In this document: positions 1-61,370 of the stretch, piece after piece | Layout of the letters: every line of letters starts with the position of its first letter | How positions within the stretch are numbered: the first letter of the stretch is position 1 | Source: Pseudanabaena sp. UWO311 | GTDB lineage: Bacteria > Bacteroidota > Bacteroidia > Flavobacteriales > Flavobacteriaceae | Assembly: GCA_943371725.1 (NCBI GenBank) | Contig: CALRVY020000001.1 | Coordinates: forward strand, 1 to 61,370 | Length of the DNA stretch: 61,370 bases | Reading direction: 5' to 3' | The notes under the pieces: generated by a model | What the model saw: only the letters and a program-made list of their open reading frames with translations | Databases searched by the model: none | Told to the model about the DNA's origin: nothing | Position numbers and translations under genes: made by a program

Positions 1-204
1 AGAAACTTTGTGCTCCCTAAATCATTTCATCTTTAAACCTTGAATTTTTTTGAAATGTGCGGTTTTTCCGTAAAATTTATTTCTGGGAAATTCGTATTGG
101 GAATGTCCCTACGTATCCCTCCCGCCCTACGTGACGAAGTTTTTAAAAAAAATCGACATACGATTACGGGTTTTCCACATATTTTTCAAGTATGAAGATG
201 GGAG

Positions 205-600
205 TATTAAGTATTAAGACTCGATGAATTCACCACTTAACGCATCTTTTTGGGGAAGCTAGTCCCGATAGCTATCGGGATCGTGCCATTCACCACTTTA
301 CGTATCATTTTCCCGCCCGAACCCGCGTATCGTTGGTGTCTGAGCCTGTCGAAGGCTAACTGCAAAGACTTTTTAGTATTAAGATTTAAGTATTAAGACT
401 TGGCGACGTTCACCACTTAACGCATCATTTTGCCCACCCGAACCCACGTATCGTCGGAGCCTGAGCCAGTCGAAAGCTGAGTGTAAAGACTTTTTTGTAT
501 TAAGATTTGAGTATTAAGACTCCGCGACGTTTACCATTTTACGTATCGTTTTGCCCAACCGAACCCGCGAATAGTCGGAGCCTGAGCTTGTCGAAGGCTG
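205..600. repeat. ~120-bp imperfect tandem repeat (about 3 units) with a TCCCGATAGCTATCGGGA palindrome and CTGAGCnnGTCGAA motifs
   Basis: TTCACCACTTWACGYATC-like anchors at 229, 289, 409 and 530; GTATTAAGA doublets; perfect palindrome at 263-280. Confidence 0.9.
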
Positions 601-983
601 GTACGATTTTTTGGTGGATTGACACGTTCTGTGTTTTCCTCACCGGTACCCTATTGCGCAAAATTCTGTGAGGTTCAGTGTTTTCTGTGCGCTTAAAAAG
701 CTGGTACGTGAGCGGGTCGAAGGCAAACGTGGTGTACATTGTGAAAAACTTCGTAGAACATTGTACTCTATCGGCTCCAAAGCTTGTTGAATGCTTAACC
801 GCAAAGAACGCGAAGATTTACGCAAAGTTCGCAAAGAGAAAATTTTTCCCTTCCGCTAGCTTTGGGAATTCACTTTTTTAGCTTTCCGCGTTTCTTCGTT
901 GTTATTCGGGTGGACCACATAGGCACAGAGTTCACAAAGGATTAATGATATCCAATAGGTAGATTTTATTTCTTACCGTTATT

Positions 984-1037
984 TCTTTTTCGCTTTTTTC
1001 GCTTTTTTCACTTTTTTCACTTTTTTCACTTTTTTCT
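984..1037. repeat. 9-bp microsatellite (CTTTTTTCR)x5-6
   Basis: Units at 993, 1002, 1011, 1020 and 1029; produces the spurious KSE-repeat ORF. Confidence 0.9.
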
Positions 1038-1060
1038 ATTTTTCCCTTGCGCAGCTTTCC

Positions 1061-1150
1061 CGCGCGAACGGGTGAAGCGGCATCCTTTTTGGCATTAGGG
1101 AGTTTCCACCACACGTTTGCCAAAAAGATACAGCGGAACACGTGACGGCG
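1061..1150 (-). ncRNA. Short Flavo-1-like structured repeat
   Basis: Minus strand GCCGTCACGTGTTCCGCTGTATCTTTTTGGCA...TGCCAAAAAGGATGCCGCTTCACC, same termini as the 16623 copy. Confidence 0.55.
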
Positions 1151-1212
1151 TGAACCTCTTTTGCGTAGCGACGACTCGTTTGCCGGCGCGCCCAAAAAAT
1201 GAAAAGACTGCA

Positions 1213-1247
1213 AAAAAAAAAGCTGCTCGAATAATCAAGCAGCTTTA
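1213..1247 (-). terminator. Rho-independent terminator of GSIII gene
   Basis: AAAGCTGCT...AGCAGCTTT hairpin with A-run (T-run on minus strand) after the stop codon. Confidence 0.7.
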
Positions 1248-1269
1248 TAAAGATCAGTTCCCAGTATGA

Positions 1270-3459
1270 TTAGCGAGTAAACAACAACTCTCGGTATTTG
1301 GTGAGTGTCCAACTTTCGTCGTCTACCAACAACTCGAGTTTGTCGCAGTGCTCGCGAATAACCTCAAAATAAGGCTTCACATCATCGCAATAGGCTTCTG
1401 CCATCGCTTGTGCGTCGGTCAAAGCGTTGGCACGTTTACGAGCTTCGGTCATTTGCTCTACGTTGGCGTTAATTCCTGCGATGTGTCCGCTGATTTCTTT
1501 TATCAATGTAATTTGCTCACGGGCAACATTTTCGTAATCGGCTCCGAAAATTTCTTTCAAACCTTTTACGTTTTCGATCAGTGTATTTTGGTAACGAATT
1601 GCCGTCGGAATCACGTGATTACGAGCGATATCGCCCAATACGCGGCCTTCGATTTGAATCTTTTTCGTGTATTCTTCCAGCTCGATTTCGTAACGTGCCT
1701 CTACCTCAACATGATTCATGATGTTCAGTTCAGAGAACAATTCCAAAGCCGCATTGCTTACTTTCGCTTTCAAAGCTTTTGGAGTTGTTTTGTGATTGCT
1801 CAACTTGCGTTTTGCCGCTTCTTGTTCCCAAGCATCGCTGTAGCCATCGCCTTCAAACAAAATGTTTTTCGAACCTTTGATGTATTCGCGCAAAACGTTG
1901 AAAATCGCTTCGTCTTTCTTTAAACCTTTACTTTCAATTAGTGCATCTACTTCCTTCTTAAAATCACGCAATTGCTTGGCTACGATTGCGTTAAGCGTAG
2001 TCATGGCATTAGCGCAGTTCGCCGACGATCCTACCGCTCTGAATTCGAACTTGTTTCCTGTGAAGGCAAACGGCGACGTACGGTTACGATCGGTGTTGTC
2101 GAGCAATACGTCGGGAATTTTTCCAACAACGTTCAGTTTTAAATCTGTTTTTTCTTCCGGCGAAAGTTTGCCATCCGAAACGCCTTCCAACTCGGCCAAA
2201 ACCTTGGTAAGCTGCTGACCAATAAATACGGAAATAATGGCAGGCGGCGCTTCGTTAGCTCCTAAACGGTGGTCGTTACTTGCCGTTGCAATACTTGCAC
2301 GCAATAACTCTTCGTATTTGTTTACCGCAACGATGGTGTTTATGAAAAACGACAAGAACTGTAAGTTGCTCATTGGCGTTTTTCCGGGCGACAATAAGTT
2401 TACGCCTGTATCGGTTGCCATCGACCAGTTGTTATGCTTTCCGGAACCGTTTACACCTTTAAAAGGCTTTTCATGGAAAAGTACTTTAAAATCGTGACGC
2501 TCGCCAACTTTTTGCATCACATCCATCAAAAGAGAGTTGTGATCAACAGCCAAGTTCGTTTCTTCAAAAATCGGTGCTACTTCGAACTGATTTGGCGCTA
2601 CTTCGTTGTGACGTGTTTTTACTGGAATGCCCAACAACATGCATTCTTGCTCCAATTCGCGCATATAATTTAGCGCTCTCGACGGAATTGAACCAAAATA
2701 ATGATCTTCTAATTGTTGTCCTTTTGCGGAAGTGTGTCCGAGCAACGTACGACCCGTCATTAAAATATCCGGACGCGAGTTGGCCAAAGCAGTATCAACC
2801 AAAAAGTACTCTTGCTCCCATCCTAAAGTGGCCGTTACTTTCTTTACATTTTTATCGAAGTACTTACATACATCGGTCGCTGCTTCGTCTACGGCATTTA
2901 ATGCGCGTAAAAGTGGCGTTTTATAATCGAGTGCTTCTCCAGTGTAGGAAATAAACACCGTTGGAATACACAAAGTTGTTCCGAAAATGAAAGCGGGTGA
3001 TGTTGGATCCCAAGCCGTATAGCCACGTGCTTCAAAAGTATTTCGGATACCTCCGTTCGGGAAACTCGATGCGTCTGGTTCTTGTTGTACTAATTGTCCG
3101 CCGCCAAATTTCTCTAATGGGTCTGAACCATCGTACGAAGTTTCGAAAAACGCATCGTGCTTTTCAGCGGTTGCGCCCGTTAAAGGTTGAAACCAGTGTG
3201 TGTAGTGTGTTACACCTTTAGTTAAAGCCCATTCTTTCATGCCCATGGCAATGTAATCGGCCAGTTTACGATCAATTTTAGTTCCGTGCTGAATGGCATC
3301 TTGAACACCTTTGTAAGCATCAGGCGTTAAAAACTGCTTCATAGCACGCTGATTGAAAACATTTAATCCGAATAAAACAGATTTTCTGTCGGTTTCTTCA
3401 AATTTTACCGGTTTGCGCGAAGACGCCTCTTGTAAGGCACGAAAACGTAGTGTTGACAT
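1270..3459 (-). CDS. glnA: Glutamine synthetase type III
   Basis: 729 aa; THYTHWFQPLTG, EPDASSFPNGG, HEKPFKGVNGSGKHNNWS and DRNRTSPFAFTGNKFEFR motifs. Confidence 0.95.
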   Translation of the reverse strand: MSTLRFRALQEASSRKPVKFEETDRKSVLFGLNVFNQRAMKQFLTPDAYKGVQDAIQHGTKIDRKLADYIAMGMKEWALTKGVTHYTHWFQPLTGATAEKHDAFFETSYDGSDPLEKFGGGQLVQQEPDASSFPNGGIRNTFEARGYTAWDPTSPAFIFGTTLCIPTVFISYTGEALDYKTPLLRALNAVDEAATDVCKYFDKNVKKVTATLGWEQEYFLVDTALANSRPDILMTGRTLLGHTSAKGQQLEDHYFGSIPSRALNYMRELEQECMLLGIPVKTRHNEVAPNQFEVAPIFEETNLAVDHNSLLMDVMQKVGERHDFKVLFHEKPFKGVNGSGKHNNWSMATDTGVNLLSPGKTPMSNLQFLSFFINTIVAVNKYEELLRASIATASNDHRLGANEAPPAIISVFIGQQLTKVLAELEGVSDGKLSPEEKTDLKLNVVGKIPDVLLDNTDRNRTSPFAFTGNKFEFRAVGSSANCANAMTTLNAIVAKQLRDFKKEVDALIESKGLKKDEAIFNVLREYIKGSKNILFEGDGYSDAWEQEAAKRKLSNHKTTPKALKAKVSNAALELFSELNIMNHVEVEARYEIELEEYTKKIQIEGRVLGDIARNHVIPTAIRYQNTLIENVKGLKEIFGADYENVAREQITLIKEISGHIAGINANVEQMTEARKRANALTDAQAMAEAYCDDVKPYFEVIREHCDKLELLVDDESWTLTKYRELLFTR

Positions 3460-3618
3460 AAATATTTGATTAAATTTTAAGGATACCCCCTATTTTTACG
3501 TGGCAAATATAAGCGAATTTTATTTTTTCGCATTTACACCCCTAAAAAATTTACAATTTCTTATTGCAAAAAAAATCCGCTCGAAAGCGGATTAAAGATG
3601 TGAAGCTGTTGTATTGTC

Positions 3619-4149
3619 TTATTGTCTTGGGATCAGTGTACCTATATTTTGATCGTTTATCCCGTAAGCTGCAATAGTTTCGTAATAATTTGTATGGTCA
3701 GGTCTATCTACTCCTCTTCCAAAAAAACCAGGAATAATTACAACTCGAAACGTACGATTGGTAAACCAAGTTGTTTCAAGTGTCGACAAATCGAAATTCG
3801 CGTCAACAAAAATACTAAAGTCGTTTCGGGTAAAATCGTAATTAAACTGCATGATTCCTCCGTCTGAAAAGGTATAAACTTGCGGAAGCAGCTTCCAAAT
3901 ATCTAGACCGTTTTGCACTCCTGCTAATTCATAAACCAGGATATTATCGGATGCCAAAATGGTTGGGTTTAAATCAAAGAATGTACGATAGGCCAAATCG
4001 GGATTGGTATTGGGAACAAAAGTTGTTGTTACTTCAAATACCTCACTTTCGATATTGGTTCCAGGAGGACCTTGCGGACCTGGGTCGCCTTCGCAGCTAG
4101 AAAATAATGCCACACTAAGTATGCTCAGGGTAAAAAGTAATTTTTTCAT
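3619..4149 (-). CDS. Lipoprotein with short collagen-like linker
   Basis: MKKLLF start, lipobox FSSC, then GDPGPQGPPG. Confidence 0.75.
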   Translation of the reverse strand: MKKLLFTLSILSVALFSSCEGDPGPQGPPGTNIESEVFEVTTTFVPNTNPDLAYRTFFDLNPTILASDNILVYELAGVQNGLDIWKLLPQVYTFSDGGIMQFNYDFTRNDFSIFVDANFDLSTLETTWFTNRTFRVVIIPGFFGRGVDRPDHTNYYETIAAYGINDQNIGTLIPRQ

Positions 4150-4233
4150 GATGTTTCGTTTTTCGATATAAAAATACCTAACCAAAAATCAAACCATTTA
4201 TTATAATTTGGTCGTTTTTTTTAACTTTTTACT

Positions 4234-4779
4234 ATGAACACCTCATTTATATACTTGTTCTTGCTTGGCGGAACACCAAAAGGTCGACTTATAGAACAAC
4301 ACGATTTATTTTTTGGAATCGGAGAAAAACCACAAGACCTTAAGCAATCTATAAGGAAACATTGGCCTGAAGCCGAAAAATCCCTGCATATCGACGGCTA
4401 CAGAAAAGTAAGTGTTGTTTCGGGATATTCGATAGAAGTAACCGCAATGCCAGCCACAACCGATTTAAAATTATTTGTTTTTAATTTAGGAGGATACAAA
4501 CCAGGTGTTTTTACCGAATTTCACGATTTAAAACTCGTCGTTGCACCGTCTTTAGCCGACGCTACCAAGCAAGTAAAAAAAGATCTTTTCTTCACCGATT
4601 ACAATGCTAAAGGAGCTCCAGCACATATCGACGATAAGTACGCGCTTACCATTGATGACGTTTTTGATGTAAACGAACATCTTAAAGAACTGTATCCGGA
4701 TTATTCAATTAACGTAAGGCCAACGACTATGGCAGATGATGAATTGGTATTGGGTTATTTCCCAATCGATAAATTTTAG
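4234..4779 (+). CDS. DUF1543 family protein
   Basis: Two internal repeats LGG...EQHD / NLGGY...EFHD with HID motifs. Confidence 0.8.
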   Translation: MNTSFIYLFLLGGTPKGRLIEQHDLFFGIGEKPQDLKQSIRKHWPEAEKSLHIDGYRKVSVVSGYSIEVTAMPATTDLKLFVFNLGGYKPGVFTEFHDLKLVVAPSLADATKQVKKDLFFTDYNAKGAPAHIDDKYALTIDDVFDVNEHLKELYPDYSINVRPTTMADDELVLGYFPIDKF

Positions 4780-4802
4780 GGATTCCATTTTGAAGAAAAA
4801 AG

Positions 4803-4877
4803 TGGGCGATACTGGGTTCGAACCAGTGACCCCTACCTTGTCGAGGTAGTGCTCTGAACCAGCTGAGCTAATCGCCC
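4803..4877 (-). tRNA. tRNA-Val(GAC), with C at position 33
   Basis: GGGCGAT acceptor stem; D arm GCTC/GAGC; anticodon stem CTACC/GGTAG with loop TCGACAA; T loop TTCGAAC. Confidence 0.93.
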
Positions 4878-4999
4878 TTTTCCTTGAGACATCACAAAAA
4901 TGAGAAGAAATCGCGATGTTTCAAAACAACAATCAAAGTTTTATCAAAAATGCCAAATCTCTTTTTCGCTAAGACTTGATTGCCAAACAATTTGTTTTT

Positions 5000-5033
5000 A
5001 ACCCGAGTTCGATTTTTAAATAGAACTCAGGTT
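5000..5033. mobile_element. Minimal MITE remnant (abutted terminal inverted repeats)
   Basis: AACCCGAGTTCGATTT-TT-AAATAGAACTCAGGTT matches the TIRs of the 14199 and 32640 elements. Confidence 0.55.
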
Positions 5034-6025
5034 TATAGTAAAATATTCAAATGAACACTCAGCCTTTCGCGAGCTTTCACTAAACCGTTGTTTAAGTCTT
5101 GAACCATAGGTAACATCCCCGAAACTCCAAAGTTTACGCCTTTGCGAGAAAGATCAAATCCGGCTCGAGCAAAACTTACATAGCCTGATGTATTTTTTAC
5201 CCGAGAACCTCTACTAAAATTCGATTCAAAAACTTCGGTGGTAAAACCCACTTGCGGCAACAATTGCCAGTTTTTTAACGTCATTTTTTTGTATCCTACT
5301 ATTGCAATATTCGTTTGATTTCCAAATCGATATCTACGTTCGTTTTCGGTTTTTGCTACATACGACAACATGCTATTAACTCCATAGTTTTTAAATTCGT
5401 AGACATACTCCGATAAAAAAGTAAAATCGAAACTCCCAGTACCTAATTGAAACGCCGGATTAACTGTGTTACTGCTTTGCTCATCGAACGCGCCCGTTGG
5501 AAGTTTAATTCCCAAACCGGCGTGTAGCCTTCGGATTTTTTTCTGCTCTTTACTTTCCTTAGCAAAAACTTGATACAATACGTTTGCACTGATATCGCCA
5601 ATTCCGCTGCGGGTTTGTTCTCCAGTTGCCGTTTCGCGGGTATGATGTTGAAAAGGTATCTGACCGGTAAACTCTACTTTATTTGCTAATCGAAAACGCG
5701 TCCAAAGTTGATAAGTTCGAAATTGTTCTTGCCGCCAAGGCGAATTCGTGTACAACCCATCGTTGCTTTCGTAACGTTGGTACATGCTTCGCAATCCTAA
5801 AAAAGAATTTTCACCGATAGTTGAAAATCCCATACTGCCGCCACTTGCCGAACAACCGCAGGCATCGCATAACAATCCATGAATGCGAATTGGTTTCGCA
5901 AAAACACTCAAACTGTCCATCGGTTTCGATGCAAAAAGTGATAACGAAAAGCAAATTGCCGCAATCAAATAACAATTAGTGCCATTAAAACGGTGCAAAC
6001 CTATTGTCGTTAAGAAATTCTTCAT
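5033..6025 (-). CDS. Outer-membrane beta-barrel/transporter associated with MbnPH
   Basis: CDACGC N-terminal motif, GIGD, KLPTG and QLGTGSFD motifs, amphipathic strands; start uncertain. Confidence 0.7.
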   Translation of the reverse strand: MKNFLTTIGLHRFNGTNCYLIAAICFSLSLFASKPMDSLSVFAKPIRIHGLLCDACGCSASGGSMGFSTIGENSFLGLRSMYQRYESNDGLYTNSPWRQEQFRTYQLWTRFRLANKVEFTGQIPFQHHTRETATGEQTRSGIGDISANVLYQVFAKESKEQKKIRRLHAGLGIKLPTGAFDEQSSNTVNPAFQLGTGSFDFTFLSEYVYEFKNYGVNSMLSYVAKTENERRYRFGNQTNIAIVGYKKMTLKNWQLLPQVGFTTEVFESNFSRGSRVKNTSGYVSFARAGFDLSRKGVNFGVSGMLPMVQDLNNGLVKARERLSVHLNILL

Positions 6026-7067
6026 CCGTTAAAGTGTTTAAGAAAGCTTTTATTTGAGATTTCTCGGTTTCTGAAAGTTGTATTCCATTTATTAAACTTG
6101 GATCGATATTCTGTGTTTGTTGAATACCGGAAGTGTAGTGATTAAGCACTGCATCAAGTGTTCGAAAACGACCATCATGCATGTACGGGCCGCTTTTAGC
6201 AACATTTCGTAAACTCGGAACTTTAAACTTGTATTTATCCGTTTCAATTTGGGTTGTTCGATACTTTCCTATATCATTCACAAACGGATTTATAGCTAGT
6301 CCGTTGTTGCGAAACGATTGGTCGGTAAATAAGCTACCTGCATGACACGAGGCGCATTTTTGCTGAAAAACTTCATAACCTGATTCTTCTTCTGCGGTTA
6401 GCGTGCCACCAGATTCGCCTCTTTGCCACTTGTCGAATTTGCTGTTTGAAGAAACCATTAACGACATAAACTGACCGAGTGCCAGTAGCATATTTTCAGT
6501 TGAAATCTGTTCGTTCGGAAAAGCTTGCTGAAATAAGCTTCGGTATTCCGGATCGGTTCCGAAAAGGCTTAGCATTTGCTGAAAACTGCCGTTCATTTCA
6601 AACTCTGCGGTAAGTGGTATAACGGAAATAAGGTCGAGATGGTCAACAGCGCCGTCCCACATAAAGCTGCTGTAAAAAGCCAGATTTTGTACGGGCATAC
6701 TGTTTCTTGTACCCAACTGTTCGTTAACGCCGTGACTTACACTATGACCGTGATGTGTGAAGGCAAAAGCCTGCTCATGGCAAAATCCGCAAGAAACAAC
6801 ACCGTCAGACGATAGACGACCGTCGTAAAAGAGTTTCTTCCCCAATTCAAATCCGGCGCGTGTTACTTTATTCGCATTGTAGTTGTAAATCGGATCCGGG
6901 AAGTTTTCCGGCTTTCGCAATGTGATATCAATGTCGGAGTAGCTTTCTTCATCTGAACCACAACTAAACAGCGTTAAAGCACTTATAATGAAGAAAAATC
7001 TCGCCGCCTGCGCAAACAAGCGACGAGATGTTTTGGAATTAATCGTTGTGAACATGATCCACTTCAA
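5985..7067 (-). CDS. mbnH: Di-heme cytochrome c peroxidase, MbnH/MauG family lipoprotein
   Basis: CGFCH and CASCH heme motifs, FKVPSLRNV, PYMHDGRF; lipobox LFSC; adjacent to MbnP. Confidence 0.85.
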   Translation of the reverse strand: MKWIMFTTINSKTSRRLFAQAARFFFIISALTLFSCGSDEESYSDIDITLRKPENFPDPIYNYNANKVTRAGFELGKKLFYDGRLSSDGVVSCGFCHEQAFAFTHHGHSVSHGVNEQLGTRNSMPVQNLAFYSSFMWDGAVDHLDLISVIPLTAEFEMNGSFQQMLSLFGTDPEYRSLFQQAFPNEQISTENMLLALGQFMSLMVSSNSKFDKWQRGESGGTLTAEEESGYEVFQQKCASCHAGSLFTDQSFRNNGLAINPFVNDIGKYRTTQIETDKYKFKVPSLRNVAKSGPYMHDGRFRTLDAVLNHYTSGIQQTQNIDPSLINGIQLSETEKSQIKAFLNTLTDEEFLNDNRFAPF

Positions 7068-7839
7068 AGGCTTGCGATACGTTAGTAGTAATTTCTCCCA
7101 AACGTGCTCCTCCCATTATCATTGCACCCATACCCGACGTGTTACTTGCCGCTAGACTGATTTTATTCTGTCCGTCGAGAATTTCTTTAGCATCGGTAAA
7201 AATGTGTACTTTAGGAGTTATCGAAGTACGAACTTTAGCGTTTTCGGGTAAGTTTAGTGTTACTTCCGTGTAGTTATATGCTAAACCAGTTCTACCGGTG
7301 TGTACCATAAATACAGCCGCTTCTGTTTGTGTAGGTGTTGTAAACGTTCCTTCAAATAGTACGAATTTGTAACCCGCCGACCAGCTCCACATCATGCCTT
7401 CAGCTTCTGCTAAAGCAAGGAAATTGCCTTGGCCAGCAGCTCCTAAATTAAACTGCTCTTCGTCGACACCAATACCAAAAGTTACGCTAACGTAATCGCC
7501 AGCTGGGATATTTGGCAACGAAATGGTCTGCGATGCTACATCTGTTTCATCAATAATAAAGTAAGATGACGCCTTTGGAACGGTGTAAACGGTACCATCT
7601 GCCTTTTTCAATCGGATGTTACTCACGATATACTTCATTTCTTCTACACGAAGAATTTCGCCATTCGAAACCGTGTTTGCTTGGTTGCGCAAAATAAGAT
7701 CGGCACCACCAAAAACTTGATCAAACTCTAAATTGATCGAACCTTCTCCTGAAATAGTTTCTTCGTCTGAAGAACATGAAAATAATAATGCTAATGAAGC
7801 GAAGCCTAAAACCACGCGGAATTTATGTAAAGATTTCAT
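7039..7839 (-). CDS. mbnP: MbnP family copper-binding lipoprotein
   Basis: Lipobox LFSC; MMWSWSAGYKF (WxW motif); KYIVSNI; FGIGV. Confidence 0.85.
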   Translation of the reverse strand: MKSLHKFRVVLGFASLALLFSCSSDEETISGEGSINLEFDQVFGGADLILRNQANTVSNGEILRVEEMKYIVSNIRLKKADGTVYTVPKASSYFIIDETDVASQTISLPNIPAGDYVSVTFGIGVDEEQFNLGAAGQGNFLALAEAEGMMWSWSAGYKFVLFEGTFTTPTQTEAAVFMVHTGRTGLAYNYTEVTLNLPENAKVRTSITPKVHIFTDAKEILDGQNKISLAASNTSGMGAMIMGGARLGEITTNVSQAFEVDHVHND

Positions 7840-7951
7840 TGTTAAATTTTTGATTTTTATACTATAAATTTTAGCTGCAACACAACGCGCAACCACGGGC
7901 TAAACCTTATAAAGCATAAAGTTCAACCGCAAAAAAAACCGAAATGAAATC

Positions 7952-8326
7952 TTAAACGTTGGGAGGAGGCTGTATGATGTTGTAGTAGCCCAAAAGTGGC
8001 TTACTCGCTGGTCTAAAAAAGTTTTTTGGCTGACCTTGACAAACCGACAAAAAATCCGCGGCAGTTGCTATGGATGGCAAATAGAAAACGGATTCGAAGA
8101 ATACTTTAGCCTCTTTCTTTGACGATTCTTTTGTAGATTGTTCGCTTTCAACTTCTTTCGCTATTTCTTTGGCCAGATGACACTTTCCTTGACAAGCTAA
8201 TTTTGGTTTCTCTCGATTGATACAAAGATTCTCAACGATATATTGATAGTTTAATGCATACGACAATACCGGCAAAACAGGCTTAAGCAGAAAAATAAAA
8301 CCGAGGATTAACGCGCACTTTTTCAC
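7952..8326 (-). CDS. Conserved Bacteroidota Cys-motif protein upstream of metal-uptake genes
   Basis: LCINREKPKLACQGKCHL motif and C-terminal IQPP; GTG start. Confidence 0.7.
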   Translation of the reverse strand: MKKCALILGFIFLLKPVLPVLSYALNYQYIVENLCINREKPKLACQGKCHLAKEIAKEVESEQSTKESSKKEAKVFFESVFYLPSIATAADFLSVCQGQPKNFFRPASKPLLGYYNIIQPPPNV

Positions 8327-8419
8327 GTTGCAAATTTACAGCAATACCTATTGATTAGAAAGACATTTTTATCTTTTTTTGGGCAAAACCCGCCACAAAG
8401 TGCTTCACTTAAAAATCTG

Positions 8420-8674
8420 CGGCGGGTCGGGCTATTGCTAATAGTCCTCGCTTGCCGCCCGTTGGGACGCCAAGCTGCGGGCTATCACGCGCTATCCCTT
8501 TTGCAGAGAAAGTGCTCGAGTAAAAATTCGATTAAAAAACAACGGAAAAAAACGCCAATATCACGATCCGACACAGATTTGTAATCGAGCGCAGGTTACA
8601 ATCCTCGCTTGCCGCCCGTTGCGACGCCAAGCTGCGGGCTATCACGCGCTATCCCTTTTGCAGAGAAAGTGCTC
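8420..8674 (+). repeat. Flavo-1-like element with a 73-bp direct duplication (8445-8517 / 8602-8674)
   Basis: Copies differ at 1 base; GGTCGGGCT...GCTATCCC termini. Confidence 0.8.
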
Positions 8675-8678
8675 CTAT

Positions 8679-9290
8679 TTACGATTTAAACTTTCTTATC
8701 CAATCCTTGGCAAACTTTATAAAATCGCCAATCGACATTTCCTGAATTTCCTCAGCTTCAAAATGCACTAAAAGTGTATTTGACAGATCGTCTGTAAATT
8801 GGTTATAAGCAATCCATATTTGACTATAGGGAGTTACTTTATCATTTGAATTATTTGAAAACCAATCTCTAACTCTCTTTACAAGTAATTTGGGATTGTC
8901 TTCATGACTGGAAATATCTTGACCAGCAATGTCCGATAAAACTTTTTGATAATGATAACGCTCTGTATCTAAAACTAAAATTCGTTTAGATTTTAACTTT
9001 GAGGCACCAAATTCGGAAGCACCAACATCTAAACCTAACTCAAATGGCATATTAAATCGTGGTAATTCACCCATTGACAATGCTTTACTTCTAGATAAAT
9101 CATGAATCCCAAATTTACACATTCTAATATGCTTTTTTATCTGGTCAATTCTGATATTTGAAGATGAAATAGTTTGCGCCAATTGCGGTGAGAAATCCAA
9201 ATACAAACAGGTGAAAACAAGCGCTCTTAATAAAGGAACATACTGAGAATCGAAAGGGCAATTAATAAATACATTTTTTTCAAAACTCAT
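8679..9290 (-). CDS. TIR-like / nucleoside 2-deoxyribosyltransferase-fold protein
   Basis: NVFINCPFD, GIHDLSR and RFNMPFELG motifs; AT-rich; likely start MSFEKN. Confidence 0.65.
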   Translation of the reverse strand: MSFEKNVFINCPFDSQYVPLLRALVFTCLYLDFSPQLAQTISSSNIRIDQIKKHIRMCKFGIHDLSRSKALSMGELPRFNMPFELGLDVGASEFGASKLKSKRILVLDTERYHYQKVLSDIAGQDISSHEDNPKLLVKRVRDWFSNNSNDKVTPYSQIWIAYNQFTDDLSNTLLVHFEAEEIQEMSIGDFIKFAKDWIRKFKS

Positions 9291-9306
9291 CAAACAAGAT
9301 GTATTT

Positions 9307-9567
9307 TTAAAAATGTAAACGAGTCTTGATTTCTCCGTTATCTTGATGCACAACGACTTCACCAGCTTTCTTTATTGCAATAGCCTTGGCAAATTCAATC
9401 GCTTGATCTATCGAAGAGAAAGCGCGCATAGCTCTTACACTGCCTTCTGACACAACACTCCAGTTGGATTCTCCAGATACTACATGCAGTTTCATAGAAG
9501 AAGAAGGCTGCGCTAATTCAGCAACCGACTGTCCTAATTTTCTGGTATATATCTGTCTAAAACTCAT
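9307..9567 (-). CDS. DUF2188 family small protein
   Basis: HVV...WSVVSEGSVRA..F....AI..A...A.....EVVVHQDNGEI pattern. Confidence 0.7.
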   Translation of the reverse strand: MSFRQIYTRKLGQSVAELAQPSSSMKLHVVSGESNWSVVSEGSVRAMRAFSSIDQAIEFAKAIAIKKAGEVVVHQDNGEIKTRLHF

Positions 9568-9631
9568 CAGTACAAAACTAAACAAAAAAGTAAACTCATC
9601 AAAAAAACGAAAGCTATTAAGTGATATTACT

Positions 9632-12600
9632 TTACATATTTCTTCGGTACTGTCCACCTACTTCAAAAAGTGCCGAAGTAATCTGACCCAGCGAGCAATA
9701 TTTCGTGGCTTCCATCAATTCCTCAAAGATATTTCGATTGTTAATTGCTGCCTGTTGTACACGTTCTAAGACTTCTGAAACCTGAACCTGATAACGCTTG
9801 TGCAGTTCTCCTAACATGTGAATCTGGTACGCTTTTTCTTCTTCGGTAGCTCGTATAACCTCTGCAGGAATAACTGTTGGCGAACCTTTCGAACTCAAAA
9901 ACGTATTTACGCCAATAATCGGGAATTCTCCTGTATGCTTTAAAGTTTCGTAATACAAACTCTCTTCTTGGATTTTTCCGCGTTGGTACATGGTTTCCAT
10001 AGCACCTAAAACTCCGCCACGCTCGGTAATACGGTCGAATTCTTGCAAAACAGCGTCTTCCACCAAATCCGTCAATTCTTCGATAATAAACGAGCCTTGA
10101 ATCGGATTCTCATTTTTCGCTAAACCTAATTCTTTATTGATAATCAATTGAATCGCCATGGCTCGACGAACCGATTCTTCGGTCGGTGTTGTAATCGCTT
10201 CATCATATGCATTCGTATGCAATGAGTTACAATTGTCGTAAATCGCGTACAGCGCTTGTAAAGTGGTTCGGATGTCGTTAAAATCGATTTCCTGCGCGTG
10301 TAACGAACGACCCGAGGTTTGGATATGATACTTCAACATTTGCGAACGTTCGTTAGCACCGTACTTATCGCGAAGTGCTTTTGCCCATAATCTGCGCGCT
10401 ACACGACCAATTACTGCATATTCCGGATCGATACCGTTGCTAAAAAAGAACGATAAGTTTGGTCCGAAATCGTTGATATCCATTCCGCGGCTTAAATAAT
10501 ATTCCACGTAAGTGAAACCATTTGCGAGCGTAAACGCCAATTGCGTGATTGGATTGGCACCCGCTTCGGCAATATGATAACCCGAAATCGAAACCGAATA
10601 AAAGTTACGAACCGATTTCTGTATGAAATACGACTGCACGTCGCCCATTAATCGGAGTGCGAATTCCGTGGAAAAAATACAAGTGTTTTGTGCCTGATCT
10701 TCTTTTAAAATATCCGCCTGAACCGTTCCGCGAACTTGCATTAAGGTTTTGGCTTTAATCTCTTCGTACACGTTGGCAGGCAATACCTGATCGCCTGTTA
10801 CACCGAGCAGCATCAAACCTAAACCATCGTTTCCTTCTGGCAAGCTTCCTTGGTAACGCGGACGTTCGCAACCCGATTCTTTGTAAATCGTTGCAATCTT
10901 TGCCTCTACCTCAGCTTCTAAACCGTGTTCTTTGATGTACAACTCGCATTGCTGATCGATCGCGGCATTCATAAAATAACCCAACAACATCGGCGCAGGT
11001 CCGTTGATGGTCATACTTACCGAAGTGAGCGCATGAACTAAATTAAAGCCGCTGTATAATTTTTTAGCGTCGTCTAGACAGCAAATAGAAACTCCGGCGT
11101 TGCCAATTTTTCCGTAAATATCCGGACGTAAATCCGGGTCGTTTCCGTATAAAGTCACACTGTCGAAAGCGGTCGATAAACGTTTGGCAGGCATACCAGC
11201 AGAAACGTAATGAAAACGTTTGTTTGTGCGCTCTGGACCACCTTCGCCAGCAAACATACGCGACGGGTCTTCGCCTTCGCGTTTAAACGGATATAAACCT
11301 GATGTAAACGGAAATTTCCCTGGGACGTTTTCTTGCAACTGCCAACGCAACACATCGCCCCAAGCTTCGTACTTCGGCAAAGCCACTTTTGGTATTTGCG
11401 TATGGCTCAACGACTCGGTGTGCGTTGCGATGTTAATTTGCTTGTCGCGAACCTTAAACGAATACACCGGATTTTTGTACTGCGCCTGTACGTGTTCCCA
11501 ATCGCGAATGAGCTCCCAGTTTTTGCCTTCCAAAAGCATTTTCACGCGATCGAATTCTTTGTACAGTAAATCTAATAATTCAGCATTATCGGCAGTTGAA
11601 GTAATAACTTCCAGGCCGTTTTTCTCTAAATTGGGTTGCTTGTGTGCAACGGTTTCTATGGTTTTGAAGATGCCGTAGAGTTTTTGTGCCAATTCCGATT
11701 GCAGTAAGGTACGCTCGTCGTATTTGCGGTTATTCTCAGCAATTTCACTTAAATAGCGCGTTCTGTGCGGCGGAATCACGTAAATTTTCTCGCTCATTTC
11801 GCGCGTAATCTCAAAGCTTGATTCCAGTGAAGCGGCAGTTTTTTCGTGCAGCTTATCCATGATCGCTTTGTACAACGCATTCATTCCAGGATCGTTAAAT
11901 TGGGACGCAATCGTGCCAAAAACAGGCATATCGTCCGGATTTTTATCCCATAAATTGTGATTGCGTTGGTATTGCTTTTTCACGTCGCGAATAGCATCGA
12001 GCGCGCCGCGTTTGTCGAATTTGTTTAAAGCAACCAAATCGGCAAAATCGAGCATATCGATTTTCTCCAGCTGTGTTGCTGCACCAAATTCAGGTGTCAT
12101 AACATATAGCGATACATCGGAATGATCCATAATTTCGGTATCCGATTGTCCGATACCGCTGGTTTCGAGGATAATCAAGTCGTAGTTTGCCGCTTTTAGT
12201 ACTTCGATGGCTTCGGCTACGTATTTGGATAACGCTAGATTCGATTGACGTGTGGCAAGTGAACGCATGTAAACGCGCGGCGAATTAATGGCATTCATTC
12301 GAATACGATCGCCGAGCAGCGCACCACCGGTTTTTCTCTTACTTGGATCAACCGAAATGATTCCCAGCGTTTTGTCTTTAAAATCGACCAGAAAACGGCG
12401 TACCAGTTCATCGACCAAAGACGACTTCCCTGCTCCGCCCGTTCCGGTTATTCCCAAAACAGGGACTTTTGATGTTTTATTTTTTTCTCGAATTTCCGTA
12501 AGAGCGGGAGCGGCAGTTTCGGGAAAATTTTCTGCAGCGGAAATCAATCGAGCGATTGCAGTGGTTTTTTGGGTAGGCAATTCTTTTAATTCGCCGTTTA

Positions 12601-13051
12601 GTTTATCGCCGATCGGAAAATCGGAACGTTGTACCAGATCGTTAATCATGCCTTGTAAGCCCATAGCGCGACCGTCGTCTGGCGAGTAAATACGTGTAAT
12701 TCCGTATTCGTGAAGTTCGGCGATTTCAGACGGAAGAATAACACCACCGCCGCCGCCAAAAATTTTAATATGACTAGCGCCTTTTTCTTTTAGCAAGTCG
12801 TACATGTATTTAAAATACTCGTTATGACCGCCTTGGTAGGATGTCATTGCAATCGCATTAGCGTCTTCTTGGATGGCCGTATTTACAACTTCTTCGACCG
12901 ACCGATCGTGACCTAGGTGAATAACTTCTACGCCCGTTGCTTGAATGATACGTCGCATGATGTTTATTGCGGCATCGTGCCCGTCGAATAACGAAGCTGC
13001 TGTTACAATTCTGACTTTATTTTTTGGTTGGTACGGTGCTTGTAGTTCCAT
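9632..13051 (-). CDS. icmF: Fused isobutyryl-CoA mutase/MeaB GTPase
   Basis: 1139 aa; B12-binding [13 protein letters not shown] GTPase and C-terminal mutase barrel. Confidence 0.93.
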
Positions 13052-13187
13052 AGTAAAGAGAGCCCTTTTTTTGGTTGCGCAAATTTACCACTTTTTGCAA
13101 AGAAATCGTTTGCGTTAGCATCAAAGACTTCTTAAAGATAGGTTAACTTCTTTAATCAAAATATTCATAGCTTTGCGAAAAAAAATT

Positions 13188-13781
13188 ATGACTAAATTTC
13201 AGTGGGCTTTTTTAGCAGTGTTTTTTTTGAACTTTGTACAAGGTCAGAAAAGGGATGCTGCGGATATTGAGATTGTTCCAATGCTTGGCTATTCTACATC
13301 TGACTACAGCGGAGAAAACAGTAAACTTTTTGGAAATTTGAGTGGCGTTAATTTTGGAGCGCACGCTGATTTGTATTTGAGCGATAGATGGAGTATACGA
13401 AGTGGTGCCTTTTACCAAAAAATGGGCGCAACATTTGATCGAGATAAAGAAATACATACCTATCTTACGGTACCTTTAAACATGAATTGGCATTTCGGTG
13501 GAAATCGGGGTTGGAATTTAAACTTTGGACCAAGTTTCGGAGTTTTACTAGACTCTCGATATGAATCTAACGGTCAGAGCACCGATTCTTTGCTCCCTGC
13601 CCGAAATTTTCAAGCGGGCATAAGTTTGGGAATCGGGTATAAATTCGAAATCAGCGAAAAAATTTCGCTACTGATAGATTACCAAGAATCGGCTAGTATA
13701 ACAAATGTGTATCGGGATTCAGCTATAGATTTGCGAAACAGTTACAGCTCATTTAACGTTGGTGCCGTTTTTTCGTTATAG
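13188..13781 (+). CDS. Outer-membrane beta-barrel (porin family) protein
   Basis: Signal peptide; YQKMG, YLTVPL and FGPSFG motifs; alternating-residue C-terminal strand. Confidence 0.8.
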   Translation: MTKFQWAFLAVFFLNFVQGQKRDAADIEIVPMLGYSTSDYSGENSKLFGNLSGVNFGAHADLYLSDRWSIRSGAFYQKMGATFDRDKEIHTYLTVPLNMNWHFGGNRGWNLNFGPSFGVLLDSRYESNGQSTDSLLPARNFQAGISLGIGYKFEISEKISLLIDYQESASITNVYRDSAIDLRNSYSSFNVGAVFSL

Positions 13782-13800
13782 CATTTCGGATAACGATTGC

Positions 13801-13943
13801 CCTACCCCTGATGGCAGCGAAAAACCCACAGCCGAAAAAGCGAAAATTTACCAAAGCGTGCTGGCGACCGAAGGAAGCCCTGCTAAGCTTGTGGAAATTT
13901 AGCTTTTTGGGCGCGGATTTGCAGCGAACAGCAGGAATAGGTT
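13801..13943 (-). ncRNA. Flavo-1-like structured element
   Basis: Minus strand CCTATTCCTGCTGTTCGCTGCAA...GGCTTCCTTCGGTCGCC...TTTCGCTGCCATCAGGGGTAG. Confidence 0.65.
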
Positions 13944-14044
13944 CTGAAAAATAACCTTCATTTGCGATTAAACGCAGTGCTAATTTTTATTGACAACCAC
14001 TTATTTAAAATTGGGTACGGATTTTTCTCGAAAGTTTTGTGACA

Positions 14045-14177
14045 GCAATAACAAATTAATAACACAGCATTAACAGATTGAAATTGAATATATAAGCATC
14101 TTTGTAGTGTAGAAATACATACATTGGTTTGGTTAGTTAGCAAAGGAGAGGTGGTATTCGTACTGCCTCTTTTTTTG
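14045..14177 (+). ncRNA. Candidate orphan sRNA
   Basis: Near-consensus -7 box AAGTTTTG (14032-14039), no credible ORF, strong terminator at 14147-14176. Confidence 0.45.
14147..14176 (+). terminator. Intrinsic terminator
   Basis: AGAGGTGGTA-TTCG-TACTGCCTCT followed by a T-run. Confidence 0.8.
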
Positions 14178-14198
14178 TTTTCAATAGGTTTTGCTTAG

Positions 14199-14403
14199 AA
14201 CCTGAATTCGACCTTACAATCCTTGTCAGATTACTGATTTTGATTTAGTTACATGTTAGCGCAATTCACAATATTTCGCTAAACACAGTAATGACTGCCT
14301 AAGTCAATGCATTCTACTTCGACACTCTAGCATTGCAAAAGAAATCCGCCTGTTATACCCATTCTAGATTTTTTAACTTCAATTTTTAAATCGAACTCAG
14401 GTT
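14199..14403 (-). mobile_element. MITE-like element (205 bp)
   Basis: TIRs AACCTGAATTCGA ... TCGAACTCAGGTT; no ORF. Confidence 0.65.
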
Positions 14404-14416
14404 GAAAATTAACCAC

Positions 14417-15187
14417 TTAACTTCGAAGGAATTCGGAGACCAGAGCGTTAAAAACGTCGGACTTTTCGACATTAACAACATGTCCGCAGTTCGGAATAAC
14501 TTCTAATTTAGACCATTTCTGACCTTTAACGGTTTGAGTAACCGATGGAAGAAACATAAAATCTTCGCTTCCGCTAATGAATAAGGAAGGTACTTCAAGT
14601 TGGCCTTCTCGCAAAATTTTTAACTCTGCGTTTACGTTTAAGGTGAGTCGGTACCAACGAATAAACTCGCCTTTTCGGAGTCGTTTTGCCTCGCGAATGA
14701 ATAGTCGGCGCGACGCTTCGTGATTTTTTCGCGGCATAATAATCCATGCAAAAAAGCGATATAGCCAAAGATACGGAACCAGATTTTTGAGAATTTTCCC
14801 GAGATTCATTAAAATTTGAGCTCTTAAGTTGAGTTGTAAAATGGCACCTGCGGGAACTAGTTTCAGACATAAATCGGGGCGTAACTGCGCAATTTTGCAA
14901 ATTAGAATAGAGCCGAGTGATATTCCTACAAAGTGCGACTTTTGGATTTTCAGATGATCGAGCACTTCGATTACTTCCGATGAAATAGCAATAAAAGTGT
15001 ACGGTTTTTCGGATACTTCTTGTTGTGCTGAGGCGCCGTGACCGCGCAAATCGATAAGCAAAACGTTATAATTTGGCGCGAAAAAGCGCACTTGCTTGAA
15101 CCAAATAGCTGAGCTTCCTCCCGCTCCGTGAATAAAAGTTATCCATGGTTTATCTTCGGTTTTCCGATAGGTAGTGAAAGCGAGCAT
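14417..15187 (-). CDS. Alpha/beta hydrolase
   Basis: HGAGG, DLRGHG, GISLG nucleophile elbow, GHVVN. Confidence 0.85.
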   Translation of the reverse strand: MLAFTTYRKTEDKPWITFIHGAGGSSAIWFKQVRFFAPNYNVLLIDLRGHGASAQQEVSEKPYTFIAISSEVIEVLDHLKIQKSHFVGISLGSILICKIAQLRPDLCLKLVPAGAILQLNLRAQILMNLGKILKNLVPYLWLYRFFAWIIMPRKNHEASRRLFIREAKRLRKGEFIRWYRLTLNVNAELKILREGQLEVPSLFISGSEDFMFLPSVTQTVKGQKWSKLEVIPNCGHVVNVEKSDVFNALVSEFLRS

Positions 15188-15987
15188 TAGCCTTTGATTT
15201 TAGAGTGTAATAAATCAAAATAATCCAGTGCCGCATGTAAACCGGTTCCGAACCAAGAAAACATTTCGCCGTCGACAAATACGGTCTTTGCATGATGCGT
15301 GTAACGCCCTACTTCAAAGGCTTCGGTGTCGGAAAACGGATAAGGTTCAGACGACAAAAAAACGTAATCGGGATCGTAATCTTTTCGAAGCAACGGCATC
15401 ACAATTTCTGGATAGCGACTTAAATGATGGCATACGTTTTGAAAACCCGCCAATCGCAGCATTTCATCGATGTAGGTGTCGCCGCCTACGCTCATCCACG
15501 GATTCTTCCAAATCAAATAAAGCACTTTATCGTTTTCAATTTCGCGACTTTTATCTTGAAATTCAGAAAGTCGCTGATTTATTTTAGCAATCCATTTAGC
15601 CGCTTCAACGCGTTTTCCCAGTAAAACTCCAAAGTTTTCGAGCATTCGATTACTATCGAACCTATTTTTTACATCCGTCACAAATACAGGTGCTATATTG
15701 CGTAGCGCAGCCACATCGGCTAACGTATTTTCTTCTTTGTTTGCGAGGATTAAATCGGGGTTGAGTGCGGTAATACGTTCGATATTTGCGTTTTTTGTAC
15801 CACCAATTCGCATGGTAGTTTGCCGAATATGAGCCGGATGCACACAAAACTTGGTAACTCCAATTAGTTGATGCTCTGCTCCTAAATCGCAAACCGACTT
15901 AGTTATTGAAGGTACGAGTGATACAACTCGTTTAGCTGCAGCGTCGAGGATAATTTCTGTTCCCAAATCGTCGTGGATACGAATCAT
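15187..15987 (-). CDS. Helical-backbone metal/cobalamin-binding protein (BtuF-like)
   Basis: RVVSLVPSIT, GGTK, LSSEPYPF and DGEMFSWFG motifs. Confidence 0.85.
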   Translation of the reverse strand: MIRIHDDLGTEIILDAAAKRVVSLVPSITKSVCDLGAEHQLIGVTKFCVHPAHIRQTTMRIGGTKNANIERITALNPDLILANKEENTLADVAALRNIAPVFVTDVKNRFDSNRMLENFGVLLGKRVEAAKWIAKINQRLSEFQDKSREIENDKVLYLIWKNPWMSVGGDTYIDEMLRLAGFQNVCHHLSRYPEIVMPLLRKDYDPDYVFLSSEPYPFSDTEAFEVGRYTHHAKTVFVDGEMFSWFGTGLHAALDYFDLLHSKIKG

Positions 15988-16029
15988 AGGTTACTTTTGC
16001 AACGAAAGTAAGGAATAAGCACAAGTTTT

Positions 16030-16503
16030 ATGCTGATAAAGTTAATTGCTGTAGGAAAAACCGACGACAAACAGCTCGAATCGCTAACCGATGTTTACAT
16101 TAATCGGTTGAAACACTACGTTAGATTTGAAACCGACTTTTTATCTGACTTAAAAAATGCAAAGAATTTATCGGAGTCGCAGCAAAAGGAAAAAGAAGGC
16201 GATCTGATTTTATCAAAAGTGGCTACAGCTGATTTTTTAGTTTTACTTGACGAGCGCGGAAAAATGTACAACAGTATGGCTTTTTCCGAGTATTTACAGC
16301 AGCGCATGAACTCCGGTATTAAAAACTTGATCTTTGTTATTGGCGGTCCGTATGGTTTTTCTGAGGCAGTTTATGCACGAGCAAATGGTAAAATTTCGCT
16401 TTCATCCATGACTTTTTCGCATCAAATGATTCGTTTGTTTTTTGTTGAACAGGTGTATCGCGGGTTTACTATTTTAAGAAATGAGCCGTATCACCACGAG
16501 TAG
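16030..16503 (+). CDS. rlmH: 23S rRNA m3Psi1915 methyltransferase
   Basis: LDERGK, FVIGGPYG, TFSHQMIR, EQVYR and PYHH motifs. Confidence 0.95.
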   Translation: MLIKLIAVGKTDDKQLESLTDVYINRLKHYVRFETDFLSDLKNAKNLSESQQKEKEGDLILSKVATADFLVLLDERGKMYNSMAFSEYLQQRMNSGIKNLIFVIGGPYGFSEAVYARANGKISLSSMTFSHQMIRLFFVEQVYRGFTILRNEPYHHE

Positions 16504-16622
16504 ATTTTCGAAATTTCCAGATAAACGTGAGTCCGGTTTAAAAATTGATGTCAGCATGTAATTCTTTTTTTTGGGGGTGCCGGCAGCGCAGTCATAACGC
16601 TTCGCAATCAAATCATGGAGCT

Positions 16623-16692
16623 GCCGTCGCGCTGTCCGCTGTATCTTTTGCCTTCGTACCTCCGGCAAAAGGATGTCGCTTCCATCGCTCAC
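16623..16692 (+). ncRNA. Short Flavo-1-like structured repeat
   Basis: GCCGTCGCGCTGTCCGCTGTATCTTTTGCC...GGCAAAAGGATGTCGCTTCCATCGC. Confidence 0.55.
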
Positions 16693-16993
16693 CCAGAAAT
16701 AGTGCGTTTTCGTTCGTTGCAATCAAAAAACAACGTAGCCAAAAACTACATTCGATTTAAAACTGAAGTCACAAAACAAAGACTTTTACCCCTTTTCAAA
16801 TCAACCTAGCTTTCATGACTTCCAAGCGCACGATAACTGCGTTTTAAATTGCTTTACGTAGAAAAAAATGCATGACATCAAAACACAGCTAACGGCTACT
16901 CAAGTTAAGGTGGATTTAATAAAAAAGTCGGATTCCAGCTTTAATAAAGTCTGAAATCCGACCAAAAAAAATTCTTTAAAAATCTGGCTATTT

Positions 16994-18301
16994 CTAAAAA
17001 TCTCTGTTTACATCAAAGGCTTCTAGATAATCGGCTACACGTTTAACGAAGCTTCCGCCAAGTGCGCCGTCTACAACGCGGTGATCGTAACTGTGCGACA
17101 AGAACATTTTCTGACGAATACCTATGAAATCGCCTTCTGGAGTTTCGATAACGGCAGGTACTTTTCGAATTGCACCTAAAGCCAAGATTCCTACTTGCGG
17201 TTGGTTGATAATAGGTGTACCGAAAACGCTTCCGAAAGTACCTACGTTTGTTACAGTGTACGTTCCGCCTTGCGTATCGTCTGGTTTCAATTTTCCTGCT
17301 TTGGCACGGTTTCCAAGATCGTTTACGGCTTTTGCCATACCAACTAAGTTTAGTTGATCCGCATTTTTGATTACCGGAACAATTAAATTTCCGTTTGGTA
17401 AAGCGGCCGCCATACCTAGATTTATATTTTTCTTTTTGATGATGTAATCGCCTTCAACGGAAATGTTCATCATTGGGAAGTCTTTCAACGCTTTTGCTAC
17501 GGCTTCCATGAAAATCGGTGTGAATGTAAGCTTCTCGCCTTCTCGCTTTTCGAATGCGGTTTTCACCTTGTCACGCCATTTTACAATGTTCGTTACGTCG
17601 ACTTCAATGAACGATTGTACGTGCGCAGATGTTTGCACGGACGCAACCATGTAACCGGAAATGAGTTTTCGCATCCGATCCATTTCAACGATTTCATCGG
17701 CGCCATTTACCGAAACAGGAACTGCTTTCGGCGTTTCGCTAACGGGCGTAACTGCTGGAGCAGCGGCTGCCACTTGCGGTACTGCAACTGCTGCTTGAGG
17801 TGCAGATTTACGATTTTCGATAAATTTAAGAACATCGTCTTTCGTTACGCGATTGTCTTTTCCAGAACCTGAGATTAAATCGAGTTCGGCTAAGCTCACG
17901 CCTTCTGTTTTGGCAATATTTTTAACCAACGGCGAATAGAAGCGATCTGAGGATTTGAAATCGGGCGGGGTAACCAAATCTTTTGCAACAGTCACCGTTT
18001 GTTCGATCGACGCAACTGCTGCTGCTACTTCGGCAACTGGAGCTGCTGCTGGAGCATCGCCGGCTGTTTCGATAATTGCAATGGTTTGTCCTACTTTAAC
18101 TAAATCGTCTTTCTGGAATAATTGTTCTACTAAAGTTCCCGAAACTTCAGACGGCACTTCAGAATCGACTTTATCGGTTGCGATTTCCAGAACAGCTTCA
18201 TCGGCTGCAATGCTGTCGCCAACTTGCTTCAGCCAATTGGTAATGGTAGCTTCGGCGACACTTTCGCCCATTTTAGGTAACTTCAGTTCGTATCTTGCCA
18301 T
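16994..18301 (-). CDS. Dihydrolipoamide acyltransferase (E2) of a 2-oxoacid dehydrogenase, probably branched-chain
   Basis: Lipoyl TDKV, E3-binding domain and DHRVVDG catalytic motif. Confidence 0.92.
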   Translation of the reverse strand: MARYELKLPKMGESVAEATITNWLKQVGDSIAADEAVLEIATDKVDSEVPSEVSGTLVEQLFQKDDLVKVGQTIAIIETAGDAPAAAPVAEVAAAVASIEQTVTVAKDLVTPPDFKSSDRFYSPLVKNIAKTEGVSLAELDLISGSGKDNRVTKDDVLKFIENRKSAPQAAVAVPQVAAAAPAVTPVSETPKAVPVSVNGADEIVEMDRMRKLISGYMVASVQTSAHVQSFIEVDVTNIVKWRDKVKTAFEKREGEKLTFTPIFMEAVAKALKDFPMMNISVEGDYIIKKKNINLGMAAALPNGNLIVPVIKNADQLNLVGMAKAVNDLGNRAKAGKLKPDDTQGGTYTVTNVGTFGSVFGTPIINQPQVGILALGAIRKVPAVIETPEGDFIGIRQKMFLSHSYDHRVVDGALGGSFVKRVADYLEAFDVNRDF

Positions 18302-18383
18302 AATATTTTTCTTAAGCGCCTTCGCGGTGCAAAATTACTACAAAGCGTTCATGTAATTAAAAAAAGTACGTTCGTTTTGGAAT

Positions 18384-19535
18384 TTAAAGCAGCACTTCGC
18401 CTTTGCTGTTTGAAGAATCGCTACCAACAATTGCTCTACTTTCGGCCAATGCGAAGCGAAAAAGCTTGTTTTTGCCCGACAGTTGCTGCATGATTTTAAG
18501 AATTTGTTGGTACGGAACTGTTTTGCAGTCAAAAATTATCAAATTCTGCTCGTTTTCCGAAAACGTTTGCGAATGTACGGCATTTGCGTCTATTTTTCGC
18601 ACGCTTACTGCGAATTTTTCAAGAATTGACGAAAAATAAACTAGCCTGTCGTGATCGTTTCCGATCCAAGTAATTATACTCGGCTTAGATGGCTTTTTTA
18701 CTTGAGTGCGACTTTTAAAAGTGGCAAACAACCAAGCACCTACCCGCAATGCACCGTTAAAAAGGAAGTTAGGTTTAAAATGTTTTGTGTAGAAAAAAGT
18801 CATTGCTTCGCGAAACCGATTAATATACAACGCATTGCGATTTGTGCTTTCGCCTTTGAAGTGCAAAGCAACCGATGTTCCTAAATAGTAGTTTTTTCGA
18901 TTCGCTAGCAAAGAACGATACGACAAATCGATATCATCTGCATACATAAAGCAGGCTTCGTCGAATCCGTTTAAAGTTCGGTAGAATTCGGTTTCCATAA
19001 ACATACAAGCACCAACCAAAATAGGCACTTCGGCTACTTGATTTACAGCAACGTGAGCTGCGTAATACCTGTTAAAAGCGGCAATTTTCGGGAAAAGCGT
19101 GTGTAAATTGAGAATTTTCGCTGTAGCAACGAAAGGTGTTGGAATACCGCGTTTACTCTCGGGAAGAAAGGCAGCACCGCCGTCGACTAATTTTGGCCCG
19201 ACGATACCAAAGTTGGGATGCCCTTCGGCGAAAGCCAAAAACGATTCAAAAAAATGTTCGGGTACCACCGTATCCGGATTGAGAATGCAGAGGTATTTGC
19301 CGTGGGCAGCTTCGACACCTATATTATTTCCCTTTGGAAAACCCGAATTGTAGCCCGTTTGAATCCATTTAATTTGCGGATACAGCTGGGCTATACGCTC
19401 CGATTTATCGCTGCTGTTGTTATCGACTACAATGATTTCAGCAGGTAAATTTTGTGTTGCTTTCACGACACTATCCACACACAACTCCAAAAAATACCGA
19501 ACGTTGTAATTGAGAATTACTACAGTTAAAGTCAT
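18384..19535 (-). CDS. Glycosyltransferase family 2
   Basis: VILNYN, VVDNNSSD, LNPD and FMYADDIDL motifs. Confidence 0.88.
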   Translation of the reverse strand: MTLTVVILNYNVRYFLELCVDSVVKATQNLPAEIIVVDNNSSDKSERIAQLYPQIKWIQTGYNSGFPKGNNIGVEAAHGKYLCILNPDTVVPEHFFESFLAFAEGHPNFGIVGPKLVDGGAAFLPESKRGIPTPFVATAKILNLHTLFPKIAAFNRYYAAHVAVNQVAEVPILVGACMFMETEFYRTLNGFDEACFMYADDIDLSYRSLLANRKNYYLGTSVALHFKGESTNRNALYINRFREAMTFFYTKHFKPNFLFNGALRVGAWLFATFKSRTQVKKPSKPSIITWIGNDHDRLVYFSSILEKFAVSVRKIDANAVHSQTFSENEQNLIIFDCKTVPYQQILKIMQQLSGKNKLFRFALAESRAIVGSDSSNSKGEVLL

Positions 19536-19675
19536 GGGTTAAAGATAGGTGAATTCCTTACACGCAAAAAATCTGTTCTACTTTTTAAAAATTTACCACT
19601 CATTAAAAAGTGACTAAAATTTATTTATTTTTGACTGAACAAAGATTATTTTATAAATCAAAAAATCAAAAGTTT

Positions 19676-19861
19676 ATGGGAAAGAAGTTCATAATAAGCT
19701 TGGTAGCGTGGCTCATCGTATCAACAATTGGCGGTCTGTTCAAGTTAATGCACTGGCCGGGTGCTCAAATTCTCATTATTATCGGAATGTTATTACTTGT
19801 TTTAACCCTAGTTCTTGGCGGCATCTTACTTTACAAATTATATCAAAAAAGTACGGGTTGA
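19676..19861 (+). CDS. Small membrane protein with GldL N-terminal-like motif
   Basis: GGLFKLMHWPGA motif between two TM helices. Confidence 0.65.
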   Translation: MGKKFIISLVAWLIVSTIGGLFKLMHWPGAQILIIIGMLLLVLTLVLGGILLYKLYQKSTG

Positions 19862-19920
19862 TAAAAAATAAAGAGCTGGCTTTTACACCAACTCTTTGTG
19901 CATTTTTGAGGAATTTACGA

Positions 19921-20355
19921 TTACAAAACGTCAATCAATCGCTTTGGTTTTGGCAACGCTTCGTCTTTTTTAGGAAGTGCAATACTTAAAATGCCGTTTT
20001 CGTAAATGGCTTTGATTTCATCGGCATTAACCGAATCGGGCAAAGTAAACGAACGTTTAAACGAGCTGAACGCAAATTCGCGTCTGGTGTATTTTCCAGC
20101 TTCAGAGGTATTTTCTGCTTTCACTTCACTGGAAATGGTAAGCAAGTCATTATCCACTTCAATATTAAAATCCGCTTTGTTTTTTCCTGGCGCCGACAAT
20201 TCAACGGTAAAAGAACTATCGCTTTCGCGGATGTTAACAGGAGGAACGCTCTGGTTAACACTTTGCATCCCACCCATCCAATCGGGTCTAAAAAATTCTT
20301 CTATTAATGAAGGAAATAAATTCGCGCTGTGTGCATTTCTTTTTACTAAGTTCAT
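19921..20355 (-). CDS. Hsp20/alpha-crystallin small heat-shock protein
   Basis: PPVNIRE, APG, FKRSFTLP and YENGIL motifs. Confidence 0.93.
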   Translation of the reverse strand: MNLVKRNAHSANLFPSLIEEFFRPDWMGGMQSVNQSVPPVNIRESDSSFTVELSAPGKNKADFNIEVDNDLLTISSEVKAENTSEAGKYTRREFAFSSFKRSFTLPDSVNADEIKAIYENGILSIALPKKDEALPKPKRLIDVL

Positions 20356-20432
20356 GGTATTTCGTTTTATGAGTTAAACATCTGTACTTTTGCATCGCAT
20401 AAGACAAATTATATTCCAAAGCAATTATTACT

Positions 20433-20467
20433 GACTTTTTGTCTGAATAAACGACTTTTTGTCTGAA
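20433..20467. promoter_or_regulatory. Tandem operator-like repeat GACTTTTTGTCTGAA x2 between hsp20 and the DUF2721 gene
   Basis: Exact 15-bp direct repeat at a 20-bp period, each with a GAC-N5-GTC dyad. Confidence 0.55.
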
Positions 20468-20489
20468 ATCCATAAAAATACGTACGAAA

Positions 20490-20900
20490 ATGACTTTATC
20501 CATAGAAACGCCAGCTTTATTATTTTCCGCTACATCCTTGATTTTACTGGCGTATACCAACCGTTTTTTAACGATAGCAACCATAGTTCGATCGTTGAAG
20601 AAATCGTACGAAGAAGACGAGCGAAGCACTACTTTATTGGAAATTAAAAACCTAAACTTACGACTAACACTTATTCGCAACATGCAGTTGTTTGGCGTGT
20701 TGAGTTTGTTTCTTTCCGTATTTAGTATGCTTTTGCTGTTTTTAGATCAGCAAATCATTGGGATTTACTTATTCGGACTCAGTTTATTGGGACTACTGAT
20801 TTCTTTAGGCATCTCTTTTTGGGAAATCTCAATTTCGGTTGAAGCATTACGCCTACACTTATCGGATATCAAAAAGGCAAAAAACAAACGCGAATCGTAG
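20490..20900 (+). CDS. DUF2721 membrane protein
   Basis: TPALLF..SL.LLAYTNRFL motif and TM helices. Confidence 0.8.
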   Translation: MTLSIETPALLFSATSLILLAYTNRFLTIATIVRSLKKSYEEDERSTTLLEIKNLNLRLTLIRNMQLFGVLSLFLSVFSMLLLFLDQQIIGIYLFGLSLLGLLISLGISFWEISISVEALRLHLSDIKKAKNKRES

Positions 20901-20914
20901 TTTGGCGTATTCGA

Positions 20915-21601
20915 TTAGTATAAGTCTGCTAAGTTGCGCAGTTTTGAAACTTCTTTTAAAGTGATGTGTTTTCGATCTATTTTGATGTAACCTTCTTTTT
21001 GAAGATCTGCTAACAATCGGATACAGCTTTCGGTTGCCGTTCCCACCATATTACCAAGCTCTTCTCTGGTAAGCTGCACGCGTAAACTGCCATCGGATTG
21101 CACACCGAAATTATCGTTTAAGTAAATGAGTACTTCTGCAATTCGTTGCTTTACTGTTTTCTGCGCAAGCGAAACTTTATACTCGTCGGCTTCTTTTAAA
21201 TCACCACAAATATTCTTCATTATTTCCAGCGAAAAGGGATTGCTTTCGTTGAAAAAGCTAATAATTTCTGACTTAGGAATAAAACAAACCTCCATATCAT
21301 CAAGCGCAATTGCCGAGAGATTTGCAGGTTCATCGGTGATTAGCGAACGTTGACCGAGCAACTCGCCAGCCGAAGCAAATTTGAGTATTTGATCTTTGCC
21401 ATTGGCACCCAATTTCGACAACTTACAAATACCCGATTTTACACAAAACACACCATTTGTTTGCTGACCTTCCGCAAAAACAACCTCTCCTTTCTTCACA
21501 TTATACGAAGTTTTGCAATCGGCCATTCGTATTAAATGGTCTTTCGACAGCACGCGAATCGCACTAAACTGCCGCACGATACATTGCTCACATTTTGACA
21601 T
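20915..21601 (-). CDS. Crp/Fnr family transcriptional regulator
   Basis: N-terminal CEQC, cNMP-fold, HTH LTREELGNMVGTATES. Confidence 0.9.
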   Translation of the reverse strand: MSKCEQCIVRQFSAIRVLSKDHLIRMADCKTSYNVKKGEVVFAEGQQTNGVFCVKSGICKLSKLGANGKDQILKFASAGELLGQRSLITDEPANLSAIALDDMEVCFIPKSEIISFFNESNPFSLEIMKNICGDLKEADEYKVSLAQKTVKQRIAEVLIYLNDNFGVQSDGSLRVQLTREELGNMVGTATESCIRLLADLQKEGYIKIDRKHITLKEVSKLRNLADLY

Positions 21602-21632
21602 TAACAAATTTTTTGGAAAATTACATCAAACC

Positions 21633-21644
21633 TGACAATTATCA
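21633..21644. promoter_or_regulatory. Fnr-like box TGACAATTATCA
   Basis: Dyad between crp/fnr and ccoI; same motif upstream of ccoS and hemN. Confidence 0.7.
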
Positions 21645-21699
21645 TAACTTTTTGTTTGCGTGCCTCGGAACTTCGCAGCTGTAAAAATGCTGTTTATTT

Positions 21700-24069
21700 A
21701 TGTTGGAATCCTGTTTTCACTGCGGAACTACCACGGCAAAAGTTTCGGTTATCGCATTCGACGAAAAGAGTTTTTGCTGTTTAGGCTGCAAAACCATCTA
21801 TCAATTTTTTTCGGATAACGAACTAGCCGATTACTATCGTTTTGGAGACAATCCAGGTGCAAAACCCGCTGATATTTCATCCAAATACAACTTTCTTCAA
21901 GACGAAAGTATTGTTTCTACGCTACTTGAATTTCAGGACGAAGAAACGAACATAATCACGTTATACATTCCGCACATACATTGCAGTTCCTGCATTTGGA
22001 TATTGGAACACCTGCATAAAATTATTCCCGGTGTAGTAAGTTCAACCGTGAATTTTCCTAAAAAATCGGTGCGTATTATCTTTCAAAATCAGGTAAAACT
22101 ATACGACTTGGTAAGCACTTTAGCTACTATCGGCTACGAACCGCACATTCGTCTTGAAAACCTGAATACCTCAGAAAAACCCGTAGACCGTTCGTTGTTG
22201 TATCGAATTGGCGTAGCGTTTTTCTCATTTGGAAACATCATGCTGCTTTCGTTTCCAGAGTACTTCGAAGTAGGCGAATATTGGTTAGAGCATTACAAAA
22301 TGTTTTTTCGTTGGCTCATGCTTGCATTGTCGTTGCCAGCTTTTTTGTATGCTGCATTTCCATACTATAAATCCGCATTTCATTCGCTTCGAAACGGCCA
22401 ATTAAACATGGATGTTCCCATTGCGCTCGGTATTGTTGCCATGTTTATTCGCAGTATCGTTGATATGTATTTTGACCACGGCGCCGGATTTTTCGACAGT
22501 ATGTGCGGTTTGATTTTCTTTATGCTATTAGGGAAATTATTTCAGCAGAAAACCTATGAATTTCTATCGTTCGAACGGGATTATAAATCGTATTTCCCAA
22601 TTGCTGTTACTAGAATTAACGACGATAATACAGAATCTTCTGTTTCGGTTTACGATGCTAAACCAGGCGATTGTTTACTCATTCGCAACGAAGAACTAAT
22701 GCCGGTTGATGGTATCTTGATTTCTAACCAAGCCAAATTAGATTACAGTTTCGTTACAGGCGAGCAAAAACCCGTGTACAAAAAAGCAGGTGATAAACTA
22801 TTTGCTGGAGGTAAATTCTATGGACCCACGATACAAATCCGTGTTTTAAAGAGTATGTCTAACAGTTACTTAACGCAACTTTGGGCAAACGAAGCTTTTA
22901 ATAAATCGCATAAAGCAGCATACCGCGGAATCACAGATCGAGTGAGCAGATATTTTACACCTGTATTACTTTCCCTGGCCGTAGTTGCGTTTATCGCTTG
23001 GAGTTTTGTGAATATACAAACGGCTTTCCAAGTATTAACGGCAGTTCTTATTGTAGCTTGTCCGTGCGCTCTTGCGTTAACAGCGCCTTTTACCTTAGGA
23101 AATGTACTACGCATTTTAGGTTACCAAAAATTGTACTTGAAAAACGCATCGGTTATAGAACAAATGGCTGGCGTTACCACCTTGGTTTTCGATAAAACAG
23201 GAACGATCACTACAACTTCTGATGCGGCACTTACGTGGAATGGAAACTTTTCCGCCACCGAACTAGAACTAATTAAATCGGCGGTACATGCCTCGAATCA
23301 CCCTTTGAGTCGGATGATTTCCCAACAACTAAAGGATGTACAATCGCATCCAATTCAACAATTTGAAGAAATTGCGGGCAAAGGAATCTCTGCAAAAATT
23401 AATGAGACCGACATTCGTGTAGGTTCCGAATCTTGGATTACTGGCGAAAAAAGCGACCGAAGTGCAACGACCGAAGTGCATGTAGCAATAGATGGCCAAC
23501 ATAAGGGCTATGTTTCGTTTGCAACTTTATATCGCGAACAGCTTTCCGAACTGTTCGAAGAACTTTCTAAAACGTATAAAATCGTTATTCTATCTGGCGA
23601 TAATGCTTCAGAGCTTACCATTCTTGAAAAAATGCTGCCAAAAGACGTTTCGTATCACTTTAATCAAAAACCAGAGCAAAAACTGGCTTTCATTAAAAAC
23701 TTACAAGAAAATGGCGAGCGCGTTTTGATGATGGGCGACGGTTTGAACGATGCTGGTGCGCTTATGCAAAGTAATGTCGGATTAGCAATATCCGAAAACA
23801 TCAACGTTTTTTCGCCCGCTTGCGATGGAATTTTGGACGCTACGGTGTTTTCAAAAATGCACTATTTCTTGCGGTACAGCAAAAATGCCATGCGAATCAT
23901 TTATGCCTCTTTTGTCATTTCGATTCTCTATAACGCTGTAGGATTAAGCTTTGCACTTTCCGGAACATTATCTCCATTAATCGCTGCTATCATCATGCCA
24001 TTGAGCACAGTAACTATTGTAAGTTTTGTGACTGTGATGAGTAATGTTTTCGCAAAATTCAAAAAATAA
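21700..24069 (+). CDS. ccoI: Copper P1B-type ATPase CcoI/FixI
   Basis: CFHC/CCLGC, CSSC, CPC, DKTGT and GDGLND motifs; cco context. Confidence 0.9.
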   Translation: MLESCFHCGTTTAKVSVIAFDEKSFCCLGCKTIYQFFSDNELADYYRFGDNPGAKPADISSKYNFLQDESIVSTLLEFQDEETNIITLYIPHIHCSSCIWILEHLHKIIPGVVSSTVNFPKKSVRIIFQNQVKLYDLVSTLATIGYEPHIRLENLNTSEKPVDRSLLYRIGVAFFSFGNIMLLSFPEYFEVGEYWLEHYKMFFRWLMLALSLPAFLYAAFPYYKSAFHSLRNGQLNMDVPIALGIVAMFIRSIVDMYFDHGAGFFDSMCGLIFFMLLGKLFQQKTYEFLSFERDYKSYFPIAVTRINDDNTESSVSVYDAKPGDCLLIRNEELMPVDGILISNQAKLDYSFVTGEQKPVYKKAGDKLFAGGKFYGPTIQIRVLKSMSNSYLTQLWANEAFNKSHKAAYRGITDRVSRYFTPVLLSLAVVAFIAWSFVNIQTAFQVLTAVLIVACPCALALTAPFTLGNVLRILGYQKLYLKNASVIEQMAGVTTLVFDKTGTITTTSDAALTWNGNFSATELELIKSAVHASNHPLSRMISQQLKDVQSHPIQQFEEIAGKGISAKINETDIRVGSESWITGEKSDRSATTEVHVAIDGQHKGYVSFATLYREQLSELFEELSKTYKIVILSGDNASELTILEKMLPKDVSYHFNQKPEQKLAFIKNLQENGERVLMMGDGLNDAGALMQSNVGLAISENINVFSPACDGILDATVFSKMHYFLRYSKNAMRIIYASFVISILYNAVGLSFALSGTLSPLIAAIIMPLSTVTIVSFVTVMSNVFAKFKK

Positions 24070-24076
24070 TCAAACC

Positions 24077-24088
24077 TGATATTTATCA
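24077..24088. promoter_or_regulatory. Fnr-like box TGATATTTATCA
   Basis: Dyad upstream of the TACTTTTG -7 box and ccoS. Confidence 0.7.
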
Positions 24089-24137
24089 TAATTTCTTTTT
24101 GTAGGCTGCTATACTTTTGTTAATATAATCTTAAGAT

Positions 24138-24341
24138 ATGAGTGTTATTTACTTGCTAATCAGCATCAGCTTAATAATCGCCTTGCTATTCTTATATGCG
24201 TTTTTTAAAGCTGTGAAAAACGGACAATTCGACGATGATTACACACCATCAGTGCGTATTTTATTTGATGAAACGATTCAAAAACCTACAGAACCCGAAT
24301 CCGAAACGACTTTAAAAACCTCAGAAAACAAAAAATCATAA
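24138..24341 (+). CDS. ccoS: cbb3 oxidase assembly protein CcoS
   Basis: TM helix followed by GQFDD...RIL. Confidence 0.9.
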   Translation: MSVIYLLISISLIIALLFLYAFFKAVKNGQFDDDYTPSVRILFDETIQKPTEPESETTLKTSENKKS

Positions 24342-24344
24342 GCC

Positions 24345-26522
24345 ATGGAACTCGAAAAATTTTATTACGACAATAAAATCGTTAGAAACTTTATCTACGC
24401 AGCCATTGTATTTGGATTAGTAGGCATGTTAGTTGGCTTGTTGCTGGCTTTCTTATTCCTATTCCCAAATTTAACCGACGGCATTTCGTTTTTAAGTTTT
24501 GGTCGACTTAGACCGCTACACACCAACGCCGTTATTTTTGCTTTTGTTGGAAATGCCATGTTTGCCGGAATTTACTATTCCATACAGCGCTTGCTTCAAA
24601 CCCGAATGTATAGCGATTTATTGGGCAAAATTCACTTTTGGGGCTGGCAATTAATCATTGTGGCGGCGGCAGTTACGCTTCCTTTGGGAATTACAAGTAG
24701 TAAAGAATATGCCGAATTAGAATGGCCTATCGACATTGCAATCACTTTAGTTTGGGTTGTTTTCGCTATCAACATGATTGGTACCATTCTTATACGCCGC
24801 CAACGACATTTATACGTAGCCATTTGGTTTTACATCGCAACGGTTGTTACTGTAGCCGTTCTACACATCTTTAACAGTTTGGCCCTACCCGTTTCGCTAT
24901 TTAAAAGCTACTCCGTTTATGCAGGCGTTCAAGATGCTTTAGTACAGTGGTGGTACGGACATAACGCGGTGGCTTTCTTTTTAACCACACCGTTTTTAGG
25001 ATTGATGTATTATTTTGTTCCGAAAGCTGCCGACCGTCCGGTGTATTCGTATCGCTTATCTATCATTCACTTTTGGTCGTTAATCTTTATTTACATTTGG
25101 GCGGGTCCGCACCACTTACTTTACTCATCTTTACCCGATTGGGCTCAGAATTTAGGAGTTGTTTTCTCGGTTATGCTCATTGCACCATCATGGGGTGGTA
25201 TGATCAACGGATTACTAACACTTCGTGGCGTTTGGGACAAAGTGCGAACCGATGTGGTTTTAAAATTCTTTGTCGTTGCGATTACCGGTTACGGGATGGC
25301 AACATTCGAAGGTCCTATGCTTTCGCTGAAAAACATCAACGCCATTGCACATTTTAGCGATTGGATTATCGCACACGTACACGTTGGCGCATTGGCATGG
25401 AACGGATTTTTGATTTTCGGTATGACGTACTATTTACTACCGAAGTTGTTTAAAACCGAATTGTATTCCACAAAACTCGCTAACATCCACTTTTGGATAG
25501 GTACTTTAGGAATTGTTTTATATGCAATTCCGATGTACGTGGCCGGATTCGTTCAAGCATCAATGTGGAAAGAATTTAAAGCCGACGGAACGCTGCAATA
25601 CGGAAACTTTCTCGAAACCGTTACACAAATTATTCCGATGTACTGGATGCGTGCTATTGGCGGAACGCTTTATCTAATTGGTATTGTACTCCTAGTTTAT
25701 AACGTAGTAGCAACCGTTCGCAGAAGCTCGGGAGTTGTAGACGATGCTGCCGAAGCAGCTGCCTTAGAAAAACTAAGTACCAAAAGATACAACCAAGAAA
25801 AATGGCACAGCTGGCTCGAGCGACGCCCTATTCAGCTTACATTACTAGCAACCGTTGCTATTTTAATTGGTGGGGTCATTCAAATTATACCTACACTTTT
25901 AATCGACTCCAACATTCCTACCATTACAAGTGTTAAGCCTTACTCTCCTTTAGAATTAGAGGGTCGCGACATTTACATTCGCGAAGGCTGCGTATCGTGT
26001 CACTCGCAAATGATTCGTCCGTTCCGATCTGAAGTAGTTCGTTACGGAACCTATTCTAAATCGGGCGAATACGTGTACGACCATCCGTTTTTATGGGGTT
26101 CCAAACGAACCGGACCCGATTTAATGCGCATTGGTGGAAAATACAACGATAACTGGCACTTCAATCATTTGTACAATCCGCAAAGCACCTCACCTGGTTC
26201 AATAATGCCCGCATATCAGTGGCTATTCAAAAATAAGAAAGCCGATTACTCAAATATTGAAGCCAAAATGTTCGCTATGCAAACCTTAGGTGTTCCGTAC
26301 AGTTCAACAGATATAGCGCAAGCCAATCAAAGTATCAAAACACAATCGATGAAAATCGAAAACAATCTGTATAACGATCCTGACTTTGTTAAAGCGTACG
26401 AAACAAGTAAAAAACGTGCTTTAGCAAACAAAGAAGAGTTTGTGGACATGCGCGACCGCGAAATCGTTGCCCTAATTGCCTATCTACAAAGACTCGGAAC
26501 AGATATAAAAATTAAAAAGTAA
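24345..26522 (+). CDS. ccoN: Fused cbb3 oxidase subunit I/II
   Basis: RLRPLHTN, WWYGHN and WAGPHH motifs, then CcoO heme CVSCH and GSKRTGPDL. Confidence 0.95.
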   Translation: MELEKFYYDNKIVRNFIYAAIVFGLVGMLVGLLLAFLFLFPNLTDGISFLSFGRLRPLHTNAVIFAFVGNAMFAGIYYSIQRLLQTRMYSDLLGKIHFWGWQLIIVAAAVTLPLGITSSKEYAELEWPIDIAITLVWVVFAINMIGTILIRRQRHLYVAIWFYIATVVTVAVLHIFNSLALPVSLFKSYSVYAGVQDALVQWWYGHNAVAFFLTTPFLGLMYYFVPKAADRPVYSYRLSIIHFWSLIFIYIWAGPHHLLYSSLPDWAQNLGVVFSVMLIAPSWGGMINGLLTLRGVWDKVRTDVVLKFFVVAITGYGMATFEGPMLSLKNINAIAHFSDWIIAHVHVGALAWNGFLIFGMTYYLLPKLFKTELYSTKLANIHFWIGTLGIVLYAIPMYVAGFVQASMWKEFKADGTLQYGNFLETVTQIIPMYWMRAIGGTLYLIGIVLLVYNVVATVRRSSGVVDDAAEAAALEKLSTKRYNQEKWHSWLERRPIQLTLLATVAILIGGVIQIIPTLLIDSNIPTITSVKPYSPLELEGRDIYIREGCVSCHSQMIRPFRSEVVRYGTYSKSGEYVYDHPFLWGSKRTGPDLMRIGGKYNDNWHFNHLYNPQSTSPGSIMPAYQWLFKNKKADYSNIEAKMFAMQTLGVPYSSTDIAQANQSIKTQSMKIENNLYNDPDFVKAYETSKKRALANKEEFVDMRDREIVALIAYLQRLGTDIKIKK

Positions 26523-26526
26523 CACC

Positions 26527-26694
26527 ATGCTCAAGTTTGTAAAACAAAATATGGAAAACATTGATGGTATTGAAATCTATCCCATCATATCATTATTGCT
26601 ATTCTTCGGCTTTTTTGTCGGACTGTTTTTCTGGGTGTACACCTACTCGAAAGATTCTTTGAAAAATCTAGAATCGCTTCCATTACACGAATAA
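26527..26694 (+). CDS. ccoQ: cbb3 oxidase subunit CcoQ (55 aa, missing from the ORF track)
   Basis: MLKFVKQNMENIDGIEIYPIISLLLFFGFFVGLFFWV...LPLHE* between ccoNO and ccoP. Confidence 0.85.
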   Translation: MLKFVKQNMENIDGIEIYPIISLLLFFGFFVGLFFWVYTYSKDSLKNLESLPLHE

Positions 26695-26709
26695 CAAAAT
26701 CTTTTCAAA

Positions 26710-27630
26710 ATGAATAAATCAATCATACCCATTTTAAGAATCAGCTTCTTTTGTGGATTAGCCGTTGGCGGCACCGAATACATGCTCGATACAGGAAGTA
26801 TGCCTGCCTTTATTAAATTCCCGATGGTAACGCTGTCGCTGCTCGTTTTCTTCGTTATCTTATTGTGTATTGAAATGCTTTTCAAGTCATTAAATACAAT
26901 AAAATACCTGATGTTACCTCCAGAAGAACAAGCTAAAGTCGATGCACTCGAAGCGCTTCCGTTAACCGAACAACCTTACTACAAAAAAGTAATGCGTTGG
27001 TTAACTAAATCAAAACCAATTGCAAACGAAGGCGAGTTACTGCTCGATCATAATTACGACGGTATCAAAGAACTCGACAACGAACTTCCTCCGTGGTGGG
27101 TGTATTCATTTTATATCACAATCGTTTTCGGACTTATCTATCTAGTTCGTTTTCATGTAGTTGGCGATTATACCCAAACCCAGGAATTCAACACCGAAAT
27201 GGCGATCGCACAAAAAGAAGTTGAAGAATACTTGAAAACCGCTCCCGATTTAATGGACAAAGAAAAAGTTACCTTACTCACCGAAGCGAAAGATTTAGCC
27301 GAAGGAAAAGCCCTTTTTCAAACCAATTGTGTTGCTTGCCATCGTGCCGACGGTGGTGGACAAATCGGACCGAATTTAACCGACAAAAATTGGATTCTCG
27401 GTGGCGGAATCAAAAACGTTTTCAATACCATTATGGAAGGTGGTCGCGACGGAAAAGGAATGGTGGCCTGGAAAGCCGTCATAAAACCTACTGAAGTACA
27501 GAAAGTGGCTAGCTACGTTTTGTCTTTACAAGGCACAAATCCAAAAGACGCCAAAGCAGCCGAACCTGAAGCGAAAGTATATGAAGAAGCAGGAGCAGCC
27601 GATGCAAAAGTTGCTGCTTTAAATCCGTAA
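26710..27630 (+). CDS. ccoP: cbb3 oxidase subunit III
   Basis: HNYDGIKELDNELPPWW and CVACH heme motif. Confidence 0.92.
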   Translation: MNKSIIPILRISFFCGLAVGGTEYMLDTGSMPAFIKFPMVTLSLLVFFVILLCIEMLFKSLNTIKYLMLPPEEQAKVDALEALPLTEQPYYKKVMRWLTKSKPIANEGELLLDHNYDGIKELDNELPPWWVYSFYITIVFGLIYLVRFHVVGDYTQTQEFNTEMAIAQKEVEEYLKTAPDLMDKEKVTLLTEAKDLAEGKALFQTNCVACHRADGGGQIGPNLTDKNWILGGGIKNVFNTIMEGGRDGKGMVAWKAVIKPTEVQKVASYVLSLQGTNPKDAKAAEPEAKVYEEAGAADAKVAALNP

Positions 27631-27641
27631 ATCAAAAAAAC

Positions 27642-29063
27642 GTGGAAACACATCACAAAGACGAAAGCTTTAGAGACGCCATTTCAACCGTAAATGAAGC
27701 GGGAAAACGCGCCTGGATTTACCCCAAAATTCCAAAAGGAAAATGGTACAACCGACGCAAATACCTCAGCTACTTTCTGTTGCTCTTTCTCTTTAGCGCG
27801 CCTTTTATTCACATCAACGGACAGCAGTTTCTGATGTTCAATGTCTTAGAAAGAAGGTTCTCTATTTTTGGATTCCCGTTTTGGCCACAAGACTTCCACA
27901 TTTTCGTTTTGGTAATGATTATTGGCGTAGTTGGATTAGCGCTATTTACCGTGGCTTTCGGCCGTATTTTCTGCGGCTGGTTTTGTCCGCAAACCATTTT
28001 CATGGAAATGCTGTTCCGACGCATCGAATTTTGGATCGACGGCGACCGAACCGCACAAATGCACCTAGATAAAATGCCGTGGACAGCCGAAAAAATCCGA
28101 AAACGCACTCTGAAATGGTTGCTCTTTGCCCTGATTTCATTCTGGATTGCCAACGTATTTCTCGCTTACCTCATCGGAAGTAACGAATTGTACAAATTAG
28201 TAGAAACCGGACCGGCAAACAACCTCGGAACCTTTATTTCACTGCTCATTTTTACCGCAGTTTTCTATTTCATTTACTCCTGGTTTCGCGAACAAGTGTG
28301 CCTCATTGTTTGCCCGTACGGCAGAATGCAAGGCGTATTAGTCGACGATAAAACCATTAACGTTATGTACGATCACAAACGCGGTGAAAAAGAAATCGGT
28401 CGTTCAAAATGGATTAAAAAAGAAGATCGCGCAGCAACAGGAAAAGGCGATTGCATCGATTGCAAACAATGCATTTTCGTTTGCCCAACCGGAATCGACA
28501 TCCGAAACGGCGTGCAACTCGAATGTACCAATTGCACCGCTTGTATCGACGAATGCGACACCCTAATGAAACAAGTGGGCTTACCAACCGGATTAATTCG
28601 CTACGCTAGCGAAGACGAAATAGCGAACAAAAAACCGTTCGTTTTCACCCTTCGTATGAAAGGATATGCGGCCGTTCTAGCCATACTACTCGTTATTTTA
28701 GGATTTACACTCAGTATGCGAAACGACGTCGAAGCAACCGTACTTCGATTACCCGGACAACTCTTTCAACACGACGGCACGAACATTCAAAACATCTTTA
28801 CCTACAAAATTGTAAATAAAACCACACGCGATTTTTCAAAAGCCGAAATCCGCACCAACTTTCCACATGCCGTAATCAAACGCGTCGGTGGAAACAATTT
28901 TAAAGTAAACAGCGAAACGCTCACTAAAGGAACGTTCTTCATCAGCATTCCGACAAACGAACTTAAAGGCGAAAAAACACACGTAGATATTGAAATTTGG
29001 GCCAACGGCAAAAAAATTGAAGAAGCTAGCACCGAATTTCTGGGCCCGCGAGAATACTTTTAA
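27642..29063 (+). CDS. ccoG: cbb3 accessory ferredoxin-like protein
   Basis: CGWFCPQT, CPYGR, CIDCKQC..VCP and CTNCTAC motifs. Confidence 0.92.
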   Translation: METHHKDESFRDAISTVNEAGKRAWIYPKIPKGKWYNRRKYLSYFLLLFLFSAPFIHINGQQFLMFNVLERRFSIFGFPFWPQDFHIFVLVMIIGVVGLALFTVAFGRIFCGWFCPQTIFMEMLFRRIEFWIDGDRTAQMHLDKMPWTAEKIRKRTLKWLLFALISFWIANVFLAYLIGSNELYKLVETGPANNLGTFISLLIFTAVFYFIYSWFREQVCLIVCPYGRMQGVLVDDKTINVMYDHKRGEKEIGRSKWIKKEDRAATGKGDCIDCKQCIFVCPTGIDIRNGVQLECTNCTACIDECDTLMKQVGLPTGLIRYASEDEIANKKPFVFTLRMKGYAAVLAILLVILGFTLSMRNDVEATVLRLPGQLFQHDGTNIQNIFTYKIVNKTTRDFSKAEIRTNFPHAVIKRVGGNNFKVNSETLTKGTFFISIPTNELKGEKTHVDIEIWANGKKIEEASTEFLGPREYF

Positions 29064-29074
29064 AAATTAAACTT

Positions 29075-29518
29075 ATGAAAACAAATGCATCCCGTTACGT
29101 ACTACTAGCATTTGCCTGCTTCATTGCATTCATTTTATACTTTGTTGTTAAAGTGCAAATCGACAGCAAATACGATCACGAGTTGATGTTGGAAGATTAC
29201 TACCGACAAGAAAAGAAAATCAACAAACAATTCGAGGAAGAATCGGCGGTTTCAGCTGCCGAAGAACCGATTTTCCGGCAAACAAACGTTTCCTTAGAAA
29301 TCGATTTTCAAGCAAAATCCGAAAACATCACCGGAACAGCATCGTTTTTAAGACCGTCGAGCCAAAAAGCCGATTTCACCATTCCGATACAACTAAAAGC
29401 AGGCGAATCTTTGGTTATTCCGCGCGGAAAACTACAAGCTGGCTTGTGGTACATAACGCTCGAATGGCAACAAAACGGCAAGCAACTGCGCATTAAAAAA
29501 GAACTTTACCTCAACTAA
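29075..29518 (+). CDS. ccoH: FixH/CcoH family protein
   Basis: N-terminal TM, EDYY and RPS...DF motifs; context. Confidence 0.8.
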   Translation: MKTNASRYVLLAFACFIAFILYFVVKVQIDSKYDHELMLEDYYRQEKKINKQFEEESAVSAAEEPIFRQTNVSLEIDFQAKSENITGTASFLRPSSQKADFTIPIQLKAGESLVIPRGKLQAGLWYITLEWQQNGKQLRIKKELYLN

Positions 29519-29519
29519 A

Positions 29520-30218
29520 ATGCTAGCAACCGCTTTTATACTCGGACTCATTTCGTCGTTGCATTGCGTGGGTATGTGCGGCCCCTTAAGTTGGTTCGCC
29601 GTTGGGCAACCCGTTTCCGAACGCGAACGTATTTCTCGTTTAACCACCTATTTAGTTGGCAAAACAATTACATACGTTTTCATGGGTTTACTTTTTGGCT
29701 TAATTGGCAAGAGTATTGGCGTCGGAAAATGGCAGCAGCAAATGGCCGTTTCGGTAGGCATTTTAATGTTGCTTTACGTGCTGCTTAGCGAAAAACGATT
29801 TGTAGCACTTTTCGGAGCTGCACGAAGCATGAAAGGTTTTCAGCAAGTACGAGCGCGTGTATTGCCCTATTTATCGAAACACCCGTTTATTAAAGCATTT
29901 TCCATCGGACTCTTAAACGGATTTTTACCGTGTGGCATGATTTACATGGCGTTATTTGGCGCTTTAGCCACCGGAAACATAGCCGATAGCATAACATACA
30001 TGCTCTTATTTGGTTTAGGAACCATGCCGTTAATGAGCGCCACAACATTATTACTTTCTTCCGCTAGTTTATTAATGCGCCGCGCCAATGCGTTAATACC
30101 CATTTTCATTGCAATTTTAGGAGTTTGGTTTATCTTAAAAGGCCTCGGATTTGGCATTCCGTACCTCTCACCTAGCAATCTCGAGTTAGTAGTGATGCAA
30201 CAACCCAACTGTCGCTAA
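29520..30218 (+). CDS. DsbD_2/TauE-SafE-like membrane protein of the cco locus
   Basis: HCVGMCGP, GFLPCG and FGLGT motifs. Confidence 0.85.
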   Translation: MLATAFILGLISSLHCVGMCGPLSWFAVGQPVSERERISRLTTYLVGKTITYVFMGLLFGLIGKSIGVGKWQQQMAVSVGILMLLYVLLSEKRFVALFGAARSMKGFQQVRARVLPYLSKHPFIKAFSIGLLNGFLPCGMIYMALFGALATGNIADSITYMLLFGLGTMPLMSATTLLLSSASLLMRRANALIPIFIAILGVWFILKGLGFGIPYLSPSNLELVVMQQPNCR

Positions 30219-30269
30219 CAGAAACACAAAAACGTTTTTTCGCCCTTTCTATTTTTTAATTTTTATGCG

Positions 30270-30407
30270 GCTATTCCCGCTTTTCGTTGCAATACCGCTT
30301 TTGCGCCGGCGGTTTGGGCAGTTTTTTGCGGGGCTTCCGCTGGTCGCCGCGCTAAAAACGCCCGCACACGCCATCGCTTCAGCGTTATTTCCACTGCAAT
30401 CGGGGCC
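30270..30407 (+). ncRNA. Flavo-1-like structured element
   Basis: CTATTCCCGCTTTTCGTTGCAA...GGCTTCCGCTGGTCGCC...TTTCCACTGCAATCGGGGC. Confidence 0.65.
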
Positions 30408-30536
30408 GGGCAATCGTTACCGAATGAATCGTTCTATAAACTAATGCCAGAAATAAAACAACGCCCATGTTGAATTGCTTTTCAATAAAAATGACTCGTA
30501 TCTTTACGCCAAACCCAACCCTAAACCGTACTTCCC

Positions 30537-30995
30537 ATGTCATTCAACACACTTCAAGTTCGAAACAGCGAAAACCTCAGTGCAAAAGCAAAGAAAACGG
30601 TAGCTGTTTTCGAGAAATTACTGAGCGAATTACAGGCTCGCACGGTACCCGAGCACATTGAAAATGCCGTAAACCAAAGTATCGAACGCATCAACAGCGC
30701 GGTATTGCCCGAAAATCAATTGATAAAATTGATTAGCAAAAATCATGTTCAAATACTTCATCAAGTTCAAAATGAACTTAAATGGGTGCCAAAAAATCAC
30801 TATCGAAATGTGTACGCGCTTCTCGGAATGAGTGGTATTGGCGTTCCAATTGGTGTTGCTTTTGGAATGGCAGTAAACAATTTAGGTTTGCTTGGTTTGG
30901 GATTTCCCATCGGTATGGCAATCGGTTTCGCTATCGGAACTGCAAAAGACAAAAAAGCCGCCGCCGAAAACCGACAACTGGATTTGGATGTTTAG
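30537..30995 (+). CDS. Hypothetical membrane protein with Gly-zipper C-terminus
   Basis: 152-aa ORF with GxxxG-rich TM hairpin. Confidence 0.7.
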   Translation: MSFNTLQVRNSENLSAKAKKTVAVFEKLLSELQARTVPEHIENAVNQSIERINSAVLPENQLIKLISKNHVQILHQVQNELKWVPKNHYRNVYALLGMSGIGVPIGVAFGMAVNNLGLLGLGFPIGMAIGFAIGTAKDKKAAAENRQLDLDV

Positions 30996-31099
30996 GCGCT
31001 AACGTAAACACGAATGCTCCAATAAACCGTAAAAGAGTACGTCTCTCCTATCTGTGCTAACTTTAATTTTCGGTGTTTATTTCACGACACGTTTTTGCA

Positions 31100-31256
31100 C
31101 GCATTTCCGCACAAGGGATGGCAACGGAAAGCCGTGCCGGCAAACGGCGCTTGAAGCCCGACTGCGTTGTGGCGACCAACGCAAGCCGCGACGCGGCGTG
31201 GCTGAAACGCTTTTGCTTAGTGCGCCTTGCAGTGTACAGCCCGACCTGCCGTACAC
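31100..31256 (-). ncRNA. Flavo-1-like element, copy A of a direct repeat
   Basis: Minus strand GGTCGGGCTGTACACTGCAA...GGCTTGCGTTGGTCGCC...GCTTTCCGTTGCCATCCC. Confidence 0.65.
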
Positions 31257-31622
31257 GATTTGTTTGCGCGGATCTCAAATACGCGCTACCCGATTTTTTA
31301 CGGCAGGATGTGCCCAAAAAATTCGAACCTAAAACCATAAAATAATCTTACGTATTAAAATCTACTTGTTCGACTAACAGTTAGGGCACATTTATATTTT
31401 GTACAACATACTTCTTTCCTTTTTTTGATAACTGCGAAAAAAGTAGTTTATTCGCAATAACGCAAAATGCATATTTCTAGGATATTTAGCCTTATGTTGT
31501 TTTGAACATTTTTAAATAGATGAATTTCAGATTTTTATGTTTTTGCTCTAACAACTTAGGCAATAAACTTAAGATACTACACTAAAAAATTACAACCAAT
31601 AAAAACCAATAAACTATTTTAA

Positions 31623-32366
31623 ATGACTTTTTTAAAACCTAACGAAAAAAGAGCTAAAAATGCCATAGCACTAATTTGGATTATGCTTGTTATGGAAATT
31701 GTGAAAATACTATCGAACTATATGCAATACGACTTACTGGTAGGGGCAGATAGCGAAAATGGAATTAACATGGAAGCTGCCAATGCAAACGATCTTCGGC
31801 AAATGATCGTTGGTATTTTTTATCTTATCGCCTATATCGTTTCAATAGTTACTTTTATATTGTGGTTTCGCCGGGCATATTACAATTTACATGTGAAAAA
31901 CGACAACTTAAATCATACTGAAGGTTGGGCAGCTGGCGGCTGGTTTGTGCCTATTATGAGTTTATACGTTCCGTATCAAATCATGAAAGAATTGTATGAA
32001 GAAACAGAAGAACTTCTTTATAAAAAAGGAATTGATTTATCGCAAAGTCTTTCAACAACTTACGTTGGTTGGTGGTGGGGACTGTGGATCCTAAATAATT
32101 TCATCGCACAGATTTTGTTTCGGACATCAGGAGAGGAACAAACAGTAGAGGAATTAGCAAACACTTCTTTGGTTGAGATAGGTACAAGCTTTTTTGGTAT
32201 TGTATTGGCGTTAATTACGGTTAAAGTAATAAAAAACTACGCAGCTGCAGAAGTGCTTTTCGCGAAAATTGACGAGATGGAAGAACCAGCAACCACAACA
32301 AATACTACCTTAGAAAACGAATCAAAGGCAGTGGAAACCGATTTGCCAGCAGAAGAAAAGGAGTGA
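31623..32366 (+). CDS. DUF4328 membrane protein
   Basis: FILWFRRAYYNL, GWAAGGWFVPI..LY.PY and WWWGLW motifs. Confidence 0.8.
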   Translation: MTFLKPNEKRAKNAIALIWIMLVMEIVKILSNYMQYDLLVGADSENGINMEAANANDLRQMIVGIFYLIAYIVSIVTFILWFRRAYYNLHVKNDNLNHTEGWAAGGWFVPIMSLYVPYQIMKELYEETEELLYKKGIDLSQSLSTTYVGWWWGLWILNNFIAQILFRTSGEEQTVEELANTSLVEIGTSFFGIVLALITVKVIKNYAAAEVLFAKIDEMEEPATTTNTTLENESKAVETDLPAEEKE

Positions 32367-32460
32367 TTTAACTCGATAACCTGAATGCCCGGATTTCCAA
32401 ATCTGTCCTTAAATTTACTTTTTGTTATTTCTGTAAAACCTGAAAAGACACGTTCTTAAA

Positions 32461-32615
32461 CGCATTTCCGCACAAGGGATGGCAACGGAAAGCCGTGCCG
32501 GCAAACGGCGATTGAAGCCCGTAGCGGTGCGGCGACCCAAGAAGCCGAACCAAAACGAGGCTGAAACGCTGTTTGCCGGTGCGCCTTGCAGTGTACAGCC
32601 CGACCTGCCGTACAC
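32461..32615 (-). ncRNA. Flavo-1-like element, copy B of the direct repeat
   Basis: First 50 bp identical to 31100-31149; conserved GTGCGCCTTGCAGTGTACAGCCCGACCTGCCGTACAC end. Confidence 0.65.
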
Positions 32616-32639
32616 TAATGTTTTGCGCGTATCTCAAAT

Positions 32640-32858
32640 AACGTGAGTTCGATGTAAAAATCGAAATTAGAAATCATTTAAATAGTTGATTACAAGGCGT
32701 ATTTTCTTTGGGATACCGAGGTATCTCAAAAAAATACAACGCCGTAAGCGACTGTTTAAATGGTTAGCTTTAAAAAATCCAGCGTGAAAATTATTTTCTT
32801 ATAATTAAAGTCCTCATTACAAGCGATCTAATAAAGATTTTTATGTCGAACCCACGTT
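32640..32858 (+). mobile_element. MITE (219 bp) with candidate AAT target duplication
   Basis: TIRs AACGTGAGTTCGATGTAAAAATC / GATTTTTATGTCGAACCCACGTT; absent from the paralogous site near 31280. Confidence 0.8.
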
Positions 32859-32903
32859 AATTCCGCGCTACCGGATTTTTTACGGCAGGATGTGCCCAAA
32901 AAA

Positions 32904-34253
32904 CTATACAGCCGATGAAAACAGCTTTGTTTCGGGAGCTTTTCGGTGCAATTGCAAATCGAACGCCATGCAAATGTTGCGAATAAAGGGTCGGCCGGCT
33001 TCGGTAACCTGCAAATTATTGGGTGATAAAACCACTAATCCATCGGAAATAAACGAAGCTAATTTGCGACTAAGCATTTTAAAATCAATGTAATGATACA
33101 ACTCTTCGTCCCACTTTGTTTCCAATTTGCACATGATATTCAAAATGTGTTGTTGCATGTACTGGTCTTCGACGGAAAGCAAATGACCTTTTTGAATGGG
33201 AAAATCGTTTGTACTTAAAATCTGATAATACTCTTTGAGTGTTTTGGTATTTTGGCTAAACGCCGCGCCTGAATTGCTAATTGCCGAAACGCCCAAACCG
33301 AGCTGCACGGTCGACGGCGCTGTGGTGTAACCCATAAAATTTCGGTGTAAAGTTCCGGCGATACTCTGTTTGTAGAGATCGTCGTTGGCAAGTGCAAAAT
33401 GATCCATTCCGATTTCGAAATAGTCGTTTTCCAGCAGTAATTCGCGTGCAATTTCGTAGAGTTTTCGTTTGGTTTCGCCTTGCGGTAAGTCGGCCTCTTG
33501 AAATCCGCGTTGCCCCGTACCTTTCACCCAAGGCACATGCGCGTAGCTGTACAGCGAAATGCGATCGGGTTTGAGAATGGTTGTTTTTTCGATACTGTCG
33601 ATGATATCGGTTTCGTTCTGGAAAGGCAAGCCATAAACCAAATCGTGGGAAACACTTTTATAACCGGTTTCTCGTGCGATGAAACTCACTTTTGCAACAT
33701 CGTAAAAACTTTGAAACCGATTGATTGCTTTTTGAATAAGCTCGTTGTAATCTTGCACGCCAAAGCTAACGCGCGAAAATCCGTACGATTTTAAGACTTG
33801 TAAATGCGCTAAGGTGGTTGAATGCGGGTGCCCTTCGAAACCAAACTCGAAATTCGGAGCTACTTTTACGGTACTCAAAATTCCTTCCATTAATTTTTCC
33901 AAAGACTTTGGACTGAAAAACGTAGGAGTTCCGCCACCGAGGTGCAGTTCTTTTAAAGCGGGTTTATCTTTAAAAACATCGAGATAAAGTTTCCATTCTT
34001 TCAGCACGGCGTTTATATAAGGTGTTTCAACCTCGTGTCGTTTGGTAATGTATTTATGGCAACCACAAAACGTACAGAGTCGTTCGCAAAACGGCAAATG
34101 AATGTACAAACTTAGCTCGTTGTTATTGGATACGTGTTTTTTTAGGTGTGCAACTGCTTTCGATTTCGAAAAATGCTCGACATCCCAGTACGGAACAGTT
34201 GGGTAGCTCGTATATCTTGGCGCCGCAATATTGTACTTTTCAAAGAAATTCAT
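32904..34253 (-). CDS. hemN: Oxygen-independent coproporphyrinogen III oxidase
   Basis: PRYTSYPT, YIHLPFCERLCTFC, GGGTP, IGMDHF and RNFMGY motifs. Confidence 0.95.
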   Translation of the reverse strand: MNFFEKYNIAAPRYTSYPTVPYWDVEHFSKSKAVAHLKKHVSNNNELSLYIHLPFCERLCTFCGCHKYITKRHEVETPYINAVLKEWKLYLDVFKDKPALKELHLGGGTPTFFSPKSLEKLMEGILSTVKVAPNFEFGFEGHPHSTTLAHLQVLKSYGFSRVSFGVQDYNELIQKAINRFQSFYDVAKVSFIARETGYKSVSHDLVYGLPFQNETDIIDSIEKTTILKPDRISLYSYAHVPWVKGTGQRGFQEADLPQGETKRKLYEIARELLLENDYFEIGMDHFALANDDLYKQSIAGTLHRNFMGYTTAPSTVQLGLGVSAISNSGAAFSQNTKTLKEYYQILSTNDFPIQKGHLLSVEDQYMQQHILNIMCKLETKWDEELYHYIDFKMLSRKLASFISDGLVVLSPNNLQVTEAGRPFIRNICMAFDLQLHRKAPETKLFSSAV

Positions 34254-34298
34254 CCCTCAGTTTTCAACAAAAGTACCGCTGCTACACTACTGAAAATA

Positions 34299-34310
34299 TG
34301 ATAATTGTCA
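34299..34310. promoter_or_regulatory. Fnr-like box TGATAATTGTCA upstream of hemN
   Basis: Exact reverse complement of the 21633 box. Confidence 0.7.
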
Positions 34311-34354
34311 GTTGAATGAAAATTCCGAAAAAAGGCAACTCACGGATTTCTTTT

Positions 34355-35278
34355 TTACAAGAAAGGAAGTGTTAATCCTAATTTTAGAGCCGTTTTCGTA
34401 CCTACCACGCCGTCGACATCTTTGGTGGAAAAGTTTGCTTTTTGGAATGCTAAAACGGCGAGCAGTGTATTTTTTCCAAAATGACCATCGATTTGGGTGT
34501 TAAAAAATTCCAGTTCGGTTAATCGTTTTTGTAAGGATACAACTAATTGACCTTTGGATCCGAAACGCAAACGCAGTTGCACCTGTGCGTTGGTTTGGGC
34601 AACAAATTGTGCGTCGGAAGCCCGAAATAAGGCGTAGGAGAATTTGTTTTGTGCTGGCGAATCGCGGTAAATTACGTCGTGGAATTTCTTCCAAAAACCG
34701 GTGTTGGGTGCGTATTTTCTTGATTTTGAATTGGGTAATCCAACAACAACTTGGCAACCTGCGCTGCTGTACGGACCATCGAGTGCGGTACTGTATGAGG
34801 CGTGAATGTTATCGTTTGGGTTTCCAACTTCTATGGAATCGTCGTTGGTAAACACTAAATCGTTTGTGGTACGCCGCAATACAACGTTTGTTGCTAATCG
34901 AAGTGCCGAATGTGCGCCGTTTATACTTGGGTTGTGAAACCCTTTTTCGTAATACGAATAAAAGCCGGATTGCATAGCATTGGCACGCCCCAAACCTGCG
35001 ACTTGTTTTTTCATGTATTTAAGATGTGGGACTGTACTTCCGGGAAACAACGCTATTTGAGAAGTTAACGGATCATAAATACCAAGTAAACAACGCGGAT
35101 TTTCATAATTTAAAACACTTGCTTGAATAACGTGTTCGTTTTTAAAAGTAGCACATGAATGGAGTGTTGAAATACAAGCGCGTAAACCGAAAATTAGTTT
35201 TTCGGTCTTCGAATACTGAAAACTATTTATTGCGAGTAAATATTCGAGATTTTTTGCTGAAAAAGTGAATTTTTCCAT
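34355..35278 (-). CDS. Peptidoglycan-binding protein with putative His/Cys (YkuD-like) catalytic domain
   Basis: NIHA-x12-SAGCQV motif; C-terminal PG_binding_1 (LRFGSKG..V..LQ..L...IDG.FG..T..AV.AFQ...VDGVVG..T). Confidence 0.7.
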   Translation of the reverse strand: MEKFTFSAKNLEYLLAINSFQYSKTEKLIFGLRACISTLHSCATFKNEHVIQASVLNYENPRCLLGIYDPLTSQIALFPGSTVPHLKYMKKQVAGLGRANAMQSGFYSYYEKGFHNPSINGAHSALRLATNVVLRRTTNDLVFTNDDSIEVGNPNDNIHASYSTALDGPYSSAGCQVVVGLPNSKSRKYAPNTGFWKKFHDVIYRDSPAQNKFSYALFRASDAQFVAQTNAQVQLRLRFGSKGQLVVSLQKRLTELEFFNTQIDGHFGKNTLLAVLAFQKANFSTKDVDGVVGTKTALKLGLTLPFL

Positions 35279-35584
35279 GATTTCGGAACTTAATTTAAGC
35301 TAAGTTATTCATTTTTATACGCTTAAACAAATCCAAATAAATTCCTTAAGTGTAGTAAACACTACCCCTTACAAAAAAGAAATTAAAAAACTTTACGGAA
35401 AAACCTTTTTTCGATGAAATACATGTTGTTTTTAACATTTGGAATCGTAACTTTGTTTTAGAAAAGAGAAAGTATGGTTTTCGTTTTTGAGCAATTAAAC
35501 ATAAAACGTTAACAATATTTTAATTTTTTAACTGATTTAAGAACCCACTATTTAATTTAAGAATAACCAAACAAAAAGAACCTC

Positions 35585-36166
35585 ATGAGATACAGAAGAT
35601 TATCAGGAGAAGAATTCCGAGAGATTTTCCTCGGTCACAAAACCAGAGTTCGTTACGCAGTTTCAAGTTTTGGAAGAATTTTGAGTTTTTCCAGAGAAAT
35701 GACCGACGGGAAGATTCTAAAGGGTGGTGAACGAGATGGCTATCGAGTACTACCTGTTAAAGTAAGCGATGACGAAAGTCCAAAGTCGAAAGTGTACTTT
35801 GTAGGCAAACTCGTCGCAGAAGCTTTCTTGGAAAGACCGAGTCCAGAACACACCTACGTTTTACACTTGGATTACAAAAGAGCAAACGACCGACTTGAAA
35901 ACCTGAAGTTTGCAACGTACCAAGAAATGCTTGACCATGGAAATCAAAGTCCACACGTCAAAGAAGCGCGTAAAAAACTGATTCAACACAACATCAAAAG
36001 CGACGGAAGAAAACTAACGGTAGCTAATGTAATTAAGTTGAAGAAGATTTTAGCGGACCCAAATCGCAAAATAAAACTTCGTGCCCTTGCTAGACAATTC
36101 AACATCAGTGAAATGCAGTTGTTTAGAATTAAGAAAGGTGAAAATTGGGGACACATTGAAGTGTAA
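35585..36166 (+). CDS. NUMOD4/HNH-like protein with C-terminal HTH
   Basis: YAVSSFGRI, LVAEAFL, VLHLDYKRAND..ENL, then LARQFNISEMQLFRIKKGENW. Confidence 0.75.
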   Translation: MRYRRLSGEEFREIFLGHKTRVRYAVSSFGRILSFSREMTDGKILKGGERDGYRVLPVKVSDDESPKSKVYFVGKLVAEAFLERPSPEHTYVLHLDYKRANDRLENLKFATYQEMLDHGNQSPHVKEARKKLIQHNIKSDGRKLTVANVIKLKKILADPNRKIKLRALARQFNISEMQLFRIKKGENWGHIEV

Positions 36167-36174
36167 CCAAAATT

Positions 36175-36202
36175 AAATCCCCTCCCCCAGGGGATTTTTT
36201 TT
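36175..36202 (+). terminator. Intrinsic terminator
   Basis: AAATCCCCT-CCCCC-AGGGGATTT followed by a T-run. Confidence 0.75.
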
Positions 36203-36252
36203 GCTCTAAACTTTTGCTAATTAATGGCTCTGACTGTGTTATAGACTTAATT

Positions 36253-36468
36253 GACGTGAGTTCGATATAAAAGTTGCTGTTTGAAATCATTTAAATAGCT
36301 GGCTACGATGCGGATTTTTTAGAATACCCAGGTATGAAAAAAAAATGCACAGAAATAAACGACTTTTTAAATGATTGGCTTTAAAAACAAGCTAAAGTAA
36401 TTCACGGTGGTAGCATTAAAATCTCATTTTCGTGCGATCTAACAGAGATTTTTTCTAGAACTAACCTT
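36253..36468 (+). mobile_element. MITE, diverged copy of the 32640 element
   Basis: GACGTGAGTTCGATATAAAA left end; shared GAAATCATTTAAATAG and GCGATCTAA; degenerate right end. Confidence 0.7.
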
Positions 36469-36600
36469 ATTTTAGAGCGCACAATCGAACGCGCATATTC
36501 ATTTTTGTTCGAACTTAGCAGTAAATTGCTCTAAAACTGCGTTCGATTAAAAATTTTTGTCAGAACGCTTGAAATGAACAAATTGTGAAATCCAATAGCA

Positions 36601-37305
36601 ATGGAAAAGAACAACTTCCACGCTAAACCCAATTGTATGAATGCAAGAGATTTTTATCGAAAGTACGGCATTGAACTTATTCCTGCTGCTTTAGCCGATT
36701 TAACACTCGGAAAGTGCATCTGGGACGGCGGCTGGTTCGACAAGCCTTCGTTTGAAAAAGCAGGAATGCCTAGCTACATTTTTAATGCTTTTGTAGCAGA
36801 AAATTTGATTACACTCGATGAAAGCGACGCGTATTTACAGCGATTTCGAGAGTTGCCCCGAATCGAAGCTGCCTTTGCTAAAGAAAGTATCGATTTAGAG
36901 ACCGACGACGTACTGCAACTGGGAATTCCGCAATTAGCAAGCATTCAAGCCCGATTTGATTTAGTGAGCAACGGACGTTTTTCGGTTTTAGAAGCTCGTG
37001 GAAAAAGCATACCTAATCGAGATCGCATTATCATTGATCGTTTACTCGACCAGTTAAAATCTAAAAATTGGGACAAATATCGTTCGGCTTTGCGACGCGC
37101 TTACATGATCACTGAACTTTATTACGGCGCTTTGGAAGTAATAATCGACAAACAATGGGAAACCGAACTGGATGCTGCCCTCGGAGTTACTGCCTCCGAT
37201 CAAATGGTAAAACTAAAAGTTGGAAAGTCGATTTCGTACACCTTTCCCAACGGAAATGTACCTTTTGGAATGCGAATCGAACGCATAAAGTTTTTCAATA
37301 GCTGA
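36601..37305 (+). CDS. Putative bacterial gasdermin-like pore-forming protein
   Basis: N-terminal (C)...FYRKYGIELIP...LG, central amphipathic strands, AYMITELY...V, C-terminal YTFP.GNVPFGMRI; alternative start at 36637. Confidence 0.6.
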   Translation: MEKNNFHAKPNCMNARDFYRKYGIELIPAALADLTLGKCIWDGGWFDKPSFEKAGMPSYIFNAFVAENLITLDESDAYLQRFRELPRIEAAFAKESIDLETDDVLQLGIPQLASIQARFDLVSNGRFSVLEARGKSIPNRDRIIIDRLLDQLKSKNWDKYRSALRRAYMITELYYGALEVIIDKQWETELDAALGVTASDQMVKLKVGKSISYTFPNGNVPFGMRIERIKFFNS

Positions 37306-37336
37306 AAAAAGTACCTTTGCGAACTTAATTTTTCGC

Positions 37337-38239
37337 ATGGAACAAAAAAATGTACTTAAAGGAGTCTTGTTTGTAGGAGCCGGAGCTGCAGTTTACGGTA
37401 TGCTGGCCACTTTTGTGAAGCTTGCGTACGCTGATAAATCGGAGTCGGGTATCGGTTTTACTACAGCTGAAGTTACCACGTCGCAATTTGCACTCGGACT
37501 CTTATTCACTGGAATTTTAGTTCTTTTAAATTCGAAATCGAAAAATCAAAAACCGAATCCAACGCCTGCGGAAATAAAATCGCTAATCATTGCCGGAACT
37601 TCAACTGGATTAACGAGCATATTCTACTATTTATCAGTAAAATACATTCCCGTTTCAATTGCCATTGTACTTTTAATGCAAACCGTTTGGATTGGCGTTG
37701 CTTTAGAAGCACTGCTACAAAAACAACGACCTTCGACTCCTAAATTGATTGCTATTTTGGTTGTTCTTCTCGGCACTTTGTTGGCAACGAAAGCATTCGA
37801 CGCTCAAGACATTCCTTATTGGCGTGGCTTAGTTTTAGGATTTTTAGCCGCATGTTCGTTTACCACAACAATGTTCACAGCTAATAGTATTGCCACGGCT
37901 GCTGCTTCGGAAAAACGAAGTTTCTGGATGTTAGTTGGCGGCGCATGTATGGTTTTTCCTTTCGCGCTAATAACACAAGAAACCAGTTTCAACTTCGAGA
38001 TTTTCTATACTTGGGGAATTATTCTCGCACTTTTCGGCACCGTAATTCCGCCTATTTTACTTAACAAAGGATTCCCGCTAACGGGCATTGGTTTGGGAAG
38101 TATCGTTGCATCCTTAGAGTTGCCCGTTTCCGTATTGATGGCGTATTTTCTGCTTCACGAAAGTGTAAATTCGTTGCAATGGACCGGTATTGTGCTCATT
38201 TTAATTGCGGTAGTTTTGATTAATCGAAAAAATAAATAG
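37337..38239 (+). CDS. EamA/DMT family transporter
   Basis: About 10 TM helices in two EamA repeats; ELPVSV motif. Confidence 0.88.
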   Translation: MEQKNVLKGVLFVGAGAAVYGMLATFVKLAYADKSESGIGFTTAEVTTSQFALGLLFTGILVLLNSKSKNQKPNPTPAEIKSLIIAGTSTGLTSIFYYLSVKYIPVSIAIVLLMQTVWIGVALEALLQKQRPSTPKLIAILVVLLGTLLATKAFDAQDIPYWRGLVLGFLAACSFTTTMFTANSIATAAASEKRSFWMLVGGACMVFPFALITQETSFNFEIFYTWGIILALFGTVIPPILLNKGFPLTGIGLGSIVASLELPVSVLMAYFLLHESVNSLQWTGIVLILIAVVLINRKNK

Positions 38240-38243
38240 CGCT

Positions 38244-38840
38244 ATGTTGTTTGCTTCCGAACCAATCGTTTTTAATATTCCCGACGGCGAATTGCGCTAT
38301 ATTCCACAATTTATCGCGGCGGAACAATCAGCAGCTCTATTCGAAACACTGATGCACGAAACGCTTTGGCAATCGGATCCGATTCGATTGTTTGGAAAAG
38401 TATATCAACAACCTCGACTCACCGCTTTGTATGGAAACGAGGGAAAACCTTACGGATATTCGGGAATTATCATGCAACCACATCGTTGGACACCGTTGCT
38501 AACCGCTTTAAAGGAACGCGTCGAAGAGCAATCGAATGCTACATTTTCAACAGTGTTACTCAATTTATATCGGAACGGTTCAGATAGCAACGGTTGGCAT
38601 GCCGATAATGAGAGTGCTTTGGGTAGAAACCCCAGTATTGCTTCGTTAAGTTTTGGAGCAACGCGAAAGTTTCAGTTAAAGCACAACTCGATTGCTAATC
38701 AAAAAATAAACATCGATTTAGAAGACGGAAGTTTATTGCTGATGCAAGGCAGTATGCAACATTTTTGGAAACATCAAATTCCGAAAACAACTAAAGAAGT
38801 CGGCCCGCGTATAAACCTAACATTCAGATTAATAAAGTAA
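38244..38840 (+). CDS. alkB: AlkB-family 2OG-Fe(II) dioxygenase (ALKBH2/3-like)
   Basis: LLNLYR.G.D..GWHAD, H-QIPK and RINLTFR motifs. Confidence 0.9.
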   Translation: MLFASEPIVFNIPDGELRYIPQFIAAEQSAALFETLMHETLWQSDPIRLFGKVYQQPRLTALYGNEGKPYGYSGIIMQPHRWTPLLTALKERVEEQSNATFSTVLLNLYRNGSDSNGWHADNESALGRNPSIASLSFGATRKFQLKHNSIANQKINIDLEDGSLLLMQGSMQHFWKHQIPKTTKEVGPRINLTFRLIK

Positions 38841-38880
38841 TATTCCGAAATCTCCTATATTTGGAAAAAGTTATCACTTT

Positions 38881-39702
38881 ATGGAAACCATAGTCGACTT
38901 TTTCAAACACATTGAATCGTACCACCGGGCGCTTATTCTAGCGGGAGGCATTGCTTTTTTTTGGATGATTGAAAATATCCAACCAACTACCCGATTCGAG
39001 TACAAAAAGTGGAATCATGCCGTAATAAACTTCGTTTTCACAGGAACCACTATTTTAGTAAACTTTGCGCTGGCGTTTTTGCTATTGGAAGCGGCACAAA
39101 TTACAAGCAATTACGAGTTTGGCCTGTTGCATCTGCTCCCCGATTTGCCTTTGTGGCTATACACTTTTATAGGTGTTTTTTTACTCGACTTTTTTGCGGC
39201 CTATCTCGCACATTTTACGCAACATAAAATGCCCAAACTCTGGCGCTTTCACATTATCCATCATACCGATATTCACTTAGATACGACTTCGGCAAACCGC
39301 CACCACCCAGGCGAAAGCGTTATTCGTTTCTTGTTCACTGTACTTGGCGTATGCATTTTAGGCACACCGATGTGGATGGTATTTCTGTATCAATCGCTTT
39401 CAGTGGTATTTAGTCAGTTTAACCACGCTAACTTTTCGCTTCCGCGGAAGCTAGAAAACGTTCTAAACAAACTGTTTGTAACGCCCGATTTCCATAAAGT
39501 ACACCACCACATGTATTTGCCGCACACCGATTCGAACTACGGAAACATCTTTTCAACTTGGGATTACCTTTTCGGAACATATATGCACTTAGAACCAAAG
39601 GAAATTGACTTTGGATTAGACACACACAACAACCCGCAAGAGCACAGTAAGTTGCCGAATTTATTGCTTATTCCATTCCAAAAAAAGAAACAAGCAAAAT
39701 AA
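38881..39702 (+). CDS. Sterol desaturase/fatty acid hydroxylase family protein
   Basis: His boxes HFTQH, HIIHH and HKVHH. Confidence 0.88.
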   Translation: METIVDFFKHIESYHRALILAGGIAFFWMIENIQPTTRFEYKKWNHAVINFVFTGTTILVNFALAFLLLEAAQITSNYEFGLLHLLPDLPLWLYTFIGVFLLDFFAAYLAHFTQHKMPKLWRFHIIHHTDIHLDTTSANRHHPGESVIRFLFTVLGVCILGTPMWMVFLYQSLSVVFSQFNHANFSLPRKLENVLNKLFVTPDFHKVHHHMYLPHTDSNYGNIFSTWDYLFGTYMHLEPKEIDFGLDTHNNPQEHSKLPNLLLIPFQKKKQAK

Positions 39703-39791
39703 TTTTTCGCGACGTGATACATGAAATTCAATTTTTTAGTAATATTGACTAACAATTGATAGCATTTTGATTTTGATTTGAGTTTTCTGCA

Positions 39792-40070
39792 ATGAAAAAG
39801 AGTAAACACAGCGACTTGACTCGCGAGCAAATTGAAAAGGTTATGAGTCTAGCCTTGGAGGAAAAAAATCCACTAGAGATCATAAAGAAAGACTTCGGAT
39901 GGTCGGCAAACGAAACCATCGAATTTATGAAAACGAAACTCACCGCCGACAAGTTTGAGCTGTGGAAAAAGAAAGCACAAGCAGCAAAACCCAAACCAAA
40001 GCCCATTCGTTTTGATGATTTTGACGACGATCTCGACGGCAAATATTATATCAAAAATAAATTCGATTAG
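39792..40070 (+). CDS. DUF2805/TIGR03643-like paralog
   Basis: QIEKVMSLALEEKNPLE.IK..FG...F.LW, aligned by eye to the next gene. Confidence 0.65.
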   Translation: MKKSKHSDLTREQIEKVMSLALEEKNPLEIIKKDFGWSANETIEFMKTKLTADKFELWKKKAQAAKPKPKPIRFDDFDDDLDGKYYIKNKFD

Positions 40071-40087
40071 TTCGTATCTTTACGAAC

Positions 40088-40372
40088 ATGAAAACCAGCA
40101 AAGATTTATCTGAAATCCAAATAGATCGAATCATTGAAATGGCTTGGGAAGATCGAACACCTTTCGATGCCATTAAAATGCAATTTGGCATTTCTGAACA
40201 GCAAACAATCGATATTATGCGTCGGGAAATGAAACCTTCGAGTTTCAAACTCTGGCGCGAGCGTGTTCAAGGACGTGCAACAAAACATGCAAAACTTCGA
40301 GAATCAGACGTTGATCGTTTTAAATGTACACGCCAACGTACTATTTCCAATAATAAAATTAGCAAACGCTAA
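40088..40372 (+). CDS. TIGR03643/DUF2805 family protein
   Basis: RIIEMAWEDRTPFDAI..QFG...SFKLWR.RV.GR.TKH. Confidence 0.85.
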   Translation: MKTSKDLSEIQIDRIIEMAWEDRTPFDAIKMQFGISEQQTIDIMRREMKPSSFKLWRERVQGRATKHAKLRESDVDRFKCTRQRTISNNKISKR

Positions 40373-40382
40373 ACCTTCAACT

Positions 40383-41312
40383 ATGCGTCCATTTCTTTTT
40401 GCCTTGCTGTTCGCGTTTTCAACGCATTTGTTCAGTCAGAATGTTACTGAAACCGAAATTAAAATTAACGATATAATAAACGGCACGCTATTTTCGACTT
40501 CAAAAGAGTATGATAAAGTGGTAATCGTTTCGGTTGGAAGTGGTCCGACAGATCGTTTTGGAAATCAAGCTGGCGCTGAAAACAACAGTATTAAATTCCT
40601 AGCAGAAGAATTAGCCAAAAAAGGAATTGCCGTTTTTAGTTACGATAAACGTTTCTTTGTTTTGGCGAAAAATCCTGATTTTAAGGAAGAATCTTTACGT
40701 TTTGAAGACCTAATTACCGACGCTAAAGCTGTTGCTAATTATTTTCAACAGCAAGCGCAAGTAAAAAAACTCTTCTTGCTCGGACATAGTGAAGGAGCAA
40801 TGGTTATGGCTGTTGCGGCGCAAGATTCTAATTTAACTAAGCTCAAAGGTTACGTTTCGCTTGCCGGTCCAGGACAGCCAGCCGGACAGATATTGGTTGA
40901 ACAAATTGCAAAGCAAGCGCCATTTCTTAAAGAAGAGACGCAAAAAGCAGTAGATCGACTAAACAAAGGAGAAACGTTTAAACTCGAAAACCAAATGTTG
41001 GCAAGCTTGTTTCGCGAATCGGTGCAACCTTATCTTATAAGCTGGTTTAAATACGATCCAGCTGTGGAAATCGCGAAAGTTAAAGCACCTATTTTAGTTG
41101 TTCAAGGAACCTCGGACATTCAAGTGAGCGAAAATGAAGCGAAAATCCTGGCAAGTGCTGCGAAAATAGAAAAGCCGATTATAATCGATAAAATGAACCA
41201 CGTTTTGAAAATCGTGAATTCACAGCAAGAAAATGGGGCGTCTTACAACGATAAAACAAAAGCTATATCAAGCGAACTAATTACCGCGATTTTCACTTTC
41301 TGCGCCAAGTAG
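40383..41312 (+). CDS. Secreted alpha/beta hydrolase
   Basis: Signal peptide MRPFLF; GSGPTDR, GHSEG, QGTSD and MNH motifs. Confidence 0.85.
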   Translation: MRPFLFALLFAFSTHLFSQNVTETEIKINDIINGTLFSTSKEYDKVVIVSVGSGPTDRFGNQAGAENNSIKFLAEELAKKGIAVFSYDKRFFVLAKNPDFKEESLRFEDLITDAKAVANYFQQQAQVKKLFLLGHSEGAMVMAVAAQDSNLTKLKGYVSLAGPGQPAGQILVEQIAKQAPFLKEETQKAVDRLNKGETFKLENQMLASLFRESVQPYLISWFKYDPAVEIAKVKAPILVVQGTSDIQVSENEAKILASAAKIEKPIIIDKMNHVLKIVNSQQENGASYNDKTKAISSELITAIFTFCAK

Positions 41313-41368
41313 TGTAACAAAAAACCAGTAAACGGTACTTACTTGAAAATCTAAAATCAAGAACGTAC

Positions 41369-43219
41369 ATGAAACAGTTTTTTCTCGCTGTTGTTTTTTT
41401 ATTCGCTTTCGGAGCAAATAATGCAACTGCACAAAAGACAAGCGTAAGTAAAATCAACGCTTCTATTAACCTAAACGAGGTTAAAGACGATGCCTTAGCG
41501 GTAAACATTACTTTCGAAGGAAAACTTCCGGCTGAAATTGTTTACCGATTACCGAAAACGATTCCAGGAACGTATTCAACAGCGAATTATGGTAAATATG
41601 TATTCGACTTTAAAGCTGTAAACAAGAAAAATGAGGCTTTAAAAGTTGAGAAAATCGACGAAAATTCCTTTAAAATTAGCGATGCCAAGAATTTAAAATC
41701 GATTACTTATTACGTAAACGATACTTTCGACCAAGAAAAAGGTGGGCAGTTTGGAGAAGAAATTTTTTCACCAGCGGGAACTAACATCCTTGCAGGAGTT
41801 AACTTCTATCTAAATACGCATGGTTTTATTGGTTATGTTGACGGATTGATGAATGTTCCTTACACTTTAAAAATTAGCCATCCGGAAAGTTTGTACGGAG
41901 CTACTTCAATGACCGACGCCGATGCTTCCAATACAAACGACGTATTTAATGCACCGCGTTATTCCGAGCTTATCGAAAATCCAATTATGTACAGCAAACC
42001 CGATTACGCTAGTTTTAAGGTTGGCGACATGGACATCATTATCGCAGTCTATGCACCTAAAGGCAATTTCAACGCAAAAATGCTCGAGCCTGAAATGAAG
42101 CGTATGATGACAGCCCAAAAGCAATTTTTAGGTTCTTTTAATGCAACAAAAAAATACGCTGTTTTGCTTTATCTGTCGGATTTACAAGCAGAAGACGCAA
42201 AAGGTTTTGGCGCTTTAGAGCATCCAACATCAACAACGGTGGTCATGCCAGAATCGCTTTCGCTAGAACAAATGAACGAATCGATGCGTGATGTTGTTTC
42301 GCACGAATTTTTTCACATCGTTACACCATTAACGATTCACTCGAAGGAAATTGCAGATTTTGATTTTGCAAATCCAAAGATGTCGGAACATTTGTGGATG
42401 TATGAAGGTGTTACAGAATATTTCGCAAACTTATTCCAGATCAACCAAGGTTTAATTTCCGAGGAAGATTTCTACAAAAGAATTAGCGGAAAAATGAAAA
42501 ATGCGGCACAAATGGATGATAGCATGTCGTTTACTGAAATGAGTAAGAATGTTTTAGTTGAGCCATACAAAACGCAGTACGTTAATGTGTACGAAAAAGG
42601 AGCGTTAATTGGTATGTGTGTGGATATCATCATAAGAGAAAAAAGTAACGGAAAGCGCGGCATTTTGGACATGATGCAAAAGTTATCGCAACTTTACGGC
42701 GTTGATAAAGCATTCAATGACAAGGAATTATTTGATAAAATTGCAGAAATTACGTATCCTGAGGTCAAACAATTCTTGATCACGCACGTACAAGGAACAA
42801 CCCCGATCGACTATAATGCCATTTTAGCAAAAGTGGGCGTTACGCCACAAGAAACTGAAATTTCAGGAAATCCGTTTATCGCAGGTCAAAGTCCGAGAAT
42901 ATCAGTTAATCCGCAAACAAAAGAAATTTATTTGTTAGCATTACCTGAAATTCCAGCTTTTTATACCAGTCTTGGAATTCAAGGAAACGACATTTTGTTG
43001 GCATTTAACGAGGTCAACTACAATTTAGATAACATTTACGACTTGATCAACGCAAGTGAAACATGGAAAGACGGTGATAAAATCACGATTAAGTACAAGC
43101 GCGATGGTGTTGAAAAAACGGCTTCTGGAACTATTGTGCTTCCGAAAGAAAAGTCGATGGGATTTAAAGCCACTGACACGTCGAAAGACGCATTAAAGCA
43201 AGCTTGGCTCAAAAAATAA
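41369..43219 (+). CDS. M61 family metallopeptidase with PDZ domain
   Basis: GALEH, SHEFFH and LWMYEG motifs; signal peptide. Confidence 0.9.
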   Translation: MKQFFLAVVFLFAFGANNATAQKTSVSKINASINLNEVKDDALAVNITFEGKLPAEIVYRLPKTIPGTYSTANYGKYVFDFKAVNKKNEALKVEKIDENSFKISDAKNLKSITYYVNDTFDQEKGGQFGEEIFSPAGTNILAGVNFYLNTHGFIGYVDGLMNVPYTLKISHPESLYGATSMTDADASNTNDVFNAPRYSELIENPIMYSKPDYASFKVGDMDIIIAVYAPKGNFNAKMLEPEMKRMMTAQKQFLGSFNATKKYAVLLYLSDLQAEDAKGFGALEHPTSTTVVMPESLSLEQMNESMRDVVSHEFFHIVTPLTIHSKEIADFDFANPKMSEHLWMYEGVTEYFANLFQINQGLISEEDFYKRISGKMKNAAQMDDSMSFTEMSKNVLVEPYKTQYVNVYEKGALIGMCVDIIIREKSNGKRGILDMMQKLSQLYGVDKAFNDKELFDKIAEITYPEVKQFLITHVQGTTPIDYNAILAKVGVTPQETEISGNPFIAGQSPRISVNPQTKEIYLLALPEIPAFYTSLGIQGNDILLAFNEVNYNLDNIYDLINASETWKDGDKITIKYKRDGVEKTASGTIVLPKEKSMGFKATDTSKDALKQAWLKK

Positions 43220-43246
43220 TGGATTAGTTATTTTTAAAGTTGTTTT

Positions 43247-43278
43247 AAAAGCGCTGCTGTAAAAAGTGGCGCTTTTTT
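43247..43278 (+). terminator. Intrinsic terminator
   Basis: AAAAGCGCTGCT...AGTGGCGCTTTTTT. Confidence 0.7.
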
Positions 43279-43343
43279 GTTTGGAAAAAAGTGAGAGAAT
43301 CCACGCTTAAATTTTTACTTTGCGAACCAAAATAAAAATAGAT

Positions 43344-44060
43344 ATGAGAATTTTACTTTTCAGTTTTGCTGCGGCTTTTTTATTGTTTTCTTGTAAAGAC
43401 GAAAAAAAACCAAACGGCAATTTACTGATCACGGGAACGGTTAAAGATTTAAAAGCGGGGAAACTCTATTTAAAGGAACAAATGGACAGTACTTTAACAA
43501 CGCTTGATTCTTTAGTAATTGATGGAAATTCAAATTTTGAATTCGATTTAACGATTGAAGGTCCAAAAATGTTGTACTTGTTTTTAGATCGAGGCGTTAC
43601 CAGCTCTATGGACGATGTTTTACCCATTTTCGTAGAAAAAGGAACCATAACCATCGATACACAATTAGAGGGTTTCTACGCCAATGCAAAAGTAACTGGA
43701 AGTGAAAACCAGAAATTGCTAGAAGAGTACAAAAAAATGCAATCGCGCTATACCAATATCAATTTGGATTTACAGCAACAGCGACTAAATGCACTTCGTT
43801 TCAATAAAACATTTCGTTTAGACAGTATTGACAAAGCTTCCGCAGAAATTGTAAAAAAGATGTACTTAAGTGGAATCAATTTCTCATTAAATCATCGGGA
43901 TAAAGAAGTTGTTCCCTTTATTCTTACCACTGATTTGTACGACATGACTTTCAAGTATCTCGATACGATTTATAAAAATTTGGATCCTAAAGTCTTAAAA
44001 TCAAAAGACGGGCAAAAGCTGCAAAAGCTTTACGAGATTCGTAAAAACATGGAGCAATAG
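43344..44060 (+). CDS. DUF4369 lipoprotein
   Basis: Lipobox LFSC; ITGTVK.LK.GKLYL...DG...F pattern. Confidence 0.75.
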   Translation: MRILLFSFAAAFLLFSCKDEKKPNGNLLITGTVKDLKAGKLYLKEQMDSTLTTLDSLVIDGNSNFEFDLTIEGPKMLYLFLDRGVTSSMDDVLPIFVEKGTITIDTQLEGFYANAKVTGSENQKLLEEYKKMQSRYTNINLDLQQQRLNALRFNKTFRLDSIDKASAEIVKKMYLSGINFSLNHRDKEVVPFILTTDLYDMTFKYLDTIYKNLDPKVLKSKDGQKLQKLYEIRKNMEQ

Positions 44061-44087
44061 CGAAAATGACTATTGTTTGATAAAACA

Positions 44088-44119
44088 AAAAAGTCGCCTC
44101 GAAAGAAGCGACTTTTTTT
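44088..44119. terminator. Bidirectional terminator
   Basis: AAAAAAGTCGC...GCGACTTTTTT between convergent genes. Confidence 0.75.
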
Positions 44120-44123
44120 ATTG

Positions 44124-44197
44124 AGCCGATAGAGGGACTCGAACCCACGACCTGCTGATTACAAATCAGCTGCTCTAGCCAGCTGAGCTACACCGGC
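44124..44197 (-). tRNA. tRNA-Thr(TGT)
   Basis: GCCGGTGTAGCTCAGCTGGCTAGAGCAGCTGATTTGTAATCAGCAGGTCGTGGGTTCGAGTCCCTCTATCGGCT. Confidence 0.96.
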
Positions 44198-44272
44198 GTC
44201 TCAATACGGGTACAAATATAGGTTCAGAATTGATATTTGCAAAAGTTTTTTGAGATTTTTTTTGAGAAAAAA

Positions 44273-44542
44273 CTACGCTAAAGCATTGATTTTAGTAATC
44301 AATTGATTTGCAGTTTGTTCTAATTCCACATTGATTTGTCTGAAATGTGCTTTTTTATTCTCAACCTTCTTTGCATTCACTTTTGCAATTAAACTATCAA
44401 AAGCAGTGATTGCTTCTTCGATGATTGCATTTGATTCTGCAGATGGTTTTCCTGTAGTTGAGATTTCAATTAAATACACTGCCTCAATGATATCTCCCAA
44501 AACAAAATTGATATCTTTCTTTAAATTTCTAACGTTTGCCAT
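44273..44542 (-). CDS. Conserved Bacteroidota hypothetical protein
   Basis: MANVRNLKKDINFV.GD motif; helical. Confidence 0.75.
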   Translation of the reverse strand: MANVRNLKKDINFVLGDIIEAVYLIEISTTGKPSAESNAIIEEAITAFDSLIAKVNAKKVENKKAHFRQINVELEQTANQLITKINALA

Positions 44543-44591
44543 AATAATTTCAGCTAATTTGGCGGCAAAGGTACACTTTTATTGTTCAAAA

Positions 44592-45572
44592 TCAGTTTCC
44601 CACGAAAACCTCTAAAAATGTTGCTTCGCCTTTAAATAAAATTGGATTGCTTAAAGCAGCCGGAACTAAAAAAGTTTGACCCGCTTTAACCTCGAGCACG
44701 GTCTCGCCAAAGTGCAAGTCGATGCAACCGCTAACTACCATGAAAACAGTAAATACGTCGCGATCAGGAACCAGATAGGTACTCCCCTGGCTCAACTGAA
44801 CCTCGAATGTATTGAAATACGGACACTCAACTAAAATAGAAGTCGCCGTGGTACTCTTACTGACTTTCGCATCGTTTGCATCAAAATTAATCGCATCGAG
44901 CGATTCTTCGATGTGCAGCTGCCGTTTCTTTCCGTCTTGATCAATGCGATCAAAATCGTAAATACGGTAGGTAATATCCGATGTTTGCTGAATTTCTGCA
45001 ATGACAATGCCAGCACCTATCGCGTGTACGGTTCCCGTTTCAAGAAAAAAAGTGTCGCCTTTCTGAACTTCGTAATGCTTCATCAAGTCGGTAACCGTAC
45101 TTGAATCAATTGCCGACTTAAATTCGTCTATTGAGATGTTTTCATTAAATCCGGCGATAAGTTCCGAACCCGTATCGGCCTGAACTACATACCACATTTC
45201 GGTTTTTCCAAAACTGTTATGTCGCTTCTGAGCTAAAGCATCGTTTGGATGCACCTGAATCGACAGCTGTTCTCGGGCATCTAAAAGTTTAAATAACAAC
45301 GGCAGTTGGTTCCCATACTTTTCAACAATCGAAGCTCCCAAAATATCGTTTCCATAATCTTGAAGTAATTCGTTGATGTTCTTTCCAGTGTAAACTCCGT
45401 TTGCTACTACGCTGGGCGCTTCCGACAAACCGCTCAACTCCCAACTTTCGCCAATTCGGTCGTTAGGAATTTCTTTATTAAAGAGCGTTTTTAACTTATT
45501 TCCGCCCCAAATTCGATACTGAAAAATAGGATTAAAGAAAAGCGGATAGGATTGAAAACTATTTTCCGTCAT
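44592..45572 (-). CDS. manA: Mannose-6-phosphate isomerase class I
   Basis: IWGG, GESWE, LSIQVHP, GKTEMWY and EIQQTSD motifs. Confidence 0.92.
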   Translation of the reverse strand: MTENSFQSYPLFFNPIFQYRIWGGNKLKTLFNKEIPNDRIGESWELSGLSEAPSVVANGVYTGKNINELLQDYGNDILGASIVEKYGNQLPLLFKLLDAREQLSIQVHPNDALAQKRHNSFGKTEMWYVVQADTGSELIAGFNENISIDEFKSAIDSSTVTDLMKHYEVQKGDTFFLETGTVHAIGAGIVIAEIQQTSDITYRIYDFDRIDQDGKKRQLHIEESLDAINFDANDAKVSKSTTATSILVECPYFNTFEVQLSQGSTYLVPDRDVFTVFMVVSGCIDLHFGETVLEVKAGQTFLVPAALSNPILFKGEATFLEVFVGN

Positions 45573-45969
45573 AGCTCACAAAATTTCGTGGTGTTTCGTA
45601 AAGTGTGATATTCAAATCGAGGTGCTCAGGCAACTTTGGTTTCATTTTGTGATAAATAACGTATGCAATGTGCTCGGCCGTTGGATTTAAATCTGCGAAC
45701 TCTTCGCAATCCAAATTTAGATTTTTATGATCAAACTTTTGCTCTACTTCGGCTTTTATTAAGTCAGCTAAAATCTTAACATCCATCACATAACCCGTTT
45801 CGGGATCAACTTCACCTGTTACCGAGGCAATCAATTCGTAATTGTGTCCGTGAAAATTTGGATTATTGCACTTTCCAAAAACCTGTTGATTTTTCTCAAA
45901 CGACCAGTCTTTTCGATACAATCGGTGTGCAGCGTTAAAATGTGCATGTCTACTAACAGTTACTCTCAT
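45559..45969 (-). CDS. queD: 6-carboxy/6-pyruvoyl-tetrahydropterin synthase
   Basis: FNAAH, CNNPNFHGHNY, DHKNLN and ET motifs. Confidence 0.85.
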   Translation of the reverse strand: MRVTVSRHAHFNAAHRLYRKDWSFEKNQQVFGKCNNPNFHGHNYELIASVTGEVDPETGYVMDVKILADLIKAEVEQKFDHKNLNLDCEEFADLNPTAEHIAYVIYHKMKPKLPEHLDLNITLYETPRNFVSYDGK

Positions 45970-46511
45970 TCAGTTGGTAAGTTATGTGATTCAAAATAGT
46001 GATAAAACTCATCGAAAATAATTTTAAACCACGCGGTGTAAATTTCGGGATGTGCTAACATATCGGCTTTGATTGCTTCGATCGACATCCATTTCCAATC
46101 GGCTACTTCGTCGGGATTGATTTGCGGCGAATCGTTAAAATAACCGATCAAAACATGGTCGAGTTCGTGTTCGGTTAAACCGTTGTCGAACGGCGCTTTG
46201 TAAATAAAATGAAATACTTCATTTAGAGGCGTTTCAAAACCCATTTCCTCTCGCAAACGACGCGTTCCTGCCTCGATATTGCTTTCGCCATCGCGCTGAT
46301 GACTGCAGCAGGTGTTTGTCCACAATAAAGGTGAATGATACTTATGCGCAGCGCGTTGTTGCAGCATAACTTCCTTCTTTGAATTCAATATAAAAACCGA
46401 AAAAGCCCTATGTAATACCGCTTTTTCGTGCGCTTCAAGCTTTGGCATTAGCCCGATTTGCGTATCGTTTTCATCAACTAAAATAACCAACTCTTCAAGC
46501 ATCAAATACAA
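45966..46511 (-). CDS. idi: Isopentenyl-diphosphate delta-isomerase type 1
   Basis: LHRAFS, WTNTCCSH and EHELDH motifs. Confidence 0.95.
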   Translation of the reverse strand: MYLMLEELVILVDENDTQIGLMPKLEAHEKAVLHRAFSVFILNSKKEVMLQQRAAHKYHSPLLWTNTCCSHQRDGESNIEAGTRRLREEMGFETPLNEVFHFIYKAPFDNGLTEHELDHVLIGYFNDSPQINPDEVADWKWMSIEAIKADMLAHPEIYTAWFKIIFDEFYHYFESHNLPTE

Positions 46512-46672
46512 AATTGAATTTACAAGTTATGTTCCATTTTTTAAAACAATCTACAAAGATACCAATACCAAAGTGTATCGAATCGCTATTTTAATGTTTT
46601 CACAACAATTGTTCTCATTTTAAATGCAGCGCAATGATTTATTGTTAAACACAATCTTGATTCGACTTCAAA

Positions 46673-48229
46673 CTACAACAAATTGGCAACCGCCTTTGCA
46701 CATTTTTCGCCATCGATAGCGGCCGAAATAATACCGCCTGCAAAACCAGCTCCTTCGCCACACGGAAACAAACCAGCAATTTCGGGATGTTGTAATGTTT
46801 CATGATCTCTGGGAATGCGCACCGGACTTGAAGTTCTTGATTCTGGCGCGTGTAAAATAGCATCGTTTGTTAAGTAACCGCGCATGCTTTTCCCGAATTC
46901 TACAAATCCGACACGCAATGTTTCTGCTATAAACTTGGGGAAAACCGCACCGAGTTCAACCGAACTCGTTCCCGGAACATACGATGTTTTTGGTATTTCA
47001 GCTGAAACTTTTCGTTGCGTAAAGTCGACCATGCGTTGTGCCGGAACGCGTTGCGATTCGCCGGCTAATTTCCACGCTTGTTGTTCTATTTGTTTTTGGA
47101 ATTCCAATCCTGCCAATGCGCCAAATTTGGCAAAAGGTTTGAAATCATCCAATCCCAACTCAACAACGATTCCACTGTTTGACGTTGCTTGATCGCGTTT
47201 CGAAGGCGACCAACCGTTTGTAACCACTTCACCAGGAGCAGTTGCGCAAGGAGCAATTACGCCACCTGGACACATGCAAAACGAATACATACCGCGACCG
47301 TTAACTTGCTTTACAATACTGTAAGGCGCGGGCGGCAACAACGGACCACGATCGGCGCAAGAATACTGAATTTGATCAATCAAACTTTGCTGGTGCTCAA
47401 TTCGAACACCTAAGGCAAAAGGTTTGGCTTCAATTAAAATTTGTTTATGGTGTAAAAGCTCGAAAATGTCGCGAGCAGAGTGTCCGGTTGCTAAAATAAC
47501 CGCGTCGGTTGCTATTTTATCATTGCCATTCACTTCAACTCCTTTTATTTTTCTGCTTTGAACAATAAAATCGGTTAGTTTCGACTCAAATAGCACTTCG
47601 CCGCCGTGGGCAATAATGCACTCGCGAATGTCTTTAATAATTTGTGGAAGCTTGTTGGTTCCGATATGCGGATGCGCTTCGACTAAAATTTCGGAAGTTG
47701 CGCCAAAGGCAACCAAAAGATGCAAAATACGGTCGATATCGCCGCGCTTTTTCGAACGTGTGTACAACTTTCCGTCGGAATAGGTCCCTGCGCCGCCTTC
47801 GCCAAAGCAATAATTCGATTCTGGATTTACCACGTGATCGCGGTTAATCGCTTTTAAATCGCGACGTCTTGCTTGCACATCTTTTCCGCGCTCGATTACT
47901 ATAGGTTTCAGTCCCAATTCAATGAGTTGCAAAGCGGCAAATAAACCTGCAGGTCCGGCTCCTACAACAACAACAGGTTTTGCGTGAGTAACATTTTGGT
48001 ACTTGGGTAGAGAAATTGCACGTTCAAAAGGAGCTTCGCCTTGGAAGCGCACATCGAGCTTTAAATTGATTTTAATTAGCTTTTGCCGGGCGTCAATGGA
48101 GCGTTTTAAAACAACGCAGGTATCAATCTCGGCGTAAGACACTTGCAAAAGCCGCGCAACATGACTCTTAATTAACTCGGGATTTGCTGCAATTTCGGGC
48201 GTTACTTGAACAAGCAATTCTTTTGACAT
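46673..48229 (-). CDS. NAD(P)/FAD-dependent oxidoreductase
   Basis: GAGPAG, FGEGGAGTYSDGKL, FCMCPGG and GEGAG motifs. Confidence 0.88.
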   Translation of the reverse strand: MSKELLVQVTPEIAANPELIKSHVARLLQVSYAEIDTCVVLKRSIDARQKLIKINLKLDVRFQGEAPFERAISLPKYQNVTHAKPVVVVGAGPAGLFAALQLIELGLKPIVIERGKDVQARRRDLKAINRDHVVNPESNYCFGEGGAGTYSDGKLYTRSKKRGDIDRILHLLVAFGATSEILVEAHPHIGTNKLPQIIKDIRECIIAHGGEVLFESKLTDFIVQSRKIKGVEVNGNDKIATDAVILATGHSARDIFELLHHKQILIEAKPFALGVRIEHQQSLIDQIQYSCADRGPLLPPAPYSIVKQVNGRGMYSFCMCPGGVIAPCATAPGEVVTNGWSPSKRDQATSNSGIVVELGLDDFKPFAKFGALAGLEFQKQIEQQAWKLAGESQRVPAQRMVDFTQRKVSAEIPKTSYVPGTSSVELGAVFPKFIAETLRVGFVEFGKSMRGYLTNDAILHAPESRTSSPVRIPRDHETLQHPEIAGLFPCGEGAGFAGGIISAAIDGEKCAKAVANLL

Positions 48230-48315
48230 GCCGCAAAGGTAAAAAATAGCAACTCCAATCGAAAGCGAATACTTTGTCTAGATGTTTTCTTTTTGAGAAG
48301 ATAGCCGACTTTGAT

Positions 48316-48404
48316 ACGTTGACCATTTAACGTATTGGTTTGAAGTATTAAGACCTTAGTATTAAGACTTTGGTATTAAGAATAAAGACTTTGGTATTAA
48401 GACC
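48316..48404. repeat. GTATTAAGAC short-repeat cluster related to the 205-600 array
   Basis: Motifs at 48345, 48359, 48373 and 48394, preceded by ACGTTGACCATTTAACGTAT. Confidence 0.75.
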
Positions 48405-48572
48405 GAAATTTAGCTGATGGCGTGAATGTGTGCCTAAAATCTGTTTTTGTAGCTCCTAAGGTGTATTGCAAGATACTTTTCCAACGAAATCCTCAAGAAA
48501 TGTGGAACTAGAAGGAGGCCAAAAGCCGAACTATCTCTCAATCATTTCCTCTTTTTTATTCTTCTCATAACG

Positions 48573-48676
48573 AAATCTTTGAATCTTTAAATCTTTAAAT
48601 CTTTAAATCTCGAAATCTCGAAATCTCGAAATCTCGAAATCTTTAAATCTCGAAATCTTTAAATCTCGAAATCTTT
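48573..48676. repeat. 8-bp VNTR, 13 units of AAATCTTT/AAATCTCG
   Basis: Direct reading of units. Confidence 0.95.
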
Positions 48677-48682
48677 ACGAAG

Positions 48683-48820
48683 CTTATTCCGGCTGTTCGC
48701 TATAGTCCGCAAAAAATACGGTTTGTTCACGCTGCGGGTTTTGGGCTTCTTAGGTCGCCCGCACCCGCAGGTTCACAATACCGTATTTTTCTTACGGGCT
48801 GCCGCTACCATCCGGGCTAG
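48683..48820 (+). ncRNA. Flavo-1-like structured element
   Basis: CTTATTCCGGCTGTTCGCTA...GGGCTTCTTAGGTCGCCC...GCCGCTACCATCCGGGCTAG with paired internal stems. Confidence 0.65.
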
Positions 48821-49098
48821 GAAAATCGTTACAAACGTTTAAAGGAAAGAAGAATATTCGCTAAGGTTAGATGGAGGCAGGTGTCGAATTTTAACTCACT
48901 TTTCAAAAAAACTAACCTTTCAAGTAGATTAAACGTTACTATCTTTAAAAGGATTGAAAGAAATTACGGAAATGCAATAAATCTAGCAATTGTTGAATTC
49001 TCAGTATGATCTAAATACATTTTAACCTTAGACATGTAAAGTAAAAAATAACATCACTTTGACTATCTTTGTATTGCACAGGAAATCACTGTAAGATA

Positions 49099-50442
49099 AT
49101 GAAATTAACAATAAAAAATCTCGGCAAAATTGAAAACTGCCAGCTAGAATTAAATAATTTAACGATTCTTGTTGGTGATAATAACTCAGGAAAAACTTAT
49201 GTTACATACAGTATTTATGGCGCGTTAAAGTATTGGCAAGATTTCATAAACTATGCGAATTTTAAGGACGTCGAACAGAAAATTAAATCTGATGGTCAAA
49301 TTACTCTTAATCAAACGCAAATTATAGCGCTAGTTGACAAATCTATTAAAAATGAGAGTGAGAGATTCAAAAGAAGAATTAGAGATTTATTTAACGATAA
49401 AGAAAAAATATTCGATACTGCCTCAGTAAAAATTGAATTTGACAAACCTCAAAATTTTAAAAATTGTGAAAGAAAAATTCGAGTCGGCGAGAATATAAGT
49501 TTTGAGGGAAGTATAAAAAATAACAACCTAACATTTTTTTTTAAAAACTCTTCAAATGAGGAATTGAGTGACAGCATGATGCGAAATATTGTAGGGGACT
49601 TGTTTTCAATGTTAGTTTTTGATAGTATTTTTCCTGATCCAACTATTATTACAGCTGAAAGACTTGGTATATCATTGTTTTACAAGGAATTAGACGAAAG
49701 AAGAAACTCAATGATTGAGGGTTTACAAAAGCTTGACGATAAGGATGACAACACTCATCCCTTAGATTTTATTATTAATATGAGTGCTTATTATGCAACC
49801 CCAATAAGAGACCACATCGCATTCACAAGGAGCCTCGATAACATCAAAAAAAATCAAACTGAGTTGGATGTTAGTTACCCAGTTGAAATAATCAAAGAGA
49901 TTTTGGGGGCGGAATTTAAAAAAGAAAACAAGCAAGACATTAGATTTTATAACAAAAACAAGAAGAATAATCGATTTGATATACCGTTATATTTAGCATC
50001 ATCTTCTGCGAGATGTATAGTGGATATTTATTTCTACTTAAAGCATATTGCAAAAAAAGATGACGTTTTAATAATAGATGAACCTGAAAGTCATTTAACC
50101 CTACGTAATCAAAGATTAATGGCGAAATTGATTGCTGCAATAGTTAATTTAGGTATTCGAGTATTCATAACTACTCATAGTGATTTTTTGATCAAAGAAC
50201 TAAACAATCTTGTGCTCCTTAATAATGACTTTCCTGAAAAAGATGAGTGGCTTGCAAAAAATAAAAAGTTTTACAGTTCATCAGATAAACTCAGCAACGA
50301 TTTAATTTCTGTTTATCAAGCATTCCGAGGAACTTTAACCCCAATGAAAATCACAAATAAAGGGATAGAAATTCCTTTCTTTGATGATGAAATCAATTCA
50401 TTGTTTCACATGTCGTCTGACCTTGAATACTATATAGAATAA
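49099..50442 (+). CDS. ABC-type (AAA_15/AAA_21-like) ATPase, candidate defence gene
   Basis: Walker A GDNNSGKT, Walker B LIIDEPESHL, ITTHS switch; AT-rich. Confidence 0.8.
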   Translation: MKLTIKNLGKIENCQLELNNLTILVGDNNSGKTYVTYSIYGALKYWQDFINYANFKDVEQKIKSDGQITLNQTQIIALVDKSIKNESERFKRRIRDLFNDKEKIFDTASVKIEFDKPQNFKNCERKIRVGENISFEGSIKNNNLTFFFKNSSNEELSDSMMRNIVGDLFSMLVFDSIFPDPTIITAERLGISLFYKELDERRNSMIEGLQKLDDKDDNTHPLDFIINMSAYYATPIRDHIAFTRSLDNIKKNQTELDVSYPVEIIKEILGAEFKKENKQDIRFYNKNKKNNRFDIPLYLASSSARCIVDIYFYLKHIAKKDDVLIIDEPESHLTLRNQRLMAKLIAAIVNLGIRVFITTHSDFLIKELNNLVLLNNDFPEKDEWLAKNKKFYSSSDKLSNDLISVYQAFRGTLTPMKITNKGIEIPFFDDEINSLFHMSSDLEYYIE

Positions 50443-50969
50443 TGAAAGAGATTTTTTGTAACGAACAGGTTCTTCAAGATTTTGACCAATTAAGATGCGA
50501 GCTAAGGCTTCAAGAAGAAACAACTGGGCAATCAATAACTATTTCTGGAATTCCATATAATGCAATATTGCTAAAGCTTGATATAGATCGACATAATTAT
50601 AAAGTACGTTCGGCGTACCTAAGAAGGGGGCTGGAGTTCATACATAAAGGTTGCGACTACTGTCTAATTTTACCGGACAAACAACTTATTATTCTATTCG
50701 AATTAAAATCTTATAACCCAAAAGGCTACGCCGACCAATTTGCCGCTTCAGAACTTTTCATTGACTATTGTATAAAACTTTGGAATAAATTCAATTGTGA
50801 TGATTCGATTTTTGAGTTTAAAAGAATATTACTAAGCCCCAGGTTTAATTATGGATTTACTAATAAAAAAGAATTGCATAAATTAACTAAAAATGATAGA
50901 TGTAATAATGAAGTTAAAATATACTCCCCAGGATTTCCTTCTAGAATGAGACTTGAAAAGGTTCTGTAA
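50442..50969 (+). CDS. Hypothetical protein with possible PD-(D/E)xK nuclease motif
   Basis: GCDYCLI...IILFELKS; TAATG coupling to the ATPase. Confidence 0.6.
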   Translation: MKEIFCNEQVLQDFDQLRCELRLQEETTGQSITISGIPYNAILLKLDIDRHNYKVRSAYLRRGLEFIHKGCDYCLILPDKQLIILFELKSYNPKGYADQFAASELFIDYCIKLWNKFNCDDSIFEFKRILLSPRFNYGFTNKKELHKLTKNDRCNNEVKIYSPGFPSRMRLEKVL

Positions 50970-51095
50970 AAAATAAGAGGTGCCAATAAGCTTTAAAACC
51001 TTAAAGGCAGTTTTTCCTATTAATCAGCTATAAATTAATCTGTTGATAAAAAGTTACAAACAAAAAGAGATTGTAAGTCATTTAAAATCATATCA

Positions 51096-51521
51096 ATGCG
51101 GGATATCATAAAACGTTTATTAAGAAAACAAAAGATTAATGAGGCTGTAACAATAATTGAGGTTATTGATAAGAAGACAATTAGACGTCAAATCCTTATT
51201 GATTGTTTTTTTAGGAACCATCAACTAATAAAAGACTTTAAACTAGCATTTAGCCGCTATTGTGACATAACCGGAACGTGGAATTCACCAGCTTTTGCAG
51301 ATTCAAATTTAACAAACAGAGCTTATTATGAAACACTAAAACAAGTTTCAGACGAGGAGTATTCTTTTGCTCAATGCGAAGCCGTAAAAACAATAGAAAT
51401 ACATAAACTTGCCGTTGAAGACTACATTAGAAGTTTAGATACGCAGTATAAAAATTTAAAATCACTCTACGATCAGTTAATCAAAAACGAAGGTAAATTT
51501 CCAAACATTTTGCATAAATGA
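51096..51521 (+). CDS. Hypothetical protein
   Basis: 141-aa ORF in an AT-rich island. Confidence 0.55.
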   Translation: MRDIIKRLLRKQKINEAVTIIEVIDKKTIRRQILIDCFFRNHQLIKDFKLAFSRYCDITGTWNSPAFADSNLTNRAYYETLKQVSDEEYSFAQCEAVKTIEIHKLAVEDYIRSLDTQYKNLKSLYDQLIKNEGKFPNILHK

Positions 51522-51643
51522 ATTATCAAAATTGAAAGATAGTAACGCCAAATATCACTTCAATTATAAGTAAACCTTAATTTTCGAAAGAAAGTAATCA
51601 TGATTAAATGAATCATTAAAGTTTAAAAAATAAAGTTTAAGAT

Positions 51644-52156
51644 ATGAAGAAAATGATTTTTTTGTTTTTTGTTTTGCTAGTCAACTTGCCATTTTTTGGA
51701 CAAGAAAAATGCTTCGAAATGAAAGTTAAAAATGATGAAGTAACCGCAAGTACTACTATCTCATCAGATACTATTGAAATTAGTGGTCTTTTAGTTAAAA
51801 TCACAGCAGGAACGCGAAAAGATTCGTATCCAAAAATATTATTTCAGGTAAAAGATGCTTGTATAGACGAGTATTCGCCAATTTTTATCCTATTTGAAAG
51901 CGGTAAAAGAATTAAAAGTACAAATTTTGTTTACGCACATAATTGTGATGGACAAACGGGGTTTATAATTAATAAAAGTCAAAATGAAAAACTACTTTTA
52001 ACCGATAAGATTAAGACAATTAGAATCGATACAAGAGGTAATTATCTTCAAGTTGATTTAACCACAGAACAAGCAGATAAATTGCAAAGAGCACTTAAAT
52101 GTTCTTTTAATAGAAATTCGTGGCAGTCAGAAATTAAGTATAAAGGTAGCTGGTAA
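51644..52156 (+). CDS. Hypothetical secreted protein
   Basis: Signal peptide MKKMIFLFF...FGQ. Confidence 0.7.
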   Translation: MKKMIFLFFVLLVNLPFFGQEKCFEMKVKNDEVTASTTISSDTIEISGLLVKITAGTRKDSYPKILFQVKDACIDEYSPIFILFESGKRIKSTNFVYAHNCDGQTGFIINKSQNEKLLLTDKIKTIRIDTRGNYLQVDLTTEQADKLQRALKCSFNRNSWQSEIKYKGSW

Positions 52157-52275
52157 TGTAGCAAACAAGCTAATTAGCCCTAGAAAGCTTTCTAGTATAA
52201 GGCACTTTCTGAATTTGCACACAAATCATTAAAAAACGACAGAAAACTCCACTAATCATCTCCTGCAACTCTTTT

Positions 52276-52360
52276 CCGCGTTAAGGATGGCAGCGGAAAT
52301 CTTGTTTTGCGCTGCCGCTAACGGCGCAAAAAAAATTGCAGCGAACAGCCTGACGGCGCG
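52276..52360 (-). ncRNA. Short Flavo-1-like structured repeat
   Basis: Minus strand GCCGTCAGGCTGTTCGCTGCAA...GATTTCCGCTGCCATCCTTAACGC. Confidence 0.55.
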
Positions 52361-52476
52361 TGAACTTTTGTTGTTGACGCACTATTTTCGCGCCGGAACG
52401 CCCACATTAAAATACGTACAAAAAAAAGCCGCTCTTAAACGAAACGGCTTCTATACATTTTTTATCTGCTTTAGGT

Positions 52477-53649
52477 TTATCCTCTAAACTTGGCTTCCAG
52501 CTCGTAAACGTGCTCTAAGATTTTAGCATCTTCATCGCTAAAGCTTACGTGGCGGCGCGACATTGCAATTTTTGCCGTCTCAAACGCTTTTTTGGTGAGG
52601 TAAGAGGTAAAACCCGCTGCACCGCCCCAAGAAAATCCGGGTACGAAATTTCTCGGAAAGCCAGCTCCAAAAATATTGGCCGAAACGCCTACAACGGTGC
52701 CGGTGTTAAACATGGTATTGATTCCACATTTGCTGTGATCGCCCATCATTAATCCACAAAATTGCAAGCCTGTTTTTTCAAAACGCTCGGTTTCGTAGCT
52801 CCACAACTTTACTTCTTCGTAATTATTTTTCAAGTTCGAATTATTTGTATCGGCACCTAAATTGCACCATTCGCCGAGTACCGAATTTCCGAGAAAACCG
52901 TCGTGACCTTTATTGGAATACGCGAAAAGTACCGAATTCGAAATCTCTCCTCCTACTCGGCAATGCGGGCCAACAGTAGTTCCGCCGTAGATTTTTGCAC
53001 CCAATTTCACCACTGCCTGCTCGCACAATGCAAACGGACCGCGGATGATACTTCCTTCCATAATTTCGGTGTCTTTACCAATATAAATAGGGCCGCCAGA
53101 TGCATTTAACGTCACAAACTCCAACTTCGCACCTTCTTCGATAAAGATATTTTCGGCCGCAATGGTTTGAACTGATTTTGGAATGGGTTGTGAACTGCGA
53201 TCGGACGTTAGCAATTCGAAATCGTCGCGAATCGCAGCGTCGTTTTTAGAAAAAATGTCGTGAGGTTTTTGGATGCTTACCACATCTTCGGGTACTTCTA
53301 GAATTTCGTACTGGTCGAAATCAATTTCCTCTTGAACCGAGGTCGTAAAAAAGGCAATAATATCACCATTCTTCGCAATGGCTTGGTTGGCCTCGAGGTT
53401 TTGAACCATTTCCACGAGTACATTACTGGGCATTACAGACGCATCGATCATGATGTTTTCGTCGAGTTCGACCATGGGGAATTTCTCGGAAAGATATTCT
53501 TCAGTGAGCGTTGTGATTGTGTTTCCGAGATGGCGTTCCCATTTTTCGCGAATGGTTAGAATACCTATGCGGATATCGGCAACAGGTCGGGTAAACGTAA
53601 AAGGTAGTAAGGCATTTCGGTGCGGGCCGTCGTAAAGGATGTAATTCAT
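52477..53649 (-). CDS. GlmU-family sugar nucleotidyltransferase-like protein (hexapeptide repeats)
   Basis: LLPFTFTRP..IRIGI, KGHDGFLG and NLGADTNNSNLKN motifs. Confidence 0.85.
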   Translation of the reverse strand: MNYILYDGPHRNALLPFTFTRPVADIRIGILTIREKWERHLGNTITTLTEEYLSEKFPMVELDENIMIDASVMPSNVLVEMVQNLEANQAIAKNGDIIAFFTTSVQEEIDFDQYEILEVPEDVVSIQKPHDIFSKNDAAIRDDFELLTSDRSSQPIPKSVQTIAAENIFIEEGAKLEFVTLNASGGPIYIGKDTEIMEGSIIRGPFALCEQAVVKLGAKIYGGTTVGPHCRVGGEISNSVLFAYSNKGHDGFLGNSVLGEWCNLGADTNNSNLKNNYEEVKLWSYETERFEKTGLQFCGLMMGDHSKCGINTMFNTGTVVGVSANIFGAGFPRNFVPGFSWGGAAGFTSYLTKKAFETAKIAMSRRHVSFSDEDAKILEHVYELEAKFRG

Positions 53650-53748
53650 GGTTTCAAAAGAATGATGCTAAAGGTACGAAGCTCCGCGAAAATGCAGGCA
53701 AAAAAAAACCTCCCGAATTTCGAGAGGCTTATAGGATAGCAAAACAGC

Positions 53749-54000
53749 TTATTTAATGTGCTTCGCGTATTTGTTTTTGAATTTGTCGATACGACCAGCA
53801 GTATCGATAAGTTTAGATTTACCTGTGTAAAAAGGGTGAGAAGATCTAGAGATTTCCATCTTTACAACTGGATACTCTACACCTTCGTGAACGATGGTTT
53901 CTCTAGTATCAGCAGTAGATTTAGTGATGTACACTTCTTCGTTAGACATGTCTTTAAAAGCGACTAATCTGTAATTTTCCGGGTGGATTCCTTTTTTCAT
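53749..54000 (-). CDS. rpmE: 50S ribosomal protein L31 type B
   Basis: MKKGIHP...SHPFYTG...TAGRIDKF; no Cys. Confidence 0.95.
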
Positions 54001-54150
54001 GGTTTTTCTATTTGTGTCGTACTTTAGGTTGATGCTTTCGAAAACGAAAGGTATTCCGCCGGTTCCGACTTTTATTATCAGTTCAAATTTGAGAGCGCAA
54101 ATGTACAACTATATTTAAATCAGAAAAATAATTACACGAATAAAGTTGCA

Positions 54151-54735
54151 ATGAATTTTATAAATTTAAGCACATCTTACTTTTACTATCTTTACAACCG
54201 TAATTTTTACGATTTGAATACGCGAAACATTCTTGCTTTAGGTTACGGTTTAGCTGGCGCAGCCGTGTACATTCTTTTACAGAGTTATTTATACTTCTTC
54301 AATCCGCATTTAGCAACGAATTTGTGGTTTGGCTTGGTTTTATTTACAGTACTTATTTTGTTTCCTGCGGTAGCCGTTTATCGGTATCGAAAGTTACTTA
54401 AATACATTTCATTTAAAGAGGCGTTTGGCACTTTTTTTCTTTCTTTACTGGCAATGATTGTATTGATTTTCATTTATAATACCTTTGTTTTAAATGTCTT
54501 ATATTCTGATGAGCAAGTGCTTTTTCTGAAAAATTTACAGACTGAATTTAATATCAGCATCATGGAACAGAGCAATGCAAAGGCTGCGGATATTAAAGAG
54601 GCACGAAAGTTGTCGGCCGAGATGGATCCGAGAGCAATAAGCGGTTTGTTTCGGCAATCGCTCATAAAACTTTTACTAATGAGTATTATCGGTATGCTTT
54701 ACTCGCTACTGATGAAAAACAAAGCTACTGTATAA
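54151..54735 (+). CDS. DUF4199 membrane protein
   Basis: Four TM helices and ISFKEAF motif; true start probably downstream. Confidence 0.7.
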   Translation: MNFINLSTSYFYYLYNRNFYDLNTRNILALGYGLAGAAVYILLQSYLYFFNPHLATNLWFGLVLFTVLILFPAVAVYRYRKLLKYISFKEAFGTFFLSLLAMIVLIFIYNTFVLNVLYSDEQVLFLKNLQTEFNISIMEQSNAKAADIKEARKLSAEMDPRAISGLFRQSLIKLLLMSIIGMLYSLLMKNKATV

Positions 54736-54739
54736 TTAC

Positions 54740-55693
54740 ATGAATATCAGCGTCGTAATACCTTTATTAAACGAGCAAGAATCGCTGCCAGAATTGCACG
54801 CTTGGATTACCAAAGTAATGCACGAAAACAGCTACAGTTATGAAGTCATTTTTATTGACGATGGCAGTACTGATCGATCGTGGAACATTATTTCAGACTT
54901 AGCTCTTGCCGACAGCCACGTTCGGGGTTTACGATTTCTGACCAATTACGGAAAATCGCAAGCCTTACACGCCGGTTTTGCCGCAGCTTCAGGCGATGTC
55001 GTTATCACTATGGATGCCGATTTACAAGACAATCCGGAGGAAATTCCAGCGCTGTTCCAAATGATAACCGCCGACAATTACGACTTAGTTTCAGGTTGGA
55101 AAAAGAAGCGTTTTGATGATGTAGTGACCAAAAACCTACCTTCCAAACTTTTTAATTGGGCAGCGCGACGAACTTCCGGCTTAGATCTTAACGACTTCAA
55201 TTGCGGTTTAAAAGCATACAAAAATCAAGTGGTTAAAAATATTGAAGTTAGTGGCGAAATGCACCGATACATTCCTGTTTTAGCCAAAAATGCTGGTTTT
55301 AGAAAAATCGGTGAAAAAGTAGTGAAGCACCAAGCGCGCAAATACGGCGAAACCAAATTTGGTATGGAACGTTTTATAAACGGATTTTTAGACTTGATTA
55401 CGATTTGGTTTTTGTCGCGTTTTGGAAAACGTCCGATGCACTTATTTGGCGCGATGGGTTCGGTGATGTTTATCATCGGATTTTTAGCTGCTGGTTTTAT
55501 CGGAATCAATAAGCTCGTTCGCTTATACAGCGATATGCCCACAATACGAGTTACTGAAAATCCGTGGTTTTACATTGCGTTAACGACTATGATTATCGGA
55601 ACACAACTTTTTTTAGCGGGCTTTTTGGGCGAAATTATTTTACGAACCAAGAACAACGAACCGAGATACAAAATAGCAGAAGAAACTAACTAA
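54740..55693 (+). CDS. Glycosyltransferase family 2 (DPM1/ArnC-like)
   Basis: DDGSTD, MDADLQD, DFNCG and EMHRYIP motifs; C-terminal TMs. Confidence 0.9.
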   Translation: MNISVVIPLLNEQESLPELHAWITKVMHENSYSYEVIFIDDGSTDRSWNIISDLALADSHVRGLRFLTNYGKSQALHAGFAAASGDVVITMDADLQDNPEEIPALFQMITADNYDLVSGWKKKRFDDVVTKNLPSKLFNWAARRTSGLDLNDFNCGLKAYKNQVVKNIEVSGEMHRYIPVLAKNAGFRKIGEKVVKHQARKYGETKFGMERFINGFLDLITIWFLSRFGKRPMHLFGAMGSVMFIIGFLAAGFIGINKLVRLYSDMPTIRVTENPWFYIALTTMIIGTQLFLAGFLGEIILRTKNNEPRYKIAEETN

Positions 55694-55706
55694 TAAGACA
55701 ACTATT

Positions 55707-57431
55707 ATGGTTAACACAGACATCTTAGCAAAAATTAATACTTGGAAATCGGATATTTTTGATTCCGAAACACAAAAACAACTACTTGACCTAGAAGCTC
55801 TTGGCGAAAAAGAGCTTACCGAAGCTTTTTACAAAGACTTGGAGTTTGGAACAGGCGGCATGCGCGGAATTATGGGTGTTGGAACAAACCGCATCAATAA
55901 ATATACTTTAGGAAAGAGTACGCAAGGTTTATCTGATTATTTGCACTCTAGTTTTCCGAATCAAGAAATTTCGGTAGCTATTGCCTACGATTGTCGCCAC
56001 AATAGCGATACCCTAGCTCATGTAGTTGCCAATGTTTTTTCGGCAAACAACATAAAAGTGTATTTATTTGAATCGCTCCGACCTACACCAGAATTGAGTT
56101 TCGCGGTACGCAAATTGCAATGTCATGCAGGTATTGTGCTTACTGCATCGCACAATCCGCCGGAATACAACGGTTATAAAGTGTATTGGAACGACGGCGG
56201 ACAATTAGTTCCGCCTCAGGATAAAGAACTTATCGCTGTAATTGATGCCTTGCACTATCAAGATATTAAGTTTGAACCTAAACCGGAACATATTACTAAA
56301 ATAGGAGCTGAAATCGACCAGGCTTTTATAACGAGTACTATTCAAAATGCAACTATTTTGCAAAAAGAAGGTGCTCGAAACGACTTGAAGATCGTTTTTA
56401 CTTCGCTTCACGGGACATCCATAACTGTTGTGCCAGAAACTTTAAAGCAAGCGGGCTACACCCAAGTTCATCTTGTCGACGAGCAAAAAACGCCCGACGG
56501 AAATTTTCCAACGGTAGTTTCTCCAAATCCAGAAGAACCCGAAGCATTGACTTTGGCTTTAGCTTTAGCTGAAAAAGTGGAAGCTGATATCGTAATTGGA
56601 ACCGATCCAGACTGCGATCGTCTTGGAGTTGCCGTTCGTAACAACGAAGGTTCGATGGAATTGCTGAATGGAAATCAATTAATGATTTTACTGACTGCCT
56701 TTTTGTTGGAAAAGTGGAAATCGGAAAATAAAATTAATGGAAAACAATTTGTGGGAAGTACGATTGTTTCAACACCGATGATGCACGCTTTAGCAGAATC
56801 GTACGATGTACGTTGCATGGTTGGCTTAACTGGATTCAAGTGGATTGCCAAAATGATTAAAGACCATCCGGAATTGGAATTTATAGGTGGTGGCGAAGAA
56901 AGTTTTGGCTATATGGTTGGCGATAATGTGCGCGATAAAGACGCGGTTGCCTCTACTCTACTCGCTTGTGAATTAGCAGCATACGCAAAAGCAAATGGTA
57001 GTTCCGTTTATAAAGAACTTGAAAATTTATATTTGGATTTGGGTTACTTCCATGAAACATTAATCAGCTTAACCAAAAAAGGAATCGACGGTTTGGCAGA
57101 AATTCAAGCGATGATGACCGGTTTCCGCAGCAACCCACCGAAAGTAGTTGCTGGTGAACAAGTTGTTATGATAGAAGATTACCATACTTCGAAAGCTCAC
57201 GATTTTACAAGTGGAACAGAACTCACGCTCGATCTACCGAAATCAGATGTATTGATTTTCTATTTAGCTGATGGCTCTAAAATCGCAATGCGCCCAAGTG
57301 GAACTGAACCCAAAATTAAATTCTACGTAAGTGTGCAAGCAGCAGTCGATTCTTCAACTGCACTGCAAGCAGCAAAAACACAATCTAAAAATCGTGTTGC
57401 CGCTATCGTAAGCGATCTAAACCTGAAATAA
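55707..57431 (+). CDS. pgm: Phosphoglucomutase/phosphomannomutase
   Basis: FGTGG, TASHNP, DPDCDR, GEES and RPSGTEPK motifs. Confidence 0.92.
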   Translation: MVNTDILAKINTWKSDIFDSETQKQLLDLEALGEKELTEAFYKDLEFGTGGMRGIMGVGTNRINKYTLGKSTQGLSDYLHSSFPNQEISVAIAYDCRHNSDTLAHVVANVFSANNIKVYLFESLRPTPELSFAVRKLQCHAGIVLTASHNPPEYNGYKVYWNDGGQLVPPQDKELIAVIDALHYQDIKFEPKPEHITKIGAEIDQAFITSTIQNATILQKEGARNDLKIVFTSLHGTSITVVPETLKQAGYTQVHLVDEQKTPDGNFPTVVSPNPEEPEALTLALALAEKVEADIVIGTDPDCDRLGVAVRNNEGSMELLNGNQLMILLTAFLLEKWKSENKINGKQFVGSTIVSTPMMHALAESYDVRCMVGLTGFKWIAKMIKDHPELEFIGGGEESFGYMVGDNVRDKDAVASTLLACELAAYAKANGSSVYKELENLYLDLGYFHETLISLTKKGIDGLAEIQAMMTGFRSNPPKVVAGEQVVMIEDYHTSKAHDFTSGTELTLDLPKSDVLIFYLADGSKIAMRPSGTEPKIKFYVSVQAAVDSSTALQAAKTQSKNRVAAIVSDLNLK

Positions 57432-59260
57432 TGAGTAATTTTAAAAGGCTATTGCCTTACGCGCTTCCGTACAAACGATTTGCGTTTTTGAATATTTTCT
57501 TCAACATTTTGTACGCGCTGTTCAGTACTTTATCGTTCGTAGCGCTCATTCCGATGTTGCAGGTTTTGTTTGACCAAACGAAACAAGTACGGAATAAACC
57601 CGTTTTTACAAGCATTTACGAATTAAAGGCCTATTTGCAAGACAATTTGAGCTATTACATTACGCACACCACAGATACGTACGGTGAAGAGCGAACTTTA
57701 GCTGTAATGATAACCGGAATTATCAGTATTTTTTTACTGAAAAATCTGGCCGACTATTTTGCCATGTTCTTTATTACATTTCTAAGAAACGGACTTTTGC
57801 AAGACATTCGAAATGCGATGTATCGGAAAATTGTAGAGTTGCCATTATCGTATTTCTCTGAAAAGCGAAAAGGAGACGTCATTGCGCGTATTTCGAACGA
57901 TGTGAACGAAGTTCAAAATTCGTATTTGATTATTTTGGAAATGGCTGTTAAAGAACCTCTTACAATCATTTTCACCATCATAATGATGTTTGGAATCAGT
58001 GTAAAACTCACTTTATTTGTTTTTATCTTTATTCCAATTTCCGGATATGTTATCAGTCTTATCGGAAAACAACTTAAAAAGCAGTCGGGCCGTGCGCAAG
58101 TGGAACAAGGTATCTTCTTATCCACGATCGAAGAAACATTAGGCGGATTGAAAGTAGTGAAGAGTTTTAATGCCGAAAAACGATTTATCAACACATTTAA
58201 AAAATCTACCAATAAGTTTTTTCACTTATCAAACACGATTTCACACCGACAAAATTTAGCTTCTCCGGTGAGTGAGTTTATGGGAATTGTTACCATAGCC
58301 GTTTTATTATGGTACGGCGGACATATGGTTTTGATTGAGAAATCGCTGCAAGGAGCACAGTTTATTGCTTATATGGGATTGGCATACAACATTTTAACTC
58401 CTGCCAAAGCCATTTCTCGAGCAAGTTACGCAGTGAAACGTGGAAATGCCGCTGCCGATCGAATTTTGGAAATCTTAGAAACTGAGAATCCAATCGTAGA
58501 TGAAAAAGACAGCGTAGTAAAAACAGCTTTCGATGACTCCGTTCGTTTAGAACAAGTGACATTTGCGTATGAAGATGAACCTGTTTTAAAGAACTTTTCG
58601 CTGGAAATCCCCAAAGGAAAAACGGTTGCTTTAGTCGGACAAAGTGGTTCTGGAAAATCGACCATTGCCAATTTGCTTACTCGATTTTACGATGTACAAC
58701 AAGGAACCATTGCTATCGATGGAACACCAATAAAGAAAATGACTTTAGAGTCGCTGCGCAATTTAGTTGGAATGGTTACTCAAGACAGCATTTTGTTTAA
58801 CGCAAGTATTCGCGAAAATCTTTTGTTGGGAAAACCAAATGCTACCGACGAGGACTTGCAAGCTGCTTTAGATATTGCCAACGCAACCGAGTTTGTTCGT
58901 TTACTTCCAAACGGTATCGACACGAATATCGGCGATAGTGGGAACAAGTTATCCGGAGGTCAGAAGCAGCGTTTGTCGATTGCTCGCGCGGTTTTGAAGA
59001 ATCCACCGATTATGATTTTGGATGAAGCGACCTCAGCTTTGGATACCGAAAGTGAAAAATTTGTGCAAGTGGCTCTGGAAAATATGATGCAAAACCGAAC
59101 TTCAATCGTAATTGCACACCGTTTATCGACCATTCAAAACGCCGATTTGATCGTGGTTTTGAATCAGGGTGAAATTGTAGAACAAGGCACGCACGAAAGT
59201 TTACTTGCGGAAAAAGGCACCTATTTTAAATTGGTGAACATGCAATCGTTTGAACGATAA
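57431..59260 (+). CDS. ABC transporter permease/ATPase (MsbA-like)
   Basis: TMD plus GQSGSGKS, LSGGQ and ILDEATS motifs. Confidence 0.9.
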   Translation: MSNFKRLLPYALPYKRFAFLNIFFNILYALFSTLSFVALIPMLQVLFDQTKQVRNKPVFTSIYELKAYLQDNLSYYITHTTDTYGEERTLAVMITGIISIFLLKNLADYFAMFFITFLRNGLLQDIRNAMYRKIVELPLSYFSEKRKGDVIARISNDVNEVQNSYLIILEMAVKEPLTIIFTIIMMFGISVKLTLFVFIFIPISGYVISLIGKQLKKQSGRAQVEQGIFLSTIEETLGGLKVVKSFNAEKRFINTFKKSTNKFFHLSNTISHRQNLASPVSEFMGIVTIAVLLWYGGHMVLIEKSLQGAQFIAYMGLAYNILTPAKAISRASYAVKRGNAAADRILEILETENPIVDEKDSVVKTAFDDSVRLEQVTFAYEDEPVLKNFSLEIPKGKTVALVGQSGSGKSTIANLLTRFYDVQQGTIAIDGTPIKKMTLESLRNLVGMVTQDSILFNASIRENLLLGKPNATDEDLQAALDIANATEFVRLLPNGIDTNIGDSGNKLSGGQKQRLSIARAVLKNPPIMILDEATSALDTESEKFVQVALENMMQNRTSIVIAHRLSTIQNADLIVVLNQGEIVEQGTHESLLAEKGTYFKLVNMQSFER

Positions 59261-59294
59261 GACATAACTTTAGCAATCAATAAATGGTTTATAC

Positions 59295-59996
59295 ATGTTT
59301 GTTGAAAATGCTGAAATTGCGCTGACATCCGACCCAAATATGATTATTTGGAAATACCTCGATTTATCCAAATTCGTTGACTTGCTGCTGTACAAAAAGC
59401 TTTTTATGTCGCGCTCGGACAAATTCGAAGACCAATACGAGGGTACTTTTAGCGAACCTACGTACGAAGAAATCAAAAAACTAGCCGAGTACAAGCCTGG
59501 ATTTCTCGATTATTACAAAGCGCAACGCAAAAAAGTCGTGATTAGCAGTTGGCATATCAACGAATACGAATCGTTTGCCATGTGGCAGATTTTTACCCAA
59601 CGCAACGAAGGTTTAGCGATACAAACTACTTTAGGACGTTTGCAACAAGCGCTTTCCGCAAACGAAGAATATGTGCAACACATCGGAGAAGTTAATTACA
59701 TCGACTACAAAAAAGAGCACATTCCGTTTGAGAATCCGTATTTTCCATTCTTGTTTAAACGAAAGAGCTTTCAATACGAACGTGAAATCCGTGTGATTAC
59801 GGATGTTTCGCCTTACGGTTTAGAAATCGACAACGGCTTGAAAATCGAAATCGACATTGATACCTTAATCGACTGCATTTACATTCATCCCAAATCCGAA
59901 AATTGGTACAAGAATTTAGTTATCGAACTGGTTCGGCGCTTGGGTTTTGATTTCCGAGTGGAAAAATCAGATCTGGAGAGTGCTATTTTGATTTGA
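59295..59996 (+). CDS. DUF2971-like protein
   Basis: IWKY, FEDQYEG, SWH...ES.AMW and KRKSFQYERE.R motifs. Confidence 0.65.
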   Translation: MFVENAEIALTSDPNMIIWKYLDLSKFVDLLLYKKLFMSRSDKFEDQYEGTFSEPTYEEIKKLAEYKPGFLDYYKAQRKKVVISSWHINEYESFAMWQIFTQRNEGLAIQTTLGRLQQALSANEEYVQHIGEVNYIDYKKEHIPFENPYFPFLFKRKSFQYEREIRVITDVSPYGLEIDNGLKIEIDIDTLIDCIYIHPKSENWYKNLVIELVRRLGFDFRVEKSDLESAILI

Positions 59997-60071
59997 TAAT
60001 TGTTAATTTTTTCAAAAAATCTATTACTTTCACAAACGATTTTTGGTTCGAATATCTAAACAATTGCGTCT

Positions 60072-60839
60072 ATGGAATTTGAGGTTATCTGTAAGAATTG
60101 CGAAAGTACTACAAGTGGTAAATATTGTTCTAATTGTGGTCAAAAAACGGCAACGGTTCGTTTAGATCGGAAATACCTCATCGAAGAGATAAAATACACC
60201 TTTCTCCACCTAAACAAAGGATTAACATTCACTATTAAAGAACTTTACACGCGCCCTGGACATACCGTTAGAGAATTTTTAGAAGGAAAACGAATAAACC
60301 ACTACAAACCTGTTTTATTGGTTTTTGTTTTGGGAGGTATTGCGGGTTTAACGATGCATTATTTTGATTACGTAGAACAAAATTTAACAATAGTTGGCGG
60401 CACCAAAAAAGAAGTAACTAGTGTAAAAACGGCTATACAATGGATGATCGATCATTACGCCCTTTTTAATATTTTATTGATTCCGATTTTTGCCTTTTGT
60501 TCTTGGCTTTCCTTCAAAAAATACGGATACAATTACATTGAAAACATAGTAATTAACTGTTTTATTGGTGCTCAAATACTCGTTTACACCATCGTATTAA
60601 CTCCAATTAAATACGCATTAATTATCAATGGCGTATCGCCCTTACTAGCTACACTGCTTGATTTTCCATCGTATTTTTTACCAGCCTGGTTGTACGTTCA
60701 ATTATACAACAAACAAGAACTTGGCTTTGTGATTTTAAGAATGTTATTACTACTGTTCTTATTCTTTGTGGTTTTTGTGATTTTAACCTTAGCCATCTCC
60801 CTTATCGGGTACTTTGGCGGATTTATCACGGCAAAGTAA
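60072..60839 (+). CDS. DUF3667 zinc-ribbon membrane protein
   Basis: CKNC...YCSNCGQ, RPG...FLEGKR and TM helices. Confidence 0.85.
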   Translation: MEFEVICKNCESTTSGKYCSNCGQKTATVRLDRKYLIEEIKYTFLHLNKGLTFTIKELYTRPGHTVREFLEGKRINHYKPVLLVFVLGGIAGLTMHYFDYVEQNLTIVGGTKKEVTSVKTAIQWMIDHYALFNILLIPIFAFCSWLSFKKYGYNYIENIVINCFIGAQILVYTIVLTPIKYALIINGVSPLLATLLDFPSYFLPAWLYVQLYNKQELGFVILRMLLLLFLFFVVFVILTLAISLIGYFGGFITAK

Positions 60840-61370
60840 TTACTGTATCTTGTAGTTTTTAACGTCGGCCGCTTTTCCTGGGAGTTTAAGCGAATTGTAG
60901 TGAATTTTATCCTCTACATCGAATTTTCCGTTTTTGTTAGAATCTTCAGCAGTTCTGAAATAGATCGTATTTGTTTCTTCGATGAGTTTCCAATCGATTA
61001 ATTCGTGGAATGGTGCGGTTAATTTTTCGAAATTTGAGCCATCAACATTGCTAATATATAATGCTTTAATGTCTTTTTCATTTAATTGACCGTCGCGGTT
61101 GGTATCTTCATCTTCCAAGGTGTAAATCAAAAATTGCTGCTTGGTTTTATCTGCAACCGACTTTAAAAAAGTTGCTGTTTGTATGTAAACAGGCTTTTCG
61201 CTAAGTGCATAAATGGTGTCTTGACCTATTTTTTGAAACTTCAAATTGCTGAGCATGCCCGTAATTTCAAAGTCTCTGTAATTGGAAATATTACTTGGAG
61301 CATTAGACCCGACTTCGCCCGAATAGGTGTTTGAAGATTTGTAATCGCTGCGCAAACTCAATTTACCTAC
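60840..61370 (-). CDS. Hypothetical protein, 5' end outside the window
   Basis: Open frame to the window edge; DTNRDG and DSNKNG Ca-loop-like motifs. Confidence 0.7.
   Translation of the reverse strand, partial: VGKLSLRSDYKSSNTYSGEVGSNAPSNISNYRDFEITGMLSNLKFQKIGQDTIYALSEKPVYIQTATFLKSVADKTKQQFLIYTLEDEDTNRDGQLNEKDIKALYISNVDGSNFEKLTAPFHELIDWKLIEETNTIYFRTAEDSNKNGKFDVEDKIHYNSLKLPGKAADVKNYKIQ

Follow-up and report, generated by a model that had tools for sequence, protein, structure and literature searches.

The locus and its start codon

The window (the whole stretch of DNA analysed, 61,370 nucleotides) carries an ORF at positions 36601–37305 of the plus strand, which encodes 234 aa from the ATG at 36601 and 222 aa from the ATG at 36637. 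The start, the AYMITELY motif and the end quoted for this ORF in the preliminary description were all found in its translation. The database gene call for 36637–37305 has 222 aa, and the 19 other first-round matches have 211–226 aa. The locus contains the following features:

34355..35278, minus strand: peptidoglycan-binding (PG_binding_1) protein, candidate lysis partner, sole match of that family in the genome
35585..36166, plus strand: NUMOD4/HNH-like gene, syntenic in close orthologues
36175..36207, plus strand: terminator-like hairpin 3' of the NUMOD4 gene, retained in orthologues
36250..36475, no strand given: MITE-like repeat A (12 matches of at least 180 nt on 11 contigs, its own copy included)
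36532..36628, no strand given: truncated MITE-like repeat B, containing the ATG at 36601 (37 matches of at least 80 nt on 34 contigs)
36637..37305, plus strand: gasdermin-fold gene, 222 aa, with the conserved start (from homologue lengths, the AlphaFold model and structural matches)

The flanks had been given as a MITE and an EamA transporter. The transporter does lie downstream and the MITE upstream, but the nearest genes past the MITE are the NUMOD4/HNH and peptidoglycan-binding genes. The label MITE holds, since the upstream insertion of ~380 nt consists of two genome-wide repeats with terminal inverted repeats and is missing from all four close orthologues (78–79% identity). The distance from the upstream gene to the ATG at 36637 is 470 nt here versus about 90 nt in the four orthologues. 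A MITE family of ~210–230 nt with related terminal inverted repeats is present in dozens of copies in the genome, window positions 36250–36628 among them.

An earlier proposal was that the choice of start could control lipidation, the Cys being present only when the upstream ATG is used. This is correct for the N-terminal Cys, which a hand alignment would place only a few residues away from its canonical site in bacterial gasdermins (bGSDMs), but the 222-aa form retains C27, in the first core strand. The control itself was contradicted by three observations. The ATG at 36601 lies within the strain-specific truncated MITE and occurs in 23 of the 37 copies of repeat B across the genome; the insertion is missing from the four orthologues; and an in-frame upstream Met followed by Cys within 15 codons was found in none of 69 related loci, a few of which end at contig edges. 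The Cys codon of the 234-aa form sits in the 8-nt junction between MITE and gene, which is spanned by contigs of runs X2 and X5 besides X1, the last possibly being where this DNA came from. Judged from the sequences, the Cys ahead of the 222-aa form is an accident of one strain, although this strain may use the ATG at 36601 as its start. A promoter scan upstream of the gene returned 5 sites versus 5.3 expected by chance.

Elsewhere in the window, two intergenic stretches around a DUF4328 gene (31060–31345 and 32415–32637) give near-identical translated peptides, which suggests another repeated element, and a tandem pair of DUF2805 genes lies at 39792–40372.

The protein has a predicted gasdermin fold

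An AlphaFold2 model of the 222-aa protein was obtained from 75 sequences (pLDDT 83.7, pTM 0.81). When this model was compared with 48,161 chains by VIA-align, the top 11 rows were all gasdermins. The best was 7n50 from Bradyrhizobium (Z 10.1, rmsd 3.9, 186 aligned); 7n52 from Runella gave Z 9.9, rmsd 5.2 and 198 aligned, and the highest-ranked chain that is not a gasdermin gave Z 6.4 with 70 residues. With Foldseek no match reached E 0.001; six bacterial gasdermin chains ranked first (E 1.4e-3 to 1.5e-2, probability 0.97–1.00) and gasdermins occupied the top 8 rows.

At the sequence level, 35 of 85 diverse relatives matched the NCBIfam model NF051890 at E<=0.1 (best E 1.7e-9), none of them meeting its cut-off of 100 bits (best 37.7 bits). 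The 222-aa query itself had no family match in Pfam (a set searched without PF26164), NCBIfam (NF051890 included) or PADLOC and matched no PDB sequence, and PDB sequence searches with three profiles returned no gasdermin either. The family profile aligned by HHalign with five NF051890-type proteins at 92.6% (E 4.7e-7, 117 columns). In the ESM Atlas, two unnamed clusters scored 0.97 and a 'Gasdermin bGSDM' cluster, with PF26164 on 49% of its members, scored 0.96, the recognition value being low. The gasdermin fold that had been suggested is supported by the structural rankings, the NF051890 matches below cut-off and the profile–profile match. Residues 1–222 of the model are gasdermin domain throughout, with no Ig-like C-terminal domain. 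The model also contains no transmembrane helix, as had been described, the N-terminus being a short basic helix. The protein is a gasdermin by its predicted fold, but it does not belong to the canonical bGSDM–protease system. The parts of the protein considered below, all on the plus strand, are these:

36637..36669: basic alpha-1 'thumb' helix, residues 1–11, without Cys (model and alignment)
36718..36753: beta1–beta2 loop, residues 28–39, with a conserved hydrophobic tip (residues 33–34 hydrophobic family-wide in the alignment); putative anchor
36814..36849: extra helix, residues 60–71, in the predicted oligomer interface and not seen by eye in 233/264-aa gasdermins
36883..36987: proto-finger 1, residues 83–117, helical in the soluble model, with alternating hydrophobic/polar sequence
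37129..37245: proto-finger 2, residues 165–203, strongly alternating
37258..37305: landmark V-P-F (F210) and the last 12 residues (structural alignment and sequence landmarks)

Absence of the inhibitory tail and of the lipid-anchor Cys

Residues 1–222 of the model align by VIA-align with residues 9–244 of the Bradyrhizobium protein, 5–239 of the Runella protein and 9–231 of the Vitiosangium pore. The landmark Phe of the solved bGSDMs is F213 in the 266-residue Vitiosangium protein, F220 in the 268-residue Runella protein and F211 in the 259-residue Bradyrhizobium protein. The early stop past the FG strand had been noted correctly: 12 residues follow the Phe of PFG (F210) here versus 48–53 in the full-length solved bGSDMs, and 24 and 27 residues follow it in the activated forms reported as 1–237 and 1–247. 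At 222 aa the protein is thus shorter than even an activated bGSDM, and it ends ahead of the region where the solved proteins have their cleavage loop and inhibitory peptide. The inhibitory contacts described for Bradyrhizobium are F245, F247, F253 and onward, and cleavage in Runella is described after L247.

The same end is found across the family. The residues past the landmark number 10–18 in all 85 representatives (10–12 in 78, 13–14 in 5 and 18 in 2), in an alignment from which fragments were excluded, as were four full-length hits that were atypical or partial. No residues matching the inhibitory peptide follow the last core strand, and the absence of the tail stated in the preliminary description extends to the whole family. 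At least 90% of 75 close members share F220. A truncated gene or an assembly error was rejected, since 65 of the 66 full-length loci have the same end, the remaining one stopping 11 residues past the landmark as judged by eye, and so do 118 of the 120 hits listed (the other two were not parsed).

No Cys occurs in the first 12 residues of any of the 85 representatives, or in the first 20 of any of the 66 full-length loci. Most of the 69 loci have no Cys at all, and C27 is restricted to the closest subgroup. The alpha-1 helix carries a mean net charge of +2.2 over residues 1–10 in 75 relatives. A basic alpha-1 helix and a hydrophobic beta1–beta2 tip are reported to bind the membrane in mammalian gasdermins (PMC12547243), and by analogy the beta1–beta2 loop may be the membrane anchor of this family.

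As a separate observation, the column of V208 holds a Cys, just ahead of the P-F motif, in 29 of the 85 members (overall Cys frequency 0.5%). This column is the position of the palmitate-pocket residue L211 in Vitiosangium, a possible alternative acylation site.

Pore fingers and predicted self-association

The hydrophobic/polar alternation exceeded that of shuffles in the 85-row alignment for residues 83–96 (p 0.0014), 165–183 (p <0.001) and 186–203 (p 0.005), segments that were picked by eye, and was weak for residues 101–120 (p 0.066–0.15). Finger amphipathicity is retained in members of about 20% identity. Parts of these segments are helical in the soluble model, as is described for the proto-fingers of bGSDMs, which refold.

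A three-copy prediction scored 0.44 versus 0.12 for the best control, which may reflect likeness to solved gasdermin pores; among solved pairs, 20 of 30 reached such a mark, as did 1 of 23 single chains, proportions that apply only approximately to the present case. The trimer runs had at least 53% contact agreement and pLDDT of at least 69. The contacts are head-to-tail, helix 127–134 and the C-terminus against 46–54/60–67, and 76–79 against 206–208, with residues 215–222 inside the interface. By a residue equivalence made by hand, this interface resembles interfaces I and III reported for the Runella pore. The prediction is thus one of side-by-side association, as in a pore. Pore formation in Runella is reported to need F243 and L247, within the stretch 234–247, and the 222-aa chain stops before the equivalent of that stretch.

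Spread, selection and phylogeny of the family

The gene had been called an orphan. It has no operon partner, but the 75-row profile recovered at least 494 proteins among 7,996 candidates scored, so it is not without relatives. The full HMMER scan gave 161 clusters at 50% identity, and 114 of the 120 listed profile matches have 221 aa. Members carry 'hypothetical' in public records. The 69 loci taken from GTDB genomes are Bacteroidota by label, bar one labelled Bdellovibrio. The distribution is patchy: other genomes were positive in 1 of 400 cases when drawn by phylum, 8 of 401 by class, 8 of 300 by genus (two of these belonging to a 233-aa group) and 6 of 400 by family (one a fragment). There is one copy in this genome and one match per positive genome searched. 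No fused forms were found among the best 150 of the 161 profile hits, the longest having 339 aa, or in a search of longer proteins, which is weak evidence. PADLOC returned no match for 20 members, and defence-like neighbours were only sporadic; plasmid and phage searches with the query gave no match, and in IMG/VR none of 70 candidates was confirmed. Two loci, L067 and L069, hold broken gene copies, the former near eCIS-core/Ntox15 toxin and immunity genes.

The dN/dS ratio was 0.03–0.06 in six pairs of close orthologues, and in the Bacteroidales group it had a median of 0.11 and a maximum of 0.28 (58 of 496 pairs with usable dS). These ratios indicate that the gene is under purifying selection. 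At about 40 of the 69 loci the surroundings of the gene are constant and of housekeeping type, with CvpA/TyrRS genes on one side and HAD/metallophosphoesterase genes on the other. Across 32 such loci its mean identity is 69% versus 59–89% for eleven neighbours, and its pairwise distances follow those of the neighbours (Spearman 0.26–0.77, TyrRS 0.54), among kin that are not independent. In a quick tree, with a midpoint root for drawing only, 105 tail-less rows were split by a long branch from five NF051890-type proteins (SH-aLRT 98).

Neighbouring proteases and cell-wall genes

For the neighbourhood survey, 853 ORFs from the 69 loci and the window were clustered, and 69 cluster representatives and 144 singletons were scanned with Pfam, together with 117 neighbours of further loci. 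The tail-less clade was grouped by hand into about 32 neighbourhood types. No conserved protease was found, in agreement with the preliminary description. Only one of the ~32 types has a caspase-clan gene at a distance of three genes or less (L124, with an adjacent C25 gene on the same strand). The L001 locus has a C14 gene about 4 kb off, in a slot that varies among its relatives, and other proteases turn up sporadically, with an adjacent S41 gene in L011, a convergent M14 gene in L063 and an S9 gene in L092. As positive control, the long-tailed 264-aa gasdermin of L099 lies beside a CHAT-like gene (E 2.4e-6), and a linked protease is reported for 43 of 50 known bGSDMs. The genome studied here (93.8% complete) has no C14 match; elsewhere it carries one unlinked TPR-CHAT gene and two C25 genes. 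The C14 gene of L001 belongs to a kinase-TPR, Sel1, PP2C and C14 caspase cluster (L001:2-4011) placed where the window has DUF4328, a variable and possibly defensive site.

Genes for cell-wall enzymes or binding proteins were recognised by Pfam within two genes in 5 of the ~32 types, a minority pattern with no proper background. They are the peptidoglycan-binding gene of the window, an adjacent Amidase_2 gene in L005, an adjacent muramidase gene in L088, M15 and peptidoglycan-binding genes two genes up in L007, and a weak M15/PG match, below cut-off, in L122. By motif only, L086 and L087 presumably have two further such neighbours. The peptidoglycan-binding protein of the window matches the PDB through its binding domain only, its full-length form was not found in 40 relatives, and no match to it was found in phages. 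Its Atlas likeness to phage-rich clusters (score 0.84) is weak and a lead only, and its 235-aa N-terminal domain, which has no family assignment, contains a His...Ser-Ala-Gly-Cys motif like that of L,D-transpeptidases. Endolysin-like neighbours have been noted in known bGSDM operons, and these together with the cell-wall neighbours found here suggest that a lytic role is retained.

Response regulator and histidine kinase genes lie beside the gasdermin gene or close to it in L007, L008, L009, L121 and the L022 group. This could mean transcriptional gating, but such genes are common and therefore carry little weight.

Relation to known gasdermins

The clade shares with the bGSDMs 7n50, 7n51 (pore 8sl0) and 7n52, as reported in 10.1101/2021.06.07.447441 and 10.1101/2023.04.20.537723, the fold, the helical proto-fingers, the landmark motif near the end and, as far as the trimer prediction goes, a side-by-side interface. 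In contrast, those proteins are described with a palmitoylated N-terminal Cys, an inhibitory peptide of 17–67 residues, a cleavage loop and a linked protease, and the clade has none of these; it has the extra helix 60–71 and about 10% identity to the solved bGSDMs. The NF051890 'prok_gasdermin'/PF26164 family is homologous, and its 233-aa group (L073, L074) shares the Cys-less N-terminus and the lack of a neighbouring protease, but the clade is set apart on its long branch, scores at most 38 of 100 bits and is 15 residues shorter past the landmark.

Eukaryotic proteins consisting of the pore domain only are also similar. TrichoGSDM of Trichoplax adhaerens (8jyw, Z 6.5) is likewise described as cleavage-independent, but it is held off by disulphides in the beta1–beta2 loop, where most clade members, like anywhere else in the chain, have no Cys. 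RCD-1-1 and RCD-1-2 of Neurospora crassa (8jyx–8jyz, Z 4.4–5.0) are each inactive alone and are reported to be activated by two-allele pairing, whereas the clade gene is single-copy, a very divergent or other-strain partner being possible. The pyroptolysins (10.64898/2026.10.05.756811) are solitary gasdermin-fold genes without proteases as well, but they have 325–400 aa and a sterol-binding Ig-like domain, which the 222-aa protein lacks.

A description of this clade was not found in the available text of the literature covered, which included PMC13475620, PMC13305819, PMC12547243, PMC9612521, PMC10989679, 10.1101/2023.05.28.542683 and few subscription papers. Clade members may already be listed in the supplementary tables of Johnson et al. 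Unannotated gasdermin-like clusters are reported in the AlphaFold database (10.1101/2023.03.09.531927) and could include the clade. Pore-domain-only gasdermins in eukaryotes and solitary gasdermin-fold toxins in bacteria are already known from the reports available; what is described here is an unannotated gasdermin clade, kept by selection, that has no tail, no lipid Cys and no linked protease. Since current family models miss this clade, counts of bacterial gasdermins are too low.

A proposed pore former gated without proteolysis

Self-killing bGSDMs are described as protease-switched and dependent on the lipid anchor, and cleavage-independent activation is described for animals and fungi. 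Canonical bGSDMs are reported to turn toxic once the tail is removed, and the tail to latch over the palmitate. In the tail-less Vitiosangium protein, the C4A change is reported to nearly abolish killing, and the soluble tail-less state to be stable in simulations. Because the C4A tail-less protein barely kills, a natural protein without tail and lipid would be expected to be latent and to need no brake. From the missing tail, lipid-anchor Cys and partner protease it follows that a different trigger would be needed. The reading that we consider best, to which we give an even chance, is a latent, cleavage-independent pore former that has given up its brake along with its lipid anchor and assembles side by side after a non-proteolytic trigger. 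In such a protein the loss of the lipid would have made the tail dispensable, and the basic first helix and the hydrophobic beta1–beta2 tip would replace the lipid as membrane anchor. The trigger could be induced expression, or it could be supplied from outside the locus, by a phage protein, a protein induced by stress or the lipid state of the membrane. Side-by-side assembly would then produce a pore in the membrane of the cell itself, and the outcome would be self-lysis, aided in some lineages by a neighbouring cell-wall enzyme. More speculatively, and with the balance somewhat against it, the clade may have dropped both proteolysis and lipidation to become a single 220-residue sensor and executioner that directly senses a phage protein or the membrane state.

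Several results stand against the cleavage-independent pore former. The equivalent of Runella 234–247, reported to be needed for pores (F243, L247), is missing; in the ~40 loci of the fixed housekeeping slot the gene is as conserved as its neighbours, unlike an island-borne defence gene; segment 101–120 alternates weakly, the query has no family-model match and Foldseek gave none at E 0.001; and the distant member L124 has an adjacent C25 protease.

The first two of these also favour a domesticated, non-lytic gasdermin that would bind the membrane and oligomerise as a scaffold or small sub-lytic channel. Its identity and distances track those of the neighbours (TyrRS Spearman 0.54), and it has neither a lipid anchor nor the pore-forming stretch reported in Runella. 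We consider this alternative unlikely, though worth keeping in mind, since the family is unevenly spread (1 of 400 other genomes drawn by phylum and 8 of 300 drawn by genus) and finger amphipathicity is kept at about 20% identity. An outward-acting toxin, harmless to its maker, released by lysis and probably specific for a membrane lipid of other organisms, is rather improbable. The pyroptolysins are precedents as solitary genes without proteases that are reported to be non-toxic inside E. coli (10.64898/2026.10.05.756811), and the conserved beta1–beta2 tip could sense a lipid, but no Ig-like targeting domain was found among the best 150 of the 161 profile hits (nor, weakly, among longer proteins), there is no visible export signal, and the neighbour survey showed no conserved immunity-like gene.

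There is only a slim chance that the protein is a holin substitute, its pore freeing a signal-less cell-wall enzyme in a two-part lysis or secretion module. The cell-wall neighbours of L005, L007, L088, L122 (weak) and the window fit this role, and the window gene is the sole member of its family in the genome, its full-length form not having been found in the 40 relatives. However, ~27 of the 32 neighbourhood types, the largest included, have no Pfam-recognised cell-wall gene within two genes; the window gene is divergently oriented with another gene between and has a catalytic domain without assignment, and accessory regions may be rich in such genes. Activation by an unlinked protease (TPR-CHAT and two C25 genes in the genome, C25 beside L124, C14 ~4 kb from L001), through cutting of an internal loop or of the last residues as a miniature latch, is equally doubtful: F220 is conserved and the structural alignment ends at Bradyrhizobium 244, beside the reported latch residues F245/F247, but by sequence landmarks the chain ends 12–15 residues short of the known cleavage sites, in the portion described as retained in active pores, residues 215–222 are in the predicted oligomer interface, and no C14 match exists in the 93.8% complete genome.

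If the more speculative reading, of a single sensor and executioner, is correct, this would be a bacterial gasdermin acting on its own cell without cleavage, of which no example was found in the literature covered, and the smallest working gasdermin scaffold. The clade has neither control element, yet it is intact under selection across Bacteroidota; it allows other ways of gating a bacterial gasdermin to be tested directly at the bench, and it bears on whether the protease–tail switch is ancestral or was added later.

Two further groups of gasdermins were observed. The 233-aa Bacteroidota proteins of L073, L074, L084 and L085 are Cys-less and solitary, meet or approach the NF051890 cut-off and are already labelled 'gasdermin' publicly. 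They have 27 residues past the landmark, which is the end of an activated bGSDM, and among the neighbours in this group are a GH25 lysozyme in L095 and, in L094, a DUF900 hydrolase. A still shorter gasdermin-like group of 207–211 aa comprises L093, L122, L124 and L125; in L124, a lipase-like gene lies beside the gasdermin-like gene, along with the adjacent C25 protease.
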